DNA of 64,000 nucleotides from Chiloscyllium plagiosum. Taxonomy: Eukaryota. The notes beneath the pieces are model-generated. The model was given only the letters and a program-made list of their open reading frames with translations. It was not told the origin of the DNA and made no database searches. The position numbers and the translations under genes were made by a program. Below, piece after piece: positions 1 through 64,000 of this stretch. The stretch covers positions 6,165,477-6,229,476 of the forward strand of contig NC_057759.1 of assembly GCF_004010195.1 (NCBI RefSeq), read 5' to 3'. Positions within the stretch are counted from its first letter, which is position 1, and each line of letters starts with the position of its first letter.

Positions 1-265
1 CTCTGGGGCAGAGCATTCCACACAGCCACCACTCTCTGGGTGAAGAAGTTTCTCCTCATCTCTGTCCTAAATGGTGTACCCCATATTTTTAAGCTGTGTC
101 CTCTGGTTCGGCACTCACCCATCAGCGGAAACATGTTTCCTGCTCCCAGAGTGTCCAATCCTTTCATAATCTTATACGTCTCAATCAGATCCCCTCTCAG
201 TCTTCTAAACTCAAGGGTATACAAGACCAGCCGCCTCAGTCTTTCAGTGTAAGGTAATCCCGCCA
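1..265 (-). mobile_element. CR1-type LINE, 3' RT fragment
   Basis: Reverse complement has the typical CR1 ORF2 C-terminal text (LRGDLIETYKI, FTQRVVAVWNALP). Confidence 0.85.
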
Positions 266-1953
266 CTGTTCTGTTGCTGCTGCTCCTGTCTTTGAATGAA
301 GATTGAGTTTCATCAGATTGTAGCATCCTTCCTCTGTCTAAACATCTGTGAATACAGCGCATTCAATTTATTTCTTTTCATTCTGGGTTTCGGTTGTTAA
401 CTTGCAGCAACTGAAAGGAAAGAGAGTGAATCCAGGGAGGGAACAGATGGAAAGGTTGGTCCAGGTCTGTGTCTCAATTAGCAAACACATGGCAATTGAA
501 GTACCACAGTGTGAACTTATTGCCTTTGCTGCAGAAAAAAAAGTAGAAAGGAGGTGTATTGTTTAAATGGTGATACATTGGGATGTGGGGAAAGTGAGGA
601 CGGCAGATCAGAGCCAAAAAGTGTGGTTCTGGAAAAGCGCAGCATATCAGGCAACATCTGAGGAGCAGGCGAGTCGGTGTTTTGGGCATGAGCATTTCAT
701 CAGGAATGATGTGTGGGTGTACAAAGGTGCCTCAGCGTCCTGCTACTCCAGTCAATGTGAGTTGTCAGACAGGTGGAGCAAGCAATGAGCGAGGCAAGTC
801 GTCTATTACCAAGAGGAATTGAGTTCAGAAGTGGGGATGTCTTCCTGCAGTTATGGGGTTATTGAATGTATTCAAGGCTGAGTTAATCAGATTTTTGAAC
901 AATAACGAAGTGGATGGTTCTAGGGGAAGGCAAGACAATGATTTTAAGACCCGTACAGAACAGTTACACAGTCATACATCACAGAAACAGACAATTTGGT
1001 GCAACTAGTCCATGCTAACTATGTTCTCAGGCTAATCTAGTCCGACTTACCAGTGTTTGACCCATATCCCTCTGAGCTGTTCCTGTTCATGTACTTATCC
1101 AATGCCTTTTAAATGTTGTAACTGTATCTGCATCCACCACTTCCTCTGGACATTCATTCCACAAACAAACCACTTTCTCTGTAAAAAGAAAAAACTGGTG
1201 CTTGAAATCTTTCTCCTCTCACCTTCAAAATTTGCTGCCTAATCTTGAAACCTCCACCTTAGGGAAAGGACACCCACTGTTCAACTCACCTATAACCCTC
1301 AATTTTATAGACCTCTAAGGTCACCTCTCAATCTCCTATGCTTCAGTGAAAAGAGTCCCAGTGTATTCACCTAAATGTAGGTATATTCATATCCAATTAT
1401 GATGTGTTCAATGCTGGTGAAGGCTCGTAAGACCAAATGGCCTGTTCCCATTTCTAATACTGTGACCAGGACAGCAAGAGACCATAAGACATAGGAACAG
1501 AAATTAGGCCATTCAGCCCATTACGTCTGCTCCACCATTCAATCGTAGCTGATAGGTTTCTCAACCCCATTCTCTCGATTTCTCCCTATAACCCTCGATC
1601 CCCTTGACACTCAAGAACCTGTCTCAGTCTTAAATATGGTGGCATCCATACGTAGAACAGTTGATCTTCTGTAATTACACCGGCACCACTCCCCACCTCT
1701 TCCTCTGCTACATTGATGACTGCATTGGCGCCACCTCGTGCTCCCGCGAGGAGGTTGAGCAATTCATCAACTTCACCAACACATTCCACCCTGACCTTAA
1801 ATTTACCTTGACCATCTCTGACACCTCCCTCCTCTTCCTGGACCTCTCCATCTCCATTAATGACAACCGACATGACACTGACATTTTTTACAAACTCCCA
1901 CAGCTATCTGGATTACACCTCTTCCCACCCTACATCTTGCAAAAATGCCATCC

Positions 1954-2621
1954 NNNNNNNNNNNNNNNNNNNNNNNNNNNNNNNNNNNNNNNNNNNNNNN
2001 NNNNNNNNNNNNNNNNNNNNNNNNNNNNNNNNNNNNNNNNNNNNNNNNNNNNNNNNNNNNNNNNNNNNNNNNNNNNNNNNNNNNNNNNNNNNNNNNNNNN
2101 NNNNNNNNNNNNNNNNNNNNNNNNNNNNNNNNNNNNNNNNNNNNNNNNNNNNNNNNNNNNNNNNNNNNNNNNNNNNNNNNNNNNNNNNNNNNNNNNNNNN
2201 NNNNNNNNNNNNNNNNNNNNNNNNNNNNNNNNNNNNNNNNNNNNNNNNNNNNNNNNNNNNNNNNNNNNNNNNNNNNNNNNNNNNNNNNNNNNNNNNNNNN
2301 NNNNNNNNNNNNNNNNNNNNNNNNNNNNNNNNNNNNNNNNNNNNNNNNNNNNNNNNNNNNNNNNNNNNNNNNNNNNNNNNNNNNNNNNNNNNNNNNNNNN
2401 NNNNNNNNNNNNNNNNNNNNNNNNNNNNNNNNNNNNNNNNNNNNNNNNNNNNNNNNNNNNNNNNNNNNNNNNNNNNNNNNNNNNNNNNNNNNNNNNNNNN
2501 NNNNNNNNNNNNNNNNNNNNNNNNNNNNNNNNNNNNNNNNNNNNNNNNNNNNNNNNNNNNNNNNNNNNNNNNNNNNNNNNNNNNNNNNNNNNNNNNNNNN
2601 NNNNNNNNNNNNNNNNNNNNN
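1954..2621. other. Assembly gap (N run)
   Basis: Run of n characters. Confidence 1.
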
Positions 2622-2838
2622 CTGGAAGAGCACAGCAATTCAGGCAGCATCCGATGAGCAGCAAAATCGACGTTTCGGGCAAAAGCCCTTCATCAGGAAT
2701 AAAGGCAGAGAGCCTGAAGCGTGGCGATTATCTCTCCACGCTTCAGGCTCTCTGCCTTTATTCCTGATGAAGGGCTTTTGCCCGAAACGTCGATTTTGCT
2801 GCTCATCGGATGCTGCCTGAATTGCTGTGCTCTTCCAG
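2622..2838. repeat. Perfect inverted repeat of Penelope pseudo-LTR (103-bp arms, 11-nt spacer)
   Basis: 2622-2724 is the reverse complement of 2736-2838. Confidence 0.95.
2760..2795 (+). ncRNA. Minimal type I hammerhead ribozyme motif (PLE-associated)
   Basis: ATTC-CTGATGA-A-GGGC-TTTT-GCCC-GAAACGTC-GATT: CUGAUGA/GAAA core, helix II, palindromic ACGU in place of helix III. A mirror copy lies on - at 2665-2700. Confidence 0.75.
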
Positions 2839-3039
2839 CACCACTGATCCAGAATCTGCTTTCCAGCATTTGCAGTCATTGTTTTTACCTCAGTCTTAAA
2901 TATACTCAGTGACTGACCTCCATAGCCTTTTGTGGCAACGAATTCCATAGATTCACCACTCTCTGGCTGAAGAAGATTCTCCTTGTCTCTGTTCTAAAAG
3001 GTCTTCACTTTACTTTAAGACTGTGTTCTTGGGTCCTAG

Positions 3040-3167
3040 GAGAAAGTGAGGACTGCAGATGCTGGAGTATCAGAGCTGAAAATGTGTTGCTGGAAAAGCG
3101 CAGCAAGTCAGGCAGCATCCAAGGAACAGGAGAATCGACGTTTCGGGCATAAGCCCTTCTTCAGGAA
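3040..3167 (-). mobile_element. Short Penelope pseudo-LTR insertion with hammerhead core
   Basis: 13-bp TSD TCTTGGGTCCTAG at 3027-3039 and 3168-3180. The minus strand begins TTCCTGAAGAAGGGCTTATGCCCGAAACGTCGATT. Confidence 0.85.
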
Positions 3168-3424
3168 TCTTGGGTCCTAGTCTCTCCTACCAATGGAAAC
3201 ATTTCCCAATGTCCGTTCTGTCGAGGCCATTCAGTATTCAGTCAGTTTCAATTCGATCCCTCCTGAGAGTGGGATTGTTAATGAGCATGAATCAGAACCT
3301 TCAGGATGAGATACAGCAGGGATTAGGTTCAGCAAGTTGAGAATGGAGGCAGTGTGTGTGTGGGATGGAGATTTTAAGCGTTTAGGGAATGATAGAGGAA
3401 AGAACGTTTGATTATATATTAGAA

Positions 3425-4225
3425 TTGATCAGATGGGCTGAGGAATGGCAGATGAGTTTAGTTTAGATAAATGAGGTATTGCATTTTGGTAAGGCAAATC
3501 AGAGCAGGACTTTCCAGTTAATGGAGAATGTTGCAGAACAAAGAGACCTCACAATGCAGCTTCATAGTTCCTTGAAAGTGGAGGCACTGTTAGACAGGAT
3601 AGTGAACAAGGCGTTTGGTATGCTTGCCTTTATTGGTTAGTGCATTCAGTACAGGGGTTGGGAGGTCATGTTACGACTGTACAGGACATTGATTAGGCCA
3701 CTTCTGGAATACTGCTTCCAGTTCTGGTCTTTCTGATGCAGGAAGGATGTTGTGAAACATTGAAAGGATTCAGAAAGATGTACAAGGCTGTTGCCAGCAT
3801 TGGAAGCTTTAAGCTGTAGGGAGAGGCTGAATAAGCTGAGACTGCTCTCCCTGGAGTGTCAGAGGCTGAGGGGTGAGCTTATTGAAGTTCATAAAGGGCA
3901 GGGATGGGGTGAGTAGCCAAGATCTTTTCCCCAGGGTAGGGGAGTCCAAAACTAGAGGGCATAGGTTTGAGGTGAGAGGGAAATGATTTAAAAGGAACCT
4001 GAGGGGCAACTGTTTTATGCAGAGGGTGGTGCATGTATGGAATAAGCTGCCAGGGGAAGTGGTGGAGGCTGGTACAATTATAACATTTTAAAAGACAACT
4101 GGGTATGTGAACAGGAAGGGTTTAGAGGACCAAATGCTGGCAAATGGGACTGGACTAATTCAGATATCGTTTTGTCACTGACAAGTTGGACCAAAGGGTC
4201 TGTTTCTGTGCTGTCTGACTCTAAC
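3425..4225 (+). mobile_element. CR1 LINE 3' portion (degenerate)
   Basis: Degenerate CR1 ORF2 C-terminus (YRTLIRPLLEYC, RLRGELIEV, QRVVHVWNKLP) plus 3' UTR. Confidence 0.85.
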
Positions 4226-4849
4226 TGTCTTCGGTGAAAGAAGTGTCGTTGTGAAGACTGGACTTGAGAGCAGCTTTCAAAGATGTTTTGCCCGACTGGG
4301 AGCAGAAAAAGTTACAGTGAAATCTTTCGTTTGTGAGACAGCAACTGAGTGAATGAGTAGATCTGGGATTTTGGTGAAAAGTAGGAATTCATTGCACTAT
4401 AGGGAAAACGTGCTTTCAGGTTTAGCGGCAGTAAGTGAAGTTTTAGGTGGGTTTTTGTTTTAAACTGCTAATTTCTTTCAGCCTCCAATGTTGTATTTCC
4501 AATGCTATGCAGCAGAAGGAGCGGTGAATCAATAACTGGTATTGTTAAATGCGTTACGAGTTTCAATACTGCAGGTATTGCATTGTTTCATCAGCATTGT
4601 AGAGTTTACTGGCAGCAGCGGGAAGTGTGGGCTGTATTCACTAGAAACGATTAAACAGTTAGGTAACACAAAAATGAGAGGGCAGGGTTGGACTTGTCTT
4701 TTGATTTGCAGATGGTGGGAGGTTCTGGGTGCTGTGATCCAGAGCAAACACAACTGCAGTAAATTATAGAAGCCCTACAGTGTGGAATCAGGCCATTTGG
4801 CACATCAAGTCCACACTGACCCCAAAAAAGAAAATGCCAGCCCACTGTC

Positions 4850-5190
4850 TCCTACTCGATCCAGTTGTTTCTGCTAGTGGGCAAGACTGTTCCAAGACAC
4901 AAGGCCTCAAGGTAAGGGGAAACAGATTTAGGATAGAAATGGGGAGGAACTGCTTTTCCCAGACAGCAGTGAATCTATGCAATTCTCTGCCCAAGGAAGC
5001 AATAGAGGCAGCTTCATTAAGTATATTCAAGACACAGTTGGATGGGTTTTTGCATGGTAGAGGAATCAAGGATAGTTGGGATAATGCTGGTAGGAAGAGC
5101 TGAGACTATGGATAGATCAGCCATGATCTTAATGAATGGCCGAGCAGGCTCGACGGGCCAAATGGCCTACTCCTGCTTCGATTACTATGA
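4850..5190 (+). mobile_element. CR1 LINE 3' end
   Basis: ORF 4780-5103 ends in FSQTAVNLCNSLP...FKTQLD, followed by the 3' UTR stem (GGCCAAATGGCC). Confidence 0.8.
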
Positions 5191-7464
5191 AACTATAACC
5201 CTGCATTTCCCATAGCTAACCCACCTAACTTGCACATCCCTAGATAGTATTGGTAATTTAGCATGGCCAATCCAAATCAAGGCAGGTGAGTGAGTAGTGA
5301 TGTAGTAAATAAACGTCAGAGAAAGATAGACAGGGACGAGGAGAATAAATGTACCAGGAATCAAAACTGGATTCAAAATGTTATAAAATTGAAATTAAAA
5401 GCTGTGGTGTCTGAATATGTGCTGTATTGTAACGCAAGTGAGTGAATTGACTGCACCTGTTAAAGAGAATAGTTTTGATCTGAGACTCCTTAGAGACATG
5501 GCTTCAGGATGACAGGGATTGGATCCTGAATATTTAGTGGGTATGTGGCATTCAGGTCGAATGAGAAGCTCAGTTAAGGTAGAGGATTGGCACTAATAAT
5601 CAAAGCACTGATAACATGGTGGTCTGCTGTTGGCTCAGACTTCAGGTTCTGTTTTCTCTGTCCTCTGTTGATCTGCCTGTTCCCACAAAGTAAGATGGTG
5701 TCAGTTCTCAGCTCAGCTTTGACCTCCTTTTACACCTTCTGATTCAATAAAACAGTAAATCAGTCGATCAAGGCCCAATCCACAATCTCCCAGCCTGTCA
5801 AACCATCCAGACACAGAATGTCATCATAGCAGGGAGTAAAACAAGAAAAGTGAGAAAAAATAAAATTCACAGTTGGTGCTTGTAGTTAATGTTTTTCATT
5901 AGAAGGTAAACCAGAAATAGGGGTCTCGCAGTGCCGTTCTTGAGGAATTCTCTCTCCCTTACATCTAAATATTAGTACCTTGCTCTGAATTGTAACAATA
6001 CTCACGTCAACTAAAATAAAGCATCTGTTATCAAGTAGACATAGAGATGTACAGCATAGAAAAAACAACTTTTCGATCCAACACCCCCATGCTGACAAGA
6101 TATCCGATGCAAATCTAGTTCCATCTGCCAGCATTTGGCTCATATCGCTTCAACTCCTTCCTATTCATATACTCATCCAGATTCCTTTTAAATGTTGTAA
6201 TTGTATCAGCCTCCACCACTTTCTCTGGAGCTCACAACATACATGCACCACCCACTGCGTGACCCGTAGTTCCCTTTTAAATCTTCTCCTCTCACTCTAA
6301 ACCTTTTGCACCCCCACCCTGGGAAAATGACTTTCCCATTTTCCCTACCGTGCCCCTCATGATTTTAAAAACCTCTGAGGTCACCAGTCAGCCTCCACTC
6401 CAGGGAAAACAGCACTAGCATATTCAGCCTTTCCCTGTAGGTCAAATCCTCTAATGGCAACATCCTTGTAAATCTTTTCTGAACACTTTCAAGTTTAACA
6501 ACATATTTCCTGTCCTATAGCAGGGAGACAAGAATTGAATGCGCTGACCAATAAGACAAGCATACCAAACACCACGTGCACGTGAGTGTGTGTGCATGCT
6601 TGGTAAAATGTGTGATGGAGTATAAGCCTTTGCGAGGGTGGGTGTGTGTGGGGAGAGTATGTCTATGTATCTGGGAGAGAGCAAGTGTATGAGAAAGAGT
6701 GTCTGCATGAGTGTGTGTATATGTGCTTGTGTGAGAGTATACAGTACAGTGGATGTAAACCCAAGATCCCAGTTGAGGCTTTCCTCATTGATACTGAACT
6801 TAGAACATAGAACAGTACAGCACAGAACAGGCCCTTCAGCCCACGATGTTGTGCCGACAACTTGACAATCAGTCTCTGCTCGTCCACTAGAAATAATTAA
6901 GCAGTTCCACAACACACATTGGAGAAGGCCGGGTGGGACTTGTCTTTCAATTTTCTGGGAGGATCTGGATGCTGTCTTCCAGGTCAAACACATGTTGGAG
7001 GACCTTCGGCTCAGAGAGATGGAGCTGGAAGCCAGGCTCCAGACATGTTGGGAGGAAATGAGTAAAGCTAACCGGACACTTTATTCCAGGAGATGGTCTT
7101 CCCCTCCAGATAGCCTTCTAATTGGGTCAGTGGACAGGGTCAGGAGAGTGCGAGTCAGACAGGTAAAGGAGATCTGAGAGAGGGCTGCAGGCTGGAGAAG
7201 CTGGGTGGTGGGTGGTGACAGTAACGACAATGTTGGGGAGTGGGAGGTGTTGGTAATGGACAGAATAGTGACAGGCATTGTCTCCGTTCTCTGCAACTGG
7301 CAGCAGGAGGCCAAATGGCATCTGTGTCTGTCTGGCAGGAGGACTCAGAAACAGAAGTGGGAAAGGGAGGTTGCAGCGGGTATGATTCAACAATGTCGGG
7401 AGGAGAGATCCTCTGTTGCAGGCTCACTAGAAGTTACAAAGACAAAGCAGAACCTCAAAGCTCT

Positions 7465-7745
7465 GGGTGGCATGGCTCAGCGGTTAGACCACTCCCTCAT
7501 GACCCCAGGGACCCAGGTTCGATACCACCCTTAGGGGACTGTCTGTGCTCTATGGCACGTTCTCCACCTTGTGTCCGTGTGAGTTACCTCTGGATGCTCA
7601 GGTTTCCTCCCACAGTTCAAAAATTTGCAGTTCAGGGTGGATTGGCCATGCTAAAGTGTCCAGAAATGTGCAGGTTAGGGTGTATTAGCAATGGGGAAAT
7701 GCAGGGCTGTAGGGTAAGTGGGTTGGTCTGGGTTTGGTGCTGTTC
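7465..7745 (+). mobile_element. HE1-like tRNA-derived SINE (diverged)
   Basis: GGTGGCATGGCTCAGCGGTTAG A-box-like and GGTTCGATACC B-box-like head, followed by the body motif GGATTGGCCATGCTAAA. Confidence 0.75.
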
Positions 7746-7824
7746 AGAAGCTAGTCTGCTGTGGAGGAATGGGTTCCAGTTCGTAGGACACTCGACATCA
7801 GTCCTGGCGAAGATGGGATTTGTG

Positions 7825-8110
7825 CTGTCTCTCTCTCCACTCCTACCACTTTCTCCCCCCCCCAACCATTCTCTCTCTCCCACACTCATACCCCTCCATT
7901 CTGTCTCACTCCAACCCTCTGCTGCCTTTCTCTCTCCTCCATTCTCTTATGCACCCTCGTCCCCCCCCAGTCTCTCTTCAGCCCCACCCTCTATCCTTCT
8001 GTCCATTTTCTCTGTCTCCCCACACCCTCTACACCCCCCCCATCTATTCTCTCTCTTTCTCTCTCTCTCCCTTCCCACCCCCATCCTTTCTCATGCCTCA
8101 AGCCCTCTCT
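7825..8110 (+). repeat. CT-rich low-complexity tract
   Basis: Strongly pyrimidine-biased sequence; it explains the Ser/Pro/Leu-rich ORFs. Confidence 0.85.
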
Positions 8111-8869
8111 GAATGCTGAATCAAGCCCTTCAAGAACACGGAGAATGGATGGTGATGACTCTACCTGGGAGATGGGAGTGCATGAGAAATGGCTGGCCTT
8201 TAAACTTACTAGCTAAAATGATATCTTTAGAAACATCATAAAAGTCTGAAAGCATGTTCAATTTTAAAAAAAAAAGCTTCAGAATTCTTTGACAAAATTG
8301 CTTGAAATATGCGCAGTTAGGCCACAGCTAAGGACAGGCTGTAAGGGGTGGATGGTCTATTCCAAATCTTGTGCAATTGGTTCCGACTATGTAGAAATCG
8401 AGCCATAGATTTATGGAGCATGGAAACAAAATTTTTGATCCACACCGACAAGATATCCTAAATTAATATAGTGACCTATTCGCCAGCATTTGGTCCATAT
8501 CCCACTAAACCCTTCCCATTCATATACCCATCCAGATGCCTTTTAAATGTTATCATTGTAGCAGCCTCTACCAGTTCCTCTGGCAGCTCATTCATTTCAC
8601 GCACCACCCTTTGCATGAAAAGGTTACCCCTCAGGTCCCTTTTAAATCTTCATCCTCTCATCCTAAAGCTATGCCCCTCTAGATCTGGACAGCATTCCAC
8701 CCTGGGGAAAACGCATACAAACATTGAGCACCTGGACAAAATGTAAACAGAATAAAATAAAATATCGAGCCACAGTAGGGAAAGAAAATTGTGACTGCAG
8801 CCTTTTTTTAAACGATTGGCATTTAGACACTTTAAATTTGTCAGTAACACCAGCATCTTCACATTGCAT

Positions 8870-9305
8870 ACTGCGCATGCTCCTCAGAGTCAGCAAGCAC
8901 TGTGAATGTTCACCGGTGTCAGCAAAATAATGTGCATGCTCCTCGCTCACTGCAGAAATGGCCTGCAACATTTTTTAATGGACCAATGAGGAGCCCTAGA
9001 CAACCGGAAGGAGTATGGTCCTCCTGCCAGTCAGAACCCTCCTTTTGTCTGAATGCAGACACTGGACCATGAGCTTTGGAAGTTGCTGCACCTCTCTGTG
9101 AATAAAGATTGAGTTTCACCCCAGACTGCAAACTTCCTTCCTCTGTCCAACATCTGTGCATATAGCACGCTCTTTTCTCACCCCCTTTTCCATTTCTTTG
9201 TTTCATTCTGGGATTCAATTGTTGACTTGCAGGAACTGAAAGGAAAGGGAGTGAACAGACTCTGGAAAAGCCGTCCACATCTGGGTCTCCATTGGCAAAC
9301 ACATG
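8870..9305 (+). promoter_or_regulatory. Promoter-like module and candidate 5' UTR exon (paralog at 270-491)
   Basis: TGCGCATGC (NRF1-like) 8872, CCAAT 8983, CCGGAAG (ETS-like) 9004. Candidate exon cttgcag|9233-9305|gtaaat. Confidence 0.4.
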
Positions 9306-11851
9306 GTAAATGCAGGACCACAGTTTGAAGTTATAACCTTTGCTGCAAAAAGAAAAAGCAGAAAAGAGGTATATGGTTTAAATGGTGATATATTGGGATG
9401 TGGAGAAAGTGAGGAGTGGAGAAAGTGAGGACTGCAGATCAGAGTCAGGAAGATTGGCGCTGGCAAAGCACAGTAGGTCAGGCAACATCAAAGAAGCAGG
9501 AGAAAAAAATGTATCGGGCTTGACCCTTTCGTCAGGAATGATGTGTGGATGTACAAAGGCGCCTCTGTGTCCTTCTACACCAGTCAATGTCAGTTGTCAG
9601 ACTGGTGCAGCAAGCAATGAGATTGGCAAGTGATATATTAGCAAGAGGAATGGAGTTCAGAAGTGGGGATGTCTTCTGCAGTTAGGGGGTCATTGAATAT
9701 ATTCAAGGCGGAGTTCATCTGATTTTTGAACAACAAGGAAGTGCATGGTTCTGGGGAAAGGCAAGAAAATAGTTCTATGACCAGTATTGTACAGGAACAG
9801 TCATACAGCCCAAAAACAGTCCCTTCAGTCCATCTCGTCCATGCAGACTATGTTCTCAAATTAAACTAGTCCCACTTGCTAGTATTTGGCCCATATCACT
9901 CTGAACCTTTCTGATTCATGAACTTATGCAAATATCTTTTGAACGTTGTTACAGTACTTGTATTCAGAACTTCCTCTGGACATGCATTCCACAAAGAAAT
10001 TGCTTTCTTAAAAAAAAATCCTCGTTTTTTTGAAAAAGTCTTTCTCCTTTCACCTTCAACATTTGCTCCCTAATCATGAAAACCCCACCCCAGGGAAAAG
10101 ACACTTGCCGTTTACCTCATCTATACCCCTCATGATTTTATAACCCTCTACAAGGTCACGTCTCAACCTCCTATGCTCCAGTGAAAAAAGTCCCAGCCTA
10201 TCCGCCTACATGTATCCAATGAGAGAGGAAAAAGCATTTGATATAATTTAGAATTGATTGGATGTACTGATGGTTTGAGGCTTGGCAGATGGATAATTTA
10301 AATAAATGCGAGTTGTTTCAAAGAGACCTTGGAGTGCAGGTTTATAGTTTCTTGCAAGTGCAGAGGCCGGTTGATAGGATAGTGAAGGTGTTTCCTTTAT
10401 TGGTCAGAGCATTGAGTATAGGTGTTGGGAAGTCATGTTGCAGCTGTGCAGGTCATTGGTTAGGCCACTTTTGGAATACTGCATTCAGTTCTGGTCTCCC
10501 TGCTATAGGAAAGATGTTATGAAACTTTGAAAGGGATTGGAAAAGATTTACGCTGCTGTTCTCAGACTTGGAAGGTTTGAGCTTTTGGGAGAGACTGAAT
10601 AGGCTGGGGCTGTTTTCCACGGAGCATCGGAGGCTGAGGGGTGACCTTACAGAAGTGTATAAGGGGCAGGGATAGGGTGAATAGCCAAGATCTTTGCCCC
10701 AGGGTATAGGAGTCCAAAATAAAGGGGAGAGAAAGAAACCTACACTGCTAACTGACACAGCAGTAAATCTGCCATTACAGAACATCAGAGTGAGTGTAGG
10801 GAAAATTAACAAACAGCAAAATTCACATATACCTTTGGAGGAACCTGTGGGAGAGAGCTCACAGCACAGGAACAGATAAGTGCATAGTTTTTAACGTGTA
10901 ACCTTGCTGTATGTCTACACTGGTGTACAGAGTGGGTTCTTTCTTGATTATATGTTTAATTGAAGTCTGTCTCTATTAAATGTAAAAAATGTAAACTGTA
11001 AGTATTAGGTTAGCCTGGAGCACTGGTTTTCAGTGCAAAACAATGGTGCTATTGTCTGGTTCTGTAGATTGTGGAGGACATATGGCCTTTCTTAGAGTAA
11101 TATACTCTTCCTGTCTGATGTGGGAAATTAGGGAGAGTTTCAATGTTACTGTTGATTATGTCTGCAGTAAATGTGTTTGGTTGTGAATCACATGGCTCAG
11201 CTGGAGCGACAGTTCGAGGAATGAGGAATTTACAAGAATATTACAATGAGGAATACATCCAGGAAAGTCATTTGGGTGGAATTGAGAAATAAAGAGTTAA
11301 TCACCTAATTGCGATTGCATTACAGATCGCTGAATAGTCAATCGAAAATAGAGAAACAAATTTGTAAGGAGATTTCAGTTATCTGTAAGAATAATGGGTG
11401 GTTATGGTTAGGGATTTTAACTTTCCAAACACAGAGTAGGGGGTGTGACGGATGGCAGTTATCAGAAGGAAGAAAAACTGCAAATACAGTCAGGTGGATG
11501 GGTTAGCTCCAGGGAAGGTAGGAGGGGTAGGCAGGTAGTCCAGGAGTCTTCTGTGGTTATCCCCATTTCAAACAAGTATGCGGATTGGAAAATGTAGGGG
11601 GTGATGGAATGTCAGGGGAATGTAGCACAAACAGCCACATAACTGGTACCCAGGCAGGTTCTAATGCAATGAGGGTTATGTTGGGATCCAAGCGATCGAT
11701 TGTGAAGAGGACTCTCCAGTCAGAGGCACAAACAAGTTTCCGTGGTCAGCAGCAAAAAATAAGTATGGTGTGTTACCTCCCTGGTGCCAGGATCAAGGAT
11801 GTCTCAGAAATGGTGCAGAATGTTCTCAAAGGGGAGAGGGACCAGCAGGAC

Positions 11852-12912
11852 ATAGAACATAGAACAATACAGCACAGAACAGGCCCTTCGGCCCACGATG
11901 TTGTACCGAACATTTGTCCTAGCTTAAGCACCCATCCATGTACCTATCCAATTGCCGCTTAAAGGTCACCAAAGATTCTGACTCTACCACTACCACAGGC
12001 AGCGCATTCCATGCCCCCACCACTCTGGGTTAAGAACCTACCCCTGACATCTCCCCTATACCTTCCACCCTTCACCTTAAATTTATGCCCCTTGTAACAC
12101 TCTGTTGCACCCGGGGAAAAAGCTTCTGACTGTCTACTCTATCTATTCCCCTAATCATCTTATAAACCTCTATCAAGTCACCCCTCATCCTTCGCCGTTC
12201 CAACAAGAAAAGGCCGAGAACTCTCAACCTATCCTCGTACGACCTATTCTCCATTCCAGCCAACATCCTGGTAAATCTCTATTTCTGACTTCAGCCCATA
12301 CTACCTCTAAAGGCAGATCCCCCTCGAACTGCCTTTCTGCAGCTGTTATACCATTTCTAATTAGCAACGCCATCCCCCCTCCTTTTTTACCACCCTCCCT
12401 AATCTTACTGAAACATCTGTAACCAGGAACCTCCAACAACCATTCCTGTCCCTCTTCTATCCATGTTTCCGTGATGGCCACAACATCGTAGTCCCAGGTA
12501 CCTATCCACGCCTTAAGTTCACCGACCTTATTTCTGATACTCCTTGCGTTGAAGTATACGCACTTGAACCCATCTCTGTGTCCGCAAGTATTCCCTATCA
12601 GTGCTACCTTCTTCACCGCCTCCCCACACACTTGGACATCCTGACAAACAGCTAGCCTACTTGCTGGACTACAAGTCCGGATCCCATCCCCCTGCCAAAT
12701 TAGTTTAAACTCCCCGAAGATAGCTAGCAAATCTACCCCCCAGGATATTGGTGCCCTTCTGGTTCAGGTGCAACCCGTCCTGCTTGTACAGGTCCCACCT
12801 TCCCCAGAATGCAGTCCAATTGTCCAAATACCTGAAGCCATCCCTCCTACATCATCCTTGCAACCACGTGTTCAACTGCACTCTCTCCCTAATCCTTGCC
12901 TCACTGTCACGT
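11852..12912 (-). mobile_element. Younger, internally deleted CR1 nested in CR1 ORF1
   Basis: The 3' tail (TTCTATG)n and RT end (11852-12277) join directly to the endonuclease start 'CVYFNARSIRNK...AITETW' (12278-12730). The host reading 'QQDI|IVYIGTN' is split by it. Confidence 0.85.
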
Positions 12913-13859
12913 ATACCTCACATCATTGTATACATTGGAACCAATGGCAGAGGAAGGAAGGAAAAAGGACGAGATTCTGAAGGGAAAATATAGGAAGTTA
13001 GGCAGGAATTTAAAAAGGTGGACCTTGAAGGTAGTCATACTTGGATGACTCCTAGTGCTGTGAGCTAATGAGTATAGGAATAGGAGGATAGAGCAGATGA
13101 AAGTGTGGCTGAGGAACTGGTGCATGGGAGAAGGGTTGACATTTTTGGATCTTTGGAAATCTTCTGGGGTAGAAGTGACTTGTACAGGAAGGATGGATTG
13201 CACCCGAGTTGAAAGGGGACCAATATTCTGGCAGGGAGATTTGCTCGAGCTGCTCAGGAGGGTTTTAACTAATAATGTGGGAAATAGTGAAGACAGAAAT
13301 CAATCTGAGACTGATACAGTTGGGAAAGGGAACAAGTCAAACAGCCAGGGCAGAAAGGAACAAAGCTGAGAACAAGGTCGGACTGATAAATTAAACTGCA
13401 TTTCCTTCAATGCAAGAGGCCTAACAAGGAAAGCAATGTCTTCGGGTCATGGTTAGAGACTTTGTACTGGGATATCATAGCAATTACAGAAATGTAGCTC
13501 AGAGATGGACAGGACTGGCATCTTATCCTCCAGGAGATAAATGCTATAGCAAGGATAGAAAAGGGGGCAAGAGAGGATTGGGAGTGATGTTTTTGATAAG
13601 GGATGGTTTTACTGCTGCACTTCGGTAGGATATTCCTAGAAATACAACCAGGGAAGTTATTTGGGTGGAACTAAGAAATAAAAAAGGGATGATCACCTTG
13701 TTGGGATTGTATTATAGACCACCAAATAGTCAGCCGGAAATTGAAAAATAAATTTGTAAGGAACTTTCAGTTATTTGTAAGAATAATAGGGTGGTTATGG
13801 TAGGGAATTGTAACTTTCCAAACATAGTCTGGGACTGCCGTAGTTTAAGGGTTTGAATA

Positions 13860-14030
13860 CGTAGATGCTGGAGATTAGAGTAGAGAGCGTGGTGCTGGAA
13901 AAGCATAGCATGTCAGGCAGCATCTGAGGAGCAGGAAAAATTGATGAAGGGCTTTTGCTGGAAACGTTGATTTTCCTGCTTCTCGGATGCTGCCTGACCT
14001 GCCATGCTTTTCCAGCACCAAACTCTCAGA
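13860..14030. mobile_element. Inverted pair of Penelope pseudo-LTR fragments
   Basis: GTGGTGCTGGAAAAGCA...CAGGAAAA is followed by its reverse complement, with a degenerate hammerhead core in the centre. Confidence 0.75.
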
Positions 14031-15229
14031 TCTAAAAGTGGAAGTTCTAAATTGGAGCAAGGCTAATTTTGACGGTATTAGGCTGGAACTTTCAAAAGTT
14101 CATTGATAACAGGTGTTCGCAGGTCAAGCAATGGCAGGAAAATGTGAAGCCTTCTAAAATTAGATAACGAGAGTCCAGAGATAGTACATTTCTGTTCAGG
14201 TGAAAGTAAAGGCTGGTAGGTAAAAGGAATGCTGGGTGACTAGAAAAATTGAGGTTTTAGTTAAAAAAAAGACAGAAGCATATGACAGGGGTAGACAGAA
14301 GAGATCAAGTGAATCCCTCAAGTATAAAGTTAGTAGGAGTATATACTTAAGAGGGAAATCAGGAAGGCAAAAAGGGGTCAGGACGTAACTTTGGTAAATA
14401 GGGCTAAGGAGTATCTGAAGGGTTTTTATAAATACATTAAGAACAAAAGGGTAACGAGGGAGAGAATAGGGCCCCTCAAAGAATAGCAAGGCAGCCTATG
14501 TATGGAACTGCAGGAGATGGGGGAGATACTAAGCAAATATTTTGCATCCGTGCTTACTTTGGAGAAGGGCATGGAATTTCTAAAATGTGGGGAAATAGAT
14601 GGTGACATTTGAAAACTGTCCATATTAGAGAGGTGGTGGTGCTAGATGTCTTCAAACGCACAGAAGTAGATAAATCATCAGGTGTACCTTAGAACTCTGT
14701 GGGAAGCAAGGGAAGTGATTGCTGGGCCCCTTGCTGAGATATTTCCATCACTGATAGGCACAGGTGAGGTGTTGGAAGACTGGAAGTTAGCTACCGCGGT
14801 GCCACTGTTTAAGAAATGTGGTAAGGAAAAGAACAGGAACTATAGATCGGTAAGCCTGATGATGGGTAAGTTGGAGAGAATCCCAAGGGACAGGATTTGC
14901 ATGTATTTGGAAAGGCAATGACTGATTCCAGATAGTAATCATAGCTTTATGCTTTGGAAATCATTCTCATGAATTTGATTGTTCTTTGAAGTATTAAAAA
15001 GGACGTTTGATAAGGGAAGAGTAGTGGACGTGATCTATATGGACTTCAGTGAGGGGTTCGATAAGGTTCCTCATGGGAGACTGGCTAGCAAGGTTAGCAA
15101 CTTGCGGATCATTTCAGAGAATATCTCTGGGATGCCTGCACCCAGCAACCCCATTGTCATGTGGCTGAACACTTTAACTCCCCTCAAGGACATGTAGGTC
15201 CTGGGCCTCCTCCATCACTGAACCTTAAC

Positions 15230-16460
15230 TGAGAAAGTCTGTAGCCTTCAAACTTGTCTTTAAACATTTAGACTAAAATGTAATGTTGAATTATAGAATA
15301 CATTTACATGATTTTGACCCTGAAACGAAACTCGGTACTATCAGATGCTGCCAATTTTATAATGGATTCTTATTACCCCTTGCAAGCGGGGCAGAGACAG
15401 AGAACAAAAATCTTTGCTGACTTGAGAGTTCAAAAAGACACTAGGGGGAAGAGACCATTTTAGTGCTGAGGCTATTGGAGCCGGTAGAAAATTAACTTAG
15501 TGCTTATTTGCTATGCACTGAATTTAACTGAATTTTGGGACTTTATTATGATATTGAGTAGCCATTACCAGGTAATAATAATGACGCTTTCACTTACTTG
15601 CTGTTCTTGCAGACCACTCTACAGACCGCCCCAACTGTCAATTCTAACTAGTCAGATCTTATGTCTTTTTTGGATTTGAATCACAAACTTGAAAAGAAGG
15701 CATGTTTAATTTGAGACTAATTAATCATTTTAAATACAAGCGTGCAGTAACATTTCAGCCTCAGGTACAGAATGATTCTGTGCTTAAGATAAAAAGCAGG
15801 AATCTGCTCCCAGCTTAAAATTATTCTAAACCCAACATTGAAGAGATTATGACACAATCTGTCGGGAAGCCATTTTATAGTCAAACGTTTGTCCTCCTTG
15901 CTAAGAAGCCATTTTGTTAAACAATGATATCAGACACGCGAGCTTTGCAAGGTTACCTTATGACATCTCTCACTAAATTTAGATTGGTACTTCTTTATAG
16001 GAACTTATCTCGTGAGCAGATGCTTAACTCAGCTAGGTCTGTTTTTCCTACCTGATGGATAGTTCAAGGCCTGTAGGAGTGATCAGTCAAGCGCACACAG
16101 ATCAGTCAGTTAACTTTCCTTCTTTATGAATTATTGTCTTTCACTGTTATCTGTCTAATTAAGAACATGCAATGTTTTTGTAAACTTTTGTATCAAGTAC
16201 ATCAGAGTAGCCAGCTAGTACTCTACTCTCCTAGTTAGAACCTAGTTCGTTTAGTTTATAGCTATCAGTGTTATGTTGTAACAGTGTTGCTATTAGTGAA
16301 TAAAGGGGCTGAGTAAAATTAAACTAAACTGTCTGTAAGAGGTTTTTATTCCAGACTTCCAAAGAGTACAATCTCCAGGACGAACCAAGACAGAGGCTCT
16401 TCCCTACTCAGGCTCTACAGGTCTGAGTCCACAAGGCTGTCTCAAATCTGTACTTTAACA
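15230..16460 (+). repeat. ERV 5' LTR (1231 bp)
   Basis: TGAGAAAGTC...TTTAACA with AATAAA at 16299; homologous to 21658-23186. Confidence 0.92.
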
Positions 16461-16463
16461 ATT

Positions 16464-16481
16464 TGACGCTGTGAGCAGGGT
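16464..16481 (+). promoter_or_regulatory. Primer-binding site, tRNA-Ser(CGA)-like
   Basis: TGACGCTGTGAGCAGGGT lies 3 nt after the LTR and nearly matches the complement of the vertebrate tRNA-Ser(CGA) 3' end (TGGCGCTGTGAGCAGG.T). Confidence 0.75.
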
Positions 16482-16794
16482 TCCAACAAGGGCTAGGTTT
16501 GAGTGAAACTGGAAAAGAGGAGCTTCATCTAAGGGTTAGACCTGAGACTAATGGGCCCACAAGGTAAGATTATACCTTGATTGCTCTTGTTCTGTATAGT
16601 CATGTGTGACTTCTCCCATTTCACTCTCACAGTACCCTGATGGAACCCTAAATGAGATGTTTAAATAGGAACTAAAAACAGAAACTGTCAAGTTTTTACA
16701 ATGTCAAGAATGCTTTACGAAATAATTAGTCTTATTGTTCATTGTCGGGTTGTTATATTCTAAAATATTTGTGTGTGTGTGTGCATGCGAGAGA

Positions 16795-17100
16795 GAGATT
16801 AGATTACTTGCAGTGTGGAAACAGGCCCTTCGGCCCAACAAGTCCACACCGAACCGCCAAAGCACAACCCACCCAGACCCATTCCCCTACGTTTACCCCT
16901 TCAGCTAACAGTACAGGAAATTTAGCATGGCCAATTCACCTAACCTGTACATTTTTGGAGTGTGGGATGAAACCGGAGCACCCAGAGGAAACCCACGCAG
17001 ACACTGGGAGAATGTGCAATCTCCACACAGACAGTTGCCTAGGCGAGAATTGAACCCGGATCTCTGGTGCTGTGAGGCAGCAGTGCTCACCCCTGTGCCA
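16795..17100 (-). mobile_element. HE1 SINE inserted in the ERV leader
   Basis: Reverse complement has a tRNA-like head (GGTTCAATTC) and a TAATC-repeat tail; inserted in a (GA)n/(GT)n tract. Confidence 0.85.
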
Positions 17101-17300
17101 GAGAGAGAGTGTGAGAGAGAAAAAGCGAGACAGGCACACAGAAGCTTGCAGTAAGTTTAACCCTTTGAGATTCAGTTTGGATGCACATTTATTTGTTGGT
17201 GAGTGAATGTTTGTGTTTTGTGTCTGTGCTCTGTCGTGATTGGGGTTGGTGCCCCTGTACATCAGTAGTTTTGTGAAGATTTAAAGTAGGTAGGATAAAT

Positions 17301-18050
17301 ATGGGTGTAACCCCAGATAAGATGAAAGACAAACATCCCCTAACGGAAATAATAGGTTTGTATCCTAATTATGAGAAACAATTAAAGGAAATATCAGCTG
17401 CAGCTGCTCAACTAAATAAAGGATTGGTCTCTAGGAGGCACACATGATTAACTCTACTCATTAAAATTGAACAAGGGATTTGGGAAAAAAAGGAAGTAAG
17501 CAGAAAGAAGCCATATCAGTGTGGAAAAAGGTAGTTAGGGAAAAATGGGAAAAATCAATGCAATCATCATGGAGGCAAAAGTGTATTAAACAGGGAGTTA
17601 GTCCATTAACTAAGGAAGGTTCTGAATTAGATTGGATAGAACTAAAACACAAATTTGAAGCATATGATTTAGAAGCAGATTTGGAATTGGCTAGAAAAGA
17701 AAAGGAAAGCAAAGATTTAGAACCGAAGCTGAAATGTTAGGAGCCCCAATGAAAAGGAAATAAGAATAAGAACAGGCTGCAGCTACACGGGACCGGACGA
17801 ATGACAAAGATTGTTCCTTATACCCCATCCTCTCCTCTCCCAAAGGTCAATAAAGAATGGATGAGGAATGGGATTCTGATTTGGAGAAGGAAATATTTTA
17901 TGTCTCTCCTCCTGTCAGCTGACCTCCTCAAGACTCACCCACAGTACGGTCAAGGGGAACACGCTTCATAAAACAAAGTTGCCTGAACCCCCCTCCCCAC
18001 TCTGAGGGCCAATCTGCTGAGACCCATGCCCTTCCCCCAACGAATCATTT
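17301..18050 (+). pseudogene. gag: ERV gag 5' remnant (matrix-like plus Pro-rich region)
   Basis: ATG-GGT (Met-Gly) start at 17301, Lys/Trp-rich helical segment (ORF 17480-17740), LYPIL late-domain-like motif near 17820. Frameshifted; CA and NC not recognisable. Confidence 0.65.
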
Positions 18051-18459
18051 GTCACCGTGTGTTAGGAGTGTTACAATTGCACAGATGAGTGAACTTAAGG
18101 CCACTGATATTGATCAATCTAACTGCTGCTTTTAAAATCAGTTTGTACTCTTTAACCAGACGGTCAAAGAAAATGATGCACTGCTGAAAGAACCAAACAT
18201 TGCTAGTTTTTCCCAAAAAAAGGTATTTCAGTTCAACTTTAAAACAACCAGAAGTGCAAGTCAAATTCAAGCTAATAAAATTTAAAATTCCACTTGGAAA
18301 GATGAAGCCACTGTACAGGTTGACAATTACAACTCTGTCCCCTAATTAGTATTTATAGACAGCCTGTGGCATTCTACTGGCACCACATTTAATTCATTCA
18401 AGATGAAAGTACACGTGGCTTCTACATGATTATTTTAAAACTGCACCCAGATTCTCCCA

Positions 18460-20392
18460 GCCATCTATACTGTGGGATTGGCTGCCTCAAATATAACTTT
18501 ACATCAAAAATGTAGAAGTCTGTACCTGCCATTCTGCAATATCCTCACTTACCTCTAAACGTACTGCACTCAGAATCTGCTTCTCTCCTTAAATACTGCT
18601 CTCACATTAACCCCATTACAGTCCTACAGGAAGAACGTCTTGAACTACATGATCCTCCCCATGATTGTGTTCTCATAAATTAACTTGTTAGTAAACCACG
18701 TCCTGATCTTACCGATCAGGCTCTAGTTAACCCAGACCTTATACTTTATGTCGATGGTTCTTCTTCTCTCTCTCCAGAGGGCAAACGTATGTCAGGATAT
18801 GCGATTGTCACTTTTTCCCAGACACTAGAAGCTTAGTCTGTCGACCCACCCTGTTCCATCCAGCAAACTGAACTCCTTACTCTCACCTGTGCCTGTATAC
18901 TTGCTAAAAGAAAGTCAGCTAATATCTATGCTGATTCCTATTATGCCTTTAGATGCGCCCATAATTTTGTTCAACGTTGGCAGCAGCGCGGCTTCCTTAG
19001 CTCATCAGGAATCCCAACCCTCAATGCTGCCTGTGATGCTAATCTCCTCATTGCTATTCAATTTCCCCCTCAATTGGCAATTATCAAACATTCTGCTCAC
19101 TCCTCTGATGCTTCCAATGTCACTAAAGGCAACAACGCTGCTGATGCAGCTGCTAAGAAAGCAGCTCTTGAGCAAAAAGACATGGTCATTCAAATGACGA
19201 GTTGGAAACCAAAGAGAGACTCTCCTATTTCCTCTTCTGACACCCTGACCATGCCTGACCGAGAGCCATCAGGGGGACGCCTCTGATGAGGAGAGACAAA
19301 GATACGTGAACCATGGTTGTTATGTAAGTAGTTATAATAAGCTTTGGGTTACGCCGGTAAGACAGACACATCTGCCTGACTTGCTTTTGCCTATTCTAGT
19401 TGATTGTGTTCATACGTATATGCATGTTGGTATGGAGGGAAAGGTGGACAGAATTCTCCAAACTTGGTGGAATTCCCACCTGCGAGAAAAAGCAAAACAA
19501 GCAGCTGCAAATTGCCTAATTCGTCAAAGGTATAATCCTGGGAAAGGAATAAAGTGTCCACCAGGTGAAACTCACTTGCAAGTGCACCTTTTGATACTAT
19601 CCAGTTAGATTTTATAGTTACCTAGAAGACACGGTTATAAGTATAGCTTAGTGATAATCGATGTATTCAGTAATGAATTAAAGCTTATCCCTGTACTGAC
19701 TGCACAGCAACAACTCCTTGTAAAATTCTGTTAAGGGAAATCATACCCAGATTTGGAATACCAGTAACGGTCTCTTCTGATAATGGCCCCCACTTCTGTG
19801 TGGAGCTAAACAAGGAAGAGCTTGAATATGAATCAAAAATTCCACTGTGCCAACCATCCCCAAGCAGCGGGAATTGTAGAAAGAGCCAATGATACCCTAA
19901 AAGGTCAGCTAAGCAAATTGGTAGAAGAAGCAGGCCTTAATTGGCTGCAAGTACTTCCAATTGCCCTTTTTAATATAGACCCATGACACAGAAAAAGACA
20001 TGATTCTCAGTGGCTGAACTAATATATGGAAAGCCCCTGAAGACTCCCTGGTCTGCACCATTAACTTCCCAACACATTGTTGATGTGCGTTTCATGGCAG
20101 AAGAGCTGCACAGGTACCTTATTAAGCTAACCAAAGCACTGCAGTCTTGTTATCAACAGGTCAAATAAGCTTATTGGATATTAGGGAAGGAAGAAGAAAG
20201 AGCTCCAATGTTTAAAGACATTAACCCTGGTGACTACATACTATTGAAATACTTTAATTGTGGAAAATTGGGACCCCATGGAAAAGTCCTTATCAAGTTC
20301 TTCTGACAACTGAAACTGCAGTAAAGGTAGAAAGATGCTCAACATGGGTCTACAAAGGACATTGCAAGCTTGTAGCCCCCTCACAGTTCTAA
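18460..20392 (+). pseudogene. pol: ERV pol remnant: tether, RNase H and integrase (protease and RT core deleted)
   Basis: 'PRPDLTDQALVNPDLILYVDGSS', 'NIYADSYYAF', 'GNNAADAAAKKAA', HHCC-like 'HTYMH...C', 'IIPRFGIPVTVSSDNGPHF', 'HPQAAGIVERANDTLK', 'PYQVLLTTETAVKV'. Confidence 0.92.
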
Positions 20393-21598
20393 TGTTAGTG
20401 CTGATACAGGCATCTGATGAAAGCCCAACCCAAGTACATGTGCACAAATGTAACCAACCCTTCTGTGATAACTTAGACCAGCTAAAACTCCAATGTGACT
20501 GTATGCATGATACTTGTACTAATACCATTGGAAGTTATGAATGCAGCTGCCCAGCTGAAACTCATTTAAACTACTCGCATTGTGTATCCAAACATCACTC
20601 TCGACCTTATTGTCATCCTTGCAACACTTCTAAGCCAGTCATCGTGAGATAGCCCAATTCCATAACCTTGTCCATTCCGTCAACTGAAAATTGCTACCTT
20701 GAGATGCTTGTCTGTTCCCTTTTCAAAATGAACCATGCAGATTGCAGTATTGAGCACATAGGGTTTGGTGATTTCTGTACTAAGGCACCTATTGCCATGA
20801 GACTGACCACTTATACCTTCTTGACGGAATCCTATCCTATCCAACCTACTGCCGCTGACAGAAATACCTTTACAAATTTCCTGTATTCAGTAGCTACGGT
20901 AATTAAAGACAAGCTGGAAAGATGAAGAAAGACCAAAAATACTATGCACTCCCAATCCTCCTCCTGTTACTAATGGTTTCTTTATTCAAGCTAAGCCCCC
21001 TGACCCATGTTATCTGCTCACTCTTCCATCATTCTAATGCCCTTACCACTTTTCATCCCCCCCCCACCGTGAGATGCCTGAAGTAGATGATGAATGGAAC
21101 ACCCACCAGCAGGTGAATCAGTATGAAACAACAAGTAGAGAAAAAAACAAAATGGGACTTACACAATGTCTTCCATCAACAAACCTGGTGGTCCAGGTTG
21201 CTGGGAGGCCTTATTCCTGGCTGGGGTATTGAGATGGCCCTAGATCAGATAAGTGACCTTGCGTAGGATATCAAAAAACCTGCCAACTCGACCGCCCATG
21301 CTTTGAAACTGGTGAACAAAGAGTTACAGGAGACTCAGATATGGATCCCATGTGGGACGTACTGATAATCCTTGGTCTCATCCTAGGAATATACATTGTC
21401 GTCCGCTTATGCATGAAATGGACCGTACATTGTTTTTCACCTGAGCCAAAGAGGAATCTGATTAATCGACCCATGTCTCCCCCTCTACCTATATGCCCGA
21501 ACTTCCATGCTGGAATCCAGTATTTTTCAGATTCTGCTCCTCCGTACGATCACTCGCCAGAGGAGACACTTGATTTATTAAGAATACAAATTGACTGA
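20344..21598 (+). pseudogene. env: ERV env remnant with N-terminal EGF-like module
   Basis: In order: signal-like MGLQRTLQACSPLTVLMLVLIQAS overlapping the pol end; CTNTIGSYECSC (20515-20550); in-frame TAG 20650; decayed basic cleavage site ~21141-21155; fusion-peptide-like WWSRLLGGLIPGWGIEMALDQI; heptad ANSTAHALKLVNKELQETQ; TM VLIILGLILGIYIVV and tail to 21598. Confidence 0.85.
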
Positions 21599-21645
21599 AT
21601 AGACTGAGTATACTTGTATAAGCCAAGTAGTTGTCATGAAATGAC

Positions 21646-21657
21646 AAAACAAGGGAA
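21646..21657 (+). promoter_or_regulatory. Polypurine tract
   Basis: AAAACAAGGGAA immediately before the TG of the 3' LTR. Confidence 0.7.
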
Positions 21658-23186
21658 TGAGAAAGTCTATAGCCTTAAAACCTGTCTTTAAACATTTAGA
21701 CTAAAATATAATGCTGGATTATAGAACACATTTACTGCACTAGAGAATAGACAGGCAGGAAGGCTCAGAAAAAGGGGGGAATCTCAGGGAATGTAGAAGA
21801 TAGGAACATCTGGGCTCACCAAATGATAACAGGATGCTGTAAGGCAATTAAGAACATTTGCCTTAGCTTCGGTGAATCTGTGTGAACAGGACATCAAGTG
21901 ATAACATTCACAGCCGTTCCCTTGTGAAATTAATGAGAGTGTTTGATTCCGACCCTGAAACGGAACTCAGTACTATCAAAAGATTTGTAATTAACAGCAG
22001 GATGCTGCCAATTATAATGGATTCTTATTAACCCTTGCAAGCGGGGCAGACAGAGAGAAACAAATCCTTGCTGACTTGAGAGTTCAAAAGGACATTAGAG
22101 GGAGAGACCATTTTAGTGGTGAGGCTATTGGAGCCTGTAGAAAATTAACACTTAGTGCTTATCTGCTATGGATTGAATTTAACTGCACTTTGGGTCTCTG
22201 TGATGCTATTGAGTAGCCATTACCAGTTATTAAATACAAACTCTGCAAGAGGTAATATGAATGAAGCTTTAACTAACTTGCTGTTCTTGCAGACCACTCC
22301 ACAGACTTTACAGACTACCCAGATTGTCAATTCGAACTAGTCAGATCTTATATCTTATTTGAATTTGAATCACAATCTTGCAAAGTGTGTTTAATTCGAG
22401 ACTAATTATTCATTTTAAATATAACCTTGCAGTAACATTTCAGCCTCAGGTACAGAATGATTCTGTGCTTAAGATAAAAAGCAGAAATCTGCTCCCAGCT
22501 TAAACTTATTCTAAACCTAACATTGAAGAGATTCTGACACAATCTGTCAGGAAGCCATTTTATGGTCAAAAATTTGCCGCCTTTGCTAAGAAGACATTTC
22601 GTAAAACAATGATATCAGACATGTGAGCTGTGCAAGGTTACCTTATGACATCTCCCACTTAATTTAGACTGGTACTTCGTTATAGGAACTTATCTCACGA
22701 GCAGATGCTTAACTCAGCTAGGTATGTTTTTCCTACCTGTAGGAAGATGCTTAACTCAGCTAGGTATGTTTTTCCTACCTGTAGGAGTGATCAGTCAAGC
22801 GCACACAGATCAGTGAGTTAACTTTTCTTCTTTCTGAATTATTGTCTTTCACTGTTATCTGTCTAATTAAGAACATGCAATGTTTTTGTAAACTTTTGTA
22901 TACTTTTGTCACACTTTGTGACAGTAGCCTGCTGGGGCACTTGAAGGGGACACTCTCCTGGGTTATTAGAACTCGTTAGTTTAGCTTATAGGTATCAGTG
23001 TTATGTTGTAACAGTGATGCTATTAGTGAATAAAGGAGTTGACTAAAATTAAACTAAACTGTCCGTAAGAGGTTTTTATTTGCAGACTTCCAAAGAGTAC
23101 GATCTCCGGGATGAACCAAGAGACTGTCTTTACAGGTCTGAGTCCACAAGGGATTCCCTGGGCTGTCTCAAATCTGTACAATAACA
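21658..23186 (+). repeat. ERV 3' LTR (1529 bp)
   Basis: TGAGAAAGTC...AATAACA, AATAAA at 23029, followed by the TSD TAAC. Confidence 0.92.
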
Positions 23187-23217
23187 TAACCACCTGAAGC
23201 CTGGAGGAAGAACACCT

Positions 23218-25310
23218 GATGCTACAGAGATATCTGTCAGGGCCCCAGCTCTTTCCTTTCTCCCGGGCCCTAGCAACCTGGGATAAATCCCATCCGGTCC
23301 TGGGGATTTTCCACCTTAATAACCTCTAGCCTACCCAACACATCTTCCGACTTATTTCAACATGATCCAGAGTAATCAAACTTCTACTTCTAATCTCAAT
23401 AGTCATCATGTTCCTCTCCTCCGTGAACACTGATGCAAAGTTATGATTCAGAATCTTCCCCATTTTCTCAGGTTTGATACACAGCCTTTCTTCCTCATCC
23501 TTTAGTGGACCAATCCTTTCTCTCGTTACCCACTTGCTTCTTATAAAATAATAAAAGGCTTTGGGATTCTCCATAATTCTGCTCACTGAAGCAATATCAT
23601 GACCCTTTTTAGCTCATTTGATTCCTCGTTTAAGACTTGTCCAACTCTCCTGATATTCCTCCAGGGCCCGTTCTGTTCTTTCCTGTCTGGACCTTTTGTG
23701 TGCTTCCCTTTTCCTCTTGGCTAGTCGTACAATTTCTCCTGTCATCCATGGTTTACGATTCTTGTTTTCCCTATCCCTTGCTTTCAACGGGACATGCCTA
23801 TCTTGCACTATCTTTAACCTATCTTTGAAGGCCTCCAACAGATCATATTTGGACGTCCCTTCAAATAGCTGTGTCCAATCCCCATTTCACAGCTCCTGTC
23901 TAATTTTGATAAAATTGGCCTTGGCCCAGTTTAGTACACTTCCCTTAGGACCACTCTCATCTTTGTCTAACAGTATATTAAAACTTACAGAATTGTGGTC
24001 ACTGTTCCCAAAGGAATCCCCACCGCAACTTCTACCACCTAGCCTGGCTCATTCCCCAACACGGGGAATGAGCCTCACAGCGCCAGAGACCTGGGTTCAA
24101 TTCCCGCCTCAGGCAACTGACTGTGTGGAGTTTGCACATTCTCCCTGTGTCTGCGTGAGTTTCCTCCGGGTGCTCCGGTTTCCTCCCACAGTCCAAAAAT
24201 GTGCAGGTTAGGTGAGTTGGCCATGCTAAATTGCCCGTAGTGTTAGGCGAAGGGGTAAATGTAGGAGAATGGGTCTGGGTGGACTTGTTGGGCCGAAGGG
24301 CCTGTTTCAACACTGTAAGTAATCTAATCTAAAAAACACCAGGTTCAATATGGTCCCTTCCCTCATTGGACTATTGACACACTGCTCTAGAAAACTGTCC
24401 TGGATGCTTCTTACAAATTCTGCCCCATCCAGACCTCTGGCACTAAGTGTCAACGTTGGGAAAATTAAACACAGGTGAGGTGCCAGAGGACTGCAGGGTT
24501 GCTCATGTTGTCCCCCTGTACAAGAAAGGTAGTAGGTATATTCTGGGTAACTACAGACCAGTGAGCCTGATATCAGTGGTGGGAAAGTTGCTGAAGAAGG
24601 TACTGAAGGATAAAATCTATTTATATTTGGAAAAGAATGGGATGATCGGTGATCTGCACAAAATCATGTTGCCTGGGAGGTCGTGCCTCACCAACTTAAT
24701 AGAGTTCTTTGAGGAAGTGACCAAGTTGTTAGATGAAGGAAAAGCTGTATATGTCATACACATGGACTTTAGGAAGGCATTTGATAAGGTTCCCCATGGT
24801 AAACTAATGGGGAAAGTGAAGTCACGTGGTGTGGACGCATTGGATATGGTGCAAAATACGTTTATGAGGATGTTGCCTGATATGGAAGGTGCTAGCTATG
24901 AAGAGAAGCCAAGTAGATTAGGATTGTTTTCATTAGAAACTAGAAGATTGAGGGGGGACCTGATTGAGGTCTACAAAATCATGAAGGGTATAGACGGGGA
25001 AGATAGAAATAGGTTTTTCCCGGGGTGACGCATTCAAGGTGAGAGGGGAAAAGTTTAAGGGGGATATACGCAACAATTACTCAACACACAGTGTGGTAGG
25101 TGCTTGAAACACATTGCCAGCAGAGGTAGTAGAGGCAGGTGGGTAGATTTATTTAAGATGCCTCTCCACAGATGCATGAGTAGGTGGGGAGCAGAGGGAT
25201 ACAGATGCTTAGGAATTGACCGACAGGTTTAGACAGTGGATTTGGATCAGCTCAGGCTTGGAGGGCCAAAAGGCCTGTTCCTGGGCTATAAATTTTCTTT
25301 GTTCTTTATT
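23218..25310. mobile_element. CR1 LINE with inverted 5' segment (minus 23218-24445, plus 24465-25310)
   Basis: The minus piece ends ...GALTDISVAS and the plus piece starts LNTGEVPED...; RT motif 'DFRKAFDKVPH'; TTCTTTGTTCTT tail. Confidence 0.85.
24070..24332 (+). mobile_element. HE1 SINE (5'-truncated) nested in CR1
   Basis: GGGTTCAATTCCC B-box, HE1 body, TAATCTAATCTA tail. Confidence 0.85.
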
Positions 25311-25569
25311 ATATTTGCCTTCCTAACTGCCAACTAAACCTGCCTGTTAACCTGAAGAGAATCCTGAACTCGGACTCATCCCCGAGGACCTTGTTTGTGC
25401 TTCAGGCCTGGCAGCATCTGTCCAGAGACAGACAGAGAGAAAGCGGAGTCAACGTTTCGAGTCTGGGGCAGCCGTCCTTCGGGAGAGTGGCCTTTGGTCT
25501 TGATGTGCCGCCGCACAATTTCTTGTTCACTCCCACCTCTCTGTCTGTGTGTATTTGTCATTATTATTG

Positions 25570-25800
25570 AGTTTGGCGAGTCCCGGAGCCGGCCCTGTTG
25601 TTTCTCTCTCCTGAAAGGGTTGTCCCTTTAAAGAGCCTTTCCCCTGAAGCAGCTGCTAACGGTCACTTGGGGCACGAGGCGGCCGTTAACCGCCATCTCG
25701 CGCGGGGCCTGAAGCTAAAATGGCGCCGGGGCCACGCGGGAAGGAAAAGCGCCGAGGGAGAGCGGACTGTGACAACATGCCCCGTTCCCGAGGGGCAGGA
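25570..25800 (+). promoter_or_regulatory. CpG-rich promoter-like island
   Basis: Local CpG retention in a CpG-poor window; YY1-like AAAATGGCGCC (~25717) and CCGCCATCT (~25690). Confidence 0.45.
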
Positions 25801-28629
25801 TGGTGGTTATTGGGGGGTGGAGGGGGACAGGAGAGATACCCCTCCCAGTGAGGCATCTTGTACAAACCGCGAGATCTCTCTCTCTCTCTGTAACTGACTG
25901 TCCATGACTTGCTTTAACTCTCTGATTATGTCGATCTTGTACAAACCGCGAGGTCTCTATCATTCTCTGTTTGACTGTCTATGACTTGCTTTAACTCTGT
26001 CGATTAATCTCTATGACGCTGTGATTTTGTGCCTCTTTCTGTTTGACTATCTTTCTTTAAAACTCTGTGTCCCTGTGTGTGTCTATGTTTCTCTCTGTTT
26101 CTCCCTGCCTCTCTGTGACCCTCTGTCTCTCTCTGATTCTCAGTGACTCTGTAACTCTCTCTGACTGTATGGTGAAAGTACTATTTGTTGCTGAACACAA
26201 CAACAACTCCTGCCTTAGAAAAGTGCCGAACAGTTTGCTTTAATCTCAGGCATCCCTGTGTCAGTCCGAGAGCTGACTGCCCGCTCTGGAAATAAGGTAG
26301 TGGAGAGAGACAGCACCTCATTAAACTACTCTGTTTGACCCCAATTGAATATATTTTCTGTAAGGGTGGTGAAGAGATTTAGTGGGAATACTCCAACCAC
26401 TGCAGAACTGTACACACAATCATCACCATCAGCAAAAGTCAAGAGGCAATTAGCATTGTGCTGTTTCTAACCAGGAGCGAGTATCTCTCCTGAACAGCAA
26501 ATGTATCGCTATTTCAGTGAGGTTTTTAAGCATCTCTATACAAATCGACATTATCAGAGGAATGTGATGGCACTGGGGAAGCACACAGGGAGATTTACCA
26601 GGATGTTGCCTTGGGGGCTGGAGAGTTTGAGTGATGGAGAGACATTGGACAGACTGGGGTTGTTTTCCTTGGAGCAGAGCAGATTGAGCGTGGGGACATG
26701 ATTGAGATGTATAAAATGATGAGGGGTGTAGGCAGGAAGAAACCTCCCCCACCCCCTTGAAGGAGGGATCAATGACTGGGGGAGGGGCATACGTCTAATA
26801 CCATACTCTCAGTCGTAAGGTCACAGAACAGAAATAGGCCCTTCAGCCCAACACATCTATGCTGACCAGGTCCCCAAATGGAACTAGTCCATTTGCTTGT
26901 GTTTGGCCCATATCCGTCAAAACCTTTCCTATCCATGTATCTTTCCAAATGTCTCTTAGACAGGAGAGAGCTGGCCATTGAGTGCTTCCAGTCCCAGCAC
27001 CAAGGCAGATACCAGTGCATCGTGATCAACAGGGGTTGGAACGATATTTAATGTGACCAGGAATTCCATAACCTCACAGAGCCAGGTAATTTATTCTTCA
27101 TCTTTGATCTGTGCACGTTCTTCACTGGAGTCCAGCTGAAGATTAACATGAACACTAAAAAATTGCTTCAGAAACTCAGCAGGTCGGCAGCATCTGTGGG
27201 GGAGAGGAGGAAGGGAGAAAGAGAGAGAGAGAGTAATATACTTTCTCAGATAAGGGAGGCCTTCATAGCAAGAGGATTCAAGTCCAAGTGAAGGCATGTC
27301 TCCCTACAATTGGACACGGTGAGACCACACCCTGGAAACCTGTGTGAGCAGTTTGGGGTTTCCTTATTTGAGGAAGGTTATTGTGCCTATGGAGGGAGTG
27401 CAGCAAAGGTTTCCCAGAATGATTCCTGGGATGGCAGGACTGACAGAGGCAGAGAGACTGGAATGATTAGGGTGACACTCACTGCAGTTTAGAAGAATTA
27501 AGGGAGAATCTTTCAGAAACCTATAAACTTGAACAAGGACGAAACAGAATAAACATGAGGAGGGTGTTCCCGGTGACTGGGCGGAGAGTCCAGAACCAGG
27601 GGGTCACAGTCAAAAGGAAATGGAGTGGGACTGAGATGGGGAGAAATGTCTTTACCCAGAGAGTGGGGAGCCTGTGGAATTCTCTGTCACAGAAAGCAGT
27701 AAGGCCAGAATACTGAATGTTGTTCAGGAAGGAGTTGGATTGAGTTCTTTGGGGCTAAAGGGAGAGTGTGGGGAGACAAGGGACTGTGTTGGGTGATCAG
27801 CCATGATCCCTTTGAATGGGCGGAGCAGACTAGAGGGGCCGAATGGCCGCCTCCTGATGATATTTTCGATATTTCTCTGTGAATGGCCCAGTTGCCGCCG
27901 ACTGGTGGAGGACAAGGCAAGTTTTGCCTCGATATATGCAGGCCGTGAAAATGAGGGACAGTAATTTCTAGTTGACAATTTAGAGAGAGTTGGTGCAGAG
28001 CGATCTTTTGAGTTTAGCATCGAATAGTTTGGGTTGGATTGGTGGGATATTGTTACTGAGAGAGGCTGCACAGATACAATGATGCTACTGCAATGGTGAG
28101 GGTTTGGAGGGAATTTTCAGACACGAGGGTTTCCCTCCAAACGAACGAGCATTGGCAGGGGGTCAGGGCGACAGGGAACACTGGGCTTGGTGTTTGCTGA
28201 AGGGATGATGTTATTGACAGGAAATCCCTCTCTGAATCCAACACAGGCAAACAGCACTGAGATGGCAGTACTCATTGTCCCACTGTTTCTGATCCTTTTT
28301 CTCCTCACATTGCTTCCCATTAAACTCCGGGATTGGAAATAAGGTGAGTGAGACACTCTAGCAGGTAACCCCGGTGATCATTCTCCAGTTGGTGCTCGAT
28401 GTAGGTTTCAAACTGATGTTGCTCACATAGTGTGCGTATGAGAGAGTATGTGTGTGAGTATGTTTGAGTGAGAATATGAAAGAGTGTGTCTCTCTCTGTG
28501 TGAGAGAGAGAGAGAGACACACACACACATTTTCATTGACACTCACGCATAGTTTCACATGCACGCGCACACACCGACTCAGTAATGTCTGCAGTGCATA
28601 TTGTAGACCACACTTGAGAAGCTGAACAC

Positions 28630-29060
28630 CGTCCAGGGACAAGACAGCCCCTGCTTGATTGGCACCACATCCACTCCATCCACCACCCGCGCTAAGTAGC
28701 AGCTACGAGATGCCCTGCAGAAGTTCACCAAAGCTCCTCAGGCAGCACCTTCCAAACCGACAACCAGGTCCATCTAGAAGGATAAGCACAGCAGATGCAT
28801 GAGAATACCACTTCTTGCAAGTTTCCTTTTGAGCCACTCACCATCCCCAACTTGGAAATACATCAGCCATTCATTTAGTGTCGCTGGGTCAAAATCCTGT
28901 AGTTCCCTATCTAATGGTATTGTGGGTCGACCTACAGCACAGGGACTGCAGTGGTTCAAGAAGGCAGCTCACTACCTCCTTCTCAAGGGGCCAACTAGAG
29001 ATGGATAATAAATTCTCGGCCTAGCCAGGGACTTTCCCATCCCACAAGTGAATTAAAAAA
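28630..29060 (+). mobile_element. LINE (CR1/L2-type) 3' end
   Basis: 'GLQWFKKAAHYLLLKG' terminal peptide and 3' UTR ending AATTAAAAAA; the same tail recurs near 32690-32820. Confidence 0.6.
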
Positions 29061-30959
29061 GAAATAAAGCACTATTTGGGAATGTGCTTTGTGAGGATGT
29101 CGGCAGGCTGAACAAGTGGCAGACGAAATTACTTGGGGAGACATACAAAGTAATGTGCGGTGTTCAGAGGAATGGTCAGCACAGATATAAACTAAAGATT
29201 AAAATTGGAATAACTGTCACTTGCGCATCAGTCAAAGAATCTAGATTCATTTGCTAGCAGAAGAAGCTGAATATTTGCAGTAAAACTTTCCAATATTCTT
29301 TCTCTCTTATTTTCTCCAGCTGATTCTTCGAGCAGTTTCCTGTGGCACAGGTAAATTAGTGAGGTGGTTAGCAACTTCAAACAGCATTCAAACACTGTCT
29401 AAATGGGCTGTAAATCACTCGGGGATGCAAACCCAGCAATTTTATATTTGTTCGACAAATTGGAGCAAATGAACTGTTGTGTCTGACTCGTTTGCAAATC
29501 TAAAGCACAACAGTTCAAATTGACGACACACTCACAATTTCCGTTAGACAGTGAACTGAGCGTTGGTCAGTCCCATTAGCAGTGAGGTTATCCATTGCAG
29601 TTGGAAGAATTGAAAAAGGGAACTTATCATCTGAATAGGAGAGAAAGTTCAAAATGTCAGTGTAAAGGCTACAGCAAGTCACAAGGAAGACATTTATTGC
29701 GAAAGGAATGGTAACCTCAGTCAGTGAGAGATTCAAACCCATGCTGTCGATGTTACTCCACATTCCAAACCAGCCATCCAGCCAACTGAGCTAACCTGAC
29801 ACCCAATACAAAGCAGAGAGCAGAAAAGAAATCAATTCCGGTGACAGCACAAGTCTTGAATGGAGAATATTAGATTATATTGGAGATACATCTTTGATCT
29901 GTTGGATATTTCTTTGTATGTGTGTAACATCTTGCCTTCACAGGCAACAGTAGCTGAATTTAGAAATACATTTGATAAAGGGAGTTGGCCTTCTATTACC
30001 TAAGCTGGTTTTCTTCTGTTCTGGACACTTTACTTAAGGAAGGATGTTCAAACCCTGGAGACAGTGTGAAGGAGATTTATGAGAATGATCACAACGATGA
30101 GGGATTTTAGATTCAGGGAAAGGTTCAAGAGATTAAGCTTATTCGCTTTTGAGCAGAGAAGATGAAATATTGACCTTATTGAGAGGTTGAAAGTTTGAAC
30201 AATTCTGACAGGAAAGCAAGTTATTGTTTCCCACTCATTAGTCTATTATTAACTGGCTGGTCAGAATTTCAAGATTGTCAGTGAGAGAGTGAGATGAGGA
30301 GAAACCTATTTGGGTTATTGGGTTTGGAATGTGCTGCTTGGGAGAGTGGTGGAGGCAGATTGCATAGGAGGTTTGAAAAGAGAGCTCAATATAAATTTGA
30401 AAGGGATGATGGTATAGGGCTGGAGACTGGGACTAGCTGGGTAGCTCGTTCAGGAGCTGGTACAGACACGAATGATCTCCTTCCGTACAGTAAAATTGTA
30501 TGATTCTATGAACGTACAAGTTTTGAGCCACATTCCGGACAATTCCAGGAGGTCATTCATTGGGACCTTGGCTCAGTGACCTCATTGCCAGGGGGTTTTG
30601 TACGCAAACAGCAGCAAATTGTTGTCACGAGCGGGATTGGAACTTGATTGGGTAATGATCTGGAAATATTTCATTTCAAGGGAGGCGATGGAAGATCTAG
30701 CTGAGGGCACGAATGAGGACAGACCTGCAAGAAGTTTCGAATGCACAGATCGGGCTAAGCCGATTAAATGGTGAGTGTGATTCTGTGAGGTGCTGATCCT
30801 ACACGTCATGTATTGGTCAGCGTTCATGCTGGTATTTATCTGATTTGGAAGATCAGCAAAAACAAATCTGTTCCTGGAAGTGTTGGAGGGAAGTTTGGGT
30901 TGTTTCCTTTCCAACAGAGAAGATTGATGGTGGAAGGGGACATGACAGAGGTGTGTAAG

Positions 30960-32555
30960 ATTGGTAGTGTTGTTGAGCAGAGCACCCGAGGGGTTCAGGT
31001 CCATAATTCTTTGGAGTTTGTGTCACGGGTGGACAGGGTGTTTGGGAAGGTGTTGAGAACACTTGCCTTCATTGCTCAGCCCATTGAGTTTTGGAGTTCA
31101 GACACCATGTTGTGGTTGTACAGGACATTGGTGAAGCCTGTTCTGGTGTATTGTGTCCAGTTCTGGTTGCACTTCGAGAAAGGACATTATTAAGCTGGAG
31201 AGGGTTTAGAAAAGATATACCAGAATGTTGTTGAGAATGGAGAGTTTGAGTTATAAGGAGAGGCTGGATGGACTGGGACTAATTTCACTGGAGAGTAGAA
31301 GTTTGAGAGGTATAGAGGTTTATGAAATCATGATGGGCATAGATGAGGTGAATGGCACGTGTCTTTTCCCTCGGGTGGGGGACTTCAAGACCAGGGGACA
31401 TATTTTTCAGTTGAGAAGAAAAACATTTTTGAAAATGACATGATGGGTAACATTTTTTGACGGAGAGTGGTTCACATGTGGATTGAACTTTCAGAGGAAG
31501 TGGCGGATACAGGGTCAGTTACAATATTTAAAAGACATTTAGATTAGTACGCGAATAGGAAAGGTTGGATAGATAAGGGCCAAGTGCAAACAAGTTGGAC
31601 TAGTTTAGTTTGAGATTATGAATGGCATGGACGAATTGGACCGAAGGGTCCGATTCCTTGCTGAGTGACTCTATGATTCTATTCTGTGGGTCGTGGACAG
31701 GAAGGACAGGAAGCAGCTTAGTCGAAGGGTCAGTAACAAGGGGGGACATCATTTTAAATTGAAGGGTAAGAGGTTTTGAGAGCGATTTGAGGATTGTTTC
31801 ACCCGGAGGATGGTAGGGATTTGGAATGTGTGAAAATAAAATATTTGGACTTGCAATTTCTATTTGAAATCACTAATTGCTCCGTTGTGTGGGAATGCCA
31901 CTTTGTAACTGCAAGTGGTTGCATGGTTTATTAATGTGGAATATCCGTATAAAGGAGCAGGAGGAGGCCATGGAGGGTGCCCTTGAGCCTGTTCCACCAT
32001 TCAATGCCTGATCTGTGACCTGACTCCATCGACCTGCCTTTGGCCCTTATCCCCTTAAAAACTTTGCTGAACAAAAAACTTATCTCTCAGATTTAAAACT
32101 AACAACTGATCCAGCAATGCCTGCTGTTGTGGAAGAGAGTTCCAAACTTCCCCTAGCCTCTGTGCATATTAGTACTACCGAATATCTCTCCTGTTGTCCG
32201 ACTATGCCCTCCCAATTTCTAGATCCCCCAAACAGTGGAAACACTTTCAATTTATCCACCCTGTCTTTTCCTGTTAATATCTTCAATCAGATCATCCCTG
32301 AACCGTGTAAATTTTGCACAGAGCAGGCTTAATTTGTGTAATCTCTCCACATAATTTAACCCCTGAAGCCCAGGTATCATTCTTGTAAACTCATGCTGTA
32401 CTTCCTCCCAGGCCAATCTATCCTTCCTCAGGTGTATTGCCCAGATCTGCTCCAAGTGGCGTCTAACCAGGGTTTTGTATAACTGCAGCATCCCTTCTGC
32501 ATCCTTATACTCCAGTCCTCTTGATATAAAGGCCAGCATTCCATTAGCTTTCTTC
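30960..32555. mobile_element. Two CR1 3' fragments (plus 30960-31685, minus 31950-32555)
   Basis: 'LYRTLVKPVLVYCVQFW' and 'LQLYKTLVRRHLE', plus CR1 3' UTRs. Confidence 0.8.
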
Positions 32556-35500
32556 AGGCACTGAATGTCAGAAATAAAAAGAAACACAGAAATTGTTGGA
32601 AAAATTCAGCAGGGACAGATTGTTTGCCACCTGGGGACTGACTGGATGGCAAGTTGTCTTCAACAGTAAAGAATGTGTGTATATCTACAGCACATGGACT
32701 GCAGCAGTGAAAGAAAGCAGCTCGTCTCTACCTTCTCAAGGGAACAAGTAGGGATGAGTTGGGCAATAAACGCTGGGTCCAGTGGGTGATACCCATGTGC
32801 CATGAGTGAATAATAAAAAAATGCAATTTACCCCAGGGCCTCCACCTTCCCTTTTGTGAGCTTGTTCTGGGAGGGAAGATGGCACCTTTGTAGTGAATGT
32901 TGATGCAAAATACCCATTTGATGTTATTGAGTGACATGGTTCATGAACTGCTTTGAAAAGGTTGATATATAGCTAAGCGTTTAGGTTTATATTCCTGCTG
33001 GGTTGGGGCTGTGACCTTAATTATCAGTCCGTATTTAATTTTGAGGCATCGTTTGCTGTTGGTTTAACATTCTGATCTCTAACCTTTCGGTTCACTTTGC
33101 TTATTGTTTCTTGATTGTAGATGACTCCGAAATAGACAGCAGTTTGGTGTACTCAGTTTTCATCATCTCCAAACCAAGAAACGCTGGTACAGGATACAAT
33201 ATATATACTTATAACATTTCTGGTTCAGTGAAAGTGGAGATTTTCTCCAGTTTATCTTAACCCTGAAAAACCCAGCCACTTTTAAACATCACTGGTGTTT
33301 CTCTTGCTCATTGCATGGAGTGGAGGTCCATGAATCTTTTTACATCATTTGAATTTATTAATAATCCATAGTGTTTGCAATCATCTAAATCATAGACATG
33401 TTCCATCTATGTCAACTAAATTAACAACAGGGCAATGTGAATTGGAAGAGGAAACGTTACACTGATGGCGAATTGCTTTATCTGACATCTTGTTTTGAGG
33501 GGATGCCTAAATTTTAGGCCCTGGGACATCAATCTGTTGGTTGCCCCAGCTTAATGTCTGAGAGTGGCCCCTTCTGGCCAAGGTCTTTGGGGCAAGGAGC
33601 CATTCATTTTAGGTCTAGCATTATTCACATGTGGAGCATTGTCATTTCTTTGTCCTGAGTGTTTCTTTAATGATACAAAGATAGGTGGAAGGATCGGTAG
33701 TGTTGTGGAAGCAGGGATGCTGCAGAAGGATTTGGACAGGCGAAGAGATCGGGCAATGAAATGGCAGATGGAATACAATGTGTGAAAGTTGGAAGTTATG
33801 TACTTTAGTAGGAAGAACAGAGATGGAGACTGTTTTCTAAATGGAAAACTTTATTGCAGATAGCTGTCATTACGTCTTTAAAACAGAGATAGATAGGTTC
33901 TTGATCAGTAGAAGGATCAACCGTTACAGAGAGAAGGCAGGAGAATGGGATTAACAAACATATATTAGCCATGATGGAATGTTGGAGCAGACTTGATGGG
34001 TTGAATGGCTGCTATATCTTATAGTCTTGACACGAAGTGACTAATATATTGTGATGCATCGCACAGTTTAGTCCCTCAGATTCAGAGCTTTCTGAGCATG
34101 TGCTATGAGTCACCCACACTAAAAAGTGTTCAGACAGCTGGACGACCAACACAACATACGGGTGAGGAGCCCTTGGGAGCCTGCTATCCCCATTCTGTAT
34201 GGCTGTGACTCATCTCATCCCAGTCTCAGCCCCAATTTCCTGTCCCCACTCCCTTTAACCCCTCACTGATTAACAATCTGTCAGTCCCCTCCTTCAATTT
34301 ATTTAGTGTCCTGACATGCTCCCGCTTACTGGGGGGGGGGGGGAGAGGAAGAGTCCCAGAGATTCCCACCCCCTCTCCCTTGGAGAGAAGCCATTTCTCA
34401 GCATCACTGTATTCAATCTGTCCCACCCTCTTCTCCTGAAACAATGACCCTCTCGTTCTAAATTGTCCCACATGAGGAACCATCCTCACTTTGTCTCCTT
34501 TGTCAATCCCACCCCCTTTAGCATCCTATATCCCTCAGTTGGATGTCCTCTCATTCCTATAAACTACAGAGAGTATTGGCCTTGACTACTCAATCTCTCT
34601 TTTGAAGACAAACCTCTCTGAACATGAAATGTACAAAATCACGTTGCAGTTGGATGGTATCTTGGATGTAGAATACATGTCACAAAGTGCTTTAGTCATA
34701 ACTTCTGAGAGATCTACAGCGAAGGAAAAGGCCCATTGAGTCTGTGCCGGTCAGAAACAATCACCTCACTATTTTCCAATCCCATTTCCTCAGCACCTGG
34801 CCCCATAGCCCTGGTGTCACCAATGCACATCTAAATCCTCCTTCAATGTGATGAGTGTTTCATCTTCTCCCACCCTTACAGGCAGTGAGCTCCAGATTCC
34901 CACCACCCTCTGGGTGAACAAGATTTTCCTCACATTCCCTCGAAACCTCTGGCCCTTACCTTCAATCTGTGCCCCTCCTCCACCTCTGTCAAGGGGTGAA
35001 AGTTCCTTCCTATCTTCACCCCTCATTGTTTTATACATCTCTCTCTTTCAATCCACTCTGCTATAAGGTCAACAACCCCAGTCTGTCCAATCTCCCTCAA
35101 TCACTGAAACTCTCCAGCCCCCAAGGCAACCTGCTGGTAAATCTCCCTGTGCATCCTCTCACAGTTCATTCAGATATGTCCCGTTGGTAAAATGTCTTTT
35201 ATTTATAGCTCATTCCACTGGTGCATCAGGAAAGAAACACATAGGTTATTTTGTAGTGAAAAAGAGGACCGTTTATATTTAATCAGCAAAGTTATGTTTT
35301 TAGCAGGCAGTTTATGTAAAGTCACCATTGTCTCATTAGAGAGCGGGAGAAAGGGGTGTAGGAGAGAAAGAGAGAGAAAAAGCAACAACTGTTTATGGTT
35401 TAACCTGAGGGTCGCCACATCTAAGGCACAGGGAATGATCATTCACAGCAATCTCAACCAGAGCAGCAATTGAACTACAAGCTGTCAGCCTGACTATACA

Positions 35501-35564
35501 TTGTAAGCCAACTATAGAATCAACTGAGCAAACCAACCCCTACATGGCCAATGGCAAAAACATT

Positions 35565-35920
35565 GGGTGGCTCAGTGGCTGGGTGGTTAGCATTGCTGTC
35601 TCACAGCACCAGGGACCCAGGAACAATTCCAGCCTTGGGTGACTGTCTGTGTAGAGTTTGCACGTTGTCCCCTTCTCTGCTTGGGTTTTCTCCAGGTGTT
35701 CTGGTTTCCTCCCAAAGTCCAAAGATGTGGAGTTTAGATGGATTGGCCATGCTAAGTTGCCCATAATGTGAGGGATAGGCAGGCAAGGAGGGTTAGCCAA
35801 TGCAAACGCAGTGTTACAGGGATAGGGTAGGGTAGTATATCTGGGCGGGATGCTATTCAGAGGATCAGTATGGACTCGATGGGCTGAAAGGCCTGCTTTC
35901 ACACTGTAGGATTCTATCAT
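35565..35920 (+). mobile_element. HE1-like SINE
   Basis: tRNA-like head GGTGGCTCAGTGG..GGTTAGCA and HE1 body motifs. Confidence 0.75.
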
Positions 35921-36697
35921 GTGCAGGTGAAGGGGATTGGCCATGGTTAATGCAGGGTTACGGGGATAGGGTCAGGGTCTGTTTGGGATGCTCTTCACTG
36001 GCTTGGGCAGACTGGATGGGCTGAATGGTCTCTGTCCACACTTTGTGGATTATGGCGACATCAATGTTTAGCACAAAGATGTGATGAAACTTATTCTGAA
36101 ATTAATTTTGATGAGATTCATTTTCAGTTTCTGAAATAATGGGAAAACAAAATCCTATGTTTACACCTCCCCAGGGTATGTCCTGGAGGTGTGAATTTGA
36201 ATCTTGCTGTGGCAGGTGGTGGATTTGGAATTTGATTTTAAACAGAAACAGATCTGGAGTTAAGACTCTAATGATGACTGTTGTCAGGAACAAACAGCCA
36301 TCTGGTTCAAAATTGAAGACTGAGGCGAGGAGGAATTTCTTCTCTGAGGGTTGAGAGTCTTTGGAACTCCTTGCCACAGAGAGCTGTGTGTGGGGACAGG
36401 GAGCAGGTTTATAGCTGGGGTAGATAGACTCTTGATCAGTCGAGGAATTGAGGGTTACATGTTAAATGCAGGAAAGTGAGTGTGAGGAATGGTGCATCAA
36501 TCATGATGCTATTGAATGGCTGAGTAGGTTCGAGAGGCCAAATAGCCTTTTCCTGTTCCTGTCTGATGGTCCTTCAGGAAATGAAATCTGTCCTCCTCAC
36601 CCAGTCTGCTCTGCACATGACTTCTAATCCTTTCCAAATTCCTCACCACCTTCTGGCTGAGCGAGTCGATTGGTTCAAGGACATTTTGGAATTGCAT

Positions 36698-37103
36698 CCA
36701 CTTCCCACTTTGGCAGAGATAACTGCATCCTGTTCAGAATACAGAGAAATAACATTTGTCAGAGTCAGTATTCGGCTTGTTGAAATCACATGCTTTGCCA
36801 TGAGAAATTGGTCTGGATAATGACCCCAGATATTCACAGCTCCTCCTGAACACACTGTCTTTCAGGCAAAGTTTATTATTCTCATCCAAATTTAGAGTTA
36901 CCACTTCCCACTTTGGCAGAGATAACTGCATCCTGTTCAGAGTACAGAGAAATAACATTTGTCAGGGTCAGTTTTCGGCTTGTTGAAATCACATGCTTTG
37001 CCATGAGAAATTCGTCTGGATAATGACCCCAGATATTCACAGCTCCTCCTGAACACACTGTCTTTCAGGCAAAGTTTATTATTCTCATCCAAATTTAGAG
37101 TTA
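36698..37103 (+). repeat. Head-to-tail 203-bp tandem duplication
   Basis: 36698-36900 and 36901-37103 differ at about 4 positions. Confidence 0.95.
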
Positions 37104-37900
37104 TACAGCGTGGAAACAGGCCCTTTGGCCCAACTTGCCCAAGCTTAACAGGTTTCCCAAACTCAACTAGTCCCATTTGTCTGCATTTGGCCCATATCGC
37201 TCTCAACCTTTCTTATCTATGTACCTTTCCAATGTCTTTGAAATGTTGTAATTGTACCTGCCTCTACCACTTCCTCTGGCAGCTCATTCCATATATTCTG
37301 CCCTCTGTGTGATAAATTTGCCTCTCTCATCCCTTTTTAATCTCTCCCCTCTCACCTTAAACCTATGCCCACTAGTTTTGGACACCCCTACCCTGGGGAA
37401 AAGACCATAGCTGTTTACCTTATCTCTGCCCCTCGTGATATTATAACCTCTCGGGTCACCCTTCAGCCTCTGAAAAACTGGGAGAAAAGCTCCCAGATTA
37501 TGCCACTTCTTGTTATAACTCAAATCTACAGTCGTGGTAACATCTGTATACCCTTTCCAACTTGAAAACATCCTTTCCACAGCAGGTTGACCAGCACTGT
37601 AGACAGTGTTCTAAAAGTGGACTCACCAACGTCCTGTACAGCTGTAACATGACGCCCCAACTCCTGCCGTCAGTGCTCTGACCAGTGAAGGGAAGCATGG
37701 CAAATGCTGCCTTCATCACCACGTCTAGCTGTGACACCACATTCAAGGAACTGTCTTCCTGCATCCCAAGGTCTGTTTGTTCAGAAACACTCCCCAGACT
37801 TGTACTATTAACAATATAAGTGCTGCCCTGGTTTGCCTCCCCAAAATGCAACACCTCACATTTATCTAAATTAAACTTCATCTGGATCAAACTTCCATTG
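37104..37900 (-). mobile_element. CR1 3' portion
   Basis: 'QMKFNLDKCEVLHFG', 'LYRTLVSPLLEHC'. Confidence 0.85.
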
Positions 37901-39404
37901 TACTCCTAGATAACCTCCTTCTCTGTCCACAATGACACTACTTTTGGTCCTTCTCCTACCTACTATGTTTCTGTGTTGTCCTGTTTTCAGGCTGACCAAG
38001 CAGAGCAGCAACCACCCTGCATCACACACACCACTCTGAGGCACACAGATACAGGAGGGGATGAGGAACCAAGTCAAGATGAAGAGAGAAACGTTTATGT
38101 CAACCTTCCACGGACATCGTGAGACAGCGTAAAAGAAAGCCTGTGAAGCTTCACAAATCGATCAATAGCAATCCTACCTTGCAGTAAATGAGGAGGACAA
38201 GGAAGAGAAGGCATCGCAATGTCACGTTACTGCGACTAGGCTAGGCTTTGTCTCAATTCAGTCAGCAAGATGTCAGTTCCAAAGATGGACTTGTCTTGAG
38301 AAACCATCTGCATAATTGTCTCTTCCACAACCCTCAGTGTGTCAGTCTATTCCCACTGTAGCACAATCTCACTGTTGGTGGCCGAGATTTGAGATTTTAT
38401 GCTGATCATTCCTAACTTGGATATCCATTTCATCTCTTGGCGAATGAGTCCAGGCAGATGAGCCAATGAATTGAATGTACTCTCCATGTTTTGTTTAAAT
38501 TGTGGTGAGCTGGAAACAATTCAAGCCAGGATTGTTTTCCAGCCCTATCTTCATTGCCCTCTAATTTTATCACTTCCAGTACATATCCAGCTCTCATTTC
38601 ATACCTCATATGGAATCGTACATCCACCACGATCTCAGGCTGCACAATCCAAATCCTAACAACTCTGAGTGAAGATATTTCTCCTCATCTCACTGCTAGC
38701 TCTCTTGCAGATAATCTTGAAATTGTGACCTCTAGTTCCTGACATACCAAGTAATGGTAACAAAATATTTGTCTTTCCCTTGTCAAAATTCTTCATAATT
38801 TTGAACACCTCCACAATGTTTCCCTCTTAATCTTCTCTGCTCCCATGAGAAGGAGCCTGATATCACTAATCCTTCCTTGTATGTAAAATCCTCCATTCCT
38901 GCTACCATTCTAGTAAATCTTCAATGAACCCTCTCCAAAGCTTAAAGCTTCTTAAATAAACTGCCCAGAACTGAACACAAATGTAGTCTGAACAATGATT
39001 TGTGGAGGAGGAGCATCGTCTCCTCAGCTTTATACTCAATGCCTCTATTTATAACGGCAAGGATCCTATCAGCCTTCTTCACAAAAGGTTTCAGCTTGCC
39101 TGGCCACCTTCAGAGAATGATAAACGTGAACCCAGAGGTCCCTCTGCTCCAGTGATCCCTTCAAAGATGTACCATTGACCCTGCATTGTTGCCGTGTGTT
39201 TCTGTTAGCAAAATGCATTACCTCATATTTCTCTGCATTGGAATTCATCTGCCAGATTTCAGCCCATTTGGTAAACTTGTCAATCTTCCTGTGAAGTCAC
39301 TCAACAGCATCTTCACAATTCACTCTTCTCCCAGGGTTAGTATCAACTGCAATTTAGAGATTATATTCTCAACACCCAACTCCTAATCATTTATATAACC
39401 AATG

Positions 39405-40390
39405 TATTTATCAATGTGTACTTGTCAGTTTCTTCCATGTGCGCGTAACTATCAATTCTACCTGTCCGTTTCACTTATGTGAATGTGTGAGTGTATTTAC
39501 CAGTCTGTTCCTGGTCTGCGAATTGGGACTGTCAATATTAAGACCATAAGGCCATAAGCGGAAGTAAGGCCATTCGGCCCATCGAGTCCACTCCGCCATT
39601 CAATCATGGCTGATGGGCATTTCAACTCTACTTACCCGCATTCTCCCCGTAGCCCTTAATTCCTTGTGACATCAAGAATTTATCAATTTCTGCCTTGAAG
39701 ACATTTAGCGTCCCAGCCTCCACTGCACTCTGTGGCAATGAATTCCACAGGCCCACCACTCTCTGGCTGAAGAAATATCTCCGGAATCTCCGCTGGACAC
39801 GCTCCAGTGCCAGTATGTCCTTCCTGAGGTGTGGGGACCAAAACTGGACACAGTACTCCAAATAGGGCCGAACCAGAGCTTTATAAAGTCTGTATTAATC
39901 TGTACTTGTCAGTTTCTCCTATATCAGGATGTAGATGCAGTTACCAATCTGTGCTCCTCAATCTCGGCATTGTCAATATGTGAATTTACTTATCGACTTC
40001 TTGTCAGATCCTATTTGGTGAATGTGAACAGTGCAGGTACCAATATGTACCTGTGAGAATCTGCTCTGAATATGAGACTGTCATTATCAGACTGTACTTG
40101 TCAGTTTATGCTGTGTGAAACTGGGAGTGTAGTTATCATTCTGTTCCTATCAGTTTTAGCTTTGTGAATGAGAGTGTAGTTATTAATTTGTCCCCGACAG
40201 TTACTGCAATGCGATTGTGAGACAAAAGTTAACTGAAACTGACCGATGGAGACTGTTAATAACACATTTGCATCGCAGTAACAGGGTCGTCATCGTTTGT
40301 TTGTTTCTGCAACATGAATGAGTGTGTAATTATCAGCCTGTACTTGTCAGTGTCTACTCTTGTGTATTAAAGTGGACGCTATCAATATTC
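39405..40390 (+). repeat. Degenerate ~48-bp minisatellite, copy A (split by a CR1 fragment 39540-39890)
   Basis: Recurring TCAATCTGTACYTGTCAGTTTCTGC..TGTGAATNTGAGAGTGTAGTTA. Confidence 0.8.
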
Positions 40391-40839
40391 TGTGTCTGTG
40401 CGATACATTCTGTGATATTTGTTATTAGGGTGTTGAGATTGGATCTTAATCTTTTCCGCATTTTGTGATTTCTGAGTTGACTGTCAGTCTGTGGGGGTGG
40501 GTGGGGGAGAAAGGAGATAAGGTGATGGCAGAAGGGAAACTGCTTTATTCTGAATTAAGGTCACACATTTCTTGTTTGGGGAGAGAGTCTGGGATCTGTG
40601 ATATCACTGAGATATTTAGTTTTAATTTGTACCCAGACATTGTTGGTGTTTTTGTTTGTGAAAATGAGTTTTATTCTGCATGCCAGTCCAGTTTTGTATG
40701 ATATTTTTATACCAATGTGCAACACAACAGCATGTCATCACCTTTCTCACCAAAATTAGAATCGCTGAAATGTGCCATTCAGCAGACCATTCAGCTCATT
40801 TTGTCTCTCCTGGGACATTCTCTTATGCATCAGTTCTGA

Positions 40840-41122
40840 AGTGGAAACAGGCCCTTCGGCCCAACAAATCCACATCGACCCGCCGAAGCGCAACCCACCC
40901 ATGCCCCTACATTTACCCCTTACCTAACACTACGGGCAATTTAGCATGGCCAATTCACCTGACCTGCACATCTTTGGACTGTGGGAAGAAACCGGAGCAC
41001 CCGGAGGAAACCCACGCAGACACTGGGAGAACATGCAAACTCCACACGGTCAGTTGCCTGAGGCAGGAATTGAACCCGGGTCTCAGACGCTGTGAAGCAG
41101 CAGTGCCACCGTGCCGCCCACG
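40840..41122 (-). mobile_element. HE1 SINE
   Basis: Same family text as 16795-17100. Confidence 0.85.
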
Positions 41123-42699
41123 ATCCCTGTTTTATATTATAATATTTGTTTCATTTTTTTTTCTTTATTTCAGGAAGGATCCTCAAACTGTGGAGAGGGT
41201 TCATCGGAGATTTACTGGATCTCATTCACCTATGTTCAGTTGTGATTTTTTTGTCTGAGTGTCGCATAAACTCTGTAAATAAACTATTTTCAATGATGCT
41301 TAATTTTATTGCATTTCAGTTTCAATTTATTTTTACATTGCATGTATGTGCACGTGTGGTAGACTTTATCAGGTGCTGCATATCCTCAGCTGTGATAAGT
41401 GATGTTGAGAGTCAATTCATACCTGGAAATAATTGAGGCCAAATTTTATTATTTTCCTTTCAGCATCCAGTGGCTGAATGAGAGTGAGTTTACTCTTGAA
41501 CTGAGATACAGACTGACAACACATGTCTCCTTGTAGTGAATGGGAAACAGCCGAAGTTCTTTAATTGTTAGTGTCTGGAGGAATCATGTACAAGTGAAAA
41601 CGTAACAGAAAGGATTTGGTGCTGCTCTTCACAGTCAAGGTAGGAAACACAATGGACCTTTTGTATCTTGGATAGTGCGGAATCTAACAGAGTAATGATA
41701 TAAAATGTTGGCCTTCAGAATGCTATCAATTTTGTTTCAGTGCATAGTGATGTACTTTTCTGAACACTACTGAAATAACAATCAGTGTAAATTAAATGAA
41801 CAGTGTAAATGAAACGGTGGTGAACAATTCAGCTGCATTGGAGCTGACTGACCATAATGTTCCTTGTACAGAAAAGATAATTGGCTAATTCACTTCTATT
41901 TTCTGATGGAGACAGAACATTCCCCTGCTCTGTAGTGTGAGCATGCACCATCAGCAGTACTTTTGCATTGCTCTCTAGGTAGGGAGTAGGAAAGGAAAAT
42001 GACTTTTATTTTTTGTCATGCAGTGCGGAATATGTAAACTGCCAAATTCAATTTATTAAACAAAAGCAGTGTTCAACTCTGCTTGAAGATAAAATGTGCA
42101 ATTCTACAAACCTACCCATTTTGGCTTTTTTGTCCCTTTTCTCCACTGCTTTGAAAGGTGGTTATTAGATTCCACTGATACATTATGAATTTTACAGCCA
42201 GATTTCACGCTTTTTTTTGTGATACGTCCCAGAGAGGGGGAGGAGGAATGCAGAGCTCTTTGTAGAAAATTGCAACAATTTTGAAAGAAGGACATAATTA
42301 TCTGAAAAAAAAAGAATTTTTGGTTGGACTGAAACAGACAAAGCAAAGTCTTCTACTGCAATATGAAGAATTGCAGAATGATGTTTGATAAACATGGGAT
42401 GATAAGCTCCTCTGGTACCCTGGTCCATTTATGCAATTGGATGCTGGCTGATCAGGATGAAAATTGTTAGCTGATTGTTTTTGATCGGTACAGACACAAA
42501 AGTTTTGAAGGGCCTGATTCTCTGCTATAGGCCTCTCTGACAAAGGATCTGTGGGTAGAAATCATTTTGAATGTAACATTTTGTGTTACTTGCAATATCA
42601 ATGTAACTGCATGGCTGTTAGACATTGTAATGTGCGTCAGGGTGGTGTATGTTTTGAAACTCATCGTAAGTCTGAGAGAGAGAGAGAGAGAGAGAGACT

Positions 42700-42736
<37 letters not shown>

Positions 42737-43489
42737 GGGGGGCGGGGGGAACGTTTGGTTATGTACCTAAACATTAATCATTCTATGTCAGGCTTTGCTA
42801 CAGATTATGCATTTGGTATTCATATTATTTGATTGCTGTGTCTATGTATGTGACAAAAGATTAATTGTACTTCTCAGTTACTAATAGCTGAAATGTATCC
42901 TTCAATTCAATTTTGACTCAATATCTACTTGACATATGATTGTTCAAAGTAATCGCATCACCTTGATTGTAACATTAAAATTATTGTTACTAAATACAGA
43001 CAATATAAAGATTGGTGCACTTGTGGATAGTGTAGAAGTTTGTCAAAGAATACAGCAGGATCACTTGTAGATATGGGTGGAGAAATGACCGATTGAGTTT
43101 AATTCGGTCAGGTGTAAGATGCTGGACTTTGGGAGATCAAATGTTCAGGAAAGGTATACAGTAAATGACTGTTCTGTGAACAACACTGATGTACAAAAGG
43201 ATCTTGGGGTTCAAGTCTATAGCTCCCTGAAAGTGGCCATGCAAGTAGATAGGGTGGTATCGAGAAGGCGGCGTATGGCGTGCCTGCCTTATTGGTTGAT
43301 GTTACTTGGGCCATACTTAGAGTATTGTGACAAAAGATTAATTCTGTCCTTCTCAGTTAATGAGAGCTGAAATGTTTCCTTCAATGTACTCACTACCTAC
43401 CTCACATATGGTTGTTCAAACTAACAGCATAGTCTATTTGTTCACCTCGATTGTGATGTTTAAAGTATCCTTACTAAAGTTCAGAACCT

Positions 43490-44220
43490 GGTGAGGACAA
43501 CCTCAATCGAGACCTTGGGTTCCAGTCATACCACACACTCCCTCTCAGTCACACACATGCTCATGCAGACCCTCTCTCATCCACACGCTTTCCCTCATAC
43601 ATACACCCCCCCACACTCTCACCCATGCAGACACCCTCTCACAGGCTTATACTCTATCATACTCATACACACACTTTACCAAGCATACACACACACATTC
43701 GCATGTCTACTCATTCTCAAATGCTCTCTCTCTCGCACACACACATGCAAGTCTCTGGGGTGAATGTATATTTGCCGATGCATTCTATTTTGCTCAAAAA
43801 GAGCACAACCTGCAGGCAGTCAATCCATGTAATGTTTTATATATTCCTCCTTTGGCAAGAGAACCAGTCTGACTCAAGATTGGGATACAGACAGACTCTA
43901 ACCTCACACCTTTAATACATTGTCTGAGTTGAGATGCCACCCTTTTTTAAATAAAGTCTGAAGTCATCTTTGGAATGTTCTGGGATGTATATATTAATGA
44001 ACTGAAACCTGCAACCCATTCTAAAAGATGAAACACTGAACAACAATCTTGGTTTCTTTAAAATATCATTTCAGTTGCATGACACTATAATCTTTTGTGA
44101 TAGATTCTGTGTCTCATGATCCTGTTTCATAGTTACCTGATGAAGGAGCAGCGCTCTGAAAAATAGTACTTCCAAATGAACCTGCTGGACTATAATCTGG
44201 TGTTATGAGATTTTTCAATT
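43490..44220 (+). mobile_element. Penelope-like 3' region with second-family hammerhead core
   Basis: CTGATGAAGGAGCAGCGCTCTGAAA at 44137, followed by the pLTR end CCTGCTGGACTATAATCTGGTGTT. Confidence 0.6.
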
Positions 44221-44399
44221 GTGGTCGGCATATTACAGGAAGGACGTGGAGAATTTAGAGAGGGTGCAGAAGAGGTTTGCCAGAATGTTGTCTAGAGGGA
44301 ATGAGCTATAAAGAGAAGCTAGAAGAACACATAGTCTCTGCTGCTCAGAAGAAAATTGAGGGCAGACTTGAGAGAAGTCTGTAAAATTTGAAGAGTTGT

Positions 44400-44930
44400 A
44401 GCTCATGTTGAGGTTCTTGATCTAGGTTTTCTCGCTGACCTGGATGTTTTGTCACCATATTAGGTACCATTATCAGTGACCCTCTGGATGAAGCACTGGT
44501 GATATTTGTCCACGACATTGGACAAACAAGCAGAAAACTAGCCACAAAAAGACATGACCCACTCTCACTAGTATCCTTACATACAGATGAGGAAGGACAC
44601 CACTTCAACTGGGACACCACATCCATCCTAGGACAAGTCAAACCAAGACATGCACGAGAATTCCAAGAAGCATGGTATTCCAACCGGAACTCCATCAACA
44701 AACAGATTGACTTGGATCCCATTTACCACCCCTGAGAAAATGACCACTAAATGACATCACCACAGGAAACAACACTACACAGGAAATGACATCACCAACC
44801 CAAGGAAACCTAAACCTATAAACAGAAAGTGGGCCATACCACCAGAGCTTCATCCGGAGGCTCACTGATTTACCTACAAAACGTCTAAAAGCAAAACTTC
44901 CATCTCAGTGAGCAAACCTACACCCAGAAA
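44400..44930 (+). mobile_element. Penelope GIY-YIG endonuclease fragment with flanking inverted pLTR pieces
   Basis: 'IGQTSRKLAT...HHFNWDTTSILGQ...REFQEAWYS...SINK'. Confidence 0.8.
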
Positions 44931-45980
44931 GCTTCAAAATTATGAGATGCATGTTTAAGGTTGATGGTCAGAGTCTTTTTCCAAGAGTTGAAATGTCTAA
45001 AACTAAGAGGCATGCAGATAAGGTGAGACGGGGTAGAGAGCGGCAGATACCATAAAAGATATTGAAGGGACTTTAAAATAAGCAAATTAACATGCAAGAA
45101 ATGGAGGGATATGGACCATGGGCAGGCAAAAGGGTTTAAATTTCATTCGGCGTCATGCTCGGCACAACATCGTGGGCTGAAGGACCCGTTCCTGTGCTGT
45201 ACCGTTCTATGTTCAGATTTAATGCAATGTATATTTCGGATGAGGATTCATTCAAATTGATTGGAACTGGGTAGCATGCATTGAGAATGTAGATAAAAAA
45301 TATAAACTTCCATTTCCTCGGTGGTTTTTGACTCCTGGTTTGAACATGTCTCTCTGGAAATGGAGCTCAATGCGAGTCTGACTCAATTCACTCTGACTGT
45401 GGAAAGGATGTTCTTTGCTCTGATAGCGGTAACATACCTGCTGTTTGTTCGAAGCAGCTGGTCACACTTGGTCTGTACCGAGGAAATATTACATTGTCTT
45501 GGTCCTTTGGGTACTTGCCTGGAGGTAGACAGAAGAGATAACTGATGTTGATTTACAAGAGGTGTGATTGGCAACATCAATGTAACGTTCAGCCCATCTT
45601 GTCCATGCCAACGCCAACACACCCAGATGCCCTTTCTCATCCCACCATCCTGGCACAGCCTGTAACCTTGCAGTTTACAACACTTGAGGTGCAGTTCCAG
45701 GGAATTTTTGTTTAAAAAAAATGTATGGTCTCTGCCTGCAGCACCAAATCAGGCAGCAACTTCCAGATACCCACCACTGTCTACACAAAAATAACATTTT
45801 TCCCCATATTATCTAAACCTACAACCACTGAGCTTGAATCAGTGATCCCTGGTTTTTGAACTCTCTCCAAAGTAAACCGGTTCCTCCTATCTAATGTCTC
45901 CCTCTCACTAGTTAGTTAAAAATCACACAACATCAGATTATAATTCAACAGGTTTATTTGGATGTGCAGACTTTCAGAGT

Positions 45981-46280
45981 GCTGCTCCTTCATCAGGTAG
46001 CTCACTATTTAGTACTGTAGACCCCCCCCCCCAACCTCCGTACCTGTGGGGGATATGTTCCAGCACCAACAGAGCTAATGTAAAACCACAGGTGCAAAAC
46101 CATTAATTTAAATGGGAAATATACCTTCTTGGGCTGCTCCTTCATCAGGTAGCTCACTATTTAGTACTGTAGACCCCCCCCCCCTCCGTACCTGTGGGGG
46201 AAATGTTCCAGCACCAACAGAGCTAATGTAAAACCACAGGTGCAAAACCATTAATTTAAATGGGAAATATACCTTCTTGG
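45981..46280 (+). repeat. ~150-bp tandem duplication spanning a pLTR end and the left end of a probable Tc1/mariner-type MITE
   Basis: 45981-46132 is repeated at 46133-46280. The MITE-like text (CGTACCTGTGGGGGA..TGTTCCAG ... AATACAGGGTTGTCCTGTA) extends to ~46378. Confidence 0.8.
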
Positions 46281-46379
46281 CAGTCTCCTGGTTCCTGGTT
46301 CTGGAACATTCCCTTTTATGTACTTGGACCATGGTAAACCGCGATAACCGGACTCGCGAATACAGGGTTGTCCTGTATT

Positions 46380-47106
46380 CCTTAATCATGGCACCTCTGT
46401 TCCAAGGAATACAACCCCAACCTCTCCCATCTCTCCTGATCGCTACAATTCTGGCAACATTCTAGTAAATCTCCTCTGCACTCTCTCCACAGCAACGACG
46501 TCCTTCCTGTAATGTGGTGACCCAACTGCACTCAATACTCCTGTTGTAGCGACCAGTGCCTCGTATAGTTTCATTGTTATTTCCCTATTTTTGCATTCAC
46601 CCCTCTGCCAATGAGGGAGAGCATTCCATGTGCCTTCTTTACAACCCCATCTATCTTTAGGGACCTGCGCACTTTCACACTAAGATCTCTCACTTCACTT
46701 GCCCCTCTCAATATATTCCCATTTATTGTCTGACTTCCCAAAATGTGTTCCCTCATACTTATCAGAGCTGAACTCCATCTGCCACTTTCCTGCCCACTCC
46801 ACCAAACCATCTATATAGTTTTGGAGCTTACAGCTATCCACCACACTATCCACGACACGGGCAATTTTTGTGTCATCTGCAAATTTCACAAATTTTCCCA
46901 CCATATTCCACTGCAACTCATTAATGTATAAAATAAACAGCTCAGGTCCCAACACTGAGCTATGCAGAGCACCACTTGAAACAACTTCCCATTCACAATG
47001 GCCACCATTGACCATTATCCTATCTTTCCTGTGACTAGCCAAATTTGGGTCCAATTCAACACATTACCCTGTATCCCATGGACTTTTACTTCTTTGACCA
47101 GTCTGC
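46380..47106 (-). mobile_element. CR1 RT fragment
   Basis: 'SVLGPELFILYINEL...KFADDTK'. Confidence 0.85.
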
Positions 47107-49612
47107 TGTGATGCTGCTGCTCCTTTTAACAACCTTGTAAAAGACACAGGCTCCGAAAAGTCGGAGTTGATGGGTTTTAGGGCCATTTTGATTAAAGCTA
47201 ACGGGTAATGCCTCAGGCAAAAGGCTTCCACATTTTTAAAAAGAATACTTGTACTATGAAAGGGGAGTGTCCCAGTTTTCCCAGCTCAGCTTTTCTCTGG
47301 TTTCAAATGTGGTTTTTGGCTGCCTGGCTATTGACTAAAAGCAGTCAGGGAGTTGAAAAAGCTGCTGAACCCAAAGAAGCAGGTCCATGATTGTGCTCTC
47401 TGTCTGACATCTCTCCTGTGAGACCCTGTGTTTGATTTTACCTTTTGTGCCAAGGGGTATTTATGGGGATTGTTGTAAATGTTGGGAACACCATCATTAA
47501 GTTGGTATAATCTGTTGGGTTTTCAGATTTTTAAGTTATTTAGTATTCTGTTCTCTTTTGTTTGTGTATCATTCGGTAAATTTGTAAATTAAACTGTTTG
47601 GTTTAAAACTACATGGTTTGACCAGCTGCATTTCTCCTGGAATATCTTCGTTACACCCGCTTAAAACAACTAGTAAAGTTAGGGTCCGGGTTACCTTATT
47701 GAAATGTTTGGAGGCCTTTTCCGTAACAGATTGGGGGTTGTTTGCAAAACTTATTCTGTAGTTCTGATTTGCGATTTGAGTTGTTGGACTCAAAGGCAGC
47801 GAGTGGTAAGTATTAGTGTCTTTTGTTGAATTCAATTGGTTTAAACAGTGCTTGGAGAAAGTGAGGACCGCAGATGCTGGAGATCAGAGACTAGAGTGTG
47901 GTGCTGGAAAAGCACAGCAGGTCAGGCAGCATCTGAGGAATAGGAGAATCAATGTTTCGGGCATCAGCCCTTCATGAGGAAACAGTGCTAGGGATAGCAA
48001 AGTCTCTGAGTCATCGAGTTTACTGGGGATGGAAGAACTGACTTCAGGTTTTTGCAAAAAGTGATTACGGCCAAGCTGCTGGAATTAGCAGACAAGCTGG
48101 AGCTTGACTTGCCTCCTTCCACGTGGAAAAAGGCGATAATTACAGTAATAACTCAACATTTAAATTTGCTGGAAGTGCCATCAGAATCTTTAGAGATGGC
48201 TAACATTCAATTGAAAATGAAGCAACTCGAGTTCGAGGCAAAAGTCAAGGGCAACAGAAACAAACAGTTTGAATTATGATTAAAAGCAGAAGAGAGGGAG
48301 GAGAGAGAGAAAAGGAGAGAGAGGAAAGGAAGAAAGGAGGAGTTTGAACTTTGGAAGTTGGCACTTAGATAGGAGTTCAAAAATTCACTTCCTGAAGTAC
48401 TGAGAACTCATGTGTAAGAGCAGAGAGTTAAAACAGCAAGACTGGCATCGGAAATGGCTGATGACTGAGTTGATCAATAAATCAAAATTGGGCTGCCAAA
48501 ATCAATTTCAATCCATGAGGGATAATAATTGTGGGTAAGAGAAATTCTCACATGGAAAGGGAAAAGTACATTCCTGTGAAGATCACAAGGATAATTTACC
48601 ACAGGGTAAAAAGGAAACCCTTGAAGAGGAAAGACAAGTGAAAAAGCTCTGGTATTTTCAATAAAGTAGGCCACATAGAATCAGTATTACTGGGTTAGGA
48701 AAAGCACTGAGAAGCCAGATGTAGGAAAACCAGATAAGCCAGTGAATTTTGTTGGAGTGGTAACAGAGAGTAATGTGTACAAGCTGGTTGGAGGTTGTTT
48801 ATGGAGGAAGTGCCAGATCTTCTTAAACCATACGCCGTGAAGGTGAAGTTTACTCGCATAGGCCAGGAGCAGCAGGTAAAGAGGTAGCAATATTCAGAGA
48901 TACAAGGATCCTCTCAATCTGTCATGCTAAAAGATGAGGATATATGTACCTCTGAAGGGCTATTGCCAGAAAAGGTATGAGTAACTGGAATTCACATTGA
49001 GACAAGAAATGCTCAATTGTAAGAAGTGAGGTTAGAGTGTCGAGTGAAGAGGGCAGAAGTCATAGTAGGAGTACTGGACAAACTTTCAGCTCTGGGAATA
49101 CAATTTGTCCTTGTTAATGATGTTGCTGATTCACTGGTGGTAATGTCGATTGTGGTTGAAAAGCCAATGGAAATTGAGGCAACTGAACTATTGCAGGGCA
49201 CATATCCTGGGATGTTTCTGATTGTGTGGTAACGAGGTCACAAAGTCACCAGTTGAAACAGGAAAGTTCAAAGAGTACAGATAAGAAAGTTGAAGGGAAA
49301 TTAGCAGAGACCCTGTTTGATCAGATAGTTGAGACAAACCAGGGACAGAGATGACAAAGCAGACATCTTTAGCTCAGGTAAATTAACTGAGTTACAGCAA
49401 AAAGATGAAAATTTAAAGCAATTGTATCAAAAGGCATACACAAAACGAATCCAAATGTGTCCCTAATTGTTATTATCTTAAAAATGATGTCTTAATGAGG
49501 AAATGGAGAACATCACATTCAGGCAGATGAGAAATGGGCAGACGTTTATCAAGTTATATTGTTAGTGGATTATAGAAAGGACATGATGCGAGTATAGCAC
49601 ATGAGCTACCTG
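47107..49612 (+). mobile_element. Truncated Ty3/gypsy LTR retrotransposon, Gmr1-like
   Basis: LTR TGTGATG...CCGTAACA (47107-47728); decayed tRNA-Pro-like PBS TGGGGG; gag 'KLLELADKLEL' and SCAN-like 'EFKNSLPEVLRTHV.EQ..KTA..A.EMADD'; protease 'IFRDT' and 'FVLVNDVA'; then integrase N-terminal 'YYLKNDVLMRKW...AHELP'. Confidence 0.8.
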
Positions 49613-49891
49613 TATAAATTGTGTTTGAAATTCACATTATTTAATTGTCATCTCGGTAGATGACAACTATTCAGTCAAGGATTAATTCTATCCTTCTCAG
49701 TCTCACACAAACTTCATGTAAATATGCTTCATCCCGGGTGGAGAATTTGAACTGTAGGCAGAGGCTGAACAGGCTGGAACTGTTTTCCCAGGAGAGTGAC
49801 CTTATAGAAGTTTATAAAATCATAAGGCACACGGCGAAGTCGTGGAGCCTGGTACAATTATAACATTTAAAAGGCATCTGAATGAGTATAA

Positions 49892-51396
49892 TGAGAAAGC
49901 CTTCAAATTTGTCCTTAAATACTTAGACTAAATGTAATGTTGAATTGCAGAACACAAGAAAATAAACAGGACAGGCAGGGAGGCATCAGGCCACAAAAGG
50001 GGGAACCTAGGATGTGCAGAAGATAAAAAACATCTGTTCTCACCAAGTGACAGCAGGATGTTCTAAAGCAATTAAGAACATTTGCCTTAACATCAATGAA
50101 TCTCTGTAAAAAGGACACGGTGATAACATTCACAGTTGTTAACTTATTAATTTGATGACAGTGTTTGATTGTGATCTCGGAAACTTTGACATGCTTCTGA
50201 GATGATACAAAAGCCTTGTAATAAACAGTCAGGTGCTATCAATTATAATGGATTCTTATTACCCGTGTGTATGTGCGCGTAAGAGAGAGAGAGACATGAA
50301 TATTTTGAATTTATTTGCATTTTACGACTTTGTGATGATTTTGAGTAGCCATTGCTGATTATGAAATGCAAACTCTAAAATGTAGTATTGATGAAGCTTT
50401 AACTTGGTGTTCCTACACACCACGACTGCCCCACTGTCAATTCTAACTCGTCAGATCTTCTGTCTTCTTTGAATTTGAATCACAACCCTGAAAAGGAAGC
50501 AATTTTAATTTGAGACTAATAAACCATTTAAAATTTAATCTTTCAGCCTCAGATACAGAATGATTTTGTGTTTAAGATAAAAAACAGGAGTCTGCTCCTA
50601 GCTTAAAAGTTATTCTAAACCTAACATTGAAGAGATTCTGACAAAATCTGTCAGGAAGCCATTTTATGGTCAATGTTTGCCCTCCTCACTAAGATGCCAT
50701 TTTGTAAAACAATGATATCTGACATGTGAACTGTGCAAGGTTACCTTATGACCTCTTACACTTAGTTGAGACTGATACCTCTTTATGATCGGGACCTACC
50801 TCACCAACAGGCACTGACTGGGCTGGATTTGTTTTTCCCAACTGATGGATGGCTAAGGGCCTCCAGGAGTGATCAGCTAAGCGCACACAGACCTGTTAAT
50901 TAACTTCTGTTCCTTAGCAATTGTTGCCTTTCCACTGTCTGTCTAATTGAGAACATGCAGTGTTTTTTGTAAAGTTTTGTAAAAAGGAAGCCTGTTTGAG
51001 ACAGAAGAGTGGAGTAGTCTGTGAGAGCTCTTCAAGGAAGAGCTGGTATCCTACTTTTCTAGGGTTTTAGAACCTCTGCGAGCCTGGCTTATAGGTGTCA
51101 ATGTTATGTTGTAACAGTGATAGTATTGGTAAATAAAGGGGAAGGCTAAAATTAAACAAAACTGTAAGAGATTTTTATCTCCAGGACAAACCAGGAGAGG
51201 CTTATAGGTCTGAGTCCACTAGGGATTCCCTGGGCTGTGAGGAGAAAGTGAGGTCTGCAGATGCTGGAGAGCAGAGCTGAAAATGTGTTGCTGGAACAGC
51301 GCAGCAGGTCAGGCAGCATCCAGGGAACAGGAGAATCGACGTTTTGGGCATAAGCCCTAGCCCTTCCCTTGGCTGTCTCAAATCTGTACTTTAACA
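49892..51396 (+). mobile_element. Solo LTR of the same ERV family, inserted in a CR1 3' end
   Basis: TGAGAAAG...TACTTTAACA is colinear with the 21658-23186 LTR. Flanks are ATAA/ATAT (imperfect 4-bp TSD). It contains a pLTR insertion at 51238-51363 with a TTCCCT(G/T)GGCTGT duplication. Confidence 0.9.
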
Positions 51397-52905
51397 ATAT
51401 CAACAGGAAAGGTTTATAAAGAGATGGTGAAGTGCTGGCAAATAGGACTAGATTAGGTTAGAATATCTGGTCAGCATGGACAAGTTGGACCGAAGGGTCT
51501 GTTTCCATGCTATACGTCTCTATGACTCGACGACTCTTCAGTAACTCTTGCCCTTACAGTGAGCACAGTTTCCCTCCATCTCTGTACTTAACCCCTCCTT
51601 CACGGATGGTTGTTGAAACAATGCAATAATGTGGCCTATTTGTCTATCTTCATTGTAACTTTGAAAATGCTCTTAATAATTGCAGATTTTAATGCTGTTC
51701 CTGAATGTCTATTTTGAATGAGGATTCAGTTTATCTATCTTCAACACTGGTGTGTAAACGTCAATGGGCTCCCTACCTTCCATTTGTTAGAGGCAGCTGG
51801 TTACTCTTTGCTTTGAACTGAGGAAGTATTACAGCATCTTAGTCCCTTCAGTGTTTTTCTGGAGGAAGACACAGGGACACCACCTGTAAATCAACACGAG
51901 GCTCGTCTGGCAATTTTGAACTGATCAGTGTCACATTCTTTAGGATGTGTGTTGTTTTTTTTCTTTAAAGCCTAACAACTTAACCAGAACCACGAATCTG
52001 ATTCCATTGTTGCCCTGAGTTGCTCCTTGTCTGGAGATTGTGTTTATTTTTCAAGTGATTTGATACCAATTGATTTGGAGATGCTGGTGTTGGACTGGGG
52101 TGGACAATGTTAAAAAATCACACATCAGGTGCTTCCAAAAAAAAACTGTTGGACTATAACCTGGTGTTGTGCGATTTTTAACTTGATACCAATTGAGTAA
52201 GATCCAGAAACTGAGCAACAACTGCCCAGCACCATGAATGGGACTAATCAATCACCAGGATGCTTACACAGTTCAATGTCCAACTCCCCAACTACTTGTT
52301 GGAAATAGGAAAAACGGCGCTATTTCCAATGTTTTTACCAAGACCCCAGAGTATGTCCTTTTACAAGAGTATCCCATTTCTACAGTTGGTCCACACAACC
52401 TCAAGAAAGAGCGGGAAACAGATTGAAATTAAAACAGGGTTCAGAGGATTACAAACCACAAGAATGACCCATAGCAGCTTCTTCCCGCTCTGTCTCTCTC
52501 AGCAGGCCCACACACAGCCTGAGGAAGACCTCCCTCTCTCCCCCCGCCACCCCCACTCACTCCAAATTCTGGGACCAGTTCCTGCTCTCTCGGCCTCTTA
52601 CAAATAGCCCCCAGTTCTCCCTGAACTCACCCCGACTCAATCCCGGTCTCAGCTAGCTAACCTTCACTTCCAGGTTTAAATGCTTCTTTTCCTCTTCATG
52701 CTTTGGTATTATGCACCTACTTTTTATGCTGAAAACTATGGTGATGATGGTAAGACTCTTTACAAGAACCTTTTTCTTAATATTCAAACTTATTTCAAGA
52801 AACTGAGTACTATAAGATAACTTTAGTTGTTGCACCGTCAGCTGTTTTAGGGCATTAATGGGCTGTAGCTAGCACCTGGTGATTGTTCAGTAACTGGGAC
52901 AATTA

Positions 52906-53000
52906 GGCCCTGAAGAAGGGCCTGTGCCCGAAACGTCGAATCTCCTGTTCCCTGGATGCTGCCTGACCTGCTGTGCTGTTCCAGCAATAAAGTTTCAACT
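52906..53000 (+). mobile_element. Penelope pLTR fragment with intact hammerhead core
   Basis: CTGAAGA-A-GGGC-CTGT-GCCC-GAAACGTC (52910-52937); AACTGGGACAATTA is duplicated on both sides. Confidence 0.75.
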
Positions 53001-54239
53001 GGGACAATTACCCTTTCATTTAATGTGGCTGGAGTTATTCATTTACCGAACCTTCGGTGTGCTTGTCAGAACTGTTTCGAATGAGAACAGACTGGGTCCT
53101 TGGAGTGGCTTGTTCAATGGTATCATTCTGCCTTACTGAGTGAGTAGGCTGTAGGCTGTATGATGAAGGCAGCATAAAGACTTTCTGGAGCTGTTGAATA
53201 TAAGAGGAAGGAAGTCTTATTCCAGCTTTATAAAACAGATCAAATACTGTATGCAGTTCTGATTGCCCCACAATTAGAAGGGTGGGATTGGCTGGAGAGG
53301 ATGCAGTGGGTTGGAAAGTCTCCGTTAAAAGGGGAGACCATATGAGCTGGGTTTGGTTTCCTTGGAGCTGAGGAGGTTGAGGGAGGATCTGACTGAGATA
53401 TACTAAATTGTGAAAGATGCAGACAGAGTAGATTGTGATAATCTTTCTCCCCTTGGCAGATATGCTTGAGACCAGAGGGCACAAGTTGAAGTTGTGGGGA
53501 AAGCAGTTTAGAGGATATCTGAGAAAAATATTTTGATGTAGATGGAGGGTAAAGTTTGTAATATGCTGCTTGAGTGTGTGTTGGAATAGTCTCACAGCAT
53601 TTAAGCAGCATCTGGATATGCCCTTAAGAAATCAGGGCATAGTCAGCTATTGGCCAAGTGGATGAATGCAGTTTGGTGTTTGTTGGACATCATGGACATG
53701 TTGAGCTGAAGGATCTGTTTCTATGCTGTATGACTCTATATCACTATAACATCCTTGTAAATCTTTTCTGCAGCATCTAAAGTTTAACAACATCCTTCCT
53801 GGAGAAGGGTGATGAGCGTTGTACGCAATCCCATAAAAGTGGTATCACTAATGTCCTGTACAGCCACCAGATGACATCCCAACTCCTACACTCAATGTTC
53901 TGACCAACGAAAGAAAGCATTCCAAATGCTTTCTTCACTGCCCTGTCTACCTGTGACTCTACTTTCAAGAAAATATGCAGCTGCACCCCTCAGTCTCTTT
54001 GCTCAGTAACACTTGCAAAAGCCCCACCATTAAGTGTATAAGTCCTGCCCTGGTTTGTCTTAATCAAAATCTAACACCTCACACGTATCTAAATGAAACT
54101 GAATCTGTCACGTCTTGGTCCACCTGACAAAGGTCATAATTAGTAATTTTTTTTTAATGCACTTGAAGACTGTTGAAGTAAAGGTAGGTGTTAATTACCT
54201 TGCACTGTATTCTGATGGCGCTCACCATCATTGGGGCAC

Positions 54240-57200
54240 TTGTGGGGGGGGGAGGGGAGGAGAGGAGAGGAAGAGTGCATTCGTCATTGGGTTCTCCACA
54301 GTTAAAGGGACATATAGGAAGATCTGTAGGAATGAGAGAGACTCATGGTTGGTGTTTTGCCCACAAGGTGCAAGGATTCAAGATGTCTCAGATCTGGAGG
54401 GGGAGGGGGATCTGCCCCAAGTCATGTCCCACATAGACACTAACAACATAGGTAGGAAAAGGGATGGGGATTTAAGTCAGGGAGCTAGGGTGGAAGCTTG
54501 GAGCTAGAACAAACAGAGTTGTTATCTCTGGCTTGTTGCCCGTGCCATGTGCTAGCGAGGCAAGGGCTAGGGAGAGAGAGGAGTTGAACAAGTGACGAAG
54601 GGGATAGTGTGGAAGGGAGTGTTTCGGATACCTGGATAATTGGGGTAGGTGAGACTTCGACAAACATGGTGGTCTATACCTGAAGCAAAGGAGTACCAAT
54701 ATCCTGGGGGAAGTTTGCTAATGCTCTTCGGGAGGGATTAAACAAATTCAGTAGGGGAATAGGAACCTAAATTGTGGTTACCATGTCCAGAGGTTGAGCA
54801 TAGTCAAGTCAGAAATATGGTTTTAACGTCGAAAGTGTGCACTAGCAAGCAAGAAGGTGGTTTGAAATGTGTCTACTTCAACGTCAGGAGCATCCGGAAT
54901 AAGGTGGGTGAACCTGAAGCATGGGTTTGTACCTGGGACTTTGATGTTGTGCCATTTCGGAGACATGGATCGAGCAGGGACAGGAGTAGTTGTCGTAGGC
55001 TCCAGAATTTCGATGTTTCAGTAAGAACAGAGAAGATAGTAGAAGAGGGGGAGGTATGGCATTGTTAGTCACGGACAGTATTATGGTGGCAGAAAGGATG
55101 TTTGAGGACTCGTCTAATGAGGTAGTCTGGGCTGAGGTTAGAAACAGGAAAGGAGAGGTCACCCTGTTAGGAGTTTTCTGTGGGCCTCAGAATAGTTCCA
55201 GAGATGTAGAGGAAAGGCTTGTAAAGATGATTCTGGATAGGAGCGAGTGAAACGGTAATTGTCACGGGGGACTTTAACTTTCAAATTCTTGACTGGATAT
55301 ACTATAATTTGAGTACTTCAGATGAATCAATTTTTTGTCCAATGTGTGCAGAAGAGTTTCCTGACACAGTATGTAAACAGGCCAACCAGGGGCGAGGCCA
55401 CAATGGATTTGGTACTGGGTAATGAACCCAGCCAGATGTTAGATTTGGAGGTAGGTGAGCACTTTGGTGAAAGTGACCACAATTCGGTTATGTTTACTTT
55501 AGTGAAGGAAAAGGATAGATATGTACTGCAGGGCAAAATTTATAACTGGGGGAAAAGATAATTTTGATGCAATTAGGTGAGATTTATGATGAATATGATG
55601 AGAAAGGAAACTGCAGGGGATAGGCACAGTTGAAATGTGGAGCTTATTCAAGGAACAGCTACTGCGTGTCCTTGATTAGTATGTACCTGTCAGGCAGGGG
55701 GGAAGTGGATGAGTGAGGGAGCCGTGGTTTACTAAGGAAGTTGATCGCTTGTCAAGAGGAAGATGGCTTACATTATGATGAGACGTGAAGGCACAGTTAG
55801 GGCGCTTGAGAGTTATAAGCTAACTAGGAAAGACCGAAAGAGAGACCTAAGAGGAGCCAGGAGGGGACAAGGGAAGTCTTTGGCAGAGAGGATTAAGGAA
55901 AAACCTAAAGCTTTTTATAGCTATATCAGGAACAAAAGAATGACTAGAATTAGATTTGGGTCAATCAAGAACAGGAGTGGGAAGTTGTGCATGGAGTCCA
56001 AGGAGATAGGAGAAGTGCAAAATGAATATATTTCATCGGTATTCACACTGGAAAAAGACAATGTTGTCGACAAGAAAACGAAGTTACAGGCTACTAGACT
56101 AGATGGGATTTAGGTTCACAAGGCGGAGGTGTTAGCAATTCTGGAAAGTGTGAAAATGGATAACCCCCTGGGCCAGATGGGATTTATCCTAGGATTCTCT
56201 GGGAAGCCAGGGAGGAGATTGCAGAGCCTTGGGCTTTGATCTTTATGTCGTCATAGTCTACAGGAATAGTGCCAGAAGACCGGAAGATAGCAAATGTTGT
56301 CCGTTTGTTCAAGAAGGGGAATAGAGACCACCCTGGTAATTACAGATCAGTGAGCCTTTCTTCGGTTGCAGGTAAAATGTTGGAAAAGGCTAGAATAGAC
56401 AGGATTTATAATCATCTCGAACGGAGTAAGTTGATTAGGAATAGCCAATATGGTTTTGTGAAGGGTAGGTCGTGCTTCACAAACCGTAATGAGTTCTTTG
56501 AGAAGGTGACCAAACAGATGGATGAGGGTAAAGCAGTTGATGCAATGTATATGGATTTCAGTAAAGTATTTGATTAGGTGTTTTCAGTAAGGTTCCCAAC
56601 TGTAGGCTATTGCACAAAATATGGAGGCATGGGATTGAGGGTGATTTAGCAGTTAGGCTCAGAAATTGGCTAGCTGAAAGAAGACAGAGGATGGTGGTTG
56701 ATGGGAAATGTTCATCCTGGTGTCAGTTACTAGTGGTGTACCACAAGGATCTGTTTTGGGTGAGGGCATAGAAGGATGGGTTTGCAAATTTGCAGATGAT
56801 ACTAAGGTCAGTGGAGTTGTGGACAGTGCTGAAGGATGTTGCAGGTTACACAGGTACATAGATAAGCTGCAGAGTTGGGCTGAGAGGTGGCAAATGGAGA
56901 CATAGATAGGATGCAGAGCTGGGCTGAGAGGTGGCAAATGGAGATTAATATGGACAAGTGTGAGGTGATACACTTTGGGCGGAGTAATCGGAATGCAAAG
57001 TACTGGGCTAATGGTAAGATTCTTGGGAGGAAGGAGTACTGGTCTAATGGTAATGTTCTTGGTAGTGTAGATGAGCAGAGGGATCTCTGTATACATGTAC
57101 ATTGATCCTTGAAAGCTGCCATACAGGTTGATAGGGTTGTTAAGAAGGCATATGGTGGTTAGCTTTTATTGGGAGAGGGGTTGGGTTTTGGAACCATGAG

Positions 57201-57412
57201 GTCATGCTGCAACTCTACAAAACTCTGGTGTGGCCGCACTTGGAAAAGTGCATCCAGTTCTAGTCCCCGTATCACAGTAAGGGTGTGGAAGCTTTGGAAA
57301 GGGTTCATAGGTGATTTACTGGGCTGTTGCCTGGTCTGGAGGGAATGTCTTATGTGGAAAGGCTGAGGACTTCAGGCTTCATTAAAGAGAAGAAGGTTGA
57401 GAGGTGACTTAT
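54240..57412 (+). mobile_element. Near-full-length degenerate CR1 LINE (ORF1 3' part plus ORF2)
   Basis: 'GARIQDV', 'CVYFNVRSIRNK', 'DLVLGNEP', 'GNYRSVSLSS', '[10 protein letters not shown]', 'KFADDTK'. Confidence 0.9.
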
Positions 57413-58605
57413 ACATTCACACAGCATAAACGTACAGGTGCAGATTGATAACTGAACTCATGTATCCACATAGAGGAAACTTCCAGGGACTGGTTGATAA
57501 ATACATTTCATACATTCCCTAGTGTTTCTCTGATGTGGATATGCAAGTTTAGTTATCAATATATATACCTGTCAGTTTCTGCCCTGCGAATGTGCGTGTT
57601 TGCTTTACTAATCTGTCCCTAACACTTTCTGCTGTGTGTCTGAGAGTGTAGTTATCAACCTGAACCTGTCAGTTTCAATTATGAGAATACGAGTTTTGAT
57701 ATGAGTCTCTACCTGTCAGTTTCTGCTTTATGAATATTAAATGCAGTCATCAATTTGTACCCATCAGTTTATTCTGTGAGAATGTCGATATTGATCACTA
57801 TCTGCAAGTTTAAGCTATATCAATATGGGAGAGCAATTCTCAAACAGTATCGGTTAGGTTTTGCTAATTGACACCAGACTGTCATTGTAAATCTGTTTCT
57901 ACTATGTCAATATGACAGTGTAGATACTAATCTGTCCCTGTCAGTTTCTTCCCTGTCAATATGTGAATACAGTTATTGATCAGTACCCATCAGCTTCTGC
58001 TCTGTGAATGTGGGTGTATTAATCAAACTGTAGCTGTCGGTTTCCGTGATGAGAATGTGGGAATACAGTTATCATTCTCTATCTGTCATTTTCTTCTTGT
58101 CAAAGTGAGTGTAATTGTCAATCTGTATCTTTCAGACTCTGCTGTGTGAATACATTAATATAGTTATCAATCTGTAGCTGTCAGTTTCTGCTTGGTGAAG
58201 AATTGAAATCCTTCCAATTTCTGCTATATGAATGTGTGAGCTGAGTTTTCACCCGTCACTATCAGTTTCTGCTTTGTGAATTTGAGAGTTTAGCTATCAA
58301 TCTTTTCCTGTCAGGCTCTGTAATGTCAGTGTTTGAGTGTATTTACTCATCTTTTCCTGTCAGTTTGTGTGACTGTAGTTATCAACTGGTACCTCTCAGA
58401 TTCTGCTATATGAATATGTAAGTGTCGTTATCCATTTGATTTGATCTGATTTATTATTCTCACATGCACTGTGATACAATGAAAAGTGTGGTTTCGTGTG
58501 CTTTACAGGCAAATAATATCAGATAAAATGCATCAGGGTAATGGAACAGAATCTGTAATAGAGTATTAAAGCTGCAAAGAGAGAGAGATTAATGTTAAAA
58601 TTTGA

Positions 58606-58812
58606 GTGAGATTAGAGGTGCTGGAAAAGCACAGCAGGTCGGGCACCATTCGAAGAGCAGGAAAATTGACATTTCGAGCAAAAGTCTTTCATCAGGAATG
58701 CCCGAAACGTCAATTTTCCTGCTCCTCGGATGCTGCTTGACCTGCTGTGCTTTTCCAGCACCACTCTAATCTTGACTTTAAGCTCCAGCATCTGCAGTAC
58801 TCACTTTCGCCT
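58606..58812. mobile_element. Inverted Penelope pLTR pair with TSD
   Basis: GTGCTGGAAAAGCACAGCAGGTC... and its reverse complement; TTAAAATTTGAG is duplicated on both flanks. Confidence 0.8.
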
Positions 58813-59559
58813 TAAAATTTGAGCAGTACATTCAAAGGTCTGATAACAGCAGAGAAGTTGTTCTTGAGTTTGTTGGGTGGTGTATTCAAACTTCTGTATT
58901 TTCTGGTGGTAGCTAGGAAAATATTAGTTTTTATACAAAAGATAGGGTGGGTGCCAAGTAATAGACAGATGGAGATGGAGTCCAAAGGAAGAGATGAACA
59001 GTAGGATAACTGTCAGACTAAGGGTGGATAGCTGATTAATAAGGTCTGTTAGTGGCTCACAATTGGTGGTGTACAGCAACAGACTATGTGTTACCAAGGG
59101 GTATGGGGTTTTGGGTAATGACATGGGAGAGCTCAAGCCCTATATTTGTAGAACTCAATACTGAGTGCAGAAAGCTGTAGAGTTCCCAAGCTGAAAATGA
59201 GGTGCTGTTCTTCAAGCATGTACTGAGCTTCACTAGAGCACTGCAGCAAGCCTGAGATCGAGATGTTGGCCAAAGTACAGGGTGGTGTGTTGAATGACGT
59301 GCAACTGGAAGCTCAGGATCTTTTTGTCTGGATAGAATGTAGGCGTTCTGCAAAGTGGACACCCGTTCTGCGTTCAGTTTCTCCAACATAGAGGAGACCA
59401 CATTGTGTGCATTTTCCTTGCCACTGTCAGTTCTGAGGACCGGTCACTAGACCTGAAATGCTGCCAGACCTGTGAATTTTCCACCAATTTTTGTTTTGTT
59501 ATCAATCTCTCGCTGGGAGTTTCTTCTTTGTGAATATGTGAGTGTCGTTATCAAAGTGT

Positions 59560-59850
59560 ACACTGCTGCCTCACAGTGCCAGAGACCCGGGTTCAATTCC
59601 CACCTCAGGCGACTGACTGTGTGGAGTTTGTACATTCTCGCCGTGTCTGTGTGGGTTTGCTCCGGTTTCCTCCTACAGTCCAAAAATGTGCAAGTTAGGT
59701 GAATTGGCAATGCTAAATTGCCCGTAGTGTTAGGGGCAGGGGTAAATGTAGGGGAATTGGTCTGGGGGGGTTGCGCTTTGGCGGGTCAGTGTGGACTTGT
59801 TGGGCCGAAGAGCCTGTTCCCACATTGTAAGTAATCTAATCTAATCTTAA
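59560..59850 (+). mobile_element. HE1 SINE
   Basis: GGGTTCAATTCCC B-box, HE1 body, TAATCTAATC tail. Confidence 0.85.
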
Positions 59851-61349
59851 AAAAAACTTGTGTGATTTGAAATTGGGAGCATAATCGATCTATTCCTGTC
59901 AGTTTCTGCTTTGTGAATGAGAGTGTAGTTATCAATCTTTCTCTGAAATTTACTGCCACCTGCATGTGAGTTATTTACCAACCTGTCCCTGTCAGATTCT
60001 GCTCTGTGCATCTGAGAGTGCAGTTATTAAACTATCTATCAGCTTCTTATTTATAAATATGAAAATTCGTTTATCATATGGTACCTGTCAGGTTTTGCTA
60101 TGCAAATCTGTTAAGTCTAGTTATCAACCTGTACCTGTCTTGTGTGTGTGTGTGCGCATGATTATTGTTCTCTCTCTTTCAGTTTCTGCAATGTGAATAT
60201 GTGAGAGCAGATATCAATCGATGTCTGTCAGTTTCAGTTGCGACCATGTTGAATTTAGGAATTGATCTATAACATGTCAGTTTCTGCTGTGTCACTGTGA
60301 GAGCGAAGTTCTCATAGAGTTCCAGTCACTTTCAACTCTTATACATCAAAGTTGCTCAATTCTCTGGCAACCAATAAAATTCTAGAATCTATTGTTGATT
60401 GCCAGAAAAATTCATCTGGTTCACTAATGTGCTTGAAGGAAGGAAACTGCCCTCCTTACCTTGTCTGGCCTACATGTGACTGCAGACACACATCAATGTG
60501 GTTGACTCTTAAATACTGCAGGGGTAGTTAGGGATGGGCAATAAATGCTGGCCTAGCCACTGATTCCCCCATCCCATGACTGAATTTGGATAAAAAAAAG
60601 GTCTCTGTGACTGTGATTCTATCTGTGATAGCAGTTCTTAGGGTATTGCGATTGGGCCTTAAACTCTTATGCATTTTGTGATTTATGACTCAATCACAGA
60701 ATTAATACAGCCATTCAGCGTGTTGTGTCTGTGCTGGGACATTCTACTCTTTATCTGTTCTCCATACTAGTTTCCAATAACTGTTTGGGATTCTGAACTT
60801 CATCCACTCACTGCCAGTGTCTCGGTGTAAATGCCAATTTGAGATTAATTCTGCAGTTATCAGCCTTTGAATGCCTATAATGCTTGTTTTGCTCTGTGTG
60901 CAGTGACGAGTCGAATATTTGGATGCCATTCTCTTTCTGTGTTTAGTTGTGTTTTTTTCAGTCAGGGTGTAGGATAAACCAGTTCAATGTTCGCTAAACC
61001 TGGTGATTGAGGGATTAATGTTGGTTCAATACTTATCTTTGCCAAGAATTAAAATTTTACTGTATTCAATCTGTTTTATTTTTACATTTTGTGTGTGCAG
61101 GAGTCTTTGGTAGTTGCTGCTGGGTAACATCTTCTGAAGCATTTAATAATTTCGTCAGTCAATTTATGACTGTCCATATCTGGAAGTAGTTTGGGCCTAA
61201 ATTGCACTTTAACCATTAACTGTCTGAATGTGAGTGAATTTTCTGTTGTGCTGCCAATCTGTATCACTTTGAAGAATGACATTGTCTGTATGTCTCCTTG
61301 TGTTTCCAGTCCTGCATGTCATGATCTAATCCACTTTGAGGTGGGTTTC

Positions 61350-61655
61350 GATTAGATTAGATTCCCTACATGTGGAAACAGGCCCAACAAATCCACACCA
61401 ACCCTCGGAATAGTAACCTACCTGACTGACTGACATTTCCCTCTGACTGACTAATGCACCTAATACTAGCATGGCCAATTCACCTGACCTGCACATCTTC
61501 GGACTGTGGGAGGAAACCGGAGCACCCAGAGGAAACCCACGCAGACACAGAGAATGTGCAAACTCCACACACACAGTGGCTCAAGGCTGGAATCGAACCT
61601 GGGACCCTGGTGCTGTGAGGCAGCAGTGCTAACCACTGAGCCACCATGCCGCCCT
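61350..61655 (-). mobile_element. HE1 SINE
   Basis: Reverse complement starts GGGCGGCATGGTGGCTCAGTGGTTAGCACTGC. Confidence 0.85.
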
Positions 61656-62973
61656 TTTTAATGTCTTATCAATCAGTGTTTTATACATTAAAAAGTGTGG
61701 GAGTGTGTATAAAGTGTATTTTCATCAACACCAGGCTGACAGACAGAGACAGATGTGTATGCACGTGTGTGAATGAGCTTTAAGGCATCCTCTCCAGAAG
61801 CATCCTCTGTCGATCAGGCTTGACCAAGAGGTTCATTTGGAATTTACATTGTTTGATTACTGTCTTTATTCAGGACAACTATTTATCAAAAGAATAAATT
61901 TGTCCTGCTCAGTTACTCAATGTCCAACTTTGCTTCTATATCTGCACTCAATATCAACTTCACATATATTTGTTATAACAATGTAACAGCATGATTGATT
62001 ATAACTTTAAAAATGCCTTTTCTGCATATGGATTTAATGCAGCTCAAATGTATATTTATTACAAGCATACAGTCTAACCTGCTCTAATCTTATGAATGAT
62101 AATCGGCTTTGAATAATGGAATTTACCGTCAGTGAGATGGTATGCATTGAGAACAGGGTGAAATAATATAGATTTATATATTGTCAGTTGTGTTTAACTC
62201 TGATTGAGCTCAATTTCCAGAAGTACACATTCAAAGTGCGTCTGACTCAATCCACTCAGACAGAGGAAAGGACATTCTCCTCTCCGACAGTGGTAACATA
62301 CCTGCTGGGGGTGAGAAGCAGCTGGTCACCCTTGGATTGGTCCATCAAATATTTCCCTGGAGAAAAAGACAGAGCTCCTGTACATCACTAGCAGCTGAGT
62401 AGGAAGACATCAAATGATCAATGCAATATTCAGGTCATGATCATTATAATTCTTTGTTTTTGAACAAGGTAAGGTGAACAGTGCAGAGCCTGATTCCACT
62501 CGAACCCTGAGCACCTTCCAGTCTTTGTCTAAGATAAAATAAACTAACCAACATATGCACAGCTCCACAAATGGAATGATTACACAGTTCAATATCCAAC
62601 TCCCAATACACCAACTGTTGAAAGACGAACACTGGGCACGATTTCACACACTTTGAGACGTTTACCGGTGCCTGATATACTTACCCTTCACAGGGTTATT
62701 ACATTTGTTTCTACAGTCCTTTACTTCAATGTCTATTGGCATCAAAAAGCGTGAAACAGAAGCCAAACAATGAATTCTTTTCAGTGTTTAGGGGATTGCA
62801 AACCACAAGAATGTCCCACAGCAGCTTCTTCCCGCTCTGTCTCCCTCAGCAGGCCCACACACAGCCCGAGAAAGGCCTCTCTCTTCCCCCCAGCCCGCTC
62901 ACTCCAAGTTCCGGGACCAGTTCCTGCTCCGCTCGGCCTCTTACAAACAGCCCCCGGTTCTCCCTGAACTCAC

Positions 62974-63280
62974 CCCGAATCAATCCCGGTCTCGGAGCCT
63001 CCTCTGTGTCCCAGGCTCCCATCCCGATGTGCTGCTGGAAGGAGCCTGCTGTTCCCTCACTTCCCTGGGCGCTGATCTCTCCATTGCGGTCTGTTTCAAA
63101 CAAACCTCTTGCACTCACTGAGTAAATGCTCCTCAATGGCAGCGCTGGGGGAGGGCCTCACGAATGCGCTCCTCTGGTCAGGAACAGTCAGAGTTGGGGG
63201 AGGGGCAGCATTGCGCATGCCACGCTTGTCCCAATGATTCCCAGAAATAAACATCAATTGGCCATTTCACCAATTCCCTT
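62974..63280 (-). promoter_or_regulatory. GC-rich promoter and first-exon-like segment on the minus strand
   Basis: TGCGCATGC 63212, GC box 63197, CCAAT 63232; minus-strand donor GGG|GTGAGT at 62973; paralog at 52440-52650. Confidence 0.45.
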
Positions 63281-64000
63281 TTCTCCCAGTTTGACCAAAG
63301 GAACTGGGGCTGTGGGGGAAAGGGCAGAGAAGGTTTCAAGCTGGGACATTGTCCCTTTATGAAACTCCAATGGTGCTCATTCCCGGGTCATGTTAATAAC
63401 TCCTCCCTCCGGCTCTCTCACAATCTGATCAGGGAGCGGGGAAGCTGGCGGCCATACGGCCCATCCCCTGTGCTCCCCTATTCGATAACATCACGTCTGA
63501 TCGAATGTTAACGGTGGTATTTAATCCTGCTGACCCCTCATCCACTAATCTTAACTCCTTGCCCAAAGTATCATATAAAGAGATGGATTAAGTGGACCAT
63601 TCTTACGAAGGCAGAAAATTACTGATGGAGAGAGTCTTGAATCACAGTGTCAGTGCTTATTTCTGGGTCTGGAGGCATGTGCAATAGTCATACCAGGTGT
63701 GCAATAACATCTCTGCGACTCGATTTAGTTTGTAGTGGATGACAGATTTTAGTATTAGGTATGCCGCAGACAGAAAATTGTGATGTATTGTATGCCACAA
63801 CGAGAGACCCCAGCTGTTTTTGTTTATTCACTCCTCGAACGTGGATGTCGCTGGCTGAGCCTCGCATTTATTCTCCATCCCTTTGAGAAGGCGGTGGTGA
63901 GCCACCTTCTGGAACCGCTGTTGTCCATGTGCTGCCTACAATGCCATGAACAAGGAGTTCCAGGGTCTTGATCCAGTGACAGTGAAAGAAAATGGTCTTA

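Follow-up and report, generated by a model that had tools for sequence, protein, structure and literature searches.

A class I endogenous retrovirus (ERV) family of the shark Chiloscyllium plagiosum encodes a gamma-type envelope (Env) headed by EGF-like modules, a real and family-wide feature that appears to be new to the literature. One copy lies in the window, i.e., the whole 64,000-nucleotide stretch analyzed here, and its "EGF" domain is a hybrid that consists of an N-terminal EGF-like remnant and the last two-thirds of a calcium-binding-type EGF (cbEGF) domain. The initial annotation had proposed the capture of a single host EGF module between the signal peptide and SU. The captured module was indeed host-EGF-like, in frame at that position and common to the whole lineage, but larger than proposed: it comprises an EGF-like remnant, a mucin-like stalk, and an EGF plus cbEGF pair, with the window domain as a secondary hybrid.

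The window provirus and its EGF-like domain

The provirus spans positions 15230 to 23186 and was assigned to a family of class I ERVs whose env is of the gamma type; all its features listed below are on the + strand unless stated otherwise. The 5′ LTR (15230 to 16460; TG...CA) pairs with the 3′ LTR (21658 to 23186), which is preceded by a purine-rich tract, with 115 mismatches over 1204 aligned positions. Combined with the rates given in the available text of PMC4422223, this 9.6% mismatch converts into ∼20 to 220 million years, a range too wide for an age claim. Elsewhere in the window, a solo LTR-like copy with 72 to 74% identity to the provirus LTRs was found at 49891 to 51398, and a run of 668 N at 1954 to 2621. 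A SINE-like repeat (16796 to 17100; no strand assigned), 74 to 87% identical to several other window sites, is inserted 3′ of the 5′ LTR and is followed by a degenerate gag-like remnant (17200 to 18440), in which a Pfam scan of 17471 to 17737 gave no match. Protease and reverse transcriptase (RT) are absent upstream of ∼18441, a junction common to several copies, whereas the relative L092 retains RT. RNase H (18837 to 19286; PF00075, 46.1 bits versus a cutoff of 25.8) and an integrase disrupted by stops and frameshifts (19249 to 20340; three-frame reading; PF17921, E of 0.002, below cutoff) come next, and the env frame is thus placed, as first noted, behind integrase and upstream of the 3′ LTR.

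The env region opens with a putative start and signal-peptide-like leader (20335 to 20418; ATGs at 20335 and 20344 and a hydrophobic stretch). It continues with a Cys-rich N-terminal piece of four cysteines, the front of the EGF-like remnant (20449 to 20505), the C-terminal two-thirds of a cbEGF-type domain, with four cysteines and the Asx-hydroxylation pattern (20506 to 20583), and the first part of SU (20584 to 21039). The end of SU, the TM fusion peptide and heptad, the membrane anchor, and the tail occupy 21041 to 21598. The first part of SU contains stops at 20650 to 20652 and 20923 to 20925, the former absent from 26 of 30 related loci, and a CXXC-like motif near 21008 to 21017 that is interrupted by a frameshift. 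A deletion of ∼430 nt in SU (21039 to 21041) is common to the subclade of the window copy; it was found in 7 of the 26 loci matching there, and 14 others have 309 to 441 additional bases. TM has lost ∼230 nt, including the CX6CC region, at 21340/21341. With RT absent, two stops in env, and two deletions besides the 20505/20506 junction described below, the window copy is dead, and all copies read are now broken.

The features from which the domain had originally been recognized were recovered in the frame from 20314 to 20649. The hydrophobic leader showed a best 11-residue hydropathy of 2.5 at residues 23 to 33; cysteines lie at 20449, 20464, 20494, 20500, 20515, 20542, 20548, and 20581, the later ones with the EGF spacing C-x4-C-x8-C-x-C-x10-C; the Asx-hydroxylation pattern C-x-[DN]-x4-[FY]-x-C-x-C is located at 20515 to 20550; and the frame continues past a single TAG (20650 to 20652) to 20925. 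Across all six frames of the window, the Asx-hydroxylation pattern has a single occurrence, and none of 100 block shuffles contained it. Pfam matched the domain to four EGF families, every one of them under its curated cutoff (best, EGF_CA, 23.7 bits versus 27, E of 6e-5 for a 42-residue piece), and a PDB search returned five fibrillin entries (E of 5e-6 to 7e-3) that ranked behind one hit to a designed repeat protein, a chance match with no stretch passing. The initial annotation had considered that the domain might lack any EGF profile or fold match, which is not borne out by the Pfam EGF and fibrillin hits, or that sister proviruses might lack the cysteines, which are instead kept across the family. 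Family-wide presence of the module also rules out a post-integration insertion unique to this copy.

Long and short env subfamilies and the 20505/20506 junction

A search of the C. plagiosum genome with the window frame yielded 150 matches among 233 candidates, several loci giving two matches. The motif region was in one piece in all of the best 30 loci, and weaker matches were split by 500 to 700 nt. Twenty-three of the latter were fetched, corresponding to 22 copies of a long form and to L082, a short form carrying an insertion. The loci read thus comprise a long subfamily of 22 and a short subfamily of 31, which includes the window. The order in the long form is signal peptide, Cys-rich EGF-like remnant, Thr-rich mucin-like stalk, a first EGF domain (EGF1), cbEGF-type domain, SU, and TM, and EGF1 as the query identified 24 places in the genome at E < 0.01 among 38 candidates. 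Long-only DNA was covered in sequencing runs of organisms B and C (by pieces with 16 differences over 391 bases and 6 over 248), which rules out an assembly error as the source of the cassette; it was found under three species labels, and the short-type joint was also present in a run of organism C. None of the samples listed as carriers was RNA. Raw RNA run X21 provided three reads, none of them on the cassette (2% of the run), and X16 is possibly DNA.

EGF1 exceeded the Pfam EGF_3 cutoff (PF12947; 28.5) in two of five copies (34.9 in L061 and 35.0 in L064), scored below it in L063 (26.9) and L065 (23.0), and had no match in L062. The cbEGF of long frames, which is of the calcium-binding type as judged by its pattern, reached at most 16.9 against PF07645 EGF_CA (cutoff, 27), and the N-terminal remnant gave a weak, subcutoff stabilin-type EGF match in two of three long frames (E of 0.007). 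All 12 cysteines of the EGF pair, the six EGF-spaced ones of EGF1 included, are conserved, each in 14 to 18 of 19 to 21 long loci, and those of the N-terminal piece are conserved in 15 to 19 of 18 to 19 short loci and in 12 to 16 of 16 to 17 long loci. Noncysteine EGF residues, e.g., a Gly-Asn-Gly turn and an acidic linker, are also retained, and a pattern search placed the acidic link D/N-x-D/N-E before the first cbEGF cysteine in 6 of 22 long loci. The stalk has 68 residues, 41% of which are Ser or Thr, and N-glycan sequons number 11 in the 357 residues of L061 and 3 in the 204 of the window. Structure models were poor (pLDDT of 39.6 for the first and 55.3 for the second), and the EGF-only fold matches of the second (best E of 0.002) are not independent, since it was built with rows of SUSD1, a host EGF protein. 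As a separate observation, the long-clade copy L063:913-1932 has lost the leader and stalk by another deletion and retains the EGF pair.

Downstream of the cassette, 22 of 53 loci (13 of 31 short, 9 of 22 long) have the CXXC pattern in SU. CX6CC in TM was detected in 16 of 31 short loci and, among the 6 long loci fetched over a sufficient length, in 2, with 4 loci dropped because their matches were due to chance only. ISD-like sequence was seen by eye in L062 and L065, a mis-spaced ISD pattern scan gave 0 of 53, and a basic stretch lies ahead of TM in three of six long loci. The TM of L061 matched Ebola-like HR1-HR2 (E of 1e-4) and TLV_coat (E of 0.03), each under its cutoff. The best PDB matches of the L092 RT were p80 RT/RNase H entries (E of 6e-19), which we take to be of the MLV type, ranking above Pr125Pol entries, presumably foamy; by this ranking, the RT is closest to gammaretroviral RT, and the RT adjoining L061 is class I-like. 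Among the 40 of 97 candidates scored, RT DNA was found beside nine long and three short env loci, and six other short loci matched just its last fifth. A large share of the short burst is therefore likely to have been nonautonomous.

All 31 short loci are continuous across 20505/20506, where 11 long loci have 518 to 543 extra nt and one has 806; under the BLAST rule used for gap sizing, 9 long loci were unclassified and L062 was reassigned to the long form. Relative to L061, the short form lacks 543 nt, in frame, that encode the mucin-like stalk together with EGF1 and the initial third of cbEGF. At the junction, the third cbEGF cysteine would follow the second cysteine pair of the N-terminal remnant, and these are probably equivalent points of two EGF-like repeats. 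The D-x-D/N-E-C acidic calcium residues, which the initial annotation had reported as missing, are indeed not found in the window because they were deleted with the first third of cbEGF, and an N-terminal D/N-x-D/N-E is present in 0 of 31 short loci. The hybrid has eight cysteines, of which those at 20464 and 20500 could replace the lost first two. The F/Y of the Asx-hydroxylation pattern is not general: 11 of 31 short loci have it, 3 of these matches containing a stop, and 10 more have H at this position, and the whole pattern was found in 8 of 22 long loci. None of six other short frames scanned reached the curated EGF cutoff, and five of them gave weak matches.

The EGF pairs of the host proteins uromodulin and SUSD1, the latter with 11 cysteines in register, are collinear across the junction solely with the long form, so that a deletion is much more probable than an insertion even on an unrooted tree. 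It is very improbable that the short form is instead ancestral, with the long form generated by insertion, or that the window motif arose by chance or convergence. The lack of a root and the subcutoff Pfam scores of the window would accommodate such a history, but the junction cuts a cbEGF whose parts match host pairs in order in the long form only, EGF matches of long copies exceed the cutoff, and shuffling never reproduced the motif.

Selection on env and relatives of the EGF pair

A tree on 1105 shared columns, unrooted and including 45 of the 53 loci (8 with coverage under 60% were dropped), resolved two star-like groups, long (16 loci) and short (29 loci), split by one branch with an SH-aLRT of 100. 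The dN/dS comparison suggested in the initial annotation was made from pairwise counts on 22 long and 18 short loci, with near-duplicates and the subclade of the window excluded. Over 512 env codons, the net long-versus-short ratio was 0.26 (0.16 to 0.40), or 0.38 (0.24 to 0.59) when a transition weight of 4 was assumed, versus 0.66, or 0.92 at this weight, within clades. The 48 hybrid codons gave 0.17 (0.05 to 0.51), or 0.28 (0.08 to 0.81) at weight 4, under which the interval for the cbEGF part alone extended to 1.04; values were alike with 20 short loci. The env shared by both subfamilies is thus under purifying selection between clades, hybrid codons included. Because evolution both preceding and following the deletion falls on the long-short branch, the ratio does not demonstrate infectivity of the short env. 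The pairwise ratio in the long clade was neutral (0.68 or 0.96), and selection on EGF1 and the stalk is not measurable because both are confined to this star-like, neutrally decaying group. For the stem of the subclade that includes the window (eight loci), the ratio was 0.45, or 0.65 (0.40 to 1.13), i.e., not clearly under selection. This subclade is concentrated on one contig, C50 (L001 to L004, L021, L027, and L037), a clustering that points to proviral segments having been duplicated locally.

The viral pair aligned to six shark SUSD1 proteins with 33 to 35% identity and 11 of 12 cysteines, and its best PDB profile match was the EGF pair of uromodulin (E of 0.002), aligned across the later junction. 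However, SUSD1 scores (124 to 132) were surpassed by those of 14 generic multi-EGF proteins among 51 targets. A profile search for the donor retrieved 43 generic multi-EGF proteins among 7999 candidates scored, and Atlas values were 0.81 for SUSD1 and 0.85 for generic EGF clusters, as leads only. Genome searches with EGF1 and the SUSD1 exon revealed no host exon under E of 0.06 except the query's own, and DNA likeness to the eight host loci read was never over 33 nt. Neither SUSD1 nor uromodulin is supported as the donor, since their scores are not above those of generic EGF arrays and DNA likeness is absent; likewise, exon L089 was confirmed as SUSD1 (P0044), with its donor role unsupported. 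On sequence grounds, the pair is of the uromodulin/SUSD1 type, at ∼35% identity, and homology points to a host origin of the cassette. Shark SUSD1 proteins (P0044 to P0049) have one EGF plus cbEGF pair followed by a long series of near-identical sushi repeats.

The initial annotation had described the captured host module as intronless. Stop-free coding is not proof of mRNA capture, since the host gene L084 itself holds stop-free tandem-cbEGF frames. These frames (L084:446-2647 and 6627-9299; C9, 28.62 Mb) extend over 734 and at least 891 codons, with 13 and 21 motifs, respectively. Giant multi-EGF exons are unusual among vertebrates. Dozens of near-identical EGF exons were also observed over ∼300 kb at C19:5.67-5.99 Mb, forming either an array or a tandem-EGF gene of great length.

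The SU piece that follows the pair had 0 relatives among 1.84 billion proteins, and no env relatives outside the genome were retrieved for TM (in a weak search) or in viral contigs. An EGF-free ancestor of env was not found in the three loci read: L094 is an internally deleted family member, and L095 and L096 represent different env families that lack an EGF-like frame over the stretch covered. In L095:209-832 (− strand), protease joins the integrase tail directly and env follows, making this other ERV family a second RT-less env-bearing element.

Proposed origin and role of the EGF cassette

We propose that an ancestral class I shark retrovirus acquired EGF coding sequence of host type within the front part of a gamma-type env. 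The resulting Env, whose order of parts is observed in the long form, consisted of signal peptide, EGF-like remnant, stalk rich in N-glycans and Thr, EGF plus calcium-binding-type EGF, SU, and TM. Throughout a drift to ∼35% identity from any host pair found, the cassette remained in frame and retained its 12 cysteines. Preservation of frame and cysteines, together with purifying selection, suggests that it was carried in a working envelope. A single template switch between two EGF-like repeats would then have removed ∼180 codons in register (the deletion is observed; its direction is presumed), leaving one hybrid EGF-like head devoid of acidic calcium ligands. This short form would have fueled a second insertion burst, with many copies, the window copy among them, lacking RT. 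In such an Env, the glycosylated stalk and the rigid EGF spacer would aid attachment to the cell surface or matrix and shield SU, and the SU core, through its CXXC/CX6CC switch, would trigger entry.

For the cassette we favor this role, an accessory glycosylated head that serves in attachment and shielding, with a probability of ∼0.55, or about even odds. Loss of EGF1 and the stalk in a successful subfamily argues against an essential receptor contact, and the hinge of gamma-type SU tolerates large in-frame insertions, as documented in the available sections of PMC9967133. The EGF module might instead be the receptor-binding determinant, a captured host ligand surface whose specificity the hybrid kept or changed, which we consider unlikely. 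It occupies the place that the receptor-binding domain has in gamma-type Envs, ahead of a hinge-like stretch and CXXC (PMC9967133, sections available); the deletion was in register and preserved a full EGF-like cysteine set, with the retained codons under purifying selection; and EGF pairs mediate binding in host fold matches, e.g., the CD97-CD55 and Notch-ligand complexes, as their entry titles indicate. Nevertheless, the larger subfamily dispensed with EGF1 and a third of cbEGF, the ∼130 SU residues of no known kind between cbEGF and CXXC could be the real binding domain, and engineered EGF-SU fusions bind yet block entry, according to the accessible part of PMC3182074.

Somewhat less probable still is a tolerated passenger in a permissive part of env, with selection acting just for an open frame and for paired cysteines in Env folding. 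Partial dispensability of the cassette, loop lengths that differ from those of host EGFs, selection on EGF1 that escapes direct measurement, and the insertion tolerance of the gamma-type SU hinge (PMC9967133, in the text available) would all be compatible with a passenger. Against this, the 230-residue cassette persisted until DNA likeness to the eight tested host loci was lost, and its noncysteine Gly-Asn-Gly turn and acidic linker were kept.

The common features of gamma-type Envs (MLV, ZfERV, and syncytin class), as summarized in the accessible text of PMC9967133, are largely shared by the shark family: signal peptide, SU with CXXC, and TM with heptad and CX6CC, with a basic cleavage stretch and an ISD-like stretch as possible further ones. 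The provirus type, with a class I RT, is likewise shared. The shark Env differs by the additional N-terminal EGF-like remnant, mucin-like stalk, and EGF-cbEGF pair, and by a front part of SU with no database relative. Its pair has in common with the N-terminal EGF plus cbEGF of uromodulin and SUSD1 the C-x2-C-H start, the five-residue acidic link, and 11 to 12 cysteines in register, uromodulin being the best PDB match by both sequence and fold (the latter from the model built with SUSD1 rows); by contrast, the viral loops are longer, and the ZP and sushi domains are absent. Engineered EGF-SU chimeras also place an EGF-fold module at the N terminus of a gamma-type SU, but these are laboratory constructs with a growth-factor EGF that block entry (PMC3182074, available part), and PMC3652111 and PMC3182074, as far as their available text goes, concern engineered EGF display or adaptors. 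In the shark family, by contrast, the EGF pair is natural and of the matrix type, and the lineage carrying it spread through a germ line. A broader and doubtful extrapolation is that shark class I retroviruses build Env heads from host extracellular modules, with the EGF-cbEGF pair, and later the hybrid, as a receptor-binding determinant whose tropism was changed by repeat contraction; if true, the family would be a natural counterpart of EGF-displaying vectors.

Filovirus GP carries a mucin-like domain. This heavily glycosylated, Ser/Thr-rich, and partly dispensable stretch on a gamma-type fusion protein resembles the shark stalk, which differs in being ahead of the SU core and flanked by EGF modules; GP2 is kin to gamma-type TM, as stated in the text available from PMC9967133. 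In acutely transforming retroviruses (e.g., v-sis, v-mpl, and v-sea), env-oncogene fusions place host coding sequence in frame behind the env signal peptide, and they replace env in defective viruses. The shark family, unlike these, retained SU and TM under purifying selection. We found no description of a natural retroviral Env with EGF modules in the open full-text literature, a scope outside which most subscription journals lie; "EGF" and "mucin" do not occur in the available text of the gamma-type Env review PMC9967133, nor "EGF" in that of PMC13709493 and PMC4422223.

Retroviral receptor-binding heads are fast changing, and their origin is not obvious. This family probably shows a gamma-type Env acquiring recognizable host modules in frame and keeping them under selection beside a normal SU-TM. 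One in-register deletion remodeled these modules, and the states before and after it are both preserved in many copies, making the origin of new Env heads directly testable by shark genome comparison.
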